The position numbers were made by a program, and so were the translations under genes. The notes under the pieces were generated by a model. It was not told the origin of the DNA. It worked only from the letters and a program-made list of their open reading frames with translations, and made no database searches. Below, in pieces: positions 1 to 64,000 of a DNA stretch of 64,000 nucleotides. Every line of letters starts with the position of its first letter. Position 1 is the first letter of the stretch. Origin of the DNA: an uncultured Clostridia bacterium (GTDB lineage: Bacteria > Bacillota > Clostridia > TANB77 > CAG-508); contig CALWZW010000002.1 of assembly GCA_944386135.1 (NCBI GenBank), positions 31,926 through 95,925 of the forward strand, in the 5' to 3' direction.

Positions 1-347
1 AAAGTCCATGAAAAAACAAACTCTTGCTTGAAAATTAAGGACAAAGTTGAATCATATAACAATTTTGATGCAACAAGAAGCATCGAAATACTGATAAATA
101 GCGAAAAAATATATTCTGCCTTTCCATGTCCAAAGTTATGAGTATCATCACTTGGTTCACTTGCAATCTTATTACCTATAAAAGTCATAAGTGAAGCAAA
201 GATATCTCCTGCGCTATTTGCAGCATCTGCAATCATTGCTTGAGAGCCACTTATTGCTCCACCAATGGCTTTAATCATTAATAAGAATACATTACCAGTA
301 ATTCCTAAAATACTAGCCTTTTTTGTATTATTAAATCTTTCATTCAT
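1..347 (-). CDS. cation diffusion facilitator (CDF) family metal efflux transporter, N-terminal part (gene runs off the window start)
   Basis: Minus-strand translation from the ATG at 345-347 (GAGGT RBS upstream) reads MNERFNNTKKASILGITGNVFLLMIKAIGGAISGSQAMIADAANSAGDIF...HNFGHGKAEY. This is CDF TM1-3 signature-like. It is absent from the ORF track because it is truncated. Confidence 0.55.
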   Translation of the reverse strand, partial: MNERFNNTKKASILGITGNVFLLMIKAIGGAISGSQAMIADAANSAGDIFASLMTFIGNKIASEPSDDTHNFGHGKAEYIFSLFISISMLLVASKLLYDSTLSLIFKQEFVFSWT

Positions 348-487
348 ATATAAAACCTCAATTAAAATAAATTTATTGTCATAAAAATGTTCCTATGTAT
401 CACGAATTGAGACAAAAGCAATAAATAAATTAAGTAAAGAATTCCAAGAATAAGTTTTATTAATTAATAGGTCATAGCACACTATAA

Positions 488-949
488 CTATGGCCTATTA
501 ATAGCTGACTCTTTTAATGTTTTATCTAATTCTGGAAACTTCTTCTTAAGTATTATTGGCTTACTTTTTTCATCAACAAAACAATGTTCTGATATTCCTT
601 TTAGGACTAATCTTCCAGTCTTATTATTGGTCATTACATATTCCAAAACAAGCCTTACACCTTTAAATTCTTTTACATTAGTTTCAATTAGTATTTCATC
701 ACTAAACTTTGTGCTTTCCTTATATTCACAGTTTATCCCTATGACAGGAGCGATAATTCCGTCACTTTCTAATTTGGCATAGCTAAATCCTATCTTTTCT
801 AAGAAATCAACTCTAGCTTCTTCCATCCACCTAATATAGTTTGAATGATGTGTTATTCCCATCTTATCTGTTTCATAATATTGAACTTTATGTATATATC
901 CTTTCATTTTCTCCTCCTTATTTTCATATAATATCACATTTTTAAGCAA
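488..949 (-). CDS. acyl-CoA thioesterase, hotdog-fold (4HBT/YbgC-like)
   Basis: 153 aa with YETDKMGITHHSNYIRWMEEAR..APVIGINCEYK, typical of 4HBT thioesterases. Confidence 0.6.
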   Translation of the reverse strand: MLKNVILYENKEEKMKGYIHKVQYYETDKMGITHHSNYIRWMEEARVDFLEKIGFSYAKLESDGIIAPVIGINCEYKESTKFSDEILIETNVKEFKGVRLVLEYVMTNNKTGRLVLKGISEHCFVDEKSKPIILKKKFPELDKTLKESAINRP

Positions 950-996
950 TATAAAAGCACTTAAATTAATTTTGCTTAAATTTAAGTGCCTTTATG

Positions 997-1569
997 CTAT
1001 ACATTAATTACTGCATCAGTATTTTTATTGTTTGTGATATATGAATAATGTTCTTTTACTTCTTCATTTAAAGCTTCACTATCAACTAAATTTACACCGT
1101 TTCCCATTTTCATTCTAATATCTATTGGAAATATTTCATTTATTGAAGTTTGATAATATGAGCCATCCTTCGGAATTTGATAAGTTACGACAGCGTTATC
1201 TTTTATAATAAATCTATATGGCATAGAGCTCCCACCATTATGTATTAAATTTCCATCTTGGACATAATAACTTTCAATTAATGCCCAGACATATACATAA
1301 GTTTCATCTCCTTTCTTCCTTATTCCAAGTCTTTCAATATCGGTAAATACTTTGAAATCACTAATATTTGTATCCGACTCAGCATTTTTTGTATCAGTAA
1401 AATAATGTGGCTCTTCTAAACTAACAAGATATTCCTCTACTTTGTCATATAATTCATCTTTTCCAAATACTATTCTTTCATTTGCAAGATAATAGAAAAT
1501 CATAATTGAAATTAATATAACAATAAGCAGTACAAGTAACAAAATTGCTTTTTTCATACCATTACTCAT
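997..1569 (-). CDS. hypothetical membrane-anchored protein (N-terminal TM helix)
   Basis: 190 aa ORF with a hydrophobic N-terminus (AILLLVLLIVILISIMIFYYL). No recognisable domain. Confidence 0.4.
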   Translation of the reverse strand: MSNGMKKAILLLVLLIVILISIMIFYYLANERIVFGKDELYDKVEEYLVSLEEPHYFTDTKNAESDTNISDFKVFTDIERLGIRKKGDETYVYVWALIESYYVQDGNLIHNGGSSMPYRFIIKDNAVVTYQIPKDGSYYQTSINEIFPIDIRMKMGNGVNLVDSEALNEEVKEHYSYITNNKNTDAVINV

Positions 1570-1726
1570 AATTTTATACTTCTCCTTTTTGTTTTATTAT
1601 AACATATTAATTTCAAACTTTCCCTAATCTTAATTAAATCTTAATCTTTTATGTCCTAGTAAATATATAACAACTTTTTTATTTTACTTCATATAATATA
1701 GTTATCTAAATTTAAAAGGAGGTTTT

Positions 1727-2788
1727 ATGATTAAGAAATTCGCATATATAATTGGATTAGCAGTTTTTTTAATGCTTTTTTTATCTTCTACATGTTTTGC
1801 CCTTTCTCCCTCTTCTGATACAATTTATGAAGGGATAGATGTAAGTGACTGGCAAGGAAATATAAATTACAGTGAAGTTAAAGCTTCTGGCATTGATATT
1901 GTATACATAAAAGCTAGTCAAGGAACTAATATTACAGACCCATACTTTAAAACAAACTATAATAATGCTAAGATGAATGACCTTAAAGTAGGGCTTTATC
2001 ACTTTCTAACTGCTCGAACTGAAGAAGAAGCGATAGAAGAAGCGGAATATTTTTCTTCTGTAATTTCTGGTACTTCGCCAGACTGTAAACTTGCAATGGA
2101 CTTTGAAAACTTTGGAAATTTAACTAAAGATGAGATAAACAATATATCAACTGCATTTTTAGAAAAAGTTAAAGCTTTGACTAACAAAGATGTCGTAATC
2201 TATAGCGATGCTTCTAATGCAAGAAATATATTTGATTCAAAACTTGCAAATAGTTATCCTTTATGGATTGCAGAATATGATGTATCTTCACCTTCAAGTA
2301 ATGTTAATTGGAACTCTTGGGTTGGTTTTCAATACACTGATACAGGCACTATTTCTGGAATTAGAGGTTTTGTAGATAGAGATAAATTTACTGATGATAT
2401 TCTTTTAGGTTCAAATGATGTTATTACAACTACTCCAAATAATAAAAATAAAATAGAATATTATACTGTAAGAAGCGGAAATACATTAAGTAGAATAGCT
2501 TCTGAATTTGGAACAACTGTTAATGAAATTGCTGGTTTGAATAGTATTAGAAATGTTAATTTGATTTATCCTGGAGAAGTTCTTAAAATAGATGTAACTA
2601 GAAATTTAGATGAGATACAAAGTAATGTATATGAGACAAATCATATTGTATACACTATAAAACGTGGTGATACTTTAACTGCTATTGCCAATAGATTTGG
2701 TATTTCTATCGAAAGTATTGTTAGATTGAATAATATAAAAAATCCTAACCTTATTTATGCAGGAGAAAGACTTAGAATAAATAATTAA
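1727..2788 (+). CDS. secreted GH25 muramidase (lysozyme) with two C-terminal LysM domains
   Basis: Signal peptide. GIDVSDWQGNINY..VYIKASQG..GLYHF is the GH25 Lyc fold. Two LysM repeats follow (YTVRSGNTLSRIASEFG..., YTIKRGDTLTAIANRFG...). An AGGAGG RBS sits upstream. Confidence 0.8.
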   Translation: MIKKFAYIIGLAVFLMLFLSSTCFALSPSSDTIYEGIDVSDWQGNINYSEVKASGIDIVYIKASQGTNITDPYFKTNYNNAKMNDLKVGLYHFLTARTEEEAIEEAEYFSSVISGTSPDCKLAMDFENFGNLTKDEINNISTAFLEKVKALTNKDVVIYSDASNARNIFDSKLANSYPLWIAEYDVSSPSSNVNWNSWVGFQYTDTGTISGIRGFVDRDKFTDDILLGSNDVITTTPNNKNKIEYYTVRSGNTLSRIASEFGTTVNEIAGLNSIRNVNLIYPGEVLKIDVTRNLDEIQSNVYETNHIVYTIKRGDTLTAIANRFGISIESIVRLNNIKNPNLIYAGERLRINN

Positions 2789-2799
2789 TTAATCAAAAA

Positions 2800-2965
2800 G
2801 TAGAAAAATGGCACAATATTTCCGCCTACCTTTTGGAGTAATATTTATAATTTTATCGTTCTTTGCTGGCTTCGCCACTCGCCTAGGGTCTCTCCCACTC
2901 GGGGAGCCTCCCTGCGCAGAACTTCTAAAATTAGAAATATTACTCCAAAACGGCTAGGTTGTGCT
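2800..2965. repeat. MITE-like palindromic repeat element, copy 1 (about 24 bp terminal inverted repeats TTTTGGAGTAATATTTNTAATTTT around a GC-rich core)
   Basis: About 150 bp that are nearly identical to the reverse complement of 39235-39400. It has internal TIRs and lies in a convergent intergenic region. Confidence 0.7.
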
Positions 2966-3004
2966 TATTTATTGAGTAGAAAAATGACACAAAGTTATAC
3001 TACA

Positions 3005-3170
3005 TTAAAATAAAAAAGAAAAGAAGTTATTTAATTTTAAGGAAGCCCGCGCAGCGAACAACGGAGCTGAAAGCGACGGCGAATGGTGCAGGCTCCTTAT
3101 AAATTTTATTTAGAAGCCTGCACCAGTAAGGGCAACGTAAAAATTCAATAACTTCTTTTCTTTATGCACT
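3005..3170. repeat. palindromic repeat element. The 18 bp inverted repeat AAAAGAAAAGAAGTTATT / AATAACTTCTTTTCTTT flanks a GC-rich core with the GGTGCAGGCT...AGCCTGCACC hairpin.
   Basis: Inverted repeats are seen directly. The right half recurs at 5865-5925. The element is bracketed by a GTAGAAAAATGACACAAA inverted repeat at 2977-2994 and 3177-3195. Confidence 0.6.
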
Positions 3171-3203
3171 ACATAAGATTTGTGTCATTTTTCTTACAAT
3201 ATT

Positions 3204-4448
3204 CTAACTCTTTTTTCTTCTTATAATCCAATTTTTCTCACACTTGATAGGTAAATGCATTTTTACCAACTGTCCTTTTCTTCCAGGACTTATGCTCTCT
3301 ATTTCTCTATCATTCTCTGCATCCCATAATCTATCTATTTTAAATTTAAACACATCAATAGTTCCTGGAATTATAATCTCTAAAGTATCTCCAACAAATA
3401 ACTTATTCTTTATCTCGATAATAGATTTATCACTATCGTATTCTAGTATTTTTCCTCCAAACTCATAATCTGGATTATATTGTTTTCCTTCAAACTCTTG
3501 GAAATCTTTATTATTCCTATCATTAAAATAAAATGTAGTTAAGCTTCTTGTTTTAACTTTATCTATCTCAGTTAAATATCTTGTATAATCATATTTTTCT
3601 GGATCTTTTATATAATCATCAATTGCATTTCTATATGCGTTTACTATACTTGCTAAATAGTATTCTGTCTTAAGTCTTCCTTCTATTTTAAGACTATCTA
3701 CTCCCATTTCTATTATATCTGGTATTTCTTTTACAAGGCATAAATCTTTTGATGAAAATATATAGGTTCCCTTTTCATCATATTCAATAGGCATCAAGTT
3801 TCCTGGATTATTTTTTTCTTCTGCATATACATTATATGCCCACCTACAACTTTGAGCACAATCCCCTAAATTTGCACTTCTTGAAGCTAAAAAATCACTT
3901 AAGAAGCATCTTCCTGAATATCCAAAGCACAATGCTCCATGAACAAAAATCTCTGTCTCGAGACCCATAGGAGTACCATTTATTATATCTTTTATCTGCT
4001 CTTTATTTAATTCTCTAGAAAGAATAACCCTCTTTGCACCATTTTTGTACCAAAACATTGCTGAATGAGCAGATACTACATTTGCTTGTGTACTAATATG
4101 TATATCTACATCAGGAGCTTCTTCTTTTATAACTTCTAAAACTCCTCCATCAGATAAAATAATTCCATCTACTTTAAGTTTGTTTAACATTCTTGCTTGT
4201 TTTTTTATTTCTTCATAATTTTCGTCTAATGCATATATATTTATTGCCGCATATACCTTTTTTCCAATTTCATGTGCATAGATAATAGTTTTTTCTAAAT
4301 CATCATCGTCAACTTCTGCTCTACTTCTTAAAGATAAAGAAGCGGTTCCGCAATATACAGCATCTGCTCCATAAAGAAATGCTATTTTTGCTTTTTCAAA
4401 TGAACCTGCTGGTGCAAGTAATTCTGGTTTTCTCATATATAATCTCAT
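3204..4448 (-). CDS. peptidase U32 family protein (PrtC/YrrN-YrrO-like; likely tRNA hydroxylation related)
   Basis: 414 aa. PELLAPAGSFEKAKIAFLYGADAVYCG...IYALDENYEE carries the U32 signature. Confidence 0.8.
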   Translation of the reverse strand: MRLYMRKPELLAPAGSFEKAKIAFLYGADAVYCGTASLSLRSRAEVDDDDLEKTIIYAHEIGKKVYAAINIYALDENYEEIKKQARMLNKLKVDGIILSDGGVLEVIKEEAPDVDIHISTQANVVSAHSAMFWYKNGAKRVILSRELNKEQIKDIINGTPMGLETEIFVHGALCFGYSGRCFLSDFLASRSANLGDCAQSCRWAYNVYAEEKNNPGNLMPIEYDEKGTYIFSSKDLCLVKEIPDIIEMGVDSLKIEGRLKTEYYLASIVNAYRNAIDDYIKDPEKYDYTRYLTEIDKVKTRSLTTFYFNDRNNKDFQEFEGKQYNPDYEFGGKILEYDSDKSIIEIKNKLFVGDTLEIIIPGTIDVFKFKIDRLWDAENDREIESISPGRKGQLVKMHLPIKCEKNWIIRRKKS

Positions 4449-4679
4449 TCCTTCCTAAAGGCACAAATCTGGTTGGAAAAGTTTTCAACCTTATCTCCTT
4501 TTTATTTGCAATTTATTCTAAATATTATATAATATTAGATACTAAAATTCAATAGTTGTATTTCTAAGGATTTCCAATAAGTTTTTAATTAAATATTAAG
4601 AATTAAGTCTCTTTACTTTTCTTTTAATTTCTGGTATGATTTTATAGTATCTATAATTTTAAATATACTTAATTAGAAA

Positions 4680-5231
4680 GTGATGGTTATGAATATATCA
4701 AAAAATATAACAAAATTTCAAAAACTCGCTATTTACTTTTTCATATATGCTTTTTTAGGCTGGATAGGTGAAGAAATATATTGTATAATTGCTACTCATG
4801 AATTTGTAAATAGGGGATTTTTATTCGGCCCAATCTGCCCTATATATGGATATGGAGCTCTTATTTTGATACTATGTTTTGGAAACTATAAAAAGAAACC
4901 TGTAAAACTATTTTTGTTATCTGCAGTTGTTTTCAGTGTTTTTGAGTATATAACAGATTTCTTTTTACAAGCTCTATTTGCTACTAGATGGTGGGATTAT
5001 ACAGGATATTTCTTAAATATAAATGGAAGAATAACATTAAGTTTCAGTATTCTTTGGGGATTTGCTAGTTTAATAATCATAAAAATAGTTCATCCTTTTG
5101 TAACAAAAGTAGTTGGAAAAATTTTAGTAAAAATACCTTTTAAACTCCAACATATTATTGTAGATAGTTTACTTATAATTTTAGTATTAGATACTTTAAT
5201 ATCTTCAATTATGTATTTAGAAATATTTTAA
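4680..5231 (+). CDS. polytopic membrane protein (DUF1113 / putative ABC-transporter type IV family)
   Basis: 183 aa, multi-TM. YAFLGWIGEEIY is the motif of this conserved clostridial family. Confidence 0.5.
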   Translation: MMVMNISKNITKFQKLAIYFFIYAFLGWIGEEIYCIIATHEFVNRGFLFGPICPIYGYGALILILCFGNYKKKPVKLFLLSAVVFSVFEYITDFFLQALFATRWWDYTGYFLNINGRITLSFSILWGFASLIIIKIVHPFVTKVVGKILVKIPFKLQHIIVDSLLIILVLDTLISSIMYLEIF

Positions 5232-5233
5232 AA

Positions 5234-5818
5234 TTATATTACTTTACTTATGATAAGTCCATCCCCAATTTCTAAAATTTCTGTTTCAAGTCTCGGGTCA
5301 TCTGAGGCTTCTTTTATATATTCTCTTAAGTTTCTAACTGCTGTTCTTTGCTTATGTTTATTATAATCGCTCATAACATATCCTTTATACAAAATATTAT
5401 CAGCCACAATAATAGAGCCTTTTTTAGACATTCTTAAGGCTTCATTTAAAAAAAATGGATATTTGCCTTTTGCTGCATCGATAAAAATCATGTCATATTT
5501 CTTATCTAAAGTAGGCAAAATTTCTACTGCATCTCCTATTAATACATTTATTTTTTCTTCTAAGCCTAAACTTTTGATATTTTCTATTGCTTCTTTTGCT
5601 CTTTCTTCATCTCTTTCAATTGTATCAATTGTTCCTTTTTTTGATAAAAATTTTGAAAAACATATAGAAGAGTATCCAACAGCAGTACCAATTTCTAAGA
5701 TATTATCTTTATTTGAATTCAAAAATATTTTATTCAAATATTCTAATGTATCATCCATTATAATTGGTATATGTTCTTCTATAGCTTTTTTCTTTATTTC
5801 TTGAAACTTTACTTCATC
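5234..5818 (-). CDS. class I SAM-dependent O-methyltransferase (family 3, YrrM/TrmR-like)
   Basis: ILEIGTAVGYSS..IDTIERDEE..YDMIFIDAAKGKY. The start is probably the second ATG at 5818, because the first ATG at 5845 overlaps the AAAGGA RBS. Confidence 0.75.
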   Translation of the reverse strand, partial: DEVKFQEIKKKAIEEHIPIIMDDTLEYLNKIFLNSNKDNILEIGTAVGYSSICFSKFLSKKGTIDTIERDEERAKEAIENIKSLGLEEKINVLIGDAVEILPTLDKKYDMIFIDAAKGKYPFFLNEALRMSKKGSIIVADNILYKGYVMSDYNKHKQRTAVRNLREYIKEASDDPRLETEILEIGDGLIISKVI

Positions 5819-5864
5819 CATATATAGTATTCCTTTCAAAATCAATTTCTAATAAAGTTACTAT

Positions 5865-5925
5865 TATACAAAGTGGTGCAGGCTTCTGATAAACTTACTT
5901 TGAAGCCTGCACCAATAATGGCAAT
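5865..5925. repeat. hairpin repeat GGTGCAGGCTTC-N15-GAAGCCTGCACC followed by AATAACTTCTTTTCTTTAT (copy of the right half of the 3005-3170 element)
   Basis: Perfect 12 bp stem. Shared with 3078-3165. Confidence 0.65.
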
Positions 5926-5959
5926 AATAAAATTAAATAACTTCTTTTCTTTATTCTAA

Positions 5960-7774
5960 CTACTTACTTCTGTTTGCACGTTCACGCTCTTTGCTATCAA
6001 GAATTTTCTTTCTTAAACGTATATTTTGAGGTGTAACTTCAACTAATTCATCGTCTTGGATAAACTCTATTGCTTTTTCTAATGACATTTGAATTGGTGG
6101 AACTAAATGTAAAGCATCATCAGAACCAGAGGCTCTAGTATTTGTCAAATGTTTTTCTTTACATACATTAATTGCCAAATCTTCACTTCTAGAATTCAAT
6201 CCAACTATCATACCTTCATAAACTTCAGTTCCTGGTCCTATGAATAAATCTCCTTTATCTTGAGCATTATATAATCCATAAGTTACAGCTTTTCCAGCTT
6301 CAAATGCTACAATAGTTCCTCTTGACCTTGATGATATATCACCTTTATATGGCTCATAAGAATCAAAAATATGATTCATTGTTCCATTTCCCTTAGTATC
6401 TGTCATAAACTCTGAGCGATATCCAATTAAGCCTCTTGCAGGAATTTTAAATTCTATTTTAGTATGACCATCTTCTGCTGGTTCCATATTTGTCATTTCT
6501 GCTTTTCTCTTTCCTAATTTTTCAATAACATTTCCAACAAATTCGTCTGGAACATTTACAACAAGTCTTTCTATTGGTTCGCATTTTACTCCATTTATTT
6601 CTTTTATAATAACTTTTGGGCGAGAAACTAAAAGCTCAAATCCTTCTCTTCTCATTGTTTCAATTAACACTGATAAATGTAATTCCCCTCGACCAGCTAC
6701 TTCAAAAGAATCTGGTTGTGCTGTTTCTTTAACACGTAAACTTACATTTCTTTCAAGTTCTTTGAATAATCTATCTCTTATATGTCTAGAGGTAACAAAT
6801 TCTCCTTCGCGACCAGCAAAGGGTCCGTTATTAACACTAAATGTCATTGTTACTGTAGGCTCATCAATATCTACAAAGTCAATTTTTTCAACATGTTCTG
6901 GGTCACATATTGTTTCTCCAATATTAATATCAGCTATACCTGAAAATTCTATAATATCTCCTGCTTTTGCTTCTTCAACCTCAACTTTATCTAAGCCTCT
7001 ATGTGTATATACTTTAGCAATTTTTCCATTTGCAACTTTTCCGTCTTTTTTGCAAACTGCAACATTCATTCCAGGTCTCAAGGCTCCTCTTTCTAATCTA
7101 CCTACTGCAATTCTTCCAACATAGTCATCATAATCAATATTTGAAACTAACATTTGAGTTGGTCCATCTTCATCACAATCTGGTGGAGTTATTGTATTAA
7201 TTATTGTTTTGAATAAGCAATCCATTCCTCCATCTTTATCATTCATGTTAAGCTTTGCTATACCAAGTTTTGCAGAAGTATAAACAACTGGGAAATCTAA
7301 TTGTTCATCATTTGCATTTAGCTCAATAAATAGTTCTAATACTTCATCAACAACTTTGGCTGGATTAGAACCTGGTCTATCTATTTTATTGATTACTACT
7401 ATTGGCTTTAAATTTAAAGCTAATGATTTTTTTAGTACCTCTCTTGTTTGAGGCATAGCTCCTTCAAATGCATCAACAAGTAATAGCACTCCGTCAACCG
7501 TTTTTAAAACTCTTTCAACTTCTCCTCCAAAGTCTGCATGTCCAGGAGTATCAACTATATTTATCTTAACACCATCATACATTACAGATGTATTTTTAGC
7601 AAGAATGGTTATTCCTCTTTCTTTCTCTATATCGTTTGAGTCCATAACTCTTTCTGCAACTTGCTCATTTTCTCTAAAAATATGGCTTTGTTTTAAAAGT
7701 TCATCCACAAGTGTTGTTTTTCCATGGTCTACGTGTGCAATTATTGCTATATTTCTAATATTTTTGTTGTTCAT
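5960..7774 (-). CDS. typA: translational GTPase TypA/BipA
   Basis: 604 aa. IAIIAHVDHGKTTLVD G1 motif and EF-G-like domain order. Confidence 0.92.
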   Translation of the reverse strand: MNNKNIRNIAIIAHVDHGKTTLVDELLKQSHIFRENEQVAERVMDSNDIEKERGITILAKNTSVMYDGVKINIVDTPGHADFGGEVERVLKTVDGVLLLVDAFEGAMPQTREVLKKSLALNLKPIVVINKIDRPGSNPAKVVDEVLELFIELNANDEQLDFPVVYTSAKLGIAKLNMNDKDGGMDCLFKTIINTITPPDCDEDGPTQMLVSNIDYDDYVGRIAVGRLERGALRPGMNVAVCKKDGKVANGKIAKVYTHRGLDKVEVEEAKAGDIIEFSGIADINIGETICDPEHVEKIDFVDIDEPTVTMTFSVNNGPFAGREGEFVTSRHIRDRLFKELERNVSLRVKETAQPDSFEVAGRGELHLSVLIETMRREGFELLVSRPKVIIKEINGVKCEPIERLVVNVPDEFVGNVIEKLGKRKAEMTNMEPAEDGHTKIEFKIPARGLIGYRSEFMTDTKGNGTMNHIFDSYEPYKGDISSRSRGTIVAFEAGKAVTYGLYNAQDKGDLFIGPGTEVYEGMIVGLNSRSEDLAINVCKEKHLTNTRASGSDDALHLVPPIQMSLEKAIEFIQDDELVEVTPQNIRLRKKILDSKERERANRSK

Positions 7775-7845
7775 ATTTTATTTCATTCCCTTCTTAAATT
7801 GTATAGCTACGATATATCTATTTTTCACTAACTATTTATTATATC

Positions 7846-8442
7846 CTAAATTTCTTCATTTGTCAATCTAATCATCTCGTCCATAACTTGCTTACTTAAG
7901 CTGTCCAAGGTTTCTTTATCACTTTTCTTATCTTTGTACTCGCTAAAATCCATAGGTTTACCTATATTTATTTTAACTTTTGTAAAAGGTCTGTATTTAG
8001 TTTTAGATTGTATTCCTATTGGAATTATTGGTGTTCCAGACATCAAGCTCATAAGTACTGCACCATTTTGTATTTTTCTATTCTTTTTTATACCATTTCT
8101 TGTACCTTCTGCAAAAATTAAAACAATATGATTATCTTTTAAAACTTTCACACTATCTTTCAAAAGCTTTAAGTCCTGTTTTCCTCTTCTTACAGGCAAA
8201 GCATGTACTTTTACAGCAAGCCATTTTATAAAACCATTTATGAACATTTCCTCTTTAGCTAAAACATATATGTCATTTCTTTTAAGTGCTGCAATTATTG
8301 TTGGTGGATCCCAGTTACTTATATGATTTGGGCATAATATATAAGGCTTATCCTTTTCTATATTTTCTTGTCCAACTACTTTTACTCTATACAATAATAA
8401 TGTTGTAATCCTCAAAACAAATTTAATTATACTTCTAATCAT
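7846..8442 (-). CDS. plsC: 1-acyl-sn-glycerol-3-phosphate acyltransferase
   Basis: NHISNWD (HX4D) and FAEGTR motifs. Overlaps cmk by 8 bp. Confidence 0.8.
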   Translation of the reverse strand: MIRSIIKFVLRITTLLLYRVKVVGQENIEKDKPYILCPNHISNWDPPTIIAALKRNDIYVLAKEEMFINGFIKWLAVKVHALPVRRGKQDLKLLKDSVKVLKDNHIVLIFAEGTRNGIKKNRKIQNGAVLMSLMSGTPIIPIGIQSKTKYRPFTKVKINIGKPMDFSEYKDKKSDKETLDSLSKQVMDEMIRLTNEEI

Positions 8443-9106
8443 TTTTCTTACCTCGTATTATTTTTTCAATTTTGTCTGCAACTTCTTCAATTGTCATACT
8501 TGTGCTATCTACTGTAATCGCATCATCTGCTTTAATGAAAGGTGCTATTTCTCTTTCTGTTTCGAGTTTATGCCTTTTCTTTATAGAGTCCAAAACTTCT
8601 TCATAACTTTCATTTATTCCTTTTTTTAAGTTTTGATTATATCTTCTTCTTGCTCTCTCTTCTAAAGAACAATCTAAATATATCTTTACGTCAGCATTTG
8701 GAAATACAACTGTTCCAATGTCTCTTCCTTCCATTATTACGTCATTTTTTTCTCCGATTTTTCTTTGAATTGGCGTTAATTTATCTCTTACAATTTTTAG
8801 GGCTGCAAAAACAGCAACTAAATTATCTACTTCTGGTGTCCTTATTGCTTTAGAAACATCTTCTCCATTTAAGAATATTCTTTGCTCGCCATCTATATAT
8901 TTTAATTCTATGTTTATATTTTCTAAAACTTCTTTTATTTTTTCTTCATCTTTAGGAGATATGTTTTTTCGTATACATTCAAGTGTAACACTTCTATACA
9001 TAGCTCCTGTATCAATATTTAATAAATTCATTCTTTGTGAAATTATTTTGGTTACTGTGCCTTTTCCCGTTCCGGCAGGTCCATCTATTGCAACTACAAA
9101 TGACAT
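8435..9106 (-). CDS. cmk: cytidylate kinase
   Basis: VAIDGPAGTGKGTV P-loop, LDTGAMYR, and length 223 aa. Confidence 0.9.
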   Translation of the reverse strand: MSFVVAIDGPAGTGKGTVTKIISQRMNLLNIDTGAMYRSVTLECIRKNISPKDEEKIKEVLENINIELKYIDGEQRIFLNGEDVSKAIRTPEVDNLVAVFAALKIVRDKLTPIQRKIGEKNDVIMEGRDIGTVVFPNADVKIYLDCSLEERARRRYNQNLKKGINESYEEVLDSIKKRHKLETEREIAPFIKADDAITVDSTSMTIEEVADKIEKIIRGKKND

Positions 9107-9148
9107 TATTTATACTCCTTTTTATTAGAAAACTGAATAATTTACATT

Positions 9149-9448
9149 TTAATTATTCTTAATCTTTTCAAATTTTTCTGGAACTTCAATAGCTCTAGCA
9201 ACAATTTCTATACTTCTAATATTCATTGCTGTTAGTTTTTCAATTTCCTTTTTACATTTATCTTTAAATTGGTTTAAAGATTCTAGTATATTATATCCAT
9301 ACACAACTACGACTTCAATATATATGCTTGGACCTTCCTCATATTTTGTAAGTCTCATTTTAGCAAGCTTATGTATTCCTGGCGTTTTATATGCTAAATA
9401 CTCAATTATTTGTCTAAAAACCTGATCAGAAATTGTAAAATTTCCCAT
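9149..9448 (-). CDS. Asp23/Gls24-family envelope stress protein
   Basis: 99 aa. GNFTISDQVFRQIIEYLAYKTPGIHKL matches the Asp23 N-terminal pattern. Confidence 0.5.
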   Translation of the reverse strand: MGNFTISDQVFRQIIEYLAYKTPGIHKLAKMRLTKYEEGPSIYIEVVVVYGYNILESLNQFKDKCKKEIEKLTAMNIRSIEIVARAIEVPEKFEKIKNN

Positions 9449-9452
9449 ATAA

Positions 9453-10010
9453 CTAAAAGTTGGTCTTATTATAGATTTCTCTGAAACATAAGGAGCTTTT
9501 CCGAAGTCCTTTAGACTTAAATATTTGAAGAGGATCTAATATATACCCTGAAAAATCCTTTTTTATTTCAAAAGTTGGAACTGGTATGACATGTTTTCCC
9601 TCTGTTACACGTATTCTTCTTGCTGTCTCGATTTCCTCTTGAGTTGCAATTTCATCTATTCTAATAATCTTAGATACTTTAGGAAGTCCTAAATTTTCTG
9701 CAATTTTATAAACCATATTATCAGAAGTTCCTAAAATCATTATACTTTCTGGTTTATACTTTTTAATAGCAGCCTGAATCTCTCTTCTTTCTGCTTCAGT
9801 TTGAAAAAGAGCATGTTTAACTGTTTCTATCTTTGTTGGAGCTTTTTTTGCAGAAGTACCTGCGATAACTTCATTATCTTTTATAAAAAGTCCATCATCA
9901 ATTATATAACTAACATTATTTTCTCCAGCTACATATTGAGCTCTGTAACTCTTTCCTGTTCCAGAAGGTCCAACAAAAGCATACACCTTTATATCTTTAA
10001 GAAACCACAT
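9453..10010 (-). CDS. uncharacterised P-loop NTPase
   Basis: 185 aa with Walker A GPSGTGKS. No further family assignment is possible by eye. Confidence 0.45.
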   Translation of the reverse strand: MWFLKDIKVYAFVGPSGTGKSYRAQYVAGENNVSYIIDDGLFIKDNEVIAGTSAKKAPTKIETVKHALFQTEAERREIQAAIKKYKPESIMILGTSDNMVYKIAENLGLPKVSKIIRIDEIATQEEIETARRIRVTEGKHVIPVPTFEIKKDFSGYILDPLQIFKSKGLRKSSLCFREIYNKTNF

Positions 10011-10031
10011 AAAAATATGCCTCCTATTATA

Positions 10032-11504
10032 TTATTTTTCTATAAGTGCAAAGTGAAATACATAATTATTATAAGCAGTATTAAAATCATTTTGACTAAC
10101 TACTTCTATATCATATTTTTCTTTAAGTTCATTTAGTATTCTGTAATCTCCTGTATCTAATATCCAAATTCTTCCATGATAATCTTTTAATTCATCTAAA
10201 TTATATATTATTTCCATATTAGGTCCAAAAGCCTTATATGCCTCTTCAACATCCCAAAATAAATAGTTATAAAAATATTGTCTATTTTCACTATATCTAG
10301 TACCTACAACAAATCCTGAATATTCTGAATTACAATATAAAATTGCATCATCTTTCTCAATATTATCCTCCATAAATTCAATTACCGAATTATTGCTAGA
10401 ATCATAATTTTCCTTTATAAAAAGTATATTATCAATCAATGATATTATGAATATTGTAGAACATATCATAATTGTAATATAAGTTTTTTTCTCCTTTGAC
10501 ATAAAAAACGCAATAAAGAAGATTAATAATCCAGTAATCACAATTAAATATCTATCTAATAATATTACAGATTGCATTATCAGTGATATAAGAAGAGCTG
10601 CTAGTATAATTGTCAAATAAATTCCTATTGCTAATATTGCTGGTCTTATTTCGTTCTTTTCTTTTTTCTCTTTGTAAATCATTCTAGCAATATATATGTA
10701 TATAACTAATCCTAACGCTAATCCCACATATTTATTTACTTTTGAGCAAAATTGCACATTTATAACTTGTATCAATGTTCCGTGGGAATGTTAAACTAAT
10801 CCAAAATCCTTCCGAAACATTAGTCATTTGTGTAATTAAACACATAAGCCATGGTATATACAATATAATTTGAAGTACTGCACAAATTATAAATTTTATA
10901 AGTTCCTTTTTCTTTTCCTTGAGATTTTTTAACAAATATATAAAAAGTAATAAATTTATAAGTCCTGAAGCCATCAAAGCATAATAATGAGTATATGCTC
11001 CTGCTAAACTAAAAATTCCAAATATAATTAAGTTTTTATTAGTAAATTTACCTTTATATAATCTATAAGCATATATTGATGTAATTGTTACAAATAACAT
11101 TGCCCAAGAATACATTCTTATTTCACTTGCATACTTAGTTATTCCCGGTAGAAATAAAATTAAAAATGAAAATAGTAGCCCTATTTTTTCTCCAAAATCT
11201 TTTCTAATATGTGTAAATCCTAATATAGATAAAATTGCTATCGGTACTATTGAAAATAATCTATATATTAAGATGTTTGAGCCAAAAAAGATATTTAATA
11301 CTTTTAACATAAAATAATATAGTATTGGATGTACATCATTACCACCAATTGACCATATTTCACTAAAACTATGTTTAACTATTGAAACCGTATAACTTTC
11401 ATCAAACCAAATATTTGAATGAAATGCCCCTAAACTTATGAAAATTATTCCGAGCTATGACTATTGCTATATGTATTTTTCTTATATTAAATTTTGACAT
11501 TTAA
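10032..11504 (-). pseudogene. ArnT/PMT-like (GT83/GT39 family) membrane glycosyltransferase, broken by at least two frameshifts
   Basis: Three consecutive minus-strand reading frames (11504 to about 11455, then 11310-10732, then 10775-10032) join into one roughly 490 aa multi-TM protein (IIFISLGAFHSNIWFDESYTV...MLKVLNIFFG...YSWAMLF...). The shifts are at about 11455 and about 10760. Confidence 0.6.
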
Positions 11505-11575
11505 TAATAATTCCTTTCTCTACTTAACAAAAGCGTGTATATTTCATATACACGCCTTTTGTCAAAAAAGTTTCC

Positions 11576-12805
11576 TTATATTACCTCGTTTATTTTTATA
11601 TCTCTAACGTGTTCAATTTTTTCCCAACTAGTTTCTCTTTTGAATAAGCATTTAAAGTTTATCATTAGCCAACTTGCTAAAAATATTGGATAACATAGAA
11701 GTCCTTTTATCATTGGTCTTATTGGTTTTCCATCAAGTTTCATTATTATAGCACCAGTTATAATTGGTAATATAAAAGTTGGTATTATATACATTAGATA
11801 ATTTTCAATAAGATCCATCCTAGTCATTCCGTCACCCATGTATATAGCTGCATTTACAAGTAATAAAACTAATGTAATAACAAACATTGGTATACTTCCA
11901 ACGATATACAATAAGCCGTCAAATGTCACAAGTGTTTTATTTTCTTTAACTGAATGAGCAAGTTCTTTAGTATATCTTCCCATACATTGTATGTGTCCAA
12001 CTGTCCATCTAGAACGTTGTGACCAGCTTTGTTTAAATCCAACAGGTTGTTCATCATAAACTATAGCATCTGTTGCCCAACCTAATTTCTTACCAGCTAT
12101 AATTCTCTGTAAAGAGAACTCTATATCTTCTGTTAAAGTATAAGTTTGCCATCCATTAGGCTTTATAACATCAAATCTTACCATAAAACCTGTTCCGTTT
12201 ATTAATGGTGATAATCCTAAATTATATCTAGCTAGGTGATAAAATCTATTCATCATCCAATAGAATATGGCATATCCTGAAGATACCCAACTATCTGTAG
12301 GATTTTTAATATCTCTGTATCCTTGAACTACATCTTCACCTTGGCATAATTTCTTGTTCATGTTTTTGATGAAATTTTGGTCAACAATATTATCAGCATC
12401 AAACACACAAAAAGCATCATAATCTGCATTTTCTTTTATCTTTTGAGCTAAAAACCATTGAAGTGCATGACCTTTTGTTCTACCTTCTGTATGATTTCTT
12501 TTATAAACTATTGCACCAGCTTCTTCTGCAATTTCTGCAGTTTTATCTGTACAATTATCTGCTATTACATAAATATCTAACAACTCTTTTGGGTAATTTT
12601 GCTTTTTTAGACTTTCTATTAAGTTTCTCACAACATATTCTTCATTATGTGCAGGTATTATTGCCATAAATTTATGATTTTTATTTACAAGAAGTGGCTT
12701 ATCTTTAAGCTTTACTAAAGAACATATGCTAATTAATAATTGGTATAACCAAAATATTGTTATAATCCATACTATTGCTTGTTGTAATATATATAAATAT
12801 TCCAT
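11576..12805 (-). CDS. family 2 glycosyltransferase, membrane-integrated (processive GT2, IcaA/cellulose-synthase-like)
   Basis: AIIPAHNEE..DIYVIADNCTD..FDADN..QRSRW and C-terminal TM helices. Confidence 0.7.
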   Translation of the reverse strand: MEYLYILQQAIVWIITIFWLYQLLISICSLVKLKDKPLLVNKNHKFMAIIPAHNEEYVVRNLIESLKKQNYPKELLDIYVIADNCTDKTAEIAEEAGAIVYKRNHTEGRTKGHALQWFLAQKIKENADYDAFCVFDADNIVDQNFIKNMNKKLCQGEDVVQGYRDIKNPTDSWVSSGYAIFYWMMNRFYHLARYNLGLSPLINGTGFMVRFDVIKPNGWQTYTLTEDIEFSLQRIIAGKKLGWATDAIVYDEQPVGFKQSWSQRSRWTVGHIQCMGRYTKELAHSVKENKTLVTFDGLLYIVGSIPMFVITLVLLLVNAAIYMGDGMTRMDLIENYLMYIIPTFILPIITGAIIMKLDGKPIRPMIKGLLCYPIFLASWLMINFKCLFKRETSWEKIEHVRDIKINEVI

Positions 12806-12957
12806 TTTTACCCTCTTTTCTTTTTCCTATTATTGCTTAAAAGCTTTATACCCCTAAATGATAATATATTTTTATTCAGCAAAATATATTATACAATATA
12901 TTATCAAAAAAAGCAAATTAATATTTTCTTAATTTATATATTTTTTATTAAATAATA

Positions 12958-15057
12958 TTAGTCTATGTCTTTAGCAGTTAAATTTATTCTACCTTGGTCA
13001 TCTATTTCGTAAACTTTTACTCTGATTACATCTCCAACATGTAGTACATCTTCTACATTCTTTATTCTTTCTTTAGATATTTTTGAAATATGAAGAAGTC
13101 CTTCTTTTCCTCCTCCAACATCTATGAAAGCTCCAAAGCCCATTATTCTGTCAACTTTTCCGTTATATATTCCACCAACTTCTATCTCTCTTACTATTTC
13201 ATCTATTAAATCTAATGCTTTCTTTCCGCTCTCTGAGTCTTGTGAATATATAAATACATTTCCATCTTCTTGAATGTCGATTTTTACTCCTGTTTCATCA
13301 ATAATTTTGTTTATAGTTTTTCCACCAGGTCCAATTACATCTTTTATTTTGTCAACTTTTATTTTTGTTGTAGTAATTTTTGGTGCATATTTAGATAATT
13401 CATGTCTTGGCTCAGATATTTGTTTTAACATTATTTCGTCTAATATATATTCTCTTGCTTTTTTTGTTCTTGCAAAAGCTTCTTCTATAATATTATATGT
13501 TAAACCATCGATTTTTATATCTACTTGTATTGCTGTTATTCCTTTATGTGTTCCTCCAACTTTAAAGTCCATATCACCAAAGAAGTCTTCTATTCCTTGT
13601 ATATCTGTAAGCATTATATATTTTGAAGGATCTTCACTATCTGTTACAAGTCCAGTTGAAATTCCAGCAACTGGTGCTTTTATCGGAACACCTGCATCCA
13701 TTAGTGCTAAAGTACTTCCACATATACTACCTTGTGATGTAGAACCATTTGAGCTTAATACTTCTGATACTACTCTAATCGCATAAGGAAATTCCTCTTT
13801 TGATGGCAATACTGGAACTAAAGCTTTTTCAGCAAGAGCACCATGTCCTATTTCACGTCTTCCTGGTCCACGAGATGTTCTAGCCTCTCCTACACTATAT
13901 GCAGGGAAATTATATTGATGCATATAACGTTTTTCATGTTCTTCATCCAATCCATCTAATAGTTGTGCTTCACTAAGCATTCCAAGTGTTGCAACAGACA
14001 TTACTTGTGTTTGTCCTCTTGTAAAGATTGCACTACCATGAGTTCTTGGAAGTACTCCAACTTCGCAAGATAGTGGTCTTATTTCATCTATTTTTCTTCC
14101 ATCTGGACGTTTGTGTTCTTCATATATCATCTTTCTAACACATTTTTTCTCTAATTTGTAGATTATTTCTCCAATTTCTTGTTTTTTCTCTTCTACAAAT
14201 TCCTCGCCATATTTTTCAGTAAGATATGTTGTAATATCTTCTGTTATTTTATCAATATTTGCATCTCTTACTTCTTTATCAACAGCTTGTACATCTTGAT
14301 ACATTCTATCTTTAAATTCATTTTCTACTTCTGAATATAACTCTTCTGAAACAGCAAATGACTTATATTGAAATTTAGGTTTTCCTATTTCTTTTTGGAT
14401 TTCAGAAATGAATTTACACATTTTTATTATTTCTTCATGTCCTTTTTTGATAGCTTCAAGCATTATATCTTCTGGTATTTCATTTGCTCCTGCCTCTATC
14501 ATAGTTATTTTTTCTAAAGTTCCTGCAGCTGTTAAAACTAAATCTGATTTTTCTCTTTGTGCTAAAGTTGGATTTATTATTATTTGTCCATCTACATATC
14601 CAACATTTACTGCAGCAGTTGGTCCTCCAAATGGAATATCTGATATTGCAAGTGCACATGATGTACCAATCATGGCAGCAACCTCTGGAGAATTGTCTGG
14701 ATCTACTGATAATACTGTCGCAATTACGCATACATCGTTTCTAAAATCTTTTGGGAATAATGGTCTTATTGGTCTATCTATTGCTCTTGAAGTAAGAATT
14801 GCCTTATCTGCTGGTTTTCCTTCCCTTTTTGTAAAGCTTCCTGGTATTTTTCCAACTGCATAAAGTTTTTCCTCATAATCAACTGATAATGGGAAAAAGT
14901 CTATTCCTTCTTTTGGTTCTTTTGAAGCTGTAACATTTACCATTACAACAGTTTCTCCATATCTTACCATTACGCTTCCATTTGCAAGTTCTGCTATCTT
15001 GCCATTTTCAATCACTAATTTTCTTCCTGCAAGTTCTGTTTCAAATGTTTTAAACAT
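12958..15057 (-). CDS. pnp: polynucleotide phosphorylase
   Basis: 699 aa. Two RNase PH domains, then KH and S1 domains (GGKTINKI..., HISKIS). Confidence 0.95.
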
Positions 15058-15254
15058 TTCTTTTACCTCTTTTCTCTTAAAACTTTATATATATATAATC
15101 CACAAGTTTTAGTTCTAGTAACCTCAATAACATACTATTTTCTAAACATCTAACTTTTAGTACATTATTCAAGCTACTGACTAATCTCATGTGTATTACC
15201 TATATACATTTTTTGAGGCGTTCAATATAAAATTAAACGCCCCCACAATTAAAA

Positions 15255-15518
15255 TTATTTTCTTAAATTTAGTTTTTCAACTATGTCTTTATATCTAGTT
15301 TCATCTTTCTTAGCTAAATAGTTTAAAAGATTTCTTCTTTTACCAACCATTTTTAATAATCCACGTCTTGAGTGATTATCTTTAGTGTGGATTTTTAAAT
15401 GCTCAGTAAGTTCATTAATTCTTTCTGTTAAAAGAGCTACTTGAACTTCTGGAGAACCAGTATCATTTTCCTCTCTTTTATAAGTATTAATTAATTCTTG
15501 TTTTCTTTCCTTTGTCAT
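15255..15518 (-). CDS. rpsO: 30S ribosomal protein S15
   Basis: 87 aa. [22 protein letters not shown]. Confidence 0.95.
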
Positions 15519-15681
15519 AATTACACCTCCATATTTATTTTATTTGCCTATTTCCTAGCATAAGTGGTGTCATTTTCCTTAAGCCACGAAAAAGGTATAT
15601 TTATACGTTATTATTTTACTATATTTTGTAAGTAATTGCAAGCTTTTTATAAAAAAACATGGCCTTTTTCCTATATATTTT

Positions 15682-16606
15682 TTATTTTTCTCCAATTACT
15701 TCTATCTCAAGTTCAATATTTTTTCCAGTTTTATCATATACTGTACTTTTTACATGTTCTATTAGCTTTAAGATATCAGAAGCTGTCGCATTTCCATCAT
15801 TTACAATAAAACCAGCATGTTTTTCAGAGACCTTTGCTCCGCCTATCTTTTTACCTTTTAAACCACATTCATCTATTAATTTGGCTGTAATAAAATCTTC
15901 TCCTCTTTTAAAAGTACTTCCAGCAGAAGGTTTATCATAAGGCTGTTTCTCCATGCGTAATTTTGCATATTCTTTCATCCTATTTTCTATTTCACTCTTT
16001 CTACCTTTTTTCAGTTTCAATGTGCTTTCTAATATTATGTATTTTTCAGAAGCAAATATGCTTTTTCTATATTCAAATTTATGTTCACTCAGGTTTAATT
16101 TGTGTGTACCTCCAGAATAATCTAATATTAAAGTTGAATATACGATATCTTTCATTTCTTTGCCGTAAGCACCAGCATTCATTTTTATTGCTCCTCCTAT
16201 TGTTCCTGGGATTCCGAGAAGCAAATTCGAAACCTTCTATTTGCAAATTTAGCAATTTTTGTGAAATTTCAGCATTTTTATTTCCACTACCAACTGTTAC
16301 AAAAATATCTTCCCCATTTTCTTCTATTTCAAACTTAGTAATCTCTATTTTGCAAACAATTCCTCTTATTCCTTTATCTGTCACTAAAACATTACTTCCG
16401 TTTCCTAGAATAAAAATTGGCAAATTTTCTCTTTGTGAAATTTCTAAAATATATTTTAACTTTTCTGCTGTATCTACTTTAACATAAATATCTGCACATC
16501 CACCAGTTTTAAACGATGTATGTTTTGACATTGGCTCATTTAGAAGTACGTTTTCCTTGCCAAGCTTTTCTTCTAATAATTTTATGATATCCATACTCTC
16601 CTCCAT
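15682..16606 (-). CDS. murB: UDP-N-acetylenolpyruvoylglucosamine reductase MurB, with an apparent frameshift near 16225
   Basis: The N-terminal FAD-binding part (16085-16606) and the C-terminal part (15682-16224, GIPGTIGGAIKMNAGAYG...STFKRG) are in different frames. The T-homopolymer GAATTTGCTTCTC at the junction suggests an indel. Confidence 0.8.
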
Positions 16607-16725
16607 TACTTTATTATTTTATCATAAATATATTTGTTTTTATAGTACTTTATGAAAATTTTGGATTATGCTAAAAAGGACATAGATAAATTTGCATCAT
16701 TTATCTACGTCCACTTTAACTGAGT

Positions 16726-18108
16726 TTAAAATTCTATTTTTTCCTCTATCCATTTTGATAAATCTGATATTTTTACTCTTACTTGTTCCATTGTATCCCT
16801 GTTTCTTATTGTTACAGTATCATCTTTTTCTGTATCAAAATCTATAGTTATACAATATGGTGTACCAATTTCATCTTCTCTTCTATATCTTTTTCCTATA
16901 CTTCCTGCTTCATCATAATCACACATAAATTTTTTAGAAAGCATATCATGTACTTCTTGTGCCTTTGGACTTAACTTTTTAGATAATGGAAGAACCGCAG
17001 CTTTAAATGGTGCAAGGTATGGATGCAATTTTAATACTGTTCTTACATCTCCTTCTCCAACTTCTTCTTGAGCATAAGCATTGCAAAGAAAAGCAAGTGC
17101 AACTCTATCACATCCAAGCGAAGGTTCAATACAATATGGTATATATTTTTCCTTTGTCTCATCATCTAAATATGTAAGGTCTTCTTTAGAATGTTCCATA
17201 TGTTGTCTTAAATCAAAATCTGTTCTATCAGCTATTCCCCAAAGTTCTCCCCAACCAAATGGGAATAAGAATTCTATATCTGTCGTTGCTTTACTATAAT
17301 GACTAAGTTCTTCTTTTTCATGATCTCTCAAGCGAATATTTTCTTCTTTCATTCCAAGAGACAATAAAAACTTTTTACAAAATTCCTTCCAATATGCATG
17401 CCATTCTAAGTCTGTTCCTGGTTTGCAGAAAAATTCCACTTCCATTTGTTCAAATTCTCTTATTCTAAATGTAAAGTTTCCAGGTGTTATCTCGTTTCTA
17501 AAAGCTTTTCCTATTTGTGCAACTCCCATTGGTAATTTTTTTCTTGTTGTCCTCAATACGTTTTTAAAATTAACAAATATTCCCTGTGCAGTTTCTGGCC
17601 TTAAATAGATTTCGGCTTTTGCGTCTTCTGTTACTCCTTGGAAAGTTTTAAACATAAGATTAAATTTTCTAATTCCTGTAAAATTTTCTTTTCCACAGTT
17701 TGGACAAGCTATATGATGTTCTTTCATATATTCTATCATCTTTTCATCTGACCAACCATCTACAACTTGCTCACAATTATTCTCATGCATCCATTCTTCT
17801 ATTAACTTATCAGCTCTATGACGTGTTTTGCATTCCTTACAGTCTATAAGCGGGTCACTAAAACCTCCAACATGTCCTGATGCAACCCATACTTGTGGAT
17901 TCATGAGAATTGCTGCATCTAGTCCAACATTATATTTACTTTCTTGTATAAATTTCTTTCTCCATGCGCTTTTTATGTTATTTTTTAATTCAACTCCTAG
18001 AGGTCCATAATCCCATGTATTTGCAAGTCCTCCATATATTTCAGAACCAGCATATACATATCCTCTTGATTTACATAGATTAACTATAGTGTCCATTTGT
18101 TCTATCAT
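16726..18108 (-). CDS. glyQS: glycine--tRNA ligase (dimeric class II)
   Basis: 460 aa. [17 protein letters not shown] matches GlyRS. Confidence 0.92.
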
Positions 18109-18125
18109 GATTAAAGTCTTCCTTC

Positions 18126-18782
18126 CTATTTTTTCTTTTCAGTAGCAAAATTTTTGCTTTTATTGTTTAAATTAGCTGTAATTCCTAATAAACTCATTAT
18201 ATATATAAATATTCCTACAGGAATTGTGTATTCATTTATTGGAATTCTGCATATTGCTAGAATACTAACATATAATGCTCCTATTATAATTATTGTTATA
18301 AGTGGTTCTATCACAGATTTGTAAATTCCTAACTTTCTAAAAGCTATTCCATTATATATAAATATTATAACAAATGATAGAACTATTGGTGCAATGTAAT
18401 CTTTAACTAAATCAAAAATTCTTATAGCTGGCACATCAATCTCAATTATATAATTGTCTATTTCATCAAAGCCGTATTTTTCTACTAATTTATCTTTTAT
18501 ATTTTGTAATTGTTCATCAGTTATGTCTTTTAATTTTATAGAAACTGTGTCATAAAATTCATCAGTATATTCCACTTCATATTTTCCGCTAAATACTTCA
18601 CTTACTATTTGTCTAACGTCATCAAGGTTTGATTGTTCTTTCATATACACATTTAAGTTAGTATAGCTTCCAAATTCCAAACTTCTATTAAATTTAAGTG
18701 TACATGCCATTACTATTCCAACTGCTATGACTACTAAAGCTATTCCAAAAATGATTAGTTTTTTCTTCATTTCTTTTTTCAT
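18126..18782 (-). CDS. membrane protein: N-terminal TM, extracytoplasmic domain and C-terminal TM pair (SecF-like topology, weak)
   Basis: 218 aa. Topology only. Confidence 0.3.
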
Positions 18783-18803
18783 TCCTTTCCTAAGTCAATC
18801 TAT

Positions 18804-20198
18804 TTAGCTTCTGCTTCCATTGTATTTTGAAACAAGCATTGCTCTCATAAACACCAAATTTGCAATTATCAAACTTACTATTCCATAGAATAATGTCATT
18901 CCTATTGAGAATATTTGCACTTGAGGCATAAATGTAAATACTACTGCGATAATTAGAAGTACTATTATTAAATCAAGTTTTTGTAAATAAGCTCCATAAG
19001 TTACAAATGATACATTCTCTAAACTTGGGTTTTCCTTTATGCTTTTTAGTATTTTTGTCATAAAATATGCATCAAATGCCATAAGTACTAGCATTGCCAT
19101 AATTCCACCAATTGAAATTGTTGTTGAAGTATATCTTATCATTATTAAAAGCATTGCTATCGCAGAAATAAAAGCTATACTGCAAATTGCTCCATTCAAT
19201 CTAAATCTAATTATCATATAAACAACTAATATTAGTGCAAGTCCAGCAACTACTCCTATTATTATATAGAAAGTATTAGTATCAATATTACTTGTCATAT
19301 ATTCTGTTGATGCTATTGTATATGTTAAAGGCATTTCATCATTATTTAAAAGCATTGCATAAACTTGTGCTTGTGTTGAGTATTGATAAATTGTAGCATC
19401 ATCAGTACCTGAACCTACTGCAATTGTTAATTCTCCTGTTGTCATTACTTCTGCAAAATATGAAGTTAAAAATTCTGTTCCTTCTATTGACATTGTAACT
19501 TGTTTTTGTTCATTCTCTGTCGTACTTTCGCTATCTGTTGTATTCTCGTCCGATTCTTCTAATTTTAAGTAATTTCTACTTACTTCTTCTAGTTTTTTTG
19601 CTCCTTCATCAGTGAACTTTATATCGAGATATATAATGACAGCACCTGTTTCATCATTTCCATAAACAACAGAAACATCTTTTAAATCAGATCTCTCTAA
19701 TAAAACTGTTCCATCTTCAGAATCTGTAAAAGAGAAATCTCCTTTTGCAAGTAGATATTGAAGTACAGTATCTGTAATTACATTATCTTCAAGTTCTACT
19801 ACCATTTCACCTGTATTTTCATTTAATCTAACATCATAATATTCTATTCCAAGGTCTTTTAATCTTCCCTCAAATATTTCCTTTGATTTTTTGTAGTTTT
19901 CTTTAGTTAGATTCTCTTCAGGATTAATTTTCACACTTTCAGTTGTATAATCTTCTTCATTTGCATCTTCTGGTATTTCTTCAACTTCATTACCATCTTT
20001 GTCATATATTTTATCTTCTGAAGCATCATCTATTTTAAAATATGTTACTCTCTTTCCTGTGAGTTCTGAAGAAAGTATATAATCTGGTAAAGCACTGTCA
20101 TATGAAATTAAGTCTTTTGAATATACCCCAATAAAGCCAATTATGACAATTAGTAATACAATTAATATTATTAGTGCAATTTTTAATTTCTTTTCCAA
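18804..20198 (-). CDS. membrane protein: N-terminal TM, about 300 aa acidic extracytoplasmic domain and a C-terminal 5-6 TM bundle (SecD/MMPL-like topology, weak)
   Basis: 464 aa. Topology only; no GLDLKGG motif. Confidence 0.3.
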   Translation of the reverse strand: MEKKLKIALIILIVLLIVIIGFIGVYSKDLISYDSALPDYILSSELTGKRVTYFKIDDASEDKIYDKDGNEVEEIPEDANEEDYTTESVKINPEENLTKENYKKSKEIFEGRLKDLGIEYYDVRLNENTGEMVVELEDNVITDTVLQYLLAKGDFSFTDSEDGTVLLERSDLKDVSVVYGNDETGAVIIYLDIKFTDEGAKKLEEVSRNYLKLEESDENTTDSESTTENEQKQVTMSIEGTEFLTSYFAEVMTTGELTIAVGSGTDDATIYQYSTQAQVYAMLLNNDEMPLTYTIASTEYMTSNIDTNTFYIIIGVVAGLALILVVYMIIRFRLNGAICSIAFISAIAMLLIMIRYTSTTISIGGIMAMLVLMAFDAYFMTKILKSIKENPSLENVSFVTYGAYLQKLDLIIVLLIIAVVFTFMPQVQIFSIGMTLFYGIVSLIIANLVFMRAMLVSKYNGSRS

Positions 20199-20231
20199 CT
20201 TTTTTCACATTCCTTTCTTTTTATATCTTAC

Positions 20232-20906
20232 TTACAATAATTTAGTTCCATTAATTATTAACTCAAACCATATGTTTAAATATTTGGCAGCATACTTACT
20301 CATAACTGTTCTATCAATAAATATTTCGAAATAGTCAATCACTGGACAAATCTCCGTATCAATTTCTATATCCAAACTTATTTTTCTTTCTTCTTTATTT
20401 ATTATAAGTCTTGCATCTGTAACAGCATAGTTTACCCTATCATGCTTATCAAATGTTGCCATATTCTTGTTTGTAACTCTATCTCTATGAACATCTGATT
20501 TGTCTGCAAGTATAAGTGCTGCTGATATATCACTTACTGCTGTTCCTGTTTCCTCATCATGATTTCCTATTGCCATCATAATTTCTGTTCTACTATTTAA
20601 GTCCATCCCCATATCTTTAAGTATGTTATACGCAAGTAACGCTCCATAATGTGCATGGTCTTTTCTATTTACACAATTTCCAATATCGTGTAAATATCCC
20701 GCAATTTCTGCAAGCTCTATTCTTTCTTTTGGATAACCTAATGCTCTTAATATATCTCCTGCTCTTTTAGATACTATTCCTATATGCCTTAGAGAATGTT
20801 CGGTATATCCTAATTCATTTAACTGCTTTTGAGCTCCCTGGACTAAAGCCTGTACTTCCTTGTTATTTTTTACCTCTTCAAGAGTTACCATAAACTTAAA
20901 TACCAT
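20232..20906 (-). CDS. HD-domain (HDIG) phosphohydrolase
   Basis: HSLRH...YLHDIGN...GNHDEE metal-binding motifs. Confidence 0.7.
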   Translation of the reverse strand: MVFKFMVTLEEVKNNKEVQALVQGAQKQLNELGYTEHSLRHIGIVSKRAGDILRALGYPKERIELAEIAGYLHDIGNCVNRKDHAHYGALLAYNILKDMGMDLNSRTEIMMAIGNHDEETGTAVSDISAALILADKSDVHRDRVTNKNMATFDKHDRVNYAVTDARLIINKEERKISLDIEIDTEICPVIDYFEIFIDRTVMSKYAAKYLNIWFELIINGTKLL

Positions 20907-21017
20907 TCCTTCCTTAGTATTAAAGTATAATCTATATATTTAAACTATACTTAATATCTAATAAATTTTATAATAAATCAATAAAAAATTCAACATAATT
21001 TTAAAAATTTTAAAAAG

Positions 21018-21048
21018 TTCTCTAGCTGATTCTAGAGAACTTTAATTA
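21018..21048 (-). terminator. rho-independent terminator downstream of greA
   Basis: AAGTTCTCTAG-CTGAT-CTAGAGAACTT perfect 11 bp stem, followed by a T-run on the minus strand. Confidence 0.7.
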
Positions 21049-21063
21049 TTATATATTTTTAAC

Positions 21064-21546
21064 CTATTTTGCAATTGATATACTTAATACTTTGTATTTA
21101 GCTACTCCATCTGGTATTTGAACTTCAACAACTTGATCTTTTTTAGCCCCTATAAGTGCAAGTCCTATTGGAGACTCATTTGATATTTTATTTTGAGATA
21201 GGTCTACTTCTGTAGAACCAACTATTGTATATTCAAAATCTTCATTATAATCTAAATCTCTTATTTTAACTGTATTTCCAACTTGAACAGTTTTTGTATT
21301 TATTTCAGACTCATTAATGATTTTTGCATATCTTAATTTATTTTCAAGATCTGCTATCTTTATTTCATTTTGAGCTTGTGCATTTTTAGCTTCATCATAT
21401 TCAGAATTTTCTGATAAATCTCCAAATCCTAAAGCTACTTTTATTCTTTCTGCTATTTCACTTCTTTTTTCTGTTTTTAAATACTCTAATTCTTTTTCTA
21501 TGTTATTATATCCTTCTTGTGTTAATATTATTTCTTTGTTTTCCAT
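21064..21546 (-). CDS. greA: transcription elongation factor GreA
   Basis: 160 aa. LTQEGYNNIEKELEYLK...GDLSENSEYDEAK. Confidence 0.92.
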   Translation of the reverse strand: MENKEIILTQEGYNNIEKELEYLKTEKRSEIAERIKVALGFGDLSENSEYDEAKNAQAQNEIKIADLENKLRYAKIINESEINTKTVQVGNTVKIRDLDYNEDFEYTIVGSTEVDLSQNKISNESPIGLALIGAKKDQVVEVQIPDGVAKYKVLSISIAK

Positions 21547-21598
21547 TTTGTTACCTCCTAGAATATAAAAAATGAACTAAATTAATTTATCTAATATA

Positions 21599-22402
21599 TT
21601 ACGCTAATATTTTTTGTTTGTCAAGGGATTTTTGTAAGTAAAATTTGCCATTATTTTGGACAAGTCCTACAAGTCTCACATTATCCCTTTTTAATTGTTT
21701 CTGTATGTTCAATAAAGTATCTTTTCTGTATATATAACTCTCATATATTATATTGTTTTCAAAGTCTTTTTCATTTTCAAATATTTCAAAATTATCTTTA
21801 TCATAATCTATTCTATAATCATTTATATTTATTCCTACAAAATTCTCTAACTCAACATTTTCTTGTAAATTTACTAGTATGGCTCCCGATTTTGTATAAT
21901 ATTTGTTTAATTGTTCTCCATCATAATCAAAATTAATTATTATATCTGTATGTAATAAGCTTTTTTTCTTATTATTAGTTATTTGAAGTGCAATTCCATA
22001 CTCTGTATAAAGCTCTTCTTCAAGATATCCAAACCCATTTGTAAAATCACTTATGATTTTTAATGATTTTACTCTTTTGGCAATTTCCATAATTTGCCCA
22101 ATAATTATATCATCCTTTTTATTTATAAGTATTGCAACATTTTGAGTTTCTAGTATTTTGCATTCTATTTTGCATATATAATTTACGATGTCATATAATA
22201 AGAATTTAAAAAGCCATCTTCCATTTAGTATTTTAATTCCATACTCATTTATGATTTCTATTAATTCCATATTTTGGCTCAATGTTTTATTCAAAGCAAC
22301 TACTATATCTTCTTTTTTGCTTATTCTATACAATTTTTTTGCAATTTTCTTCACTTTTCTTTTGTTTAAATCATCTTTTATATTTACATACACTGTTTTC
22401 AA
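21599..22402 (-). CDS. hypothetical cytoplasmic protein
   Basis: 267 aa ORF. No recognisable motif. Confidence 0.4.
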   Translation of the reverse strand: MKTVYVNIKDDLNKRKVKKIAKKLYRISKKEDIVVALNKTLSQNMELIEIINEYGIKILNGRWLFKFLLYDIVNYICKIECKILETQNVAILINKKDDIIIGQIMEIAKRVKSLKIISDFTNGFGYLEEELYTEYGIALQITNNKKKSLLHTDIIINFDYDGEQLNKYYTKSGAILVNLQENVELENFVGININDYRIDYDKDNFEIFENEKDFENNIIYESYIYRKDTLLNIQKQLKRDNVRLVGLVQNNGKFYLQKSLDKQKILA

Positions 22403-22480
22403 ATAATATCACCCGAATACATATCATCTAATAGGTTTCTCAATTCCTATCCATTAGATAAAATATATTCAGGTTAAATA

Positions 22481-24247
22481 CTAATTATTATCTTTTATGT
22501 CTAATTTTATATGAACATCTCTTAGTTGCTCTTCTGTAACCTTTCCAGGTGCTCCCATAAGTAAATCTTGTGCTTTACTATTCATAGGGAAAGCAATTAC
22601 GCTTCTTATATTTGGCTCATCTGTTAGTAACATTATCATTCTATCAACACCTGGTGCAATACCTGCATGAGGTGGAGCTCCATAGTGAAATGCATTAAAT
22701 AAAGCAGAAAATTTTTCTTCAATTACGTCTTTTGAGTAGCCTGCAACATCAAATGCTTTAATCATAAGTTCTGGGTCATGATTTCTTACAGCACCAGAAG
22801 AAAGCTCTATTCCATTACATACTATATCATATTGGTATGCAAGTATTTCAAGTGGATTCTTTGTTTCTAGAGCCTTCATCCCCCCTTGTGGCATTGAAAA
22901 TGGATTGTGACTAAATTCTATTTTTCCCTCATCAGATAACTCATACATTGGAAAATCTATTATCCAGCAAAATCTAAATACATCTTTTTCTATTAAGTCT
23001 AATCTATTTCCTAACTCTTTTCTTACTTCACCTGCAATATTTGCCACTACGTTTTCCTTATCTGCGATAAAGAAGATTGCTGCATTAGGTTCTAAACCAG
23101 TCATTTCCATTAAAGCTTTTTTATGTTCTTCATCAATAAATTTTGCAATAGAGCCTTGTAAAGTTCCATCTTCATGGACTTTAACCCATGCTAAGCCTTT
23201 TGCTCCACATTCAGATGTTGCAAATTCTACCATTTCATCAAAAAATCTTCTTGGCTTATCTGATATATTTTTGGCTACTATTGCTCTTATTGTTTTACCC
23301 TTGAATGCATTAAAATCTGTATCCTGAAATATCTCTGTCACATCTTGGATTATAAGTGGATTTCTTAAATCTGGTTTATCTGAACCATATTTAAGCATTG
23401 CATCTTTATATGTTATTCTTGGGAAAGGATATTCCGCAACTTTTTTATTTGAAAACTTTATAAAAGTATCATACATTACTTTTTCCATAACCTCAAAAAC
23501 ATCTTCTTGAGTTGCAAAAGCCATTTCCATATCTAATTGATAAAATTCTCCAGGTGCACGATCTGCTCTTGCATCTTCATCTCTAAAGCAAGGTGCTATT
23601 TGAAAATATTTATCTATTCCAGAAACCATAAGAAGTTGTTTAAATTGTTGTGGTGCTTGTGGAAGTGCATAAAACTTTCCTGGATGAACACGACTTGGTA
23701 CTAAATAATCTCTCGCGCCTTCTGGTGATGAGCTTGTAAGTATAGGTGTTTGTACTTCTGTAAATCCTCTTTCAATCATTTGAGTTCTTAAAAATTGCAA
23801 TATTTTAGACCTTAATAATATATTTTCTTTTAATTTTTCATTTCTTAAGTCTAAAAATCTATATTGTAACCTCAAATCTTCTCTTGCTTCTATATCAGAA
23901 TTAATCTCAAATGGTAAGTTTTTTAATCTTTTACCTAAGATTTCTATTTTTTCAATTTCAATTTCAATCTCTCCAGTAGGCATATCATTATTGATTGCCC
24001 CTTCTCCTCTTGGTCTTACTTTTCCTTCTACAGAAATTGTAGACTCTGTCAATATATTTGAAACCTCTTCAACTAATTCACTCTCTCCTGATGTTACAGC
24101 TTGAGTTATACCATATTGGTCTCTTACATCTACAAAGACCAATCCCCCTAAATTTCTTACAGATTGTACCCATCCTGCAATTTTAACAGTTTGTCCTATA
24201 TTTTCTTTTCTTAATTCTCCACAATTATGTGTTCTGTACTCATTCAT
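22481..24247 (-). CDS. aspS: aspartate--tRNA ligase
   Basis: MNEYRTHNCGELRKENIGQTVKIAGWVQSVR..FRDEDARADR..GGIAPGVDR. The true start is the internal MNEYRT at 24247. The 48-codon upstream extension in the ORF track is leader sequence. Confidence 0.9.
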   Translation of the reverse strand: MNEYRTHNCGELRKENIGQTVKIAGWVQSVRNLGGLVFVDVRDQYGITQAVTSGESELVEEVSNILTESTISVEGKVRPRGEGAINNDMPTGEIEIEIEKIEILGKRLKNLPFEINSDIEAREDLRLQYRFLDLRNEKLKENILLRSKILQFLRTQMIERGFTEVQTPILTSSSPEGARDYLVPSRVHPGKFYALPQAPQQFKQLLMVSGIDKYFQIAPCFRDEDARADRAPGEFYQLDMEMAFATQEDVFEVMEKVMYDTFIKFSNKKVAEYPFPRITYKDAMLKYGSDKPDLRNPLIIQDVTEIFQDTDFNAFKGKTIRAIVAKNISDKPRRFFDEMVEFATSECGAKGLAWVKVHEDGTLQGSIAKFIDEEHKKALMEMTGLEPNAAIFFIADKENVVANIAGEVRKELGNRLDLIEKDVFRFCWIIDFPMYELSDEGKIEFSHNPFSMPQGGMKALETKNPLEILAYQYDIVCNGIELSSGAVRNHDPELMIKAFDVAGYSKDVIEEKFSALFNAFHYGAPPHAGIAPGVDRMIMLLTDEPNIRSVIAFPMNSKAQDLLMGAPGKVTEEQLRDVHIKLDIKDNN

Positions 24248-24316
24248 CTTTTTTCTCCCTTTTAACTTTTTAAATTTCTTAAAGTTTTCAAAGAATTGCG
24301 TTTTGGCTAGGCGTTC

Positions 24317-24355
24317 AAAAAAGAAATACCGGAAGCGTACTTGCTGTACGCTGAG
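24317..24355 (-). terminator. probable rho-independent terminator between mltG and aspS
   Basis: On the minus strand: CAGCGTAC-AGCAA-GTACGCTTCCGG stem followed by TATTTCTTTTTT. Confidence 0.45.
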
Positions 24356-24403
24356 GATTTTCTTTTGAAGAACAACAACGCCAAAACACAATTATTTGGA
24401 AAC

Positions 24404-25540
24404 TCAGTCAAATTCTATCCAAGCACCAGAAGCCTTTAATTCATTTACTTTTGCTTGGTGCTCTTCATTTGTTTTTGTAAAATATATATTTCCTGAAGCA
24501 TCAGCAACAAAGAATAGATAATCTGTATCATTTGGATATATCGCAGCTTCTATTGAAGCTTTTCCAACCGAGCAAATAGGTCCTACAGGAAGTTTTCCTT
24601 CCATTCCTGGTCCTCGTGTATTATATGGGTTATAAGTATTTATTTCTGACTTATACAAATCTCTACTTCCAAGTTCTATTTTGAATGCATAATATGTTGT
24701 AACATCACTACCAATGCTCATTCCTTGTGCAAGTCTGTTATAGATAACACTTGTTACATCTTTTCTATCTTTATCGTAGATTGCTTCAGTTTCTGCAATA
24801 GACGCAATTGTTAATAATTCATGAACAGTGTAACCACTATTTTCAATATCTTCTCTATATGGTTCTAATACCTTTCCCATTTGGTCTAGAAGTGTTTTAA
24901 ATATTTCTTCTACTGTAACATCTTCACTTTCAAATGAATATGTATCTGGAAACAAATATCCTTCTAATGGATAATATATATTTTCATCTTTAATCTCATC
25001 AGTTAGAAACCAATATTCTTCAATAAGACTATTTATATATTCTTCATTTTCTAAAAGTGCAAAAACATCTGCTTCTGTGTTATTAGTGCTGTTTGCAATT
25101 TCTTGTGCAATGTATGTCATTGTCCTTCCTTCTATAAATGTTATGCTTAGCTGATTATCTTTATATACCTTACCTGTTTGTAAAGTTTCAATTATATCAG
25201 GTACAGTCATGTCCTTTGTAAGAGTATATGAGCCAGCTTGGAAAGAAGAGATATTATTTAGCTTTACATAGATTTTAAATGCTAGTTCACTTTTTATCAT
25301 ATCATTTTCTTTCAAAATACTTGCTATTTTGCTAGTTCCTGAGCCCATAGCTATATCTATTTGGACTTTTTCTTCTGATGAGCCCGTACCAGATAAACAT
25401 ATATTATACCACACAATAGCTGAAATTACCATAGCTATTATAATAATTAGTAAAGCAATTACTACTATCATTACTTTTTTACCTTTACCACTTTTTTCTG
25501 AATGTTTACTTCTTTTGTTTTTTACTTCAACTTCTTCCAT
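24404..25540 (-). CDS. mltG: endolytic murein transglycosylase MltG (YceG family)
   Basis: N-terminal TM. YceG-like motifs YYAFKIE...NTYNPYNTRGPG...LPVGPICS. Confidence 0.8.
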   Translation of the reverse strand: MEEVEVKNKRSKHSEKSGKGKKVMIVVIALLIIIIAMVISAIVWYNICLSGTGSSEEKVQIDIAMGSGTSKIASILKENDMIKSELAFKIYVKLNNISSFQAGSYTLTKDMTVPDIIETLQTGKVYKDNQLSITFIEGRTMTYIAQEIANSTNNTEADVFALLENEEYINSLIEEYWFLTDEIKDENIYYPLEGYLFPDTYSFESEDVTVEEIFKTLLDQMGKVLEPYREDIENSGYTVHELLTIASIAETEAIYDKDRKDVTSVIYNRLAQGMSIGSDVTTYYAFKIELGSRDLYKSEINTYNPYNTRGPGMEGKLPVGPICSVGKASIEAAIYPNDTDYLFFVADASGNIYFTKTNEEHQAKVNELKASGAWIEFD

Positions 25541-25552
25541 ATTCTATTCCCC

Positions 25553-26602
25553 TTATAAATTATTTTCACTAACAAATTCATTATTTAAAATATTATTGTT
25601 TGTTATTAAAACACTTCCACCAATTTCTCTAAGTCTTGGGATAAGTTCTATAACAAACCTTTCTAAGTATGTAGTATCCAAGTTTACATTTTCCAAATTA
25701 AGATTTACTGTATACTGTTCTTTTGCAATAACATCTAAAATAATTTCTTCAATAACTTCTTTTCTTGAATCAAAATCTTGCAAATTATCTGCCTTTATTG
25801 TTTCATTAGTTATTTCTATTGCATTATTTATATCAGCATCTTTAGATGAAAAATCACTATCTTCCATATTTGTTCTCTTAGTCTCTTTATCAGTTGTATT
25901 TTTCTCTTGTATATATCCTATATTGCCCTCATAAGTTAAAACTTTTATCCAACCAGACTTTTCTGCATTTTCTATAAATATAACTTCTTCGCCCTCATCT
26001 ATTTTCTGTATAGTACTTGAGAAAAAGCTTGTCTTTTCCTTTAGTGAAACTTTTTTAGTAGTTTTAACTGTTGTTAATTCTTTGTACATTGATAAGACTA
26101 CACTTGTATTTTCTGTTGTTGTAACTTCTATATTATATACATTTGTTAATTCTGATATTGGAATATAGTATCCTGTATCATATTTTATAATACCAGCTGT
26201 AAGAGAAAGTGTTGCAGAATTTAGTTCTTCTGTATTATTATTTACATCTATTGCTGCAACCTTTGTTCCATAAGTTGTTATTATCTTTCCTGATGTTTCT
26301 TCATAATATATATTTTCGTCAAATATATTTTTTATATCATCCATAGACATATACAATATTCCATTTGTATCAATATATATATCTGACACCAAATTTTCTG
26401 TAACATCTTGTTTATCAACAATTAATCTTAATTCCTCAGAGCTATTATCTTTAGCAAATATGCCTTTAATTAACAAAATTAAAACTACTAATATTACTAT
26501 TAAAAGTATTAGTCTTGGAATAAGTTTCTTTTTATTTAACTTTTTCTTTTTTTTCATATATTTCTCCATTTTCATATTATAATTCATATTCTCTAAGCTC
26601 AC
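25553..26602 (-). CDS. hypothetical membrane-anchored protein, Lys-rich N-terminus, possible SH3b-like segment
   Basis: 349 aa. TM LIPRLILLIVILVVLILLI. GWIKVLTYEGNIGYI resembles an SH3_3 domain. Confidence 0.35.
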   Translation of the reverse strand: MSLENMNYNMKMEKYMKKKKKLNKKKLIPRLILLIVILVVLILLIKGIFAKDNSSEELRLIVDKQDVTENLVSDIYIDTNGILYMSMDDIKNIFDENIYYEETSGKIITTYGTKVAAIDVNNNTEELNSATLSLTAGIIKYDTGYYIPISELTNVYNIEVTTTENTSVVLSMYKELTTVKTTKKVSLKEKTSFFSSTIQKIDEGEEVIFIENAEKSGWIKVLTYEGNIGYIQEKNTTDKETKRTNMEDSDFSSKDADINNAIEITNETIKADNLQDFDSRKEVIEEIILDVIAKEQYTVNLNLENVNLDTTYLERFVIELIPRLREIGGSVLITNNNILNNEFVSENNL

Positions 26603-27126
26603 AGTTTTTTACTCCAGTTGAAAGCAATTTTCCATTTTCCGGAATTCCGCACAAAGTATGCATTGATTGCTCGTATTGTTCCACCATGAGTTACAATCAT
26701 CACATTTTTGTCATTATATTTTTCTTTTACTTCATTCAAAAATTCTGATGTTCTTTCACATAAATCACTTAGACTTTCTAAACCTTTTATACTTCCATGA
26801 TAATTTATATCATATAGGTCATTAATTGTAGCTTCCTTACTTTTTTCGATTTTCGCACCTTCTAGTTCTCCAAATCCTCTTTCGACTATTTTATCACTAT
26901 ATATAATCTTAATCTGCCCATTACTTATTATTTCTGCCGTCTTTTTTGCTCTTTTTAAAGGTGATGAAATTATTAAATCTATATTGTAATTTTGTTTTTC
27001 TAAATTATCTCTTAATGCATTTGCTTGTCTGATGCCATTACTGTTTAATTCTATATCTACATGTCCTTGCATTTTTCTTTCTACATTCCAGTCAGTTTCT
27101 CCATGTCTTACAACTAATAACCTCAT
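26599..27126 (-). CDS. histidine phosphatase family protein (phosphoglycerate mutase-like)
   Basis: LLVVRHGETDWN...GH catalytic motif. Confidence 0.75.
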   Translation of the reverse strand: MRLLVVRHGETDWNVERKMQGHVDIELNSNGIRQANALRDNLEKQNYNIDLIISSPLKRAKKTAEIISNGQIKIIYSDKIVERGFGELEGAKIEKSKEATINDLYDINYHGSIKGLESLSDLCERTSEFLNEVKEKYNDKNVMIVTHGGTIRAINAYFVRNSGKWKIAFNWSKKL

Positions 27127-27235
27127 GTTTTTCCTCCATAATAATATAAATATTAGATTAAATAATTTTATAATATTTTTTTATAAATGTCCATATAAAA
27201 AATTAAAAATCTCTCATTGTTAAACAAAAGAATTT

Positions 27236-27586
27236 CTATTCTATCCCCTCAATTCCTCCTCTTAAAGAATATAGGTTTGTATACCCTTGATTTTCTAGAA
27301 TTTCATATGCTTTTTTACTTCTGCTACCTTGTTGACAATAAAGTATAATTGTTTTGTTTTTATCCTTAAGCAATTTACTTGCTTCTTTTTTTAAATCATA
27401 TAGAGGAATATTTATTGCAAATCTTATTCTATTTTCCGCATATTCTTGTGGGCTTCTTATATCTATAATCTCTATTTCAGTATTAGAATTTATTAACTCT
27501 TTTAGCTCTCTATAACTAATTTCTCTTATTGTACCTAAATCTCTATTCTTTTTTAGTTTTTTAACTAGTTTTCTTACTATTTCCAT
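27236..27586 (-). CDS. rhodanese-like sulfurtransferase domain protein
   Basis: 116 aa. Active-site loop YCQQGSRS. Confidence 0.7.
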   Translation of the reverse strand: MEIVRKLVKKLKKNRDLGTIREISYRELKELINSNTEIEIIDIRSPQEYAENRIRFAINIPLYDLKKEASKLLKDKNKTIILYCQQGSRSKKAYEILENQGYTNLYSLRGGIEGIE

Positions 27587-27804
27587 TTACTTATTCATCC
27601 TCTCTTTAAGTCATATTGTTTAAAGTAGAATATTTGCGCTTTTACTACAATATATGACATATTTTTCTAAACTGTTCACATTGTTACGAATATTTTTCAA
27701 TGTTTTGACTTATATTACTAAAATATTACAGATATTTTTCAATTTTGTGTCTAAAATGTGTTTTATGTAAAATTTTTGCAACATTTTTAGTTTACATTTT
27801 GACG

Positions 27805-27847
27805 TTATCCACACTTTTTATTAAAATGTGGATAACTTTGTGAATAA
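27805..27847. promoter_or_regulatory. DnaA-box cluster: TTATCCACA, TGTGGATAA (inverted pair) and TGTGAATAA
   Basis: Two consensus 9-mers at 27805-27813 and 27827-27835, plus a one-mismatch box at 27839-27847. They sit inside a 440 bp AT-rich intergenic region. Confidence 0.5.
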
Positions 27848-28036
27848 CTGTCGTTTTTAACTTTTGAAGGTTTTAATTTTATACAGTTAAAATAATTTAT
27901 TTAATTATGTGAATTCTTTATTTTATTTTTCAAGTTATTATGTGTACAATTCTTTTGTTCGCAAAAAATAAACAGAAGTAGCAATTTTTCTTTGCTAACT
28001 TCTGCTTGACTTTTTGATATGATAACATACGTAAAT

Positions 28037-28333
28037 TTATCTTGTTATCCAATATACAATAAGAACTACTTCTGTGATTAAAATAACTGGCAGCCCAACT
28101 GTAAATTTAAGTTTTTTCGTCTTATGTCTAAATAAATACATTCCAGTTATTGTACCAATTCCCCCTCCAAGAATCGTAAGTAAAAAAAGTGTTTTTTCAG
28201 GTATTCTCCAAGCTCCTCTTTTTGCTTTTTCCTTATCTATGAACATTGCAAGAAAACCTACTATATTAATTACAACTAAATATATTATTATATTTTTTAG
28301 TGGAAATATTTCTAAAAATGTTTCAAAATCCAT
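28037..28333 (-). CDS. DUF1294 membrane protein
   Basis: 98 aa. KAKRGAWRIPEKTL...GGGIGT..GMYLFRHKT is the DUF1294 signature. Confidence 0.6.
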   Translation of the reverse strand: MDFETFLEIFPLKNIIIYLVVINIVGFLAMFIDKEKAKRGAWRIPEKTLFLLTILGGGIGTITGMYLFRHKTKKLKFTVGLPVILITEVVLIVYWITR

Positions 28334-28388
28334 AAACTTTCCTTTCTAATAATTTTTGTATAATAATCGATTATTTCCGCCTACCTTT

Positions 28389-31300
28389 TTAAAACATGCT
28401 ATCAAACAAACTCATCTGATTAGTTTCACTCATGCCTTCAAGGCACCCAAATTTTTCAAGCAAAGCAATTGTAGAATCTCCAACCTTTGCACGTTTTTTT
28501 ATATCTTGTTTTGATATAAACTCTCCATTCTCACGTGCCGCTTGAATTCCTTGTGCAGCTATTTGTCCCATTCCAGCTATACTATTTAATGGTGGACGTA
28601 TGCTACCATCTTCTACCTTAAATTTTATAGCATCTGACTTATATAAGTCAATAGGTAAGAAATTAAGTCCTCTTTCATACATTTCAAGTACTAGTTCCAA
28701 TATTGAATACATGTTTTTATCCTTAGCTGATGCATCATTTCCAAGCCTTTTTATGTCTGCCATTTTTTCTTTTACTTTACTTTTTCCAAATATCATTATT
28801 TCGCTATCAAATTCATCTGCTCTTATTGAGAAGAAAGTTGCATAATATGCAAGAGGCATATGAACTTTAAACCAGGCTATACGAAACGCCATAGTTACAT
28901 AAGCAACCGCATGTGCTTTTGGGAACATGTACTCAATTTTTTTACAAGAATCTATGTACCAGTCAGGAACATCGTGTTCTCTCATAAGAGCTTCTTGTTC
29001 TTCTGATAATCCTTTACCTTTACGTACGGATTCCATTATTTTAAATGAATTTTGTGCAGGAAGTCCTTTGTTTATAAGATATATCATAATATCATCTCTT
29101 GTACATATTGCTTCAGCAAGGGTAGCTGTACCTGATTTTATTAAATCTTGTGCATTATTAGTCCATACGTTAGTACCATGCGACAAACCTGATATTCTTA
29201 TAAGTTCTTCAAATGTTTTAGGTAGTGTTTCAACAAGCATTTCTCTAACAAATCTTGTTCCAAATTCTGGTACGCCGAATGTTCCTACTTTAGAATCTAT
29301 TTGTTCAGGTCTAACACCTAGTGCTTCTGTAGAAGAGAATATTGACATTGTCGCTTTATCATCAAGTGGTATACTTTTTGGGTCAACATTCGTAATATCT
29401 TGAAGCATTCTTATTACTGTTGGATCATCGTGACCTAGCATATCGAACTTAAGTAAGTTTTTATCTATTGAGTGATAGTCAAAGTGTGTTGTTATTATAT
29501 CTGAATTAGGATCATCTGCTGGATGTTGTACAGGACAAAACTCATATATTTCACGTCCTTGAGGCACAACAATAACTCCACCTGGGTGTTGCCCAGTTGT
29601 TCTTTTTACTCCAGTACATCCCTTTGCAAGTCTCTCTATTTCGGCTGAACTTGTATGTATATTTCTTTCTTCAAAATAATTTTTTACATATCCATAAGCT
29701 GTTTTTTCTGCTATTGTACCTATTGTACCTGCTTTAAAAGTTGTACCTTTTCCAAGAATTACTTCTGCATATTTATGAGCTTTAGTTTGATATTCTCCAG
29801 AAAAGTTAAGGTCTATATCAGGCTCTTTATCTCCATTAAATCCTAGGAATGTTTCAAATGGAATATCTACTCCATCTTTAACAAGCTTTGTACCACATTT
29901 AGGACAATTTGCATCTGGTAAGTCGAAACCATTTTTAACCCCATGGCCTGAAAAATCTGAATACTTACATTTTGGGCACCTATAATGCGGTTTTAAGGCA
30001 TTAACTTCCGTTATACCTGTCATATAGGCTGCAAGAGAAGAACCTACAGAACCTCTTGAACCTACCAAGTATCCATCCTCATTAGATTTCCACACAAGTT
30101 TTTGAGCTATTATGTACATTACCGAGAAGCCATTTCTTATAATTGAATCTAGTTCCTTTTTTAATCTTGTTTCTACAATTTCTGGAAGTGGATCTCCATA
30201 TAATTCTTTTGCTCTATTCATGGCAATATCTTCAATGGTTTTTTCGCATCCTTCAATATGTGGAGGGCACTTTTCCTTAGAAATTGGACTAATTGGTTCA
30301 CACATATCCGCTATTTTATTAGTGTTTGTTACAACAACTTCATAAGCTTTTTCTCTTCCTAGATATGCAAATTCATCTAACATTTCCTCCGTTGTGCGTA
30401 AATATAAAGGAGCTTGCATGTCTGCATCATCAAATTTTTGTCCAGCCATTAATATTCTTCTATATATTTCATCTTCAGGATCCATAAAATGGACATCACA
30501 AGTTGCAACTACAGGTTTTCCAAGTTTTTCACCTAATGCTACTATTTTTCTGTTTATTTCCATTAATCCATCTCGATTCTCCATTGTACCATTTCTTATT
30601 AAATATTCATTGTTACCTAATGGCTGTATTTCTAAATAATCATAAAATGATGCAATTTCCTCTATTTTTTCTTCTGATAGCCCCTCTAATATAGCTTGAT
30701 ATAGCTCTCCTCTATCACATGCACTACCTATTATTAGTCCTTCACTATATTTTCTGTATACACTTCTTGGAATTTTAGGTTTTTTATAAAAATAATCCAA
30801 ATGAGAAAAAGATATTAGTTTATATAGATTTTTTAGTCCTACATAATTTTTCGTTAAAATAACAGCATGATATGTTGGTAAATGTTTCAAGTTCAATTCG
30901 TCTTTATATGCATTATCAATTTCATTTACTGTTGTAACACCTTTTTCTTTTAGTTTTTTAATCATTACCTCAAAAACTTTTACAAGTGTTTTTACATCGT
31001 CTAAAGCTCTGTGTGCAACATCAACTCTTATTCCTAGGTTATCAGCTATAACTCCAAGTTTATGTTTTTTATAATCTGGAAACATATCTCTTGCAAGTGC
31101 GAGAGTATCAATATATGTATTATTTAGTTTATATCCTTGTAGCTCCGCAAAATGTCTAATAAATCCAATATCAAAATTTGCATTGTGTGCAACTAAAACA
31201 TCATCTCCTATAAATTCTAGGAATTTGGGTAATACTTGCTCTATTGTTTCTGCATCTCTTACCATATCATCTGTAATATGTGTAACTTTGATTACTTCAT

Positions 31301-32372
31301 AAGGTATTGGTTTTTCTGGATTTACAAAGCATTCAAAAGTATCTATAATTTCACCGTTTTTTATTTTTATAGCACCAAATTCAGTGATTTTTTCTGTTCT
31401 AAATGAAAGTCCTGTTGTCTCTATATCTAATACGCAATATTCTGTATCTAAATTTTGGTTTTTAGGGTTATATACACTTGTTTGTCCATCTGGAACAAGG
31501 TACGCTTCGACTCCATATAGTACTTTTATATCTCCTTTATTATCTTCCACTACATGATTAGCTTTAGGAAAAGATTGTACTACTCCATGGTCTGTAATTG
31601 CAATAGCCTTCATCCCCCATTTTCTGGCGCGATTTATAAGATCTTCTACTGGTGTTACTCCATCCATTTGGCTCATTTGAGTATGCATATGAAGTTCTAC
31701 TCTTTTTACTTCACTTCTGTCCATTCTTGTCATCTCATTTTTAGCTTCTGCTTCCATAACTACATTTGCCATAATAGTTACTTCTTTTGAAAATGGGTCA
31801 AATTGAGCATTTCCAGAGACAGTAACTCTAGGTGCAGAATTTATTCTATCTAATACTTTATCCTTTACATCTGGTTCTATGAAAGCTTTGCAAGTTATTG
31901 TACAAGAACCATCATATACATTTATCATTAGAAGGAATTTACCAGACTTAAGTTCTTTTAATTCCTGTTTTATTATTTTTCCACAGATAACTACTTTTCC
32001 ACTATCCATGTTTATATCTTTTACTTTTACAACTTTGTCTGTAATTTTGGCTTTTTTGTTTCCTATTATTACTGGAGTGTACTCCTCTTGCTTTTCTTCT
32101 CCATTTTCTGTTGAATTTTTAGTTTGTTTGTGTGTTTTTGTTTCATGGACATCTACGTTTATCTCAACGTCTTGGACTCTAAATTTACTTTTTAGATAAA
32201 ATTCAAATGCTAATTTTTCACCAATTTGTATTTTGTTTGAAGATTTTAAATCTATTTCTAGTTTATTTGATTTTTTAAAAATACTTACATTTACTATTTC
32301 ACATTCTTGGATATTTCCATTTGCTTCATAGTCTTTAAATACGTCCTTTACTTTCTTTGCTTCATTTGTCAT
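28389..32372 (-). CDS. polC: DNA polymerase III alpha subunit, Gram-positive PolC type
   Basis: 1327 aa. PHP domain (HMHTQMS), inserted DnaQ-like exonuclease (YCVLDIETTGLS), C4 zinc module (CPKC..CPKC), polymerase core and C-terminal HhH/OB. Confidence 0.95.
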   Translation of the reverse strand: MTNEAKKVKDVFKDYEANGNIQECEIVNVSIFKKSNKLEIDLKSSNKIQIGEKLAFEFYLKSKFRVQDVEINVDVHETKTHKQTKNSTENGEEKQEEYTPVIIGNKKAKITDKVVKVKDINMDSGKVVICGKIIKQELKELKSGKFLLMINVYDGSCTITCKAFIEPDVKDKVLDRINSAPRVTVSGNAQFDPFSKEVTIMANVVMEAEAKNEMTRMDRSEVKRVELHMHTQMSQMDGVTPVEDLINRARKWGMKAIAITDHGVVQSFPKANHVVEDNKGDIKVLYGVEAYLVPDGQTSVYNPKNQNLDTEYCVLDIETTGLSFRTEKITEFGAIKIKNGEIIDTFECFVNPEKPIPYEVIKVTHITDDMVRDAETIEQVLPKFLEFIGDDVLVAHNANFDIGFIRHFAELQGYKLNNTYIDTLALARDMFPDYKKHKLGVIADNLGIRVDVAHRALDDVKTLVKVFEVMIKKLKEKGVTTVNEIDNAYKDELNLKHLPTYHAVILTKNYVGLKNLYKLISFSHLDYFYKKPKIPRSVYRKYSEGLIIGSACDRGELYQAILEGLSEEKIEEIASFYDYLEIQPLGNNEYLIRNGTMENRDGLMEINRKIVALGEKLGKPVVATCDVHFMDPEDEIYRRILMAGQKFDDADMQAPLYLRTTEEMLDEFAYLGREKAYEVVVTNTNKIADMCEPISPISKEKCPPHIEGCEKTIEDIAMNRAKELYGDPLPEIVETRLKKELDSIIRNGFSVMYIIAQKLVWKSNEDGYLVGSRGSVGSSLAAYMTGITEVNALKPHYRCPKCKYSDFSGHGVKNGFDLPDANCPKCGTKLVKDGVDIPFETFLGFNGDKEPDIDLNFSGEYQTKAHKYAEVILGKGTTFKAGTIGTIAEKTAYGYVKNYFEERNIHTSSAEIERLAKGCTGVKRTTGQHPGGVIVVPQGREIYEFCPVQHPADDPNSDIITTHFDYHSIDKNLLKFDMLGHDDPTVIRMLQDITNVDPKSIPLDDKATMSIFSSTEALGVRPEQIDSKVGTFGVPEFGTRFVREMLVETLPKTFEELIRISGLSHGTNVWTNNAQDLIKSGTATLAEAICTRDDIMIYLINKGLPAQNSFKIMESVRKGKGLSEEQEALMREHDVPDWYIDSCKKIEYMFPKAHAVAYVTMAFRIAWFKVHMPLAYYATFFSIRADEFDSEIMIFGKSKVKEKMADIKRLGNDASAKDKNMYSILELVLEMYERGLNFLPIDLYKSDAIKFKVEDGSIRPPLNSIAGMGQIAAQGIQAARENGEFISKQDIKKRAKVGDSTIALLEKFGCLEGMSETNQMSLFDSMF

Positions 32373-32520
32373 TTATTTTCTGCCTCCAATTTTAGTATAA
32401 TTGTTAGTTCATTAACTTGTATTTTATATCAGTAAAATATAAAAATCAAGATAGAAATTATGAAATTTTTATATACCAAAGTAAGACGACCAAAGGCCGT
32501 CTCACTTATTCTTCGTTATG

Positions 32521-34065
32521 TTATCTTGCTTTGATACTAAATGGTGATGTTGCTGTTCCAGAACCTGTTTCTCCAATCGTAACGGATGATCGATCAATTT
32601 CAACTACGGGGCGCACCGCAGAGCTAATGCTGTAGTTGTAGCTGCCCGAGTAATACAAATGGTTGGCGTCCACAGTACCACCGCCCACAAAGAACATCCT
32701 GAAATTCGCAATGAGACTGTTAAAGCCGACGCAGCGCGAAGCGAGCCAATACGTTGTCGAGTTCTCTGGGACAAACATACTATAATATGTTGCTCCTACA
32801 TTGCTTCTTGTCATGTTGTATGAATAATATGTCCATTTTCCTTTTAATGTCGTAGCATGTGATGTCCCTGTTACATAATTTGTTTGGTCACTTAAGTCTA
32901 AATCTTTTCCATATATTTCATTTACTGAGCCTGTTAATTCATCTGCAAATATATTTGGATAATATGTATTTGATGGCGAATATTCTCTTCCATAATTTGA
33001 ATATCCGTTTTTATTATATGTTGACACTTCTTCTATATCTCTTATTTTTAAACTTCTTCCTACTGCACTTAAGCTACTATTACTATACATTGCTTTACAC
33101 GCATCATCTAATAGTTTTACTCCATTATTATATCCATTTGCTCCACTTAAGTAAAATCCTGTATTTGCTGTTGTATCCGATATTAATGTAATTGTAGTAT
33201 CATCTACAAACATTATTCTCCATTTTAAACTTGTTATTGTTGAAAAACTTTTGTTACTACTTCCATTATATGTTCCTTGCGATGTAAAGCTTCCACTTAC
33301 TGGTGTATAATCTATATACTCTCCTATGCTTGCTTTTAACTCTTCTGTTGGCAATCCATTATCCTGTGTTCCTTGTTTTGTTATTGCACTTGTTGTTTGA
33401 TATCCTGCTCTATCTGATACTATGACTCTTATATAATAATTCTTTCCTACTTCTAAGTTTGTATATGTATATGAACATGTTCCTTCTGTACTCGCTTCTG
33501 TTCTTACTGTCGTAAAATCTTCATCATTCTCTGTTCCTATATTATCTACACTACTCATTCCGGTTAGCTCATCATAATATACTTGATATACATACCCTTC
33601 TTGCACAGTTACTATTATATCTTTACTTTCTTCATTTGGCACTGCTGATTTTATCCATGACTCATTCTCCATATCTGCTGCCATACTTGTTACTGTTGTC
33701 GTTCTTCCTGCTAAGCTATCTGCTAGTATAATACTATGTACTAATTGCTCTATCTGCTCTTTATATTGCTGATACTTGTAGTCATCTACTGCTTCTTCTG
33801 TTCCGACTATTATCCCTTCATCTCCTGTGATTTGGCTTACTGCAACTCCTACTAGTATGACAAGTAATATTACTGTAACTAGCAATGCAATTAATGTAAT
33901 TCCTCTTTCTTCCCTTGTTTTTTTGAATTCGTATGATTTTTGTGTACTATTAATATACCCTTTAATTAGGGCATAATGGTTTGGTCTGACTTTGATTTTC
34001 ATTTTTGGTTTGGTTTCCTCCTTGTTCTTTAGTTTAGTTTTTTGTGTCTTTTCGAAATCTGCCAA
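32521..34065 (-). CDS. large pilin-like surface protein. A 54 aa leader precedes a non-canonical type IV prepilin-like segment G-ITLIALLVTVILLV (no Glu+5). TTG start.
   Basis: 514 aa. The start codon TTG at 34063-34065 lies inside a 39 bp palindrome arm. The hydrophobic helix resembles a minor-pilin (GspK/PilX-like) N-terminus. The remainder is Thr/Ser/Tyr/Asn-rich. Confidence 0.5.
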   Translation of the reverse strand: MADFEKTQKTKLKNKEETKPKMKIKVRPNHYALIKGYINSTQKSYEFKKTREERGITLIALLVTVILLVILVGVAVSQITGDEGIIVGTEEAVDDYKYQQYKEQIEQLVHSIILADSLAGRTTTVTSMAADMENESWIKSAVPNEESKDIIVTVQEGYVYQVYYDELTGMSSVDNIGTENDEDFTTVRTEASTEGTCSYTYTNLEVGKNYYIRVIVSDRAGYQTTSAITKQGTQDNGLPTEELKASIGEYIDYTPVSGSFTSQGTYNGSSNKSFSTITSLKWRIMFVDDTTITLISDTTANTGFYLSGANGYNNGVKLLDDACKAMYSNSSLSAVGRSLKIRDIEEVSTYNKNGYSNYGREYSPSNTYYPNIFADELTGSVNEIYGKDLDLSDQTNYVTGTSHATTLKGKWTYYSYNMTRSNVGATYYSMFVPENSTTYWLASRCVGFNSLIANFRMFFVGGGTVDANHLYYSGSYNYSISSAVRPVVEIDRSSVTIGETGSGTATSPFSIKAR

Positions 34066-34175
34066 TAGGGACGCATCTAAAATGGCAGGTTTTCGAAAAA
34101 TAAGTTTATTAGATTTTAATTTTAATCAAAACCTGCCATTTTAGATGCGTCCCTATTGGCAGATTTCGTTATTAA
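34063..34175. repeat. REPIN-like inverted doublet: two 39 bp arms AAATCTGCCAATAGGGACGCATCTAAAATGGCAGGTTTT, perfect, separated by 35 bp
   Basis: Perfect inverted repeat. It overlaps the start codon of the 32521-34065 gene. Confidence 0.8.
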
Positions 34176-34194
34176 CTTTGTATAGTTTTTATCA

Positions 34195-34392
34195 CTCTAG
34201 TGAAGAATAAATATAAATTGATGAAATTAGCGCCTGCAAGTATTTCGAATTAGAAATTGTTAATTTTCAAAACGAGTAAGATTCACGTTTGCCGTGAAAA
34301 AGGCTTGTTTTGAAAATTACTACAATTTCTATGAAGAAATACGTAGCTTAAGCTAATTGAAGAATATTTATATTTATTCTTCACTAGAGTAC
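34195..34392. repeat. nested palindrome: outer 24 bp inverted repeat CTCTAGTGAAGAATAAATATAAAT flanking about 145 bp, which contain a second imperfect 28 bp inverted repeat and a central TCACG-N5-CGTGA hairpin
   Basis: Inverted repeats seen directly. Lies between the divergent pilin-like gene and the XRE regulator. Confidence 0.75.
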
Positions 34393-34782
34393 AGTATATT
34401 TAAAATTATTCTATACATTATACACAAAAGCTAACTCTTGCTTTGTGCTTCTCTCCTTATGGTTAAAAACTAAATGGTAAAAGTCAAAACCAAACAAAAC
34501 CAAAACCATATTAGTTTCCACCCATAAAGAGAGAAATATGTTGAAATACCTTAAATGTAGCTTACAAACAATTACTTGTTCTATCTACAAATTGCCTCAA
34601 TATTTTTAGTCATATTACGACTATATTAATTATTATAGTCATAATATAACTAATTGTCAATAGTTAAATTTTGATTATTGTAAAATATTTCTGTATGTAT
34701 TTTTGTGCAATTATTTTTAGGAGTTATTTTAGAGACTATTTATAAAATTTATAGTCTTTAATTATCGTTAATGGAGGGTGTT

Positions 34783-35007
34783 ATGATTAGATTAAAAGAT
34801 TTAAGAGAGGATAGAGATTTATCCCAGAATGATATTGCAAGAATGTTAAATATTTCCCAGACAAATTATAGTAAATATGAACTTAATAAAATAAATATTC
34901 CACTTGAAACTTTAAAAAAATTAGCGTTTTTTTTCGATACAAGTATAGATTATATTTTAGGCATAACAAATGTAATTACTCCATATCCAAGAGCAAAAAA
35001 TAATTAA
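34783..35007 (+). CDS. XRE-family (Cro/C1-type HTH) transcriptional regulator
   Basis: GGAGGGTG RBS, then ATG at 34783. LSQNDIARMLNISQTNYSKYE is the HTH_3 motif. Confidence 0.75.
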   Translation: MIRLKDLREDRDLSQNDIARMLNISQTNYSKYELNKINIPLETLKKLAFFFDTSIDYILGITNVITPYPRAKNN

Positions 35008-35107
35008 TATAAAATAAAAAGTCAAAACCAACCATAGATTTTTTCGCTATGGCTTATTTTTTTCATCAAAAAAAGACACTTCTCAAAGTGCCTTTTTAAT
35101 TTACATA

Positions 35108-35389
35108 TTAGTTTTGTGTGTATGGTAACATAGCAATATGTCTACATCTCTTAACAGCAAGTGTTATATCTCTTTGATGTTTAGCACAAGCTCCAGTAGC
35201 TCTTCTTGGTAAAATTTTACCTTTATCGTTGATAAATTTCTTTAATTGATCTGGATTCTTGTAATCTAATACTAAGTTTTTATCTGCACATAATGGGCAA
35301 ACTTTCTTTCTTTGTTTTCTAAACTTAGGATTATAATCATCATCATTATTTCTGTTATTTCTTCTATTATTTTGCTTCTTATCAGCCAT
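35108..35389 (-). CDS. rpsR: 30S ribosomal protein S18
   Basis: [10 protein letters not shown]...[32 protein letters not shown]. Confidence 0.9.
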
Positions 35390-35417
35390 TTTCTCTTTCC
35401 CCCTATCTTAGTAATTT

Positions 35418-35846
35418 TTAAAATGGCAAGTCGTCACTAGGTGTTAATTCAAATTCACTATTTTGAGCCATATCTGCTCCAAAAGTATTTTCAAAGCTTC
35501 CACTGTTATCTCCAGAGCCTGAATCTCTTTTGCTATCTGCAAAATATGCTTCCTCTGCAATAACTTCTGTTACATAATGTTTTTGTCCTTTATCATCTTC
35601 CCAATTTCTTGTTTGAATTCTACCTATTATACCAACTTGTTGTCCTTTTTTGAAATATTTGCTGCAAAATTCTCCTTGCTTTCCCCAAGCAACTATATTT
35701 ATAAAATCTGCTTGTCTTTCTTCTCCTTGTCTCACAAATCTTCTATTTACTGCAAGAGAAAAACTTGCAACTAAAGTATTGTTTGTTTGAGTGTATCTAA
35801 CTTCTGGGTCTCTTGTAAGTCTTCCCATTAATATTACTTTGTTCAT
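35418..35846 (-). CDS. ssb: single-stranded DNA-binding protein
   Basis: OB fold, Gly/Ser-rich tail and terminal DDLPF. Confidence 0.92.
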   Translation of the reverse strand: MNKVILMGRLTRDPEVRYTQTNNTLVASFSLAVNRRFVRQGEERQADFINIVAWGKQGEFCSKYFKKGQQVGIIGRIQTRNWEDDKGQKHYVTEVIAEEAYFADSKRDSGSGDNSGSFENTFGADMAQNSEFELTPSDDLPF

Positions 35847-35940
35847 TTATTATTCCTCCTTGATATACTTATTTGCCTCCTGGATAGAGTTATATATCTT
35901 CAGGCTTAAGTATTGTACAAACAATACTTAAAATTCAAGA

Positions 35941-36228
35941 TTATTCTTCATCTTTTCTAACTACGATAAATTTTATAATCTCATCTGTTATTCTGTAATT
36001 TCTTTCAAGTTCAGCAATTAATTCTGGTTTAGCTTCAAATGTAAATAGAACATAATAAGCTTCTTTATTTTTTCCTATTTCATAAGCTAATTTTCTTTTT
36101 CCCATTTCAGTAACTTCTGAAACTTTTCCTTCAGTATTGATCAAATCTGTAAATCTTGTTATTAATCCTTTGATAACTTCTTCCTCAACATTTTGACCAA
36201 TAATGATTATACTTTCGTATTTATTCAT
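35941..36228 (-). CDS. rpsF: 30S ribosomal protein S6
   Basis: 95 aa. MNKYESIIII...GKRKLAYEI. Confidence 0.9.
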   Translation of the reverse strand: MNKYESIIIIGQNVEEEVIKGLITRFTDLINTEGKVSEVTEMGKRKLAYEIGKNKEAYYVLFTFEAKPELIAELERNYRITDEIIKFIVVRKDEE

Positions 36229-36520
36229 TATTTTTCACCTCCTTATGGATATATAGCCCATTTTCTAAAATGAGCAAGGACGAAAAATTAGTATTCGTCT
36301 AATTAACGCATATTATTTTAACACATATAACTTCATTTTGCAAGCTTTTAGTAAGAAAAATTTGTCTGTATTTTACAAATCTATATCTGTTCCAATCGTC
36401 TGAAATCCCATTCTCTTTACTATTTATAATAATTGTGATATAATAAATATGAAGTTATGGTTTTATCCTAACAGGCACATTGACAACATGATATGAGGTG
36501 TAATATTGGAGGAAAATATC

Positions 36521-36925
36521 ATGAAGAAATGCTTACTATACGTTTTTTTGACAACACTCGTAATTGTTTATGCAATGTTATGGTCGAGCGGTCTGCTCGA
36601 TTCTAATGAACACACCGTAGACTCTTCAGAAAATTCCCAAGTCGTCTGTGAAATCCCTGCCGTACGCTTTACAGGAACAATTAAGTATCCTTTTACTCCC
36701 GATAAGGGAAAAAATTTGCTACTCTCCATAACTTGTTATGAGGGAAGTTGCCAAGTAAAAGTGTACAAAGGAAGAAGTACAACTCCTAGTAAAATCATAG
36801 ATCTCGTTGAAAACAAAGCAACCAATATTTATGAGATAGCAGAAAAGACAGGCGGCGAATCGTATACAATAACCATCACTGCAACAGAGCAGTCAATGGC
36901 TACGGGAATGGTTTCGGCTTCTTAG
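36521..36925 (+). CDS. small secreted Cys-containing protein of unknown function, compositionally atypical (GC-rich)
   Basis: GGAGG RBS, then ATG at 36521. Signal peptide, 3 Cys. Noticeably higher GC than its surroundings. It is the lone plus-strand gene in this stretch. Confidence 0.45.
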   Translation: MKKCLLYVFLTTLVIVYAMLWSSGLLDSNEHTVDSSENSQVVCEIPAVRFTGTIKYPFTPDKGKNLLLSITCYEGSCQVKVYKGRSTTPSKIIDLVENKATNIYEIAEKTGGESYTITITATEQSMATGMVSAS

Positions 36926-36952
36926 CAAAAAAATTCACACCTCTATCATGTA

Positions 36953-36992
36953 GAAAGCGGGAGTACTCTATGTGCTCCCGCTTTCTTTTACT
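36953..36992 (+). terminator. rho-independent terminator
   Basis: AGAAAGCGGGAGTACTCTATGTGCTCCCGCTTTCTTTT. GC-rich 13 bp stem followed by a T-run. Confidence 0.8.
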
Positions 36993-37000
36993 TAAGTTTT

Positions 37001-37474
37001 TTAATAATCTAATGTTACTGTTGGATTGTTACCAACTGTATGATATACTACACCTTTATAATTTATACCTTTCAAATAATATATAACATGGCTTTCAACA
37101 TTTATGATGTATGAATTTTCAGACAAAGCTTCGTAGTCATCCCCATAATTTAAAGTCAAGTTATCCAATTGACTTAAATCTATTGTGTAATACTCATTTC
37201 CATCGTTTCCAGAAAGATCTGATATAATATTTCTCAATTCATTTTTCGTATATGGATTACCTACTACTGGTAATTCTTCATGTTCAACATAGTATGCAGC
37301 AATCCTATCATTTAATGCCTCTATATCGTTCTCTAGTTTTGTAAGTCTTGAAATTTGAGTTGAGTCATATGCATTTGTTGCAAGTGTCGCAGTTATCATT
37401 ACCATTAATAATACTGTTACAACTAATGTTATCATTGTTATTCCATTTTCATTTTTTACATTATTTTTTATCAT
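37001..37474 (-). CDS. pilin-like protein with a non-canonical type IV prepilin-like N-terminus (MIKNNVKNENG-ITMITLVVTVLLMVMITATLATNAY)
   Basis: 157 aa. An 11 aa leader ends in Gly. A 25 aa hydrophobic helix ends in NAY (compare pilin PQY/PNY). No Glu+5. Confidence 0.5.
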   Translation of the reverse strand: MIKNNVKNENGITMITLVVTVLLMVMITATLATNAYDSTQISRLTKLENDIEALNDRIAAYYVEHEELPVVGNPYTKNELRNIISDLSGNDGNEYYTIDLSQLDNLTLNYGDDYEALSENSYIINVESHVIYYLKGINYKGVVYHTVGNNPTVTLDY

Positions 37475-37523
37475 ACGTATCCTATTCCTTTCGGTCTTTT
37501 ATATATATAGTTTACTATTAATC

Positions 37524-38238
37524 TTAATTTATTGCAATATAATTTTTTAATATTTTGTACATTTTTATTTTCATATTACATATTTTACTTGCTTTTATTA
37601 CTATTATCCAAATATATATTAAAACAAATATGTATGATATGTTTTGGTAAAAAATACTTATAGATACGATAACAAAAGTTAAAACAAATGCACCTCCCTT
37701 TGAAATAACATTTACTATTTGAAGTGCTTTTAGTTTACCAAGAAAAATATACAATATATTTTTTAAAATTCTCCCTCCATCTAGTGGATATATAGGCATC
37801 ATATTAAATATAAATATAAGTATATTTACATATATTAACGTGCTTATGCCTATTTTTAATATGTACTCCAAAATTGTGAATATAAATATAAAAATTAAGT
37901 TTATTAAAGGTCCAGCTAAAACTATTATTATCTTTTTCACTGTTAAAAGATTCGCTTTTAGTATTTTCTTGTTATAATTTTTAGTGTCAACTCTAAAAGA
38001 TACACCAAATCCTATAGGCATTACATCTAATTTTTGAACTTTAAATCCTAGCATAATTCCGAGTTAATATATGACCACATTCGTGTAAGAATGCAAAAAA
38101 CATCAGAAGTAAATATATATCTATTTCTCCACTTAGACAAAAAAATAAGACAAATATAAAAACTTTTAAATTAAACCTTATTTGCAACTCTCTACCTCTT
38201 TTCTTTAAAAGTTTAATATTAGTCTCGGATTTATGCAT
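37524..38238 (-). CDS. M50 site-2 protease, SpoIVFB-like, with an apparent frameshift near 38045
   Basis: HECGH (HExxH) is in the 38041-38238 frame. NMMPIYPLDGGRIL (LDG motif) is in the 37524-38054 frame. Confidence 0.65.
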
Positions 38239-39122
38239 ACATCATTTATTCTAATTTCAAAATGTAGATGAGGCCCTGTAGTATTTCCGTGTCGAACCGA
38301 ACTAGCGCAATTTCTTGTCCTTGGCTTATCGTATCTCCGAACTGATGCTAAAAGCTTGCTACAATGTGCATATACTGTTTTTACTTCTCCATTTTCAATC
38401 ATAATATAATTCCCATAACTTGAAGAATGTCTTGCTATAGTGACAGTTCCACTTGTTGCTGCTACTATACTCGTTCCAGTTACAGCTGCAATATCTATTC
38501 CTTTATGATATGTAGACATTACACTTGAAGTTGCTTCTCTTGTCCCAAATTCTGATGATACAGTGCCAGATACTGGCAGTATAAATGAATATTGCTGTTT
38601 TATTCTATCGGTTTCACTTAATTCTACATTTTTTACTTCTGTCTGTACCGTTGTTTCTTCAATCTCAGCAGATACAGCTGACACATTTTGATTCTCTATA
38701 TTTTCTTGTTCTGTAACTAAATTTTGTTCTTCATTTATTGTTTCATTTTCCATTTGTCCTTCTAGCTTATTTTCCTCTGTACTTTCTACATTTTGTATCC
38801 CTATAGAAGATATATAATTATTTATTACATTTATCACATTATTATATATCCCCATAAAATCCACATCATGTGATATTAATTCTTCTGTTTTATTTAAAGC
38901 ACTTTGTGAAAAACTATAGTTTGTTGTATCCACAAGATAAAATATAAAATATATTAACACGCATATTATTACTTGAAGAGCTAACCTCTTTAATAATTTA
39001 AAATTTCTTGGTTCAGATACATTTACTGTTGCTCTCTTTGTTCTCTCTCGTAAGTTCTGTCTTTGTGCATAAATTTCTTCTGCTCGTCTTATTCTTTCAT
39101 TAGAACTAATTGCTCTTTCCAT
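38205..39122 (-). CDS. M23/LytM family peptidase (SpoIVFA/SpoIIQ-like position), with a possibly frameshifted C-terminal part
   Basis: N-terminal TM. YHKGIDIAA and HLHFEI zinc-site motifs are present. The segment between them (SVRRYDKPRTRNCASSVRHGNT) looks out of frame. Confidence 0.6.
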   Translation of the reverse strand: MERAISSNERIRRAEEIYAQRQNLRERTKRATVNVSEPRNFKLLKRLALQVIICVLIYFIFYLVDTTNYSFSQSALNKTEELISHDVDFMGIYNNVINVINNYISSIGIQNVESTEENKLEGQMENETINEEQNLVTEQENIENQNVSAVSAEIEETTVQTEVKNVELSETDRIKQQYSFILPVSGTVSSEFGTREATSSVMSTYHKGIDIAAVTGTSIVAATSGTVTIARHSSSYGNYIMIENGEVKTVYAHCSKLLASVRRYDKPRTRNCASSVRHGNTTGPHLHFEIRINDVCINPRLILNF

Positions 39123-39234
39123 TTGTGCCTCCTCTTTTTAGTTTAACTTCTGTTATATTAATTTATATGTCCAACCAAAATTTTTAGCACAAATTTTACT
39201 TTTGTTGTGTCCAAAAGGACCCACTGACAAATAA

Positions 39235-39400
39235 CACAAATATAGAAATATGATAATACTATATTTAGCCGTTTTGGAGTAATATTTCTAATTTTTGAAG
39301 TGACGCGCAGTGAGGCTCCCCGAATAGGAATGACCATAGGTGAGTGGCGAAGCCAGCAAGGAACAATAAAATTAGAAATATTACTCCAAAAGGTAGGCGG
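39235..39400. repeat. MITE-like palindromic repeat element, copy 2 (inverted relative to 2800-2965)
   Basis: The reverse complement is near-identical to copy 1 over about 150 bp (TTTCCGCCTACCTTTTGGAGTAATATTT...GCTGGCTTCGCCACTC...TCGGGGAGCCTC...AAAATTAGAAATATTACTCCAAAA). Confidence 0.7.
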
Positions 39401-39452
39401 AAATTGTGTCATTTGTCTACGTCCCCTTTAACACACAACGACCGGATTAATA

Positions 39453-39797
39453 TTATTTTAATATACTCATAATTATACCTATTAAAGCTGTTATTCCTAA
39501 AAAGAAACTAGATATTTGAAGCTTTTTATATTTTATATTCATATTTCTTAACTCTTTTTTCATTTCTTTTGGCTTTTCTAACTCTTTTATATAATCTTGT
39601 ATAATTAATTCTGCTTCTCTTACTGCCAAGTCATAATTTCCTCCTGTTGATTTTTCCTGATTAATTGAATTCTTATTTTCTATTTTCTCTCTATTTTTTA
39701 ATTTAACATTCTTTTTTAATATTACTATTGCTTCATCTACAATATTAGATGGTAAGTCCCTTAAAACTATTATATTTTTCATTTGACTTGTATTCAT
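39453..39797 (-). CDS. hypothetical protein with a C-terminal TM anchor
   Basis: 114 aa ORF. Confidence 0.35.
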   Translation of the reverse strand: MNTSQMKNIIVLRDLPSNIVDEAIVILKKNVKLKNREKIENKNSINQEKSTGGNYDLAVREAELIIQDYIKELEKPKEMKKELRNMNIKYKKLQISSFFLGITALIGIIMSILK

Positions 39798-39868
39798 GTT
39801 CTATGTACCTCCTATATATTTGCTATATAGTAAGTATTTCCATATAAAAAAATGTTATACAGTAAATA

Positions 39869-40126
39869 TTAGTCTTTTTCGTTATTATCCCCTGATGCAA
39901 TTATTATACTTACATCATCCTGTTTTTTATATTTTGTTATAATATCATTTGAAAATGATGCGATTTCATTAGATAAAATTATAGTCTTACAATTATTTTT
40001 TATAAGTTCATCTATTTTTTTATCTGTATTTTCTGGATCTTCTAAACTGTACACATTAAATCCAAGATTTTGAAATATTTTAAAACTTTCTGTATCATTT
40101 TTGGTCTTTATCCAAGATATTTTCAT
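39869..40126 (-). CDS. small hypothetical protein (pattern weakly reminiscent of a V-ATPase subunit F-like fold)
   Basis: 85 aa ORF. Confidence 0.3.
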   Translation of the reverse strand: MKISWIKTKNDTESFKIFQNLGFNVYSLEDPENTDKKIDELIKNNCKTIILSNEIASFSNDIITKYKKQDDVSIIIASGDNNEKD

Positions 40127-40224
40127 ATTAATTCACCTAAAATTATTATTTGGCGTTTTTTTATTTTTATTCAAGCAAAAAATAACTTGTCAAAGCACAA
40201 ATACTATTGACAAGTTATTTTTTA

Positions 40225-41287
40225 TTATCTCATCATATATAAATTCTCTCCAGGATATGCAATTTTTATATTATCCATTTCTAATGCTTTTACTACAATT
40301 AAATTAACTCTTGTTTTAAATGTAAGAAAATCATCATAGTTAACTATTCTTGTATATAAATATATTCTTAATTTTAATGAAGCATCATCAATATTATCAA
40401 AATATACTCTAACTGAATCATCTATTACATCTTCGTCAGCTTCTAAAACACTTTTTAGCATAACTGTTACATTTTCTATTATTTGGCTCTTTGTTTCAAG
40501 CGGTAAGCTAACAGTAATATCTACTCTTCTTTTTGTCATCCTAGAATAATTTACTACTTCACTACTTGTTATTGTAGAATTTTGTACAGTTACTATTGTA
40601 TCATCTATTGCCCTTATTCTTGTACATCTGAATTTTACCTCTGTAACTGTTCCTTCATAAGTTCCAATTTTGACATAGTCTCCCACAATGAAAGGTTTAT
40701 CTGAAACTATTGCCATTCCACTCATTATATTTTCCGCTACATCTTGAGCAGCAAGAGCAATTACCACACTAGTTAGTCCGAAGTCCTGTAATTATACTAT
40801 TTATATCATATCCAAGTTCTGAAATTATTATAAATACAGCTATTACATATACTCCAACTTTTCCAGATTTGCTTATAGTATTTACTAATGTATCATCTCC
40901 ATGTATTTTATGACTTTCTTTAATCTTTCTTATTAATTTAGATTCTGGAGAAATTAAGTTTGATATTGTCCCTGCTACATTCCAAATTATTAATATTCTT
41001 ATTAATGTATTGCATACTCTAAACCAATCTTCTGGCAATTTTAACACAAGTACTGCTATATATATTCCTAGAAATAAGAAAATTCTTTTAATTGATTTGT
41101 ATAATGGATGTTTTTTTATATTTATTTGGTCTTTTTCTTTTAGTTTAAATATTTTTATTACTAAAAATGAAAGAAATGAACTTATCATAATAGATAATAT
41201 GACTATAACTACTGCAATTATGATATCTAATATTCTATCTTCTTTTATTTCTGTAAATGTTTTCATCCAGCTGTTTAATTGCTCCAT
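40225..41287 (-). CDS. MscS-family mechanosensitive channel, with an apparent frameshift near 40770-40800
   Basis: TM domain (40769-41287) and MscS beta/cytoplasmic domain (40225-40767, IVSDKPFIVGDYVKIG..GTVTEV) are in different frames. Confidence 0.7.
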
Positions 41288-41339
41288 ATATTATTTCCTT
41301 TCATGTAAAAATTAATATATATTTTATCAGATATCACAT

Positions 41340-41880
41340 TAAATATCAAGCATCCATTTGATCCCAAAGAACAACTTTATGTTCTTTTAATGTTTCTTTA
41401 ACATCTATAATTCTTTGATTTGAAGAGCCTCTAAATTTTAAACTAGGGTTTTTTAGCTCTTCTACAAATTTTCCGGTCTACTACATAATCTAAATATTTT
41501 AATAATTCATTTGTTGTTTCATTTGTTCTTGCCATTCCATTTAGTACTTGTTCATCAAAAAGAAAACCTGTATAACACCATATTGGTTTATCTGGATACA
41601 ATTCTTTTGCTTTTTTAACTATTGGAAGTAATCCCTCTTGATTCTTAAGCTCTAGTGGCTCTCCTCCAAGTAATGATAGTCCCTTTATGTAATCTGGCTT
41701 TAGAGCCTCCATTACTTCATTTTCTTCTTTTTCTGTAAATTTATTTCCATAGTTAAAATCCCATGCTTCTGAATTAAAGCAACCTTTGCAATAATGATTA
41801 CAACCACTCACAAATAAAGATACTCTAACTCCAGGTCCATTTGCTACATCACATTTTTTTATAGTTGCATAGTTCATATT
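41340..41880 (-). CDS. nrdG: anaerobic ribonucleoside-triphosphate reductase activating protein (radical SAM), C-terminal frameshift near 41465
   Basis: Start at MNYATIKK (41880). Radical SAM motif CNHYCKGC. The last roughly 40 codons continue in another frame down to about 41340. Confidence 0.75.
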
Positions 41881-42019
41881 CTTTCTCCTCTTATTTTTAT
41901 AATATAAAGTAATAATTCGAACAAAAATTATTATTTGGCTATACAGAGGTTGTAAGGATTTCACCTTTACAACCTCTGTATGCAATTTTATTTATGCTAA
42001 ATGATGATTATTGTTCGAA

Positions 42020-64000: not shown

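Follow-up and report, generated by a model that had tools for sequence, protein, structure and literature searches.

A 138-bp near-palindromic repeat in intergenic DNA of uncultured Clostridia

Proteobacteria, Neisseria, pneumococci, and the Bacillus cereus group have well-known small palindromic repeats, but such repeats are hardly described for gut Clostridia that are represented by metagenomes only. The ERIC or IRU sequences of the Enterobacteriaceae are imperfect palindromes of ∼127 bp that are classed as MITEs (PMC3184786, Table 1). The repeat described here, E1, occurs in a 64-kb stretch of DNA from an uncultured Clostridia bacterium, which was analyzed over its whole length and is referred to as the window. 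E1 resembles ERIC in its size, its imperfect palindrome, its location in intergenic and probably transcribed DNA, and its low to moderate copy number. As with ERIC, it is strongly conserved across species at nonorthologous sites and has no known dedicated transposase. The two differ in that there is no sequence relation between them and their hosts belong to different phyla. In addition, the conserved 5′ tail of E1 (TATTTCC) is unpaired, REP-like arm pairs enclose the element, and TA is present at both ends in copy A only.

Correia elements (CREE or nemis) of Neisseria, 104 to 157 bp, and RUP of Streptococcus pneumoniae, 107 bp, are MITEs as well (PMC3184786). E1 shares with them a short noncoding sequence, terminal inverted repeats of ∼25 nt, strain-variable presence, and the formation of a long hairpin when transcribed. 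Correia and RUP have TA duplications, and RUP has a candidate IS630-type partner. For E1, in contrast, neither a consistent TA duplication nor a partner was found, and it contains nothing comparable to the IHF sites and promoters carried by Correia elements. Like bcr1, the ∼155-bp repeats of the Bacillus cereus group (PMC3184786), E1 is an intergenic repeat of the Firmicutes of similar size and nonconserved genomic distribution, with a stable predicted RNA fold, pair-preserving changes, and loss of the structure in some copies. However, bcr1 has 5-bp direct repeats and two independent stem-loops, whereas E1 forms one long hairpin, has no consistent direct repeats, and shows no sequence similarity to bcr1.

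REPINs and BIMEs are REP doublets mobilized by RAYT tyrosine (HUH) transposases (PMC3116915, PMC3337134, PMC3733652), and the REP family catalogue reports GTAG and CGTC families with no mention of Clostridia or Firmicutes (PMC3733652). The hairpins that bracket E1 are REPIN-like in being paired short palindromes, inverted and ∼30 to 40 nt apart, with singlets as decay products, and E1 itself is also hairpin rich and has no clear target duplication. E1 nevertheless does not qualify as a REP, since a terminal tag, GTAG or CGTC, is missing and arms of 24 nt or more enclose a center of 72 nt. The hairpins around it also depart from the GTAG and CGTC families in their long conserved loops and variable stems.

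By architecture and behavior, E1 is closest to ERIC, Correia, RUP, and bcr1, and its surroundings are closest to REPINs. On balance, it is probably a low-copy, nonautonomous repeat of the MITE, ERIC, or Correia kind: 138 bp long, noncoding, intergenic, and nearly palindromic. It is not a known RNA gene and has no sequence relation to any named family searched, and no paper describing these sequences was found in the literature. E1 is new among the small nonautonomous palindromic repeats of bacteria, and no such repeats had been described before from its host lineage.

Copies, limits, and anatomy of E1

A repeat search of the window returned a pair of inverted arms at 2813-2956 and 39266-39409 (144 nt, 89% complementary), confirming that the copy pair is real. 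Global alignment of the two copies, A and B, gave 125 identical positions of 140 (89.3%), so the near-identical inverted copies of the preliminary description stand, at 89% identity and with an element proper of 138 nt. The coordinates given there for copy B (39235-39400) were shifted by a few bases. The alignment of A with B spans ∼160 columns, with identity running from GTAGA.AAATG.CACAA to ...AAAACGGCTA. The limits of E1 (Table 1) were set at the points where identity among A, B, and a copy from another species (L011, below) drops; a remnant beside polC also begins at ATTTCC.

Table 1 Features of E1 and its surroundings in the window, and site B spacers of the window species and its relatives
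Feature	Position	Length	Strand	Remarks
Present/absent block at site A	2800..2975	176 bp	+	17-bp repeat GTAGAAAAATGgCACAA, E1, 20-nt spacer
E1 copy A	2818..2955	138 nt	+	5′ tail ATTTCC, closing GCC...GGC stem, 24-nt arms, GC-rich center, end GGCT
Left inverted arm, copy A	2831..2854	24 nt	+	Exact pattern match, 0 expected by chance
GC-rich asymmetric center, copy A	2855..2926	72 nt	+	Holds invariant blocks TTGCTGGCTTCGCCACTC and TCGGGGAGCCTC
Right inverted arm, copy A	2927..2950	24 nt	-	Exact pattern match
Second 17-bp direct repeat, GTAGAAAAATGACACAA	2976..2992	17 bp	+	Doubles as left arm of E2
E2, neighboring palindromic element	2976-3196	221 bp		Bounded by same arm sequence as E1
E1 left-end remnant, ATTTCCGCCTACCTTTT	28373..28389	17 nt	+	Shares one base with polC stop codon
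polC	28389..32372		-	Window gene
Degenerate inverted partner of the 39405-39438 hairpin	39205..39239		+	Orthologous to single L039 hairpin; pair brackets copy B
E1 copy B	39267..39404	138 nt	-	89% identical to copy A; in 9/10 strain contigs
REP-like hairpin, TTGTGT-GTTAAAGGGGACGTAGACAAATG-ACACAA	39405..39438		-	Adjoins left end of copy B
Doublet with short A-T spacer and perfect 36-nt arms	46927-47040	114 bp		Bounded by same arm sequence
Site B spacer, window species		331 bp		Hairpin pair and E1
Site B spacer, L039 (M23 92% identical to window)		132 bp		One REP-like hairpin, no E1
Site B spacer, L040 (M23 72%)		123 bp		Neither hairpin nor E1
Site B spacer, L043 (M23 71%; MAG of L011)		106 bp		Neither hairpin nor E1

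The terminal inverted repeats are 24-nt arms that are exact in all four instances in the window and 96% complementary in L011. The arm pattern TTTTGGAGTAATATTTNTAATTTT has exactly four matches in the window, the two in copy B lying at 39272-39295 on the plus strand and 39368-39391 on the minus strand; 0.00 matches were expected in shuffled sequence. The ∼24-bp terminal inverted repeats of the preliminary description were thus confirmed. The ends of E1 read TATTTCCGCC...GGCT, and its very tips are asymmetric (ATTTCCGCC... versus ...CGGCT). The center, described beforehand as GC rich, indeed reaches 72% GC in 40-nt windows against a background of ∼29% and is one of the few GC-rich islands in the window. 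Copies A and B differ at 1 of 48 arm nucleotides and at 13 of 72 center nucleotides. Arms that are better kept than the center are the pattern expected if the ends matter, as in MITEs.

The 17-mer ATTTCCGCCTACCTTTT occurs exactly three times in the window (0.02 expected by chance): at the left ends of copy A (2818-2834, plus strand) and copy B (39388-39404, minus strand) and, as had been noticed earlier, beside the polC stop codon. R1, a covariance model built from the known E1 copies, gave a weak match at 28369-28404, over the polC remnant. This remnant is fixed, since the same 55-bp spacer was found in all 10 strain contigs read, and a full E1 copy was found at the polC site in none of them. 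Within the clade loci, TTTCCGCC was found only at element left ends (A, B, the polC stub, L011, and L187) and in one coding match. The 64-kb window thus holds two copies and one stub, and the adjoining ∼9 kb on its left side has no additional copy. In total, the set recovered comprises one stub, one distant relative, and three copies of full length.

E1 is short and noncoding: its 138 nt hold no conserved frame, and no gene is called there in any assembly. Rfam 15 gave no matches in the whole window at the gathering threshold, and at E ≤ 10 the regions 2700-3300 and 45040-47080 matched only generic plant and animal microRNA-precursor hairpin models, far below threshold. ARAGORN found no tRNA or tmRNA. 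No terminator-like sites were present in 2600-3400 or 39000-39600, and no convincing promoter-like site was seen in or at either copy. Copy A folds with −57 kcal/mol (z = −7.6), and either strand makes a long hairpin; the center of copy B folds poorly, its centroid being unpaired. An integron attC site, a retron RNA, a single-strand replication origin, and a self-cleaving ribozyme were each considered and rejected, as none had a supporting motif, neighbor gene, or Rfam match. A sigma-54 promoter (TGGCAC-N5-TTCC, in copy A only) was likewise rejected, having no support from a neighbor gene or Rfam.

An exact-arm scan of one genome for each of 185,579 species found one true copy. This copy (L011:1880-2015) belongs to the MAG “uncultured Clostridia bacterium E08__bin232” and lies between two plus-strand genes, ∼70 nt upstream of a dnaE-like gene. 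The only other exact match, of 24 nt, was a coincidence: it falls in an Asp23-like gene of “uncultured Clostridium sp. UMGS1531,” at the 3′ end. Copy B is 92.8% identical to L011, compared to 89.3% for A with B and 86.4% for A with L011. Third-codon identity between the L011 species and the window species is 0.63 to 0.67 for murC, M23, and the 114-aa gene and 0.83 to 0.86 for S6, S18, and SSB. Between species, E1 is therefore conserved far more strongly than silent sites, as a repeat held at 93% identity. Neutral DNA of ancestral origin would show much greater divergence, so the copies must either postdate the split of the two species or be under constraint.

A search with R1 found a shorter relative, E1b (L187:2527-2655; 29.8 bits, rough E = 4e−4), downstream of pnp in a third species, with 92% identity between its U32 peptidase and that of the window. 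E1b has 27-nt arms and a 37-nt GC-rich center and shares with E1 the common base TATTTCC-GCC...GGAGT...ACTCC...GGC-T, where GGAGT and ACTCC belong to a stem rich in A-T. In the window, the orthologous spacer that follows pnp has no E1b. The preliminary description would have been refuted by a family of only these two copies with a core matching a known RNA; the L011 copy, E1b, and the Rfam result speak otherwise on both counts.

Wider searches added no copies. A JGI metagenome scan with the core pattern gave no matches, and its six arm-gap-arm matches were rejected as unrelated palindromic repeats from a eukaryote-like source of 40 to 52% GC. Three scans of viral contigs returned chance 16- to 17-mer matches only, none of them upheld by nhmmer, and blastn of plasmids and phages with E1 found no match; like the species-genome scan, these searches covered exact or high-identity matches only. 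Concatenated six-frame translations of both copies matched none of 5.8 billion proteins at E ≤ 1, in a query design that probably saturated the candidate list. Logan contigs from ERR6747193, ERR4993381, ERR6802169, ERR9525982, and ERR4303202 all stop at one base within the left arm (...GGAGTAATAT), and this common stop hints at more E1 copies or variants.

Sites, empty alleles, and decay

Copy A lies between convergent LysM/GH25 and U32 peptidase genes and copy B between a 114-aa gene and an M23/M50 peptidase pair in a spoIVF-like operon. Together with the L011 copy, they place E1 at nonorthologous intergenic sites in at least two related species of uncultured Clostridia. Spacers at site B in three relatives contain no E1 (Table 1). 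Synteny at site A is broken in a 92%-identical species.

Strains of the window species differ at site A. The filled allele, in the order GTAGAAAAATGgCACAA, E1, 20-nt spacer, GTAGAAAAATGaCACAA, was found in 17 contigs and the window, several loci re-sampling one contig, and is always of the form G...A. Aligned with it, the empty allele is 176 bp shorter and has a single 17-mer, with A in L031, L032, and L034 and with G in L010 and L176. Because both G-type and A-type empties occur, at least one empty site A allele is a deletion across the 17-bp repeats, the crossover falling on one side or the other of the G/A site. The state of site A is unlinked to that of a neighboring 190-aa gene, as L192 is filled and has no such gene and L176 is empty and has it. 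The 17-bp repeat was not seen at site B or in L011, and at site A it bounds a block larger than E1.

Decay is also seen at site B. In strain L027, an internal deletion of 105 nt removed the center and right arm and kept the left arm, and the resulting stub is the same kind of decay product as the polC remnant. Together, these results demonstrate that E1 is lost in two ways: whole, by deletion from one short direct repeat beside the hairpin to the other, or in part, by internal deletions of which a left-end stub remains. With its two kinds of empty allele, E1 offers a small and tractable case of palindrome-driven deletion. E1 is unstable and has reached several unrelated sites, no insertion having been caught in the act.

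Mobility and alternative readings

A classical MITE requires a target-site duplication and a partner transposase, and on these two defining features E1 does not fit clearly. TA is present at both ends of copy A only; copy B has TA on the right and not on the left, and the left and right flanks are TA and TG in L011 and TA and TC in L187, giving right flanks of TA, TA, TG, and TC overall. No consistent target-site duplication is clear across A, B, L011, and L187. Pfam scans of the window ORFs identified housekeeping genes and unannotated proteins with no Pfam match, and no transposase or recombinase was found among them or in the gene tables of the fetched loci; the same holds for a RAYT (Y1_Tnp) gene. 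Nor was a longer element with identical arms present in the 185,579 species genomes, as judged by exact matches only. An insertion sequence in L035, 1.5 kb away, has ends (TGTAGGTT...ATATGTCACAC) that do not match those of E1. The nonautonomous mobile element of the preliminary description is thus supported in part, by the architecture, the additional copies, and the absence of E1 from some strains and species, and not by duplication or a partner transposase; the proposed check of target-site duplications found TA at both ends in copy A only.

E1 probably arrived at its sites through transposition or some similar copy-and-paste process, with an enzyme acting in trans and encoded elsewhere. The route would leave no obvious target duplication and would favor sites beside the ...AAATGACAC arm. 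Our guess is a hairpin or single-strand-DNA route, of the HUH/Y1 type proposed for REPINs, rather than a DDE transposase, because there are no duplications, the conserved left tail is asymmetric, and the surroundings are REPIN-like. Should duplication-free spread beside hairpin arms be true, it would indicate an uncharacterized hairpin-dependent mobilization system in Clostridia.

A role at the RNA level is possible. E1 could be cotranscribed with its neighbors, in which case its ∼30-bp stem would form double-stranded RNA and could affect mRNA processing. By parallel with Correia and ERIC, such a stem, if transcribed, is a plausible target of RNases specific for double strands and could make neighboring transcripts more or less stable.

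A stronger claim is that E1 is a functional structured RNA, a cis-acting 3′ or 5′ UTR element or a small RNA read on the copy A strand, and that the DNA palindrome is secondary to a hairpin in the RNA whose GC-rich apical domain is specific. We consider this unlikely. The suggestion comes from a 5-bp apical stem in which CUCCC, UUCCU, UUUCC, or UUUCU faces GGGAG (GGGGG in L020), with G-U pairing on the copy A strand only; in L020 and L022, a right-arm change of C to U likewise leaves a G-U pair on that strand. Over the whole palindrome there are ∼10 sense-strand G-U mismatches versus 3 A-C mismatches, which are not independent, and C-to-T changes are also expected from AT-biased mutation in a genome of 29% GC. 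Two pairs are compensatory (columns 35-122 and 50-106), but there are three independent copies only, the covariation term of RNAalifold is −0.58 kcal/mol, and the consensus fold is unlike the single-sequence fold of copy A, with the center of copy B folding weakly. The two invariant blocks of the center, the 93% identity across species whose silent sites are ∼35% diverged, and the orientation of copies B and L011 along their upstream genes are consistent with an RNA. Variation among strains, however, is no lower in copy B than in its flanks (5 of 140 nt versus 3 of 229 nt are variable), and E1 is dispensable, being absent from site A in several strains and having lost its center in L027. Neither a promoter-like nor a terminator-like site lies in or at E1, the polC stub runs antisense to that gene, and the arms are better kept than the center, as if the ends matter. 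The RNA family raised in the preliminary description therefore comes down to a few G-U-preserving changes among three independent copies.

It is similarly doubtful that E1 is an immobile relic, spread and homogenized by recombination or gene conversion between REP-like arms and now decaying by deletion. Both presence/absence differences can be explained by deletion alone: each polymorphism spans a larger block with direct repeats at its bounds (17 bp long at site A and TTGTGT at site B) and looks deletion-like rather than like a clean insertion, and at least one empty allele is a deletion. The polC and L027 stubs agree with this, as do the lack of a transposase in the window and the fetched loci and three changes within 5 nt in L019, which are conversion-like, as if from another copy. 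Against it, the copies lie in unrelated neighborhoods and species (LysM/U32, the spoIVF-like operon, upstream of dnaE, and downstream of pnp) with unrelated outer flanks. Copy B is moreover more similar to L011 across species than to copy A within the genome, which is hard to obtain by local recombination alone. High between-species identity could also mark selection for function and not recent movement.

There is a comparably small chance that E1 and E1b are an undescribed class of hairpin element in gut Clostridia, either inserted without duplication beside REP-like arms by a single-strand or hairpin route or kept because a host factor binds the hairpin as RNA or DNA. Such a class would be recognized by its GC-rich apical domain and its conserved base, in which the 5′ tail reads TATTTCC, GCC and GGC form a clamp, and GGAGU faces ACUCC within a long A-U stem. 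If so, the 93% cross-species identity over saturated silent sites would mean that the elements have a function or are still spreading horizontally.

An invertible DNA switch (inverton), in which the 72-bp center flips between the 24-nt inverted repeats, is suggested by a short asymmetric segment between inverted repeats in an intergenic region of a gut bacterium. A segment of 72 bp is very short for recombinase-mediated inversion. In the window and 17 filled contigs for site A, and in 9 contigs for site B, the center always has one orientation relative to the flanking genes and to the asymmetric ends of E1, and no recombinase gene is nearby, making a switch highly improbable. A small protein, encoded by a 49-aa ORF (2808-2957, plus strand) or an 84-aa ORF (39158-39412, minus strand), is hardly credible: one frame through E1 is open in all three copies, but every center substitution alters an amino acid in it, a 2-nt indel puts the ATG in different frames of A, B, and L011, the frame started in L011 stops after 10 codons, and gene callers pass over E1 in every assembly.

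REP-like hairpins around E1

In each copy, comparison of the 5′ half with the reverse-complemented 3′ half showed that the palindrome reaches past E1 into outer arms that share AGAAAA(A)TGACAC. All three full E1 copies lie inside such longer imperfect palindromes, or inverted pairs of REP-like arms. In copy A, GTAGAAAAATGGCACAA stands opposite the degenerate TTGTGCTTATTTATTGA; in copy B, the complete hairpin at 39405-39438 stands opposite a degenerate one at 39205-39239; and in L011 the outer arms are 22 nt long (GTTAAGATTTAAGAAAATGACA), with 21 of 22 positions matched. Identity between copies falls from ∼90% to ∼70% at ATTTCC on the left, and on the right it drops directly past GGCT. Because of these drops, we regard the outer arms as context or preferred target, outside the conserved unit.

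Two more units of the window, E2 and the doublet at 46927-47040, are bounded by this arm sequence, and further hairpin pairs occur at 34053-34168 and 45072-45190. A relation between the GC-rich center of E2 and that of E1 was rejected, the alignment scoring no better than shuffles. The arm hairpins form a family with variable stems of 6 to 12 bp and a conserved loop of 16 to 18 nt (..GGGGACG..ATCTAAAA). In the neighboring hairpins, the REP tags GACG (the reverse complement of CGTC) and at times GTAG occur within this loop and not at the end.

Pairs of REP-like hairpins, and E1 itself, break short-read assemblies and create length differences between strains in otherwise identical housekeeping regions, which matters for MAG quality and strain typing. 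Four species were found to have hairpins of the arm family; most of these lie on the sense strand just past a stop codon, and inverted doublets are frequent. The spacer after murC holds a hairpin doublet in both the window species and L043, with different stems, and a canonical bidirectional terminator in L040.

Palindromic elements and relatives of E1

A second palindromic element, E2, directly adjoins copy A of the 138-nt intergenic repeat E1, and it was found in every strain read. E2 is built from GTAGAAAAATGACACAA arms, 34-nt inner arms, and a GC-rich centre that is unrelated to that of E1. Its right half recurs 3' of the BipA gene, including a 12-bp GC-rich hairpin, GGTGCAGGCTTC...GAAGCCTGCACC.

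Independent short-read contigs break off at exactly one base of copy A's left arm (...GGAGTAATAT); a further set ends within the E2 arm (L003, L006-L009 at their ends, L004, L036, and L037 make up the two sets). Because these contigs stop inside the arms of copy A and E2, we suggest that those genomes hold more copies or variants that the assemblies could not resolve.

E1b, a shorter relative of E1, has 27-nt arms and a 37-nt GC-rich centre and has the TATTTCC-GCC...GGC-T base in common with E1; it is not present in the orthologous spacer of the window (12806-12957). The 24-nt right arm of E1 matches L012:4826-4849 exactly. The matching stretch comes from another Clostridium species and forms the 3' end of the coding sequence of an Asp23-like gene (..KIRNITPK..); a REP-like hairpin lies about 23 nt downstream of it. 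The match could be a coincidence or a clue to the origin of the arm.

Coordinates of repeats, an insertion sequence, and other features in the window and in retrieved loci (L)
Feature	Location	Remark
E2	window 2976-3196	directly adjoins E1 copy A
E2, partial copy	window 5874-5966	
E1b	L187:2527-2655	related species, downstream of pnp
REP-like hairpins, window	34053-34168; 45072-45190; 46927-47040; 39405-39438; about 16691-16720	
REP-like hairpins, other loci	L011:5575-5616; L012:4873-4908; L039:2690-2726; L043:4764-4871	
GC-rich, ORF-poor block, about 570 bp	L187:9345-9915	also in L188, L190, L191
Insertion sequence, one strain	L035:1705-2870	equivalent window position about 4556-4580
murB	window 15682-16606	two overlapping ORFs: 16085-16606 (FAD_binding_4) and 15682-16224 (MurB_C)
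GC-rich island, 57-62% GC	window 32603-32773	inside 3' part of 514-aa ORF

REP-like hairpins

The REP-like hairpins combine variable stems of 6-12 bp with a conserved loop of 16-18 nt (..GGGGACG..ATCTAAAA). They lie mostly immediately 3' of stop codons on the sense strand and are frequently paired as inverted doublets of about 110-120 bp. On the 3' side of murC, doublets with differing stems are found in the window species and in L043 (another species), while in the relative L040 a normal bidirectional terminator takes their place. The family differs from the published GTAG and CGTC REP families, and comparison with Rfam gave no match.

Strain-variable segments beside the U32 peptidase gene

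The spacer that separates the U32 peptidase gene from the CmpB-like gene carries two different additional segments. In a related species it holds the block of about 570 bp, which is strain-variable (missing from L189) and matched no Rfam family at the gathering threshold; this block may represent a mobile element devoid of ORFs or a structured RNA of large size. In one strain of the window species it holds an insertion sequence with HTH_28/HTH_32 at the N-terminus, whose reading frame is interrupted in the long-read contig that carries it. The insertion sequence has the ends T(A/G)TAGGTT...ATATGTCACAC, and the direct duplication on either side of it, CTTATTGGAAATCCTTAGAAATACA, is unusually long at 25 bp.

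Other regions of the window

The split of murB is a frameshift, either real or from an assembly error. The 514-aa ORF (32521-34065, minus strand) had no match in a Pfam search; the GC-rich island within it is atypical in composition for this genome. Ten consecutive minus-strand ORFs (48456-56478) likewise had no Pfam matches. A conserved hydrophobic N-terminus is common to three of the ten (ends at 52013, 53063, and 53750), and the run, together with the adjoining T2SSE-like ATPase (56450-57859, a weak match), may form a pilus or secretion cluster.

Follow-up and report, generated by a model that had tools for sequence, protein, structure and literature searches.

Why should a non-coding spacer that lies away from any dnaA gene carry a tight group of DnaA boxes, and does such a group mark a replication origin, regulate the genes beside it, titrate DnaA or do something else? 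The question is raised by a 450-bp spacer (27587-28036) in a MAG of an uncultured gut Clostridia bacterium with 29% G+C, a species that is also present in several ENA and Logan assemblies. Within the 64-kb stretch of DNA that was analysed (hereafter the window), the spacer separates a DUF1294 gene from a rhodanese gene downstream of polC, and has 22.4% G+C compared with 29% for the window as a whole. All annotated genes around it are on the minus strand, and the order after the rhodanese gene is His_Phos (histidine phosphatase), a Cu_amine_oxidN1/SH3 protein, MltG and AspRS. The first-pass annotation had described a non-coding spacer between DUF1294 and rhodanese near polC, with two perfect 9-mers in inverted orientation and a third with a single mismatch; Pfam confirms the flanking genes, and all three 9-mers are present where it had placed them (Table 1).

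Nine small open reading frames of 20-40 amino acids occur in the spacer, all low-complexity and AT-rich, and metagenome gene callers place no gene there. Its upstream end carries a hairpin and T-run with a minimum free energy of -21.8 kcal/mol (z-score -4.8), which none of 200 shuffled sequences matched, and both the T-run and the trailing GCGAAC are kept in relatives. As this strong terminator closes the polC-DUF1294 operon, the promoter of the next operon must lie within the spacer.

Table 1. Features in and around the spacer, given in window coordinates
Feature	Position	Strand	Remarks
polC	32372-28389	-	1327 aa; Pfam PolC
DUF1294 membrane protein gene	28333-28037	-	Pfam
Intrinsic terminator of the polC-DUF1294 operon	27962-28016	-	Hairpin, then UUUAUUUUUU
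Promoter-like P1: TTGCGA, 16 nt, CATAAT	27937-27964	-	Consensus scan
Promoter-like P2: TTGAAA, 18 nt, CATAAT	27904-27933	-	Consensus scan; near-invariant run AATAAAATAAA, motif TTCACATAAT
DnaA box 1	27839-27847	-	TTATTCACA on minus, TGTGAATAA on plus; one mismatch, at degenerate position 5
DnaA box 2	27827-27835	-	Perfect TTATCCACA on minus, TGTGGATAA on plus; 3 bp after box 1
Probable decayed or low-affinity box	27818-27826	-	TTTTAATAA; directly abuts box 2
DnaA box 3	27805-27813	+	Perfect TTATCCACA; opposite in orientation to boxes 1 and 2, with a 13-bp gap to box 2
Conserved block: GTAAAC (27795-27790) and TTTTACATAAAA (27772-27761)	27761-27795	-	Conserved columns
Promoter-like TTGAAA, 17 nt, AGTAAT, with overlapping direct repeat TGTAAT-N5-AGTAAT	27714-27742	-	
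Rhodanese-domain gene	27586-27236	-	Pfam; first gene downstream of the box array

Read along the minus strand, the array consists of TTATTCACA (box 1), AAG, TTATCCACA (box 2), 13 nt and TGTGGATAA (box 3, inverted), so that three boxes with at most one mismatch span 43 bp (27805-27847), with the decayed fourth box in addition. Boxes 2 and 3 are the only perfect boxes in the window, for which about 0.8 would be expected from composition. Boxes with at most one mismatch number 22, compared with 23.2 ± 4.6 in shuffled sequences; a count at chance level indicates that the genome is not generally rich in boxes. Neither two perfect boxes within 30 bp nor at least three boxes (at most one mismatch) within 45 bp arose in any of 300 first-order Markov simulations of the window. 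The clustering of the boxes is non-random, and the high background frequency of boxes that the first-pass annotation had raised against its own reading is not what we find.

Clustered DnaA boxes in an AT-rich (22% G+C), non-coding stretch might suggest a chromosomal origin, whether complete, half of a bipartite one or a relic, particularly with rpsF and ssb, which are origin-proximal genes in both Bacillus subtilis and cultured clostridia, only about 8 kb from the spacer. However, GC skew is negative to the left and to the right of the spacer, whether binned at 1 kb or at 2 kb, with no switch of sign. Between 20 and 34 kb, all 1-kb bins have values of -0.09 to -0.33; among the 32 2-kb bins that cover the window, 31 are negative, and the remaining one, with a skew of about zero at 44-46 kb, is distant from the spacer. 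The genes to either side of the spacer share one strand, as they do at all the related loci. Pfam detected neither a Bac_DnaA nor a beta-clamp domain among the larger ORFs of the window, and no dnaA or dnaN is called in the approximately 10 kb past its left end or the approximately 8 kb past its right end, so that dnaA is missing from about 37 kb of sequence leftwards of the spacer and from about 44 kb rightwards. DnaA-trios, sought as runs of at least three TA[AG] or [CT]TA repeats, do not occur in 27587-28036. A relic, moreover, would not hold a rigid architecture across as many species as are described below. We thus regard an origin, in any of the three forms, as extremely improbable, and the placement of the cluster away from dnaA, as put forward in the first-pass annotation, holds.

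Related loci were collected by a scan with the C-terminus of PolC, taking one genome per species, which returned 80 loci. Fourteen close and 8 more distant species-level genomes (at least 22 in all) have the array in the corresponding position, downstream of polC-DUF1294. Metagenome contigs with this type of locus add at least six further occurrences, including one at 46% G+C. Across the 22 genomes, identities are 68-94% for PolC, 46-79% for DUF1294 and 38-63% for the rhodanese protein, with flanking proteins overall at only 35-79%; the 14 close species have 85-94% identity over the PolC C-terminus, 46-79% for DUF1294 and 49-63% for rhodanese, and the 8 distant species 68-75% for PolC. In each related locus of about 13 kb, this array is the sole cluster of at least three boxes. 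The core is shared by all 14 close species as AGTTATTCACAAAG-TTATCCACA-TTT(T)-N9/10-TGTGGATAA, with the 13-bp gap unchanged.

The DnaA-box consensus is TTWTNCACA, with positions 3 and 5 degenerate. Box 2 is identical in all 14 close species and recurs in more distant relatives. Box 1 varies across the 14 species only at position 5 (T, G or A), and box 3 has a single substitution in five of them, either A to T at position 3 (two species) or A to T or C at position 9 (three species). All seven substitutions in boxes 1 and 3 of the close group are thus at positions 3, 5 and 9; one of the position-9 variants, TTATCCACT, is identical to box I of E. coli DARS1. None of four within-species SNPs in the spacer falls inside a box. 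A published form of the consensus is TTATNCACA (PMC4447404).

At the position of the decayed box (27818-27826), relatives carry TTATCCACA, GTATCCACA or GTTTCCACA, and none of the close species departs from the leading TTT(T). Because distant relatives carry an extra box there, the 13-bp gap of the window is best read as a decayed 9-bp box, TTTTAATAA, followed by 4 bp, and this box may still bind DnaA. The distant relatives have larger arrays of 4-6 boxes (up to six in 94 bp) with tandem gaps of 0-3 bp. In relative L027, for example, the array reads TTATCAACA, 6 nt, TGTGAATAA, about 28 nt, TTATTCACA, 3 nt, TTTTCCACA, 0 nt, GTATCCACA, 3 nt, TGTGGATAT. The inverted box is missing in four distant relatives (L044, L047, L048 and L050), where the direct boxes and the 9-mer persist. 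That the number and arrangement of boxes shift while the 9-mer itself is retained argues for DnaA as the binding protein, rather than for a factor that binds the palindrome or for an RNA hairpin.

These data bear directly on the idea that a dimeric factor distinct from DnaA uses the inverted repeat TTATCCACA-N13-TGTGGATAA as its operator, or that the repeat encodes an RNA hairpin that acts as an attenuator or small RNA. The repeat is perfect over 9 bp (10 bp with the flanking G and C), has 14-nt arms with one mismatch, and is the only consensus helix returned by RNAalifold, which found no other helix from -115 to +125. Against both versions, the inverted arm is lost in the four relatives named above while the direct boxes stay, and box 1, a further direct box outside the palindrome, is conserved to the same degree. 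Covariation is seen in none of nine pairs, and each of the five departures disrupts its pair and is never offset by a change in the left arm (box 2). No Rfam family matches anywhere in the window at the gathering threshold; a search of the spacer at E ≤ 10 gave chance-level matches only (mir-287, STnc340, CRISPR repeat and PreQ1), and the hairpin is followed by no terminator-like U-run. A structured RNA (riboswitch, leader or small RNA) was rejected on the absence of an Rfam family, of covarying pairs and on the pair-breaking changes, and we consider the operator or hairpin explanation as a whole very unlikely.

Insertions in relatives lie only outside a module of about 330 bp: L019 has a PD-(D/E)XK transposase ahead of the module, and L059 and L060 have additional genes behind it. 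The first gene downstream also varies: it is mostly rhodanese, with an AMP-binding enzyme in L027 and L028 and DUF4874/DUF4832 genes in L059. The element occurs without a rhodanese gene in L009, and rhodanese genes occur without any boxes in L020-L023. A downstream gene that differs among relatives indicates that the element is not tied to one regulated product, and a variable neighbour fits a role at the level of the chromosome at least as well as it does gene regulation.

The retention of the element regardless of the gene downstream would also be expected of a pure DnaA sink, which has no effect on neighbouring transcription and merely shares its spacer with the other motifs as parts of an unrelated promoter. 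Such a role has a precedent in B. subtilis, whose clusters still restrain initiation when relocated on the chromosome (PMC3245932). Two aspects of the locus make it an unlikely account of the whole element. Three to four boxes make a small sink, and the distances between the boxes and the surrounding hexamers are fixed to within about 2 bp although the sequence between them drifts, which is hard to explain if the two are independent.

These surrounding motifs are conserved at positions that can be counted from the first base of box 2. The CATAAT hexamer of P1 (27942-27937) is invariant in the close group, and lies 104-107 bp upstream of box 2 in most genomes that carry the element, distant ones included. 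The corresponding hexamer of P2, CATAA(T/A), lies 71-74 bp upstream in the close group. On the other side, ACATAA is found at +64 to +68 in most carriers and at +54 to +56 in L027, L028, L104 and L163; it is absent from the +64 to +68 position in L013. Thus, conserved hexamers stand at about -105, -72 and +66 from the central box, fixed to within about 2 bp, and the intervening sequence drifts. TGTAAA hexamers occur in both orientations within the conserved block at 27761-27795.

Farther downstream, the direct repeat that overlaps the TTGAAA-17-AGTAAT element has a counterpart in several relatives that is a perfect TGTAAT-N5-TGTAAT, and a second copy of the TGTAAT module is found 42 bp downstream (27684-27715, compared with 27726-27757). 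TGTWAH hexamers are in three- to fourfold excess downstream of the boxes, with conserved positions at +39, +64 (reverse strand), +105, +116 and +147. In form, TGTAAT-N5-TGTAAT corresponds to an OmpR/WalR-type response-regulator site. As judged from these motifs, the spacer looks like a promoter region with several regulatory inputs. The TGTAAT-N5-AGTAAT 17-mer is found again at 60543-60559, and nrdD is preceded by an exact TGTAAT-N5-TGTAAT. The decayed fourth box, the rigid motif spacing, the TGTAAT array and the order of boxes discussed below in relation to DARS go beyond what the first-pass annotation had described.

Assignment of the conserved hexamers to particular factors was less successful. 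For four promoter candidates (TTGCGA-16-CATAAT, TTGAAA-18-CATAAT, TTTACA-15-TAATAT and TTGAAA-17-TGTAAT), the -10-like parts are conserved and the -35 parts or the spacings are unconvincing; the -35 parts of P1 and P2 are poorly conserved, and P1 is best regarded as a putative promoter. The ACATAA motifs were considered as weak DnaA boxes and rejected, since conservation is lacking at positions 1-4 of the 9-mers they would form. By-eye comparison with LexA (GAAC-N4-GTTC), Rex, NrdR and Spo0A boxes and with sporulation sigma -10 elements gave no consistent fit.

Taken together, we consider it probable that the spacer holds a secondary DnaA-box cluster within a multi-input promoter region, in which DnaA-dependent regulation would be the main function and titration a side effect. 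The 43-bp core at 27805-27847 would be a high-affinity DnaA-binding array in the promoter or leader of the operon that begins with rhodanese, and DnaA would bind its three to four boxes cooperatively. Bound DnaA could then make transcription from the spacer responsive to how much DnaA is present or how active it is, and hence to replication status. If the upstream CATAAT promoters are used, the array would act as a roadblock and repress; if the downstream TTGAAA-17-TGTAAT promoter is used, DnaA would activate from about -100. With either promoter, the array would also keep several DnaA molecules away from oriC. Occupancy by DnaA, the choice of promoter, the direction of control and any effect on initiation are inferred.

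The suggestion of the first-pass annotation, a DnaA-titrating or DnaA-regulated site rather than oriC, is thus supported by boxes that are non-randomly clustered, kept in at least 22 species with tolerated substitutions only, and unaccompanied by origin features. The site may act by regulation, by titration or by both.

The strongest clusters of B. subtilis probably hold more boxes than the three strong ones of the window. Six DnaA-box clusters outside oriC in that species regulate neighbouring genes and restrain initiation (PMC3245932; PMC4447404), roles that are also described in PMC13220808. The sequence-level features of such a cluster outside oriC, namely clustered intergenic consensus boxes, conservation and the absence of origin features, are all found here. 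Clusters of this type are commonly near the origin, although such a location is not obligatory. Both are intergenic groups of consensus boxes in a Firmicute, away from dnaA and beside promoters (predicted ones in our case). By analogy, as the B. subtilis clusters allow regulation of neighbouring genes while DnaA is sequestered, the same would be expected at this locus. Unlike them, the element described here is flanked by polC-DUF1294 and rhodanese, has 3-4 boxes (up to six in relatives), and combines these with rigid motif spacing and a TGTAAT array.

A similar comparison can be made with DnaA-regulated promoters, such as those of dnaA, of sda, ywlC and yydA in B. subtilis, and of nrdAB in E. 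coli, which share with this locus a few high-affinity boxes of mixed orientation no more than about 100-150 bp from promoter elements. In contrast, an operon of rhodanese, histidine phosphatase, cell-wall proteins such as MltG, and possibly aspS is not among the targets named in PMC3245932 and PMC4447404.

Functional work on secondary DnaA-box clusters is confined to a few model organisms, namely B. subtilis, E. coli and Streptomyces. This kind of site is already known and a specialist would expect such sites, yet the element offers a compact and conserved candidate for how DnaA may couple replication status to gene expression in Clostridia, where the downstream genes include cell-wall enzymes such as MltG. 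The site would also allow a test for titration or DARS-like sites in this class.

The order of the boxes invites a further comparison, with the E. coli elements that act on DnaA itself. The DARS1 core consists of TTATCCACT, 5 bp, TGTGGATAA, 3 bp, TGTGTATTA, and the DARS2 core of TTATTCACC, 5 bp, TGTGGATAG, 3 bp, TGTGAAGAA; on the plus strand, the window has TTATCCACA forward, 13 bp, TGTGGATAA reverse, 3 bp, TGTGAATAA reverse. The forward-reverse-reverse order is common to all three, as are the 3 bp between the co-oriented boxes (CTT here, CCA in DARS1 and AGT in DARS2). Like the DARS elements, the array is non-coding, lies outside oriC and has conserved flanks. The head-to-head gap differs: the DARS elements have 5 bp here, whereas the window and each of the 14 close species have 13 bp. 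Thus, on sequence, the element resembles DARS but lacks one defining feature, and we do not class it as DARS. E. coli datA is likewise a DnaA-box cluster outside oriC and binds several DnaA molecules, as is predicted here, although an accessory site like that of datA is not identifiable at this locus.

By analogy with these elements, the selected role of the array might be to change the nucleotide state of DnaA, through ADP release or ATP hydrolysis, and not to regulate genes, with DnaA in head-to-head geometry and accessory proteins on the rigidly spaced flanking motifs. We give this only a small chance. The order, orientation and 3-bp spacing shared with both DARS cores speak for it, as does the extra box of some relatives, which leaves only 3-4 bp before the inverted box. 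The flanking motifs are kept at fixed distances across family-level divergence, and the element persists whatever gene is downstream. However, two direct boxes and one inverted box are also found in ordinary dnaA promoter regions (L113 and L159), the inverted box is absent from the four distant relatives already named, and to our knowledge Firmicutes lack IHF and Fis. Box I and box II are separated by 13 bp, not 5 bp, and DARS function depends on spacing (PMC5742627). Additionally, DARS and datA appear in PMC5742627 and PMC13220808 as elements of E. coli alone, and the review that treats B. subtilis lists only DnaA-box clusters for that species.

A clostridial counterpart of DARS or datA, with a fixed geometry of head-to-tail boxes, a head-to-head box and accessory-factor sites at about -105 and +66, that alters the nucleotide or oligomeric state of DnaA is a speculative proposal to which we assign a similarly low probability. 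If correct, it would be the first element of the DARS/datA type outside Proteobacteria, located next to polC, the gene for the replicative polymerase. Forward-5 bp-reverse-3 bp-reverse triads, which are widespread in metagenomes and occur in all G+C classes, would then suggest that elements of the DARS type are far commoner than is known.

The favoured reading, a cluster bound by DnaA beside a regulated operon, can also be viewed against the wider occurrence of its tandem boxes. A metagenome scan for TTATTCACA-N3-TTWTCCACA returned more than 120 contigs of 25-69% G+C, some of them adjoining dnaA, and the tandem pair is thus not specific to the polC-DUF1294 locus. Where neighbours were checked, it lies directly upstream of dnaA in L113, L159 and L110 and between dnaA and dnaN in L128. 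As the same tandem pair stands beside dnaA in other bacteria, it is a module that DnaA would be expected to bind. The pair also occurs at loci without dnaA, beside TatD/IF-2B, a DEAD-box helicase gene, priA and a short-chain dehydrogenase gene (L122). The DARS spacing between box I and box II, exactly 5 bp, is found in 15 of 79 unrelated metagenome pairs.

An inverted DnaA box lies exactly 5 bp downstream of the tandem pair TTATTCACA-N3-TTWTCCACA in 15 of 79 distinct metagenomic occurrences of that pair among loci L094-L173. The boxes of the E. coli DARS core are arranged in exactly this way; the array in the window has 13 bp in place of the 5 bp. The contigs concerned, of which L129, L152 and L145 are examples, range in G+C content from ~31% to 67%. 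In three of these cases that we checked, dnaA was not adjacent, and the neighbouring genes were instead TatD/IF-2B, a DEAD-box helicase and priA.

TGTAAT/TGTAAA hexamers recur in the window as arrays with a spacing of 11 bp (TGTWAH-N5-TGTWAH), which is the layout of response-regulator sites in the WalR/OmpR family. Two identical copies of the 17-mer TGTAATATTTTAGTAAT are present, an exact TGTAAT-N5-TGTAAT stands ~120 bp upstream of nrdD, and hexamer positions 3' of the DnaA boxes are kept among related species. The spacer that separates nrdD from the divergently oriented gene of a Crp/Fnr-family regulator holds the perfect palindrome GTTGCAAATGCAAC twice, and the two copies are likely paired operators of that regulator.

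The spacer with the DnaA boxes may also serve as the site from which aspS is transcribed, because aspS lies on the same strand as mltG and follows it after a gap of ~156 bp. The window encodes at least two aminoacyl-tRNA synthetases, yet its 64 kb showed no match to any Rfam family, the T-box leader included.

Locations of sequence features and genes
Feature	Location	Strand or orientation
Tandem pair with inverted box, metagenome contig	L129:6809-6850	
Tandem pair with inverted box, metagenome contig	L152:2659-2700	
Tandem pair with inverted box, metagenome contig	L145:4416-4460	
Hexamer array	window 27714-27741	-
Hexamer array	window 60521-60559	+
Hexamer array	window 44281-44297	-
17-mer copies	window 27714-27730; 60543-60559	
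Palindrome copies	window ~44397-44410; ~44214-44227	
Crp/Fnr-family regulator gene	window 44417-45073	divergent from nrdD
Aminoacyl-tRNA synthetase genes	window 16726-18108; 22481-24247	
Spore protein gene (PF00269)	window ~61.5-61.9 kb (L091:9580-9786)	opposite to neighbours
M50 and M23 peptidase genes	window 37.5-39.1 kb	
Co-oriented gene run	window 47711-60419	co-oriented

In Bacillus subtilis, polC is followed by rimP, nusA and infB, the usual Firmicute order. The context of polC in the window (28389-36228) differs: rpsF and ssb are only ~3 kb upstream, and a 514-aa protein without a Pfam family sits between.

In two related species (loci L059 and L060), inserted genes separate the DnaA-box module from the rhodanese gene, and their leader holds a (CA)n run of ~12-20 repeats (L059 ~8230-8270; L060 ~8290-8320), a possible phase-variation tract.

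Elsewhere in the window, a gene for a small acid-soluble spore protein, taken with the genes for M50 and M23 peptidases, suggests that the source organism forms spores. Most of ~12 co-oriented genes have no Pfam match, weak AAA_31 and T2SSE matches being the exceptions, and the run may be a cluster of divergent genes for a pilus or for secretion.

Follow-up and report, generated by a model that had tools for sequence, protein, structure and literature searches.

A probable surface protein gene of an uncultured Clostridia bacterium with a DGR variable region and a pilin-like N-terminus lacking Glu5

The intact minus-strand open reading frame at positions 32521–34065 (ORF list) of a 64-kb stretch of DNA, hereafter the window, from an uncultured low-GC Clostridia bacterium raises the question of what kind of protein it encodes, where its translation begins and whether its pilin-like N-terminus belongs to a pilus. 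Judged from comparison with related loci, the gene is a target of a diversity-generating retroelement (DGR), a feature that the first-pass annotation had missed, and its product is probably a surface ligand-binding protein (adhesin or receptor) with a binding site hypermutated by a DGR acting in trans. More than 574 homologues of the target protein were found, all of them unannotated, and a scan of the genome collection returned one relative, an uncultured Clostridia MAG. Against Pfam and NCBIfam only sub-threshold matches were obtained, both for this protein and for a second, 157-aa protein of the window with a similar N-terminus. The coordinates of all features are detailed in Table 1.

Table 1. 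Features of the target gene, its 5' region and neighbouring genes in the window.
Feature	Position	Strand	Remarks
DGR target protein CDS (predicted), stop codon included	32521..34002	(-)	493 aa from ATG 34002
Putative C-terminal ligand-binding domain, ~aa 222–493	32524..33339	(-)	68% of query conserved, hundreds of homologues
Candidate IMH, GC-rich VR 3' end GCGGTGCGCCCCGTAG	32604..32619	(-)	template-repeat homology stops here
DGR variable region (VR), aa 419–467	32604..32746	(-)	143 nt; compared with template repeat L013 3168–3310
Junction of 1.59-kb internal deletion of Ig/FN3 stalk repeats	33530..33535	(-)	compared with the longer syntenic gene of L001
Pilin-like hydrophobic helix I35–I58 (ITLIALLVTVILLVILVGVAVSQI), Ala at +5	33829..33900	(-)	sequence, AF2, profile matches
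Leader peptide M1–G34, Lys/Arg-rich, E-E-R-G end	33901..34002	(-)	E(−3) 59/62, G(−1) 62/62 members
In-frame extension to TTG 34065	34003..34065	(-)	non-coding, 5' UTR; no Shine–Dalgarno sequence before TTG
Shine–Dalgarno sequence GGAGG	34017..34021	(-)	14 nt before ATG; read directly
Palindrome (hairpin 2), perfect 41-nt arms, 34-nt loop	34053..34168	(-)	in 5' UTR
Quasi-palindromic repeat element, 197 nt, perfect 25-nt terminal inverted repeats	34194..34390	(-)	inserted in 5' UTR
Leader stem-loop (hairpin 1), conserved G/U-rich apical loop GGUUUUGGUUUUGUUUGGUUUUGAC	34446..34536	(-)	7/7 leaders reaching this far
Sigma-70-type consensus promoter TTGACA-17-TATAAT	34632..34660	(-)	12/12 matches
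Xre-type HTH regulator, 78 aa, divergent, conserved partner	34771..35007	(+)	Pfam HTH_3, E = 1.7e-14
157-aa gene, signal NENG/ITMITLVVTV	37001..37474	(-)	example of widespread pilin-like N-terminal module

Variable region and template repeat

The G+C content of the variable region (VR) was 55%, compared with 32% in the remaining gene. The template repeat used for comparison is located on a related metagenome contig from a different sample (L013); over 143 nt the VR differed from it at 16 positions, every one a template A, that is, at 16 of 40 template A and at 0 of 103 non-A positions (hypergeometric P ~1e-10). Mismatches limited to template adenines are the signature of mutagenic retrohoming. 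Compared with the same template, the VR of L001 had 16 mismatches at A and one at T, and that of L004a had 18 at A and none elsewhere. Where the template reads five AAC codons followed by AGC and AAT, the VR copies carry NNC codons.

The VR formed a block with sharp edges, the non-A positions of which were invariant at the DNA level even beside diverged flanks. Differences between near-identical genes from other samples were almost confined to the VR; between the window and L007, the flanks were identical at 136/137 (99%) and 76/80 (95%) positions and the VR at 99/146 (68%). The sequence GCGGTGCGCCCCGTAG was invariant in the template repeat and in all VR copies, with divergence immediately beyond it, and no cruciform was identified downstream of the VR.

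On L013 the template repeat directly follows the RT gene (P0121), with bAvd and MutS_I-like genes upstream, and the same MSL-Avd-RT cassette was present in L005 at 5 kb from a homologue. Since RT, Avd and template repeat were all absent from the 64-kb window, the window gene would be a remote DGR target; the MSL-avd-RT-TR architecture with remote targets has been documented (PMC5758913). A reverse-strand fragment in L005 (9827–10006) was evaluated as a further template repeat and rejected, its differences from the VR extending beyond A; it is a paralogue remnant. A scan of viral contigs gave no match to the VR boundary or to the loop of hairpin 1. In metagenomes, the same boundary search led to a single relevant locus, L010, the four other matches corresponding to unrelated high-GC DNA. 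In L010 the VR runs into sequence 3' of the template repeat, owing to a chimeric assembly or to a real event.

Recombination between paralogues or ordinary diversifying selection, with no retroelement involved, has an almost negligible probability as the source of the C-terminal hypervariability. Several paralogous copies and fragments do exist per genome (two in L004, besides the reverse-strand fragment in L005), and the VRs of L006, L007 and L010 differ from the L013 template at some non-A positions too, as such processes would allow. Against this stand the proportions of differences at template A in three independent copies (16/16, 16/17 and 18/18), the sharp block edges and invariant non-A positions, and the location of a matching template directly beside RT and Avd.

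Start codon and structured 5' leader

Translation had been assumed to start at TTG 34065. The homologues begin with MK(I/L/T)KV(K/R)PN at an ATG equivalent to position 34002 of the window, and six of the eight homologous loci have an in-frame stop codon 11–16 codons 5' of this conserved ATG. These two observations fix the start at ATG 34002 and refute the TTG, which has no ribosome-binding site before it and, on the alignments, is just the mechanical first start of the ORF. Of the three palindrome-bearing loci, the window and L004a have an upstream TTG, which no other locus compared possesses; L001, the third one, has an in-frame stop and no upstream TTG, and an extension of this type was open solely in loci carrying the palindrome. 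The Shine–Dalgarno sequence GGAGG was found at comparable spacing in L002, L003, L004a, L004b and L010, and L001 and L005 have the weaker AAAGGAAA in its place.

The inverted repeat is, as first described, perfect and upstream, with TTG 34065 in one arm, but its arms (34053–34093 and 34128–34168) are 41 nt long and not 39. Its sequence occurs once in the window. RNA structure prediction was in accordance with a very stable hairpin (−77.7 kcal/mol, z = −13.8), and the palindrome is present in three of the eight leaders compared, where compensatory changes affecting both arms preserve the stem. These properties, together with the mechanical TTG within one arm, would fit a translational switch in which the palindrome masks the start codon and the ribosome-binding region. 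The palindrome stops 51 nt short of the start codon and 32 nt short of the Shine–Dalgarno sequence, and so does not include this region. With ATG 34002 and GGAGG (34017–34021) both outside the hairpin, and with no palindrome in 5 of 8 homologous leaders, the sequestration originally proposed was not supported, and a switch of this kind is very improbable. No Rfam family was matched in the window at gathering threshold, and a permissive scan of the leader returned only generic hairpin (miRNA precursor) models, which also speaks against the switch. The palindrome may represent an optional 116-nt UTR insertion, the long perfect duplex of which would be suited to RNase III processing or mRNA stabilisation.

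The position of the consensus promoter implies a transcription start near 34625 and a 5' UTR of ~620 nt, and similar promoters were located at the same relative position in L001, L002 and L004. The 197-nt element is missing from L001 and L002. Its inner 147 nt are present in L003 in inverted orientation (95% identical) and in L005 at an unrelated intergenic site (94% identical); among copies the core is conserved and the terminal repeats differ. Given this second, unrelated location and the other terminal repeats there, the element is no less likely to be a mobile palindromic repeat than an inverton. Hairpin 1 comprises 33 predicted pairs, 8 of them with compensatory changes. Pairing of its loop with the SD-AUG region was energetically plausible at 6 of 7 loci and absent in L005, and it was weakly better than in shuffled controls (z −0.8 to −3.6).

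L001–L005 each have a divergent HTH gene ahead of the homologue; a look-up of the HTH protein of the window returned no record. Expression would proceed from the consensus promoter via the structured ~620-nt 5' UTR, and the divergently encoded Xre-type protein may act as a repressor of the target gene.

N-terminal signal, ectodomain and relation to pili

Because translation starts at ATG 34002, the leader measures 34 aa (M1–G34) instead of the 54 aa initially assigned, although it is indeed Lys-rich and ends in EERG. The translation also confirmed that EERG/ITLIALLVTVILLVILVGVAVSQI lacks Glu5, +5 being Ala. In the target family, Gly(−1) and I-T-L-I (+1 to +4) were invariant in 62/62 members, +5 was Ala in 61/62 and never Glu, and the leaders were Lys-rich and short (4–34 aa, median 13). 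The hydrophilic leader of the target protein ends in Gly(−1) and is followed by a 24-residue hydrophobic helix; a class III signal calls for Gly or Ala at −1 and for ~20 hydrophobic residues. The AF2 model places a helix across residues 34–58, a profile search against PDB sequences gave weak matches to type IV pilin N-termini, and hhalign aligned the target helix with the 157-aa family over 29 residues (93% probability).

On the other hand, the class III signal model Pfam N_methyl (PF07963), whose NCBIfam counterpart is TIGR02532, scored 12.7 bits on the window protein against a cut-off of 21.2, and it passed the threshold in 0/76 homologues (E ≤ 0.01) and in 0/50 members (E ≤ 0.001). The pilin-like N-terminus of the first-pass annotation stands as a signal conserved across the family, with neither an N_methyl match nor linked pilus genes. 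A literature search for the motif 'GITLIAL' returned no paper. The Lys-rich leader and hydrophobic helix would direct membrane insertion with N-in/C-out topology. Cleavage after Gly34, probably by a prepilin-type peptidase, is suggested because exactly the recognition residues of this enzyme are strictly conserved.

The second gene of the window (37001–37474) had rightly been reported to share the motif, with Thr at +5, and six-frame translation of the window detected just these two such motifs. In the 157-aa family, G(−1) was present in 29/32 members (Ala in the remainder) and Thr at +5 in 29/32; in the wider module family, G(−1) was present in 43/48, and +5 was Ser, Thr or Ala and never Glu. 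NCBIfam gave only sub-threshold GspG and PRK10332 matches for the 157-aa protein. The model of a paralogous module suggests a pilin-like fold: its helix extends with no break beyond the membrane segment and into the globular part, a feature of pilins. When clustered at 50% identity, the module, which has no Pfam model, falls into at least 2,000 clusters; it is joined to extracellular domains such as GLUG, RCC1, LRR and FGE-sulfatase, among others, and in P0273 to the target gene's own C-terminal domain.

The C-terminal domain of the target protein was modelled by AF2 with pLDDT >95 throughout (aa 222–493). It had no match in Pfam, neither to DUF1566 nor to FGE-sulfatase, and no sequence similarity to DGR proteins of solved structure was detected in profile searches. 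DGR variable proteins typically have a C-type-lectin (or Ig) fold; a Foldseek search with the model of all 493 aa returned FN3/Ig matches only, mostly FN3. Fn3/Ig domains are present in 61/76 homologues. In blastn, positions 517–1171 of the window gene query aligned with 4270–4913 of L001 and positions 1166–2300 with 6500–7637, and a truncated FN3 domain is retained in the window copy. The window assembly contains several split genes. Because 1.59 kb of stalk is missing, the FN3 domain is truncated and split genes occur in the assembly, the short form could reflect a collapsed assembly or an allele in decay. The Ig/FN3 repeats would form a stalk, mostly deleted in the window copy, and the C-terminal domain would present its variable residues outward.

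The absence of a pil or com operon from the window, noted from the outset, is correct as regards canonical genes: the window has no GFTLIE pilin, A24 peptidase or GspE motif, and related loci, in a total of 188 kb, contained no A24 prepilin peptidase, GspE-type ATPase or Glu5 pilin. At ~47.7–60.4 kb the window does contain a very divergent Tad/CpaF-like cluster. It comprises an ATPase (55876–57859) with distant similarity to CpaF/TadA (E = 1.6e-4 and 1e-6), 4–5 pilin-like small proteins and a polytopic membrane protein. Wherever the sequence upstream of a homologous gene was readable (8 genes), the gene stood alone, accompanied by an Xre-type regulator and outside pilus operons.

Two readings of the N-terminus were weighed. 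As a tentative possibility, the protein would be a Glu5-less modular type IV pilin, processed by a prepilin peptidase and displaying the DGR-diversified domain at the filament tip, where the first subunit needs no Glu5; the 157-aa protein and thousands of related modules would serve as other cap or minor pilins. The class-III-like signal with its invariant Gly(−1) and short basic leaders argues for this, as do the weak profile matches to pilin N-termini and the divergent CpaF/TadA-like cluster within the window; tip subunits without Glu5 are well documented, as are modular pilins onto which adhesion domains have been grafted (PMC10191384). The reading is weakened by the N_methyl threshold, passed by no member, by the stand-alone genes with their own regulator (8/8 loci with readable upstream) and by the failure to see A24 peptidase, GspE-type ATPase or Glu5 pilin in 64 + 188 kb. 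Moreover, in the common P0002-type homologues the helix is followed by Ig repeats with no pilin head, and long Ig/FN3 stalks suit a membrane-anchored protein that needs to span the cell wall.

Such stalk-like repeats are typical of anchored adhesins and would agree with an ordinary uncleaved signal anchor, or with a Sec signal peptide cleaved downstream of the helix (e.g. after A-V-S57, an A-x-S motif following the hydrophobic segment); the pilin resemblance would then reflect ancestry or chance, with no pilus machinery involved. The lack of Glu5, of an N_methyl match and of pilus context in the window and related loci points in the same direction. However, generic anchors and signal peptides would not keep E-x-G-I-T-L-I-A-L invariant where the proteins are otherwise 40–60% identical, the signal is kept across unrelated ectodomains in the wider module family, the homologues share no conserved A-x-A-type site beyond the helix, and the unbroken helix of the paralogue model is pilin-like; an anchor or Sec signal of this kind is accordingly possible but doubtful. 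A broader proposal, rather improbable at present, is that E-x-G/I-T-L-I-(A/S/T)-L marks a large unannotated Clostridia class of Glu5-less type IV pilin modules acting as interchangeable caps, with a DGR-rewritten tip in this case. A filament would be primed by one of many modular tip pilins, each with a different adhesin domain, and perhaps built by the very divergent Tad-like machinery at 47.7–60.4 kb. The preferred reading, a surface ligand-binding protein, involves a DGR that acts in trans and would rewrite the binding site of the adhesin.

Comparison with known systems and significance

As in Bordetella phage Mtd, Treponema denticola TvpA and Legionella LdtA, the VR is C-terminal and substituted only at template A, and its GC-rich 3' boundary is shared with DGR variable proteins. 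The gene complement resembles that of 'architecture D' DGRs, with a MutS-like gene, Avd, a small RT and a target located far off (Wu et al. 2018, PMC5758913). The C-terminal domain differs from known DGR variable proteins in having no Pfam match, and in that whole-model Foldseek gave FN3/Ig only. Unlike known DGR targets, the protein has a Glu5-less pilin-like N-terminus and not a lipoprotein, Tat or phage-tail context, and each target is accompanied by its own Xre regulator and structured leader.

A pilin-type N-terminus followed by grafted adhesion domains, in a monoderm, is also found in Streptococcus sanguinis PilB and PilC. These proteins have canonical class III signals and their genes are located in the pil locus, whereas the present family has neither Glu5 nor an N_methyl match, and its genes are scattered, with no linked assembly genes. 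PilB and PilC, pilins with adhesion modules grafted onto them, belong to the S. sanguinis type IVa pilus system (PMC10191384). Like the present family, the cap minor pilins GspK/PulK, PilK and ComGG are pilin-like proteins without Glu5, which is compatible with the position of first, tip subunit (PMC10191384). They are single-copy core components encoded in the machinery operon, unlike the family of at least 2,000 clusters described here, which lacks Glu5 as a whole and carries varied cargo domains.

Adhesive components of Bacteroides type V pili are reported to be DGR-diversified (bioRxiv 10.1101/2024.11.15.621889). The resemblance lies in a DGR-diversified surface adhesin, maybe pilus-associated, of a probable gut bacterium (as the sample types suggest); the differences lie in the phylum and in the pilus class, type V pili having lipoprotein-type precursors, and the pilus association is putative here.

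With respect to the leader, small palindromic repeats in transcribed leaders include the Correia-type MITEs of Neisseria and the invertible cwpV leader switch of Clostridioides difficile. Similarly, short elements with terminal inverted repeats are placed here between promoter and surface-protein ORF, and one of them occurs in both orientations and at an unrelated site. Unlike those systems, no transposase or recombinase is linked, and the terminal repeats vary around a conserved core.

To our knowledge, DGRs are the only targeted protein hypermutation system of prokaryotes, and we know of little that clarifies the roles of cellular DGR targets in gut Firmicutes. The sequence data from this locus suggest a cell-surface location for one DGR target family, whose homologues, all without annotation, number more than 570, and tie this family to a known DGR architecture in trans. 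Each copy appears to move as a cassette in which the target is accompanied by an Xre regulator of its own and by a structured leader that is conserved. Additionally, the N-terminal signal links the target to the at least 2,000 clusters of type IV pilin-like, Glu5-less surface proteins. Pilin-finding tools based on Glu5 likely miss these proteins, since they lack this residue, as the sub-threshold N_methyl scores indicate. If type IV filament machinery processes or assembles them, monoderm gut bacteria would possess many more modular pilins, and this gene would be a testable example of a pilus tip diversified by a retroelement; in case they serve as cap subunits, the result would be a pilus with a hypervariable, antibody-like tip.

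Variable domain and template repeat

The gene at 32521-34002 (-) is firmly assigned as a target of a diversity-generating retroelement (DGR). Near-identical homologous copies diverge sharply in one short block; compared with the related locus L007, identity was 136/137 before the block, 99/146 within it and 76/80 after it. The GC content of the block was 55%, against 32% for the gene, and the sequences bounding it are invariant at the DNA level even among diverged paralogues. At the related locus L005, a MutS_I-like gene, a bAvd gene and a small reverse transcriptase are located 5 kb downstream of the homologue, and contigs encoding the same reverse transcriptase (P0121) were fetched, one of which (L013) yielded the template repeat (...AAC AAC AAC AAC AAC AGC AAT AGC TAT GCG GTG CGC CCC GTAG). 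Over 143 nt, the window variable region (32604-32746) showed 16 mismatches with this template, at 16 of 40 adenines and at none of the 103 other bases (hypergeometric P = 1e-10, the template being from a related contig). The homologue in L001 differed from it at 16 adenines and one thymine, and that in L004a at 18 positions, all of them adenines. At the sequence level, adenine-only mismatches are the diagnostic signature of mutagenic retrohoming, and the homology of variable region and template stops in both at GCGGTGCGCCCCGTAG, as an IMH-type boundary would predict.

No reverse transcriptase, Avd or template repeat was found in the 64-kb window, which makes the gene a remote target or, should the element have disappeared, an orphan. 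Both the MSL-avd-RT-TR layout and remote targets were documented in the survey by Wu et al. (PMC5758913). More than 570 unannotated proteins share the C-terminal two-thirds of this protein. The C-terminal domain was modelled with pLDDT >95; a C-type-lectin fold was not found among the returns of the whole-model search, which were swamped by FN3 matches, and the sequence search against solved DGR proteins gave no match. In L010 (JGI OERC01001172.1), at 260-480 (-), the variable region of a homologue runs directly into the sequence 3' of the L013 template repeat, the junction falling precisely on the IMH-like boundary, and the protein is thereby truncated; this junction is either a variable region/template assembly chimera or a real recombination product.

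Pilin-like N-terminus, Ig/FN3 repeats and module family

The minus-strand open reading frame 32521-34065 proposed in the first-pass annotation was borne out, and its start was not. The TTG at 34065 is no more than the first start codon that follows a stop and has no ribosome-binding site before it; an upstream TTG exists only in the window and L004a, which are among the three palindrome-bearing loci. Homologues open with MK(L/T/I)KV(K/R)PN at an ATG equivalent to 34002, with GGAGG 14 nt upstream, and six of the eight homologous loci have an in-frame stop 11-16 codons ahead of this ATG. The protein therefore has 493 aa, with a leader of 34 residues (M1 to G34) instead of 54, followed by ITLIALLVTVILLVILVGVAVSQI.

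Full-length relatives consist of leader, helix, N-domain, several Ig/FN3 repeats and variable C-domain, in that order. The window copy is 1.59 kb of repeats shorter than the syntenic L001 gene beside polC. Several other window genes are broken into two frames each, overlapping or adjoining, which suggests an indel-prone assembly or pseudogenes; the short form of the target gene therefore needs verification.

The pilin-like N-terminus without Glu5 proposed from the sequence was confirmed: G(-1), I, T, L and I are invariant in all 62 family members with an N-terminus, whose leaders have 4-34 residues, with Ala at +5 in 61 and Glu at -3 in 59. Glu5 is never present, and no member reached the threshold in a scan with Pfam N_methyl. 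The same signal, as claimed, occurs in the 157-aa protein encoded at 37001-37474 (hhalign, 93% probability over 29 residues), with no alignment beyond these residues. Orthologues of the 157-aa protein form a small family that adjoins rpsF in relatives. The profile of this protein matched 2,079 clusters at 50% identity (1,038 at E <= 1e-10), always N-terminally, in proteins of 112-972 aa. Sampled members carry GLUG, RCC1, BspA-type LRR, DUF285, RHS or FGE-sulfatase domains, with the consensus M-(K/N-rich, 6-19 aa)-K-G|I-T-L-(I/V)-(S/T/A)-L, and in the protein P0273 the module is joined to the start of the same DGR-target C-terminal domain. In one relative (L020, GCA_947624655.1, 10001-12586) the homologue of the 157-aa protein precedes a 176-aa protein, a sortase and a 282-aa protein, unlike the window and L017, where the corresponding gene is flanked by that of the M50 protease and by rpsF.

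Given how strictly exactly those residues that a prepilin peptidase recognises are kept among proteins with unrelated ectodomains, a plain signal anchor is unlikely, and the best guess is that the target N-terminus would be processed by a class-III-type peptidase. Filament assembly of the protein, for instance as a Glu5-less cap subunit, is possible, with no support from gene context; Glu5-less cap or tip pilins have been described (PMC10191384). The N-domain of the target itself was poorly modelled and the family genes are scattered singletons. In agreement with the earlier statement that neither gene sits in a pil or com operon within the window, neither the window nor the 188 kb of related loci showed an A24 peptidase, a GspE-type ATPase or a Glu5 pilin.

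Regulator, leader and candidate pilus machinery

Coordinates of the features described (window positions unless a related locus or contig is named)
Feature	Coordinates	Strand	Remarks
Xre-type HTH gene, small	34771-35007		divergent from target gene
Promoter	34632-34660	(-)	TTGACA-17-TATAAT, perfect
Imperfect palindrome	34606-34653		24-nt arms, 88% complementary; overlaps target promoter -10, between Xre gene and target
Hairpin 1	about 34446-34536; L001 4167-4256; L002 9870-9958	(-)	also in L003, L004 (two copies), L005
Quasi-palindromic element, 197 nt	34194-34390; L003 5705-5901; L005 310-510		perfect 25-nt terminal inverted repeats
Hairpin 2	arms 34053-34093 and 34128-34168		perfect, 34 nt between
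Stalk-deletion junction	~33530-33535		truncated FN3 domain remaining; comparison with L001
Template repeat	L013 3168-3310		27 nt after P0121 stop codon
Split genes	37524-38238; 15682-16606; 40225-41287; 10032-11310; 55876-57859		Pfam support for M50 protease and PMT-like glycosyltransferase; MurB-like, MscS-like and CpaF-like read by eye
Tad/type-IV-filament-like cluster	47711-60419	(-)	very divergent
ATPase	55876-56478 and 56450-57859		seemingly frameshift-split; best matches CpaF (E = 1.6e-4) and TadA family (E = 1e-6)
Polytopic membrane protein, 695 aa	53771-55858		
Two ParA/AAA_31-like proteins	57885-59440		
CpaB-like protein, possible	59529-60419		
Four or five small proteins	50816-51463, 51489-52013, 52620-53063, 53088-53750, perhaps 50024-50548		

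Judging from the promoter position, the 5' UTR would be about 620 nt long. A divergent Xre-type HTH gene was present at all other loci with a readable upstream gene (L001-L005). The regulator-leader-target unit occupies differing chromosomal locations among genomes; in a related genome polC directly follows rpsR, with no cassette in between. The imperfect palindrome at the promoter is likely an operator, and different repeats take its place at other loci. Two complete cassettes lie in tandem in L004 (1355-4935 and 5123-7977), one leader having the 41-nt palindrome and the other none.

Hairpin 1 was conserved in each of the seven leaders that extend far enough, with 33 predicted pairs, of which eight show compensatory changes, a stem of about 27 bp, a conserved apical sequence GGUUUUGGUUUUGUUUGGUUUUGAC, a conserved G/U-rich loop and no Rfam match. 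At six of seven loci this loop shows complementarity to the AAACCAAAC-rich SD-AUG region (-19 to -25 kcal/mol, only modestly better than shuffled controls). In the window, the 197-nt element lies between the two hairpins; it is missing in L001 and L002, reversed in L003, where it takes the corresponding place in the leader, and found in L005 at an unrelated intergenic site with different terminal repeats. The element could represent a mobile palindromic repeat, or else an invertible switch.

The inverted repeat reported as perfect over 39 bp (hairpin 2) is real, but its arms measure 41 nt. Its RNA is predicted to fold at -77.7 kcal/mol (z = -13.8). Its end lies 32 nt upstream of the SD and 51 nt upstream of the ATG, which rules out the suggested sequestration of the ribosome-binding region. 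The window has a single copy; of eight homologous leaders, three carry the hairpin (window, L001, L004a) and five do not, and it matched no Rfam family. Compensatory substitutions were observed in both arms among the three copies, one stem position being A-T, G-C or T-A. Hairpin 2 is read as a palindromic insertion of 116 nt that is optional in the long 5' UTR, real and structurally constrained yet dispensable, and it is no mask of the start codon. Its 41-bp perfect duplex could, we infer, be a good RNase III substrate or a stabiliser.

The window has a GC content of 29% and encodes a Gram-positive polC, rpsF-ssb-rpsR and a SpoIVFB-like M50 protease with an M23 peptidase; the nearest relative in the genome collection is an uncultured Clostridia MAG. 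The Tad-like cluster is the sole candidate pilus machinery in the window. Its small proteins begin with MENA(S/A/V)(K/G)AL followed by a hydrophobic helix, and none of the cluster proteins reached Pfam or NCBIfam thresholds.

DGR variable proteins as such are of a known kind. Surveys mention pilin-type target domains only in passing (PMC11661182, PMC6642488), and Bacteroides type V pilus adhesins diversified by a DGR are reported in a preprint (bioRxiv 10.1101/2024.11.15.621889). The combination of a DGR target with a Glu5-less pilin-like signal, the very large module family that carries this signal and has no Pfam model, and the regulator and structured-leader cassette all appear to be undescribed in the family libraries and literature searched.
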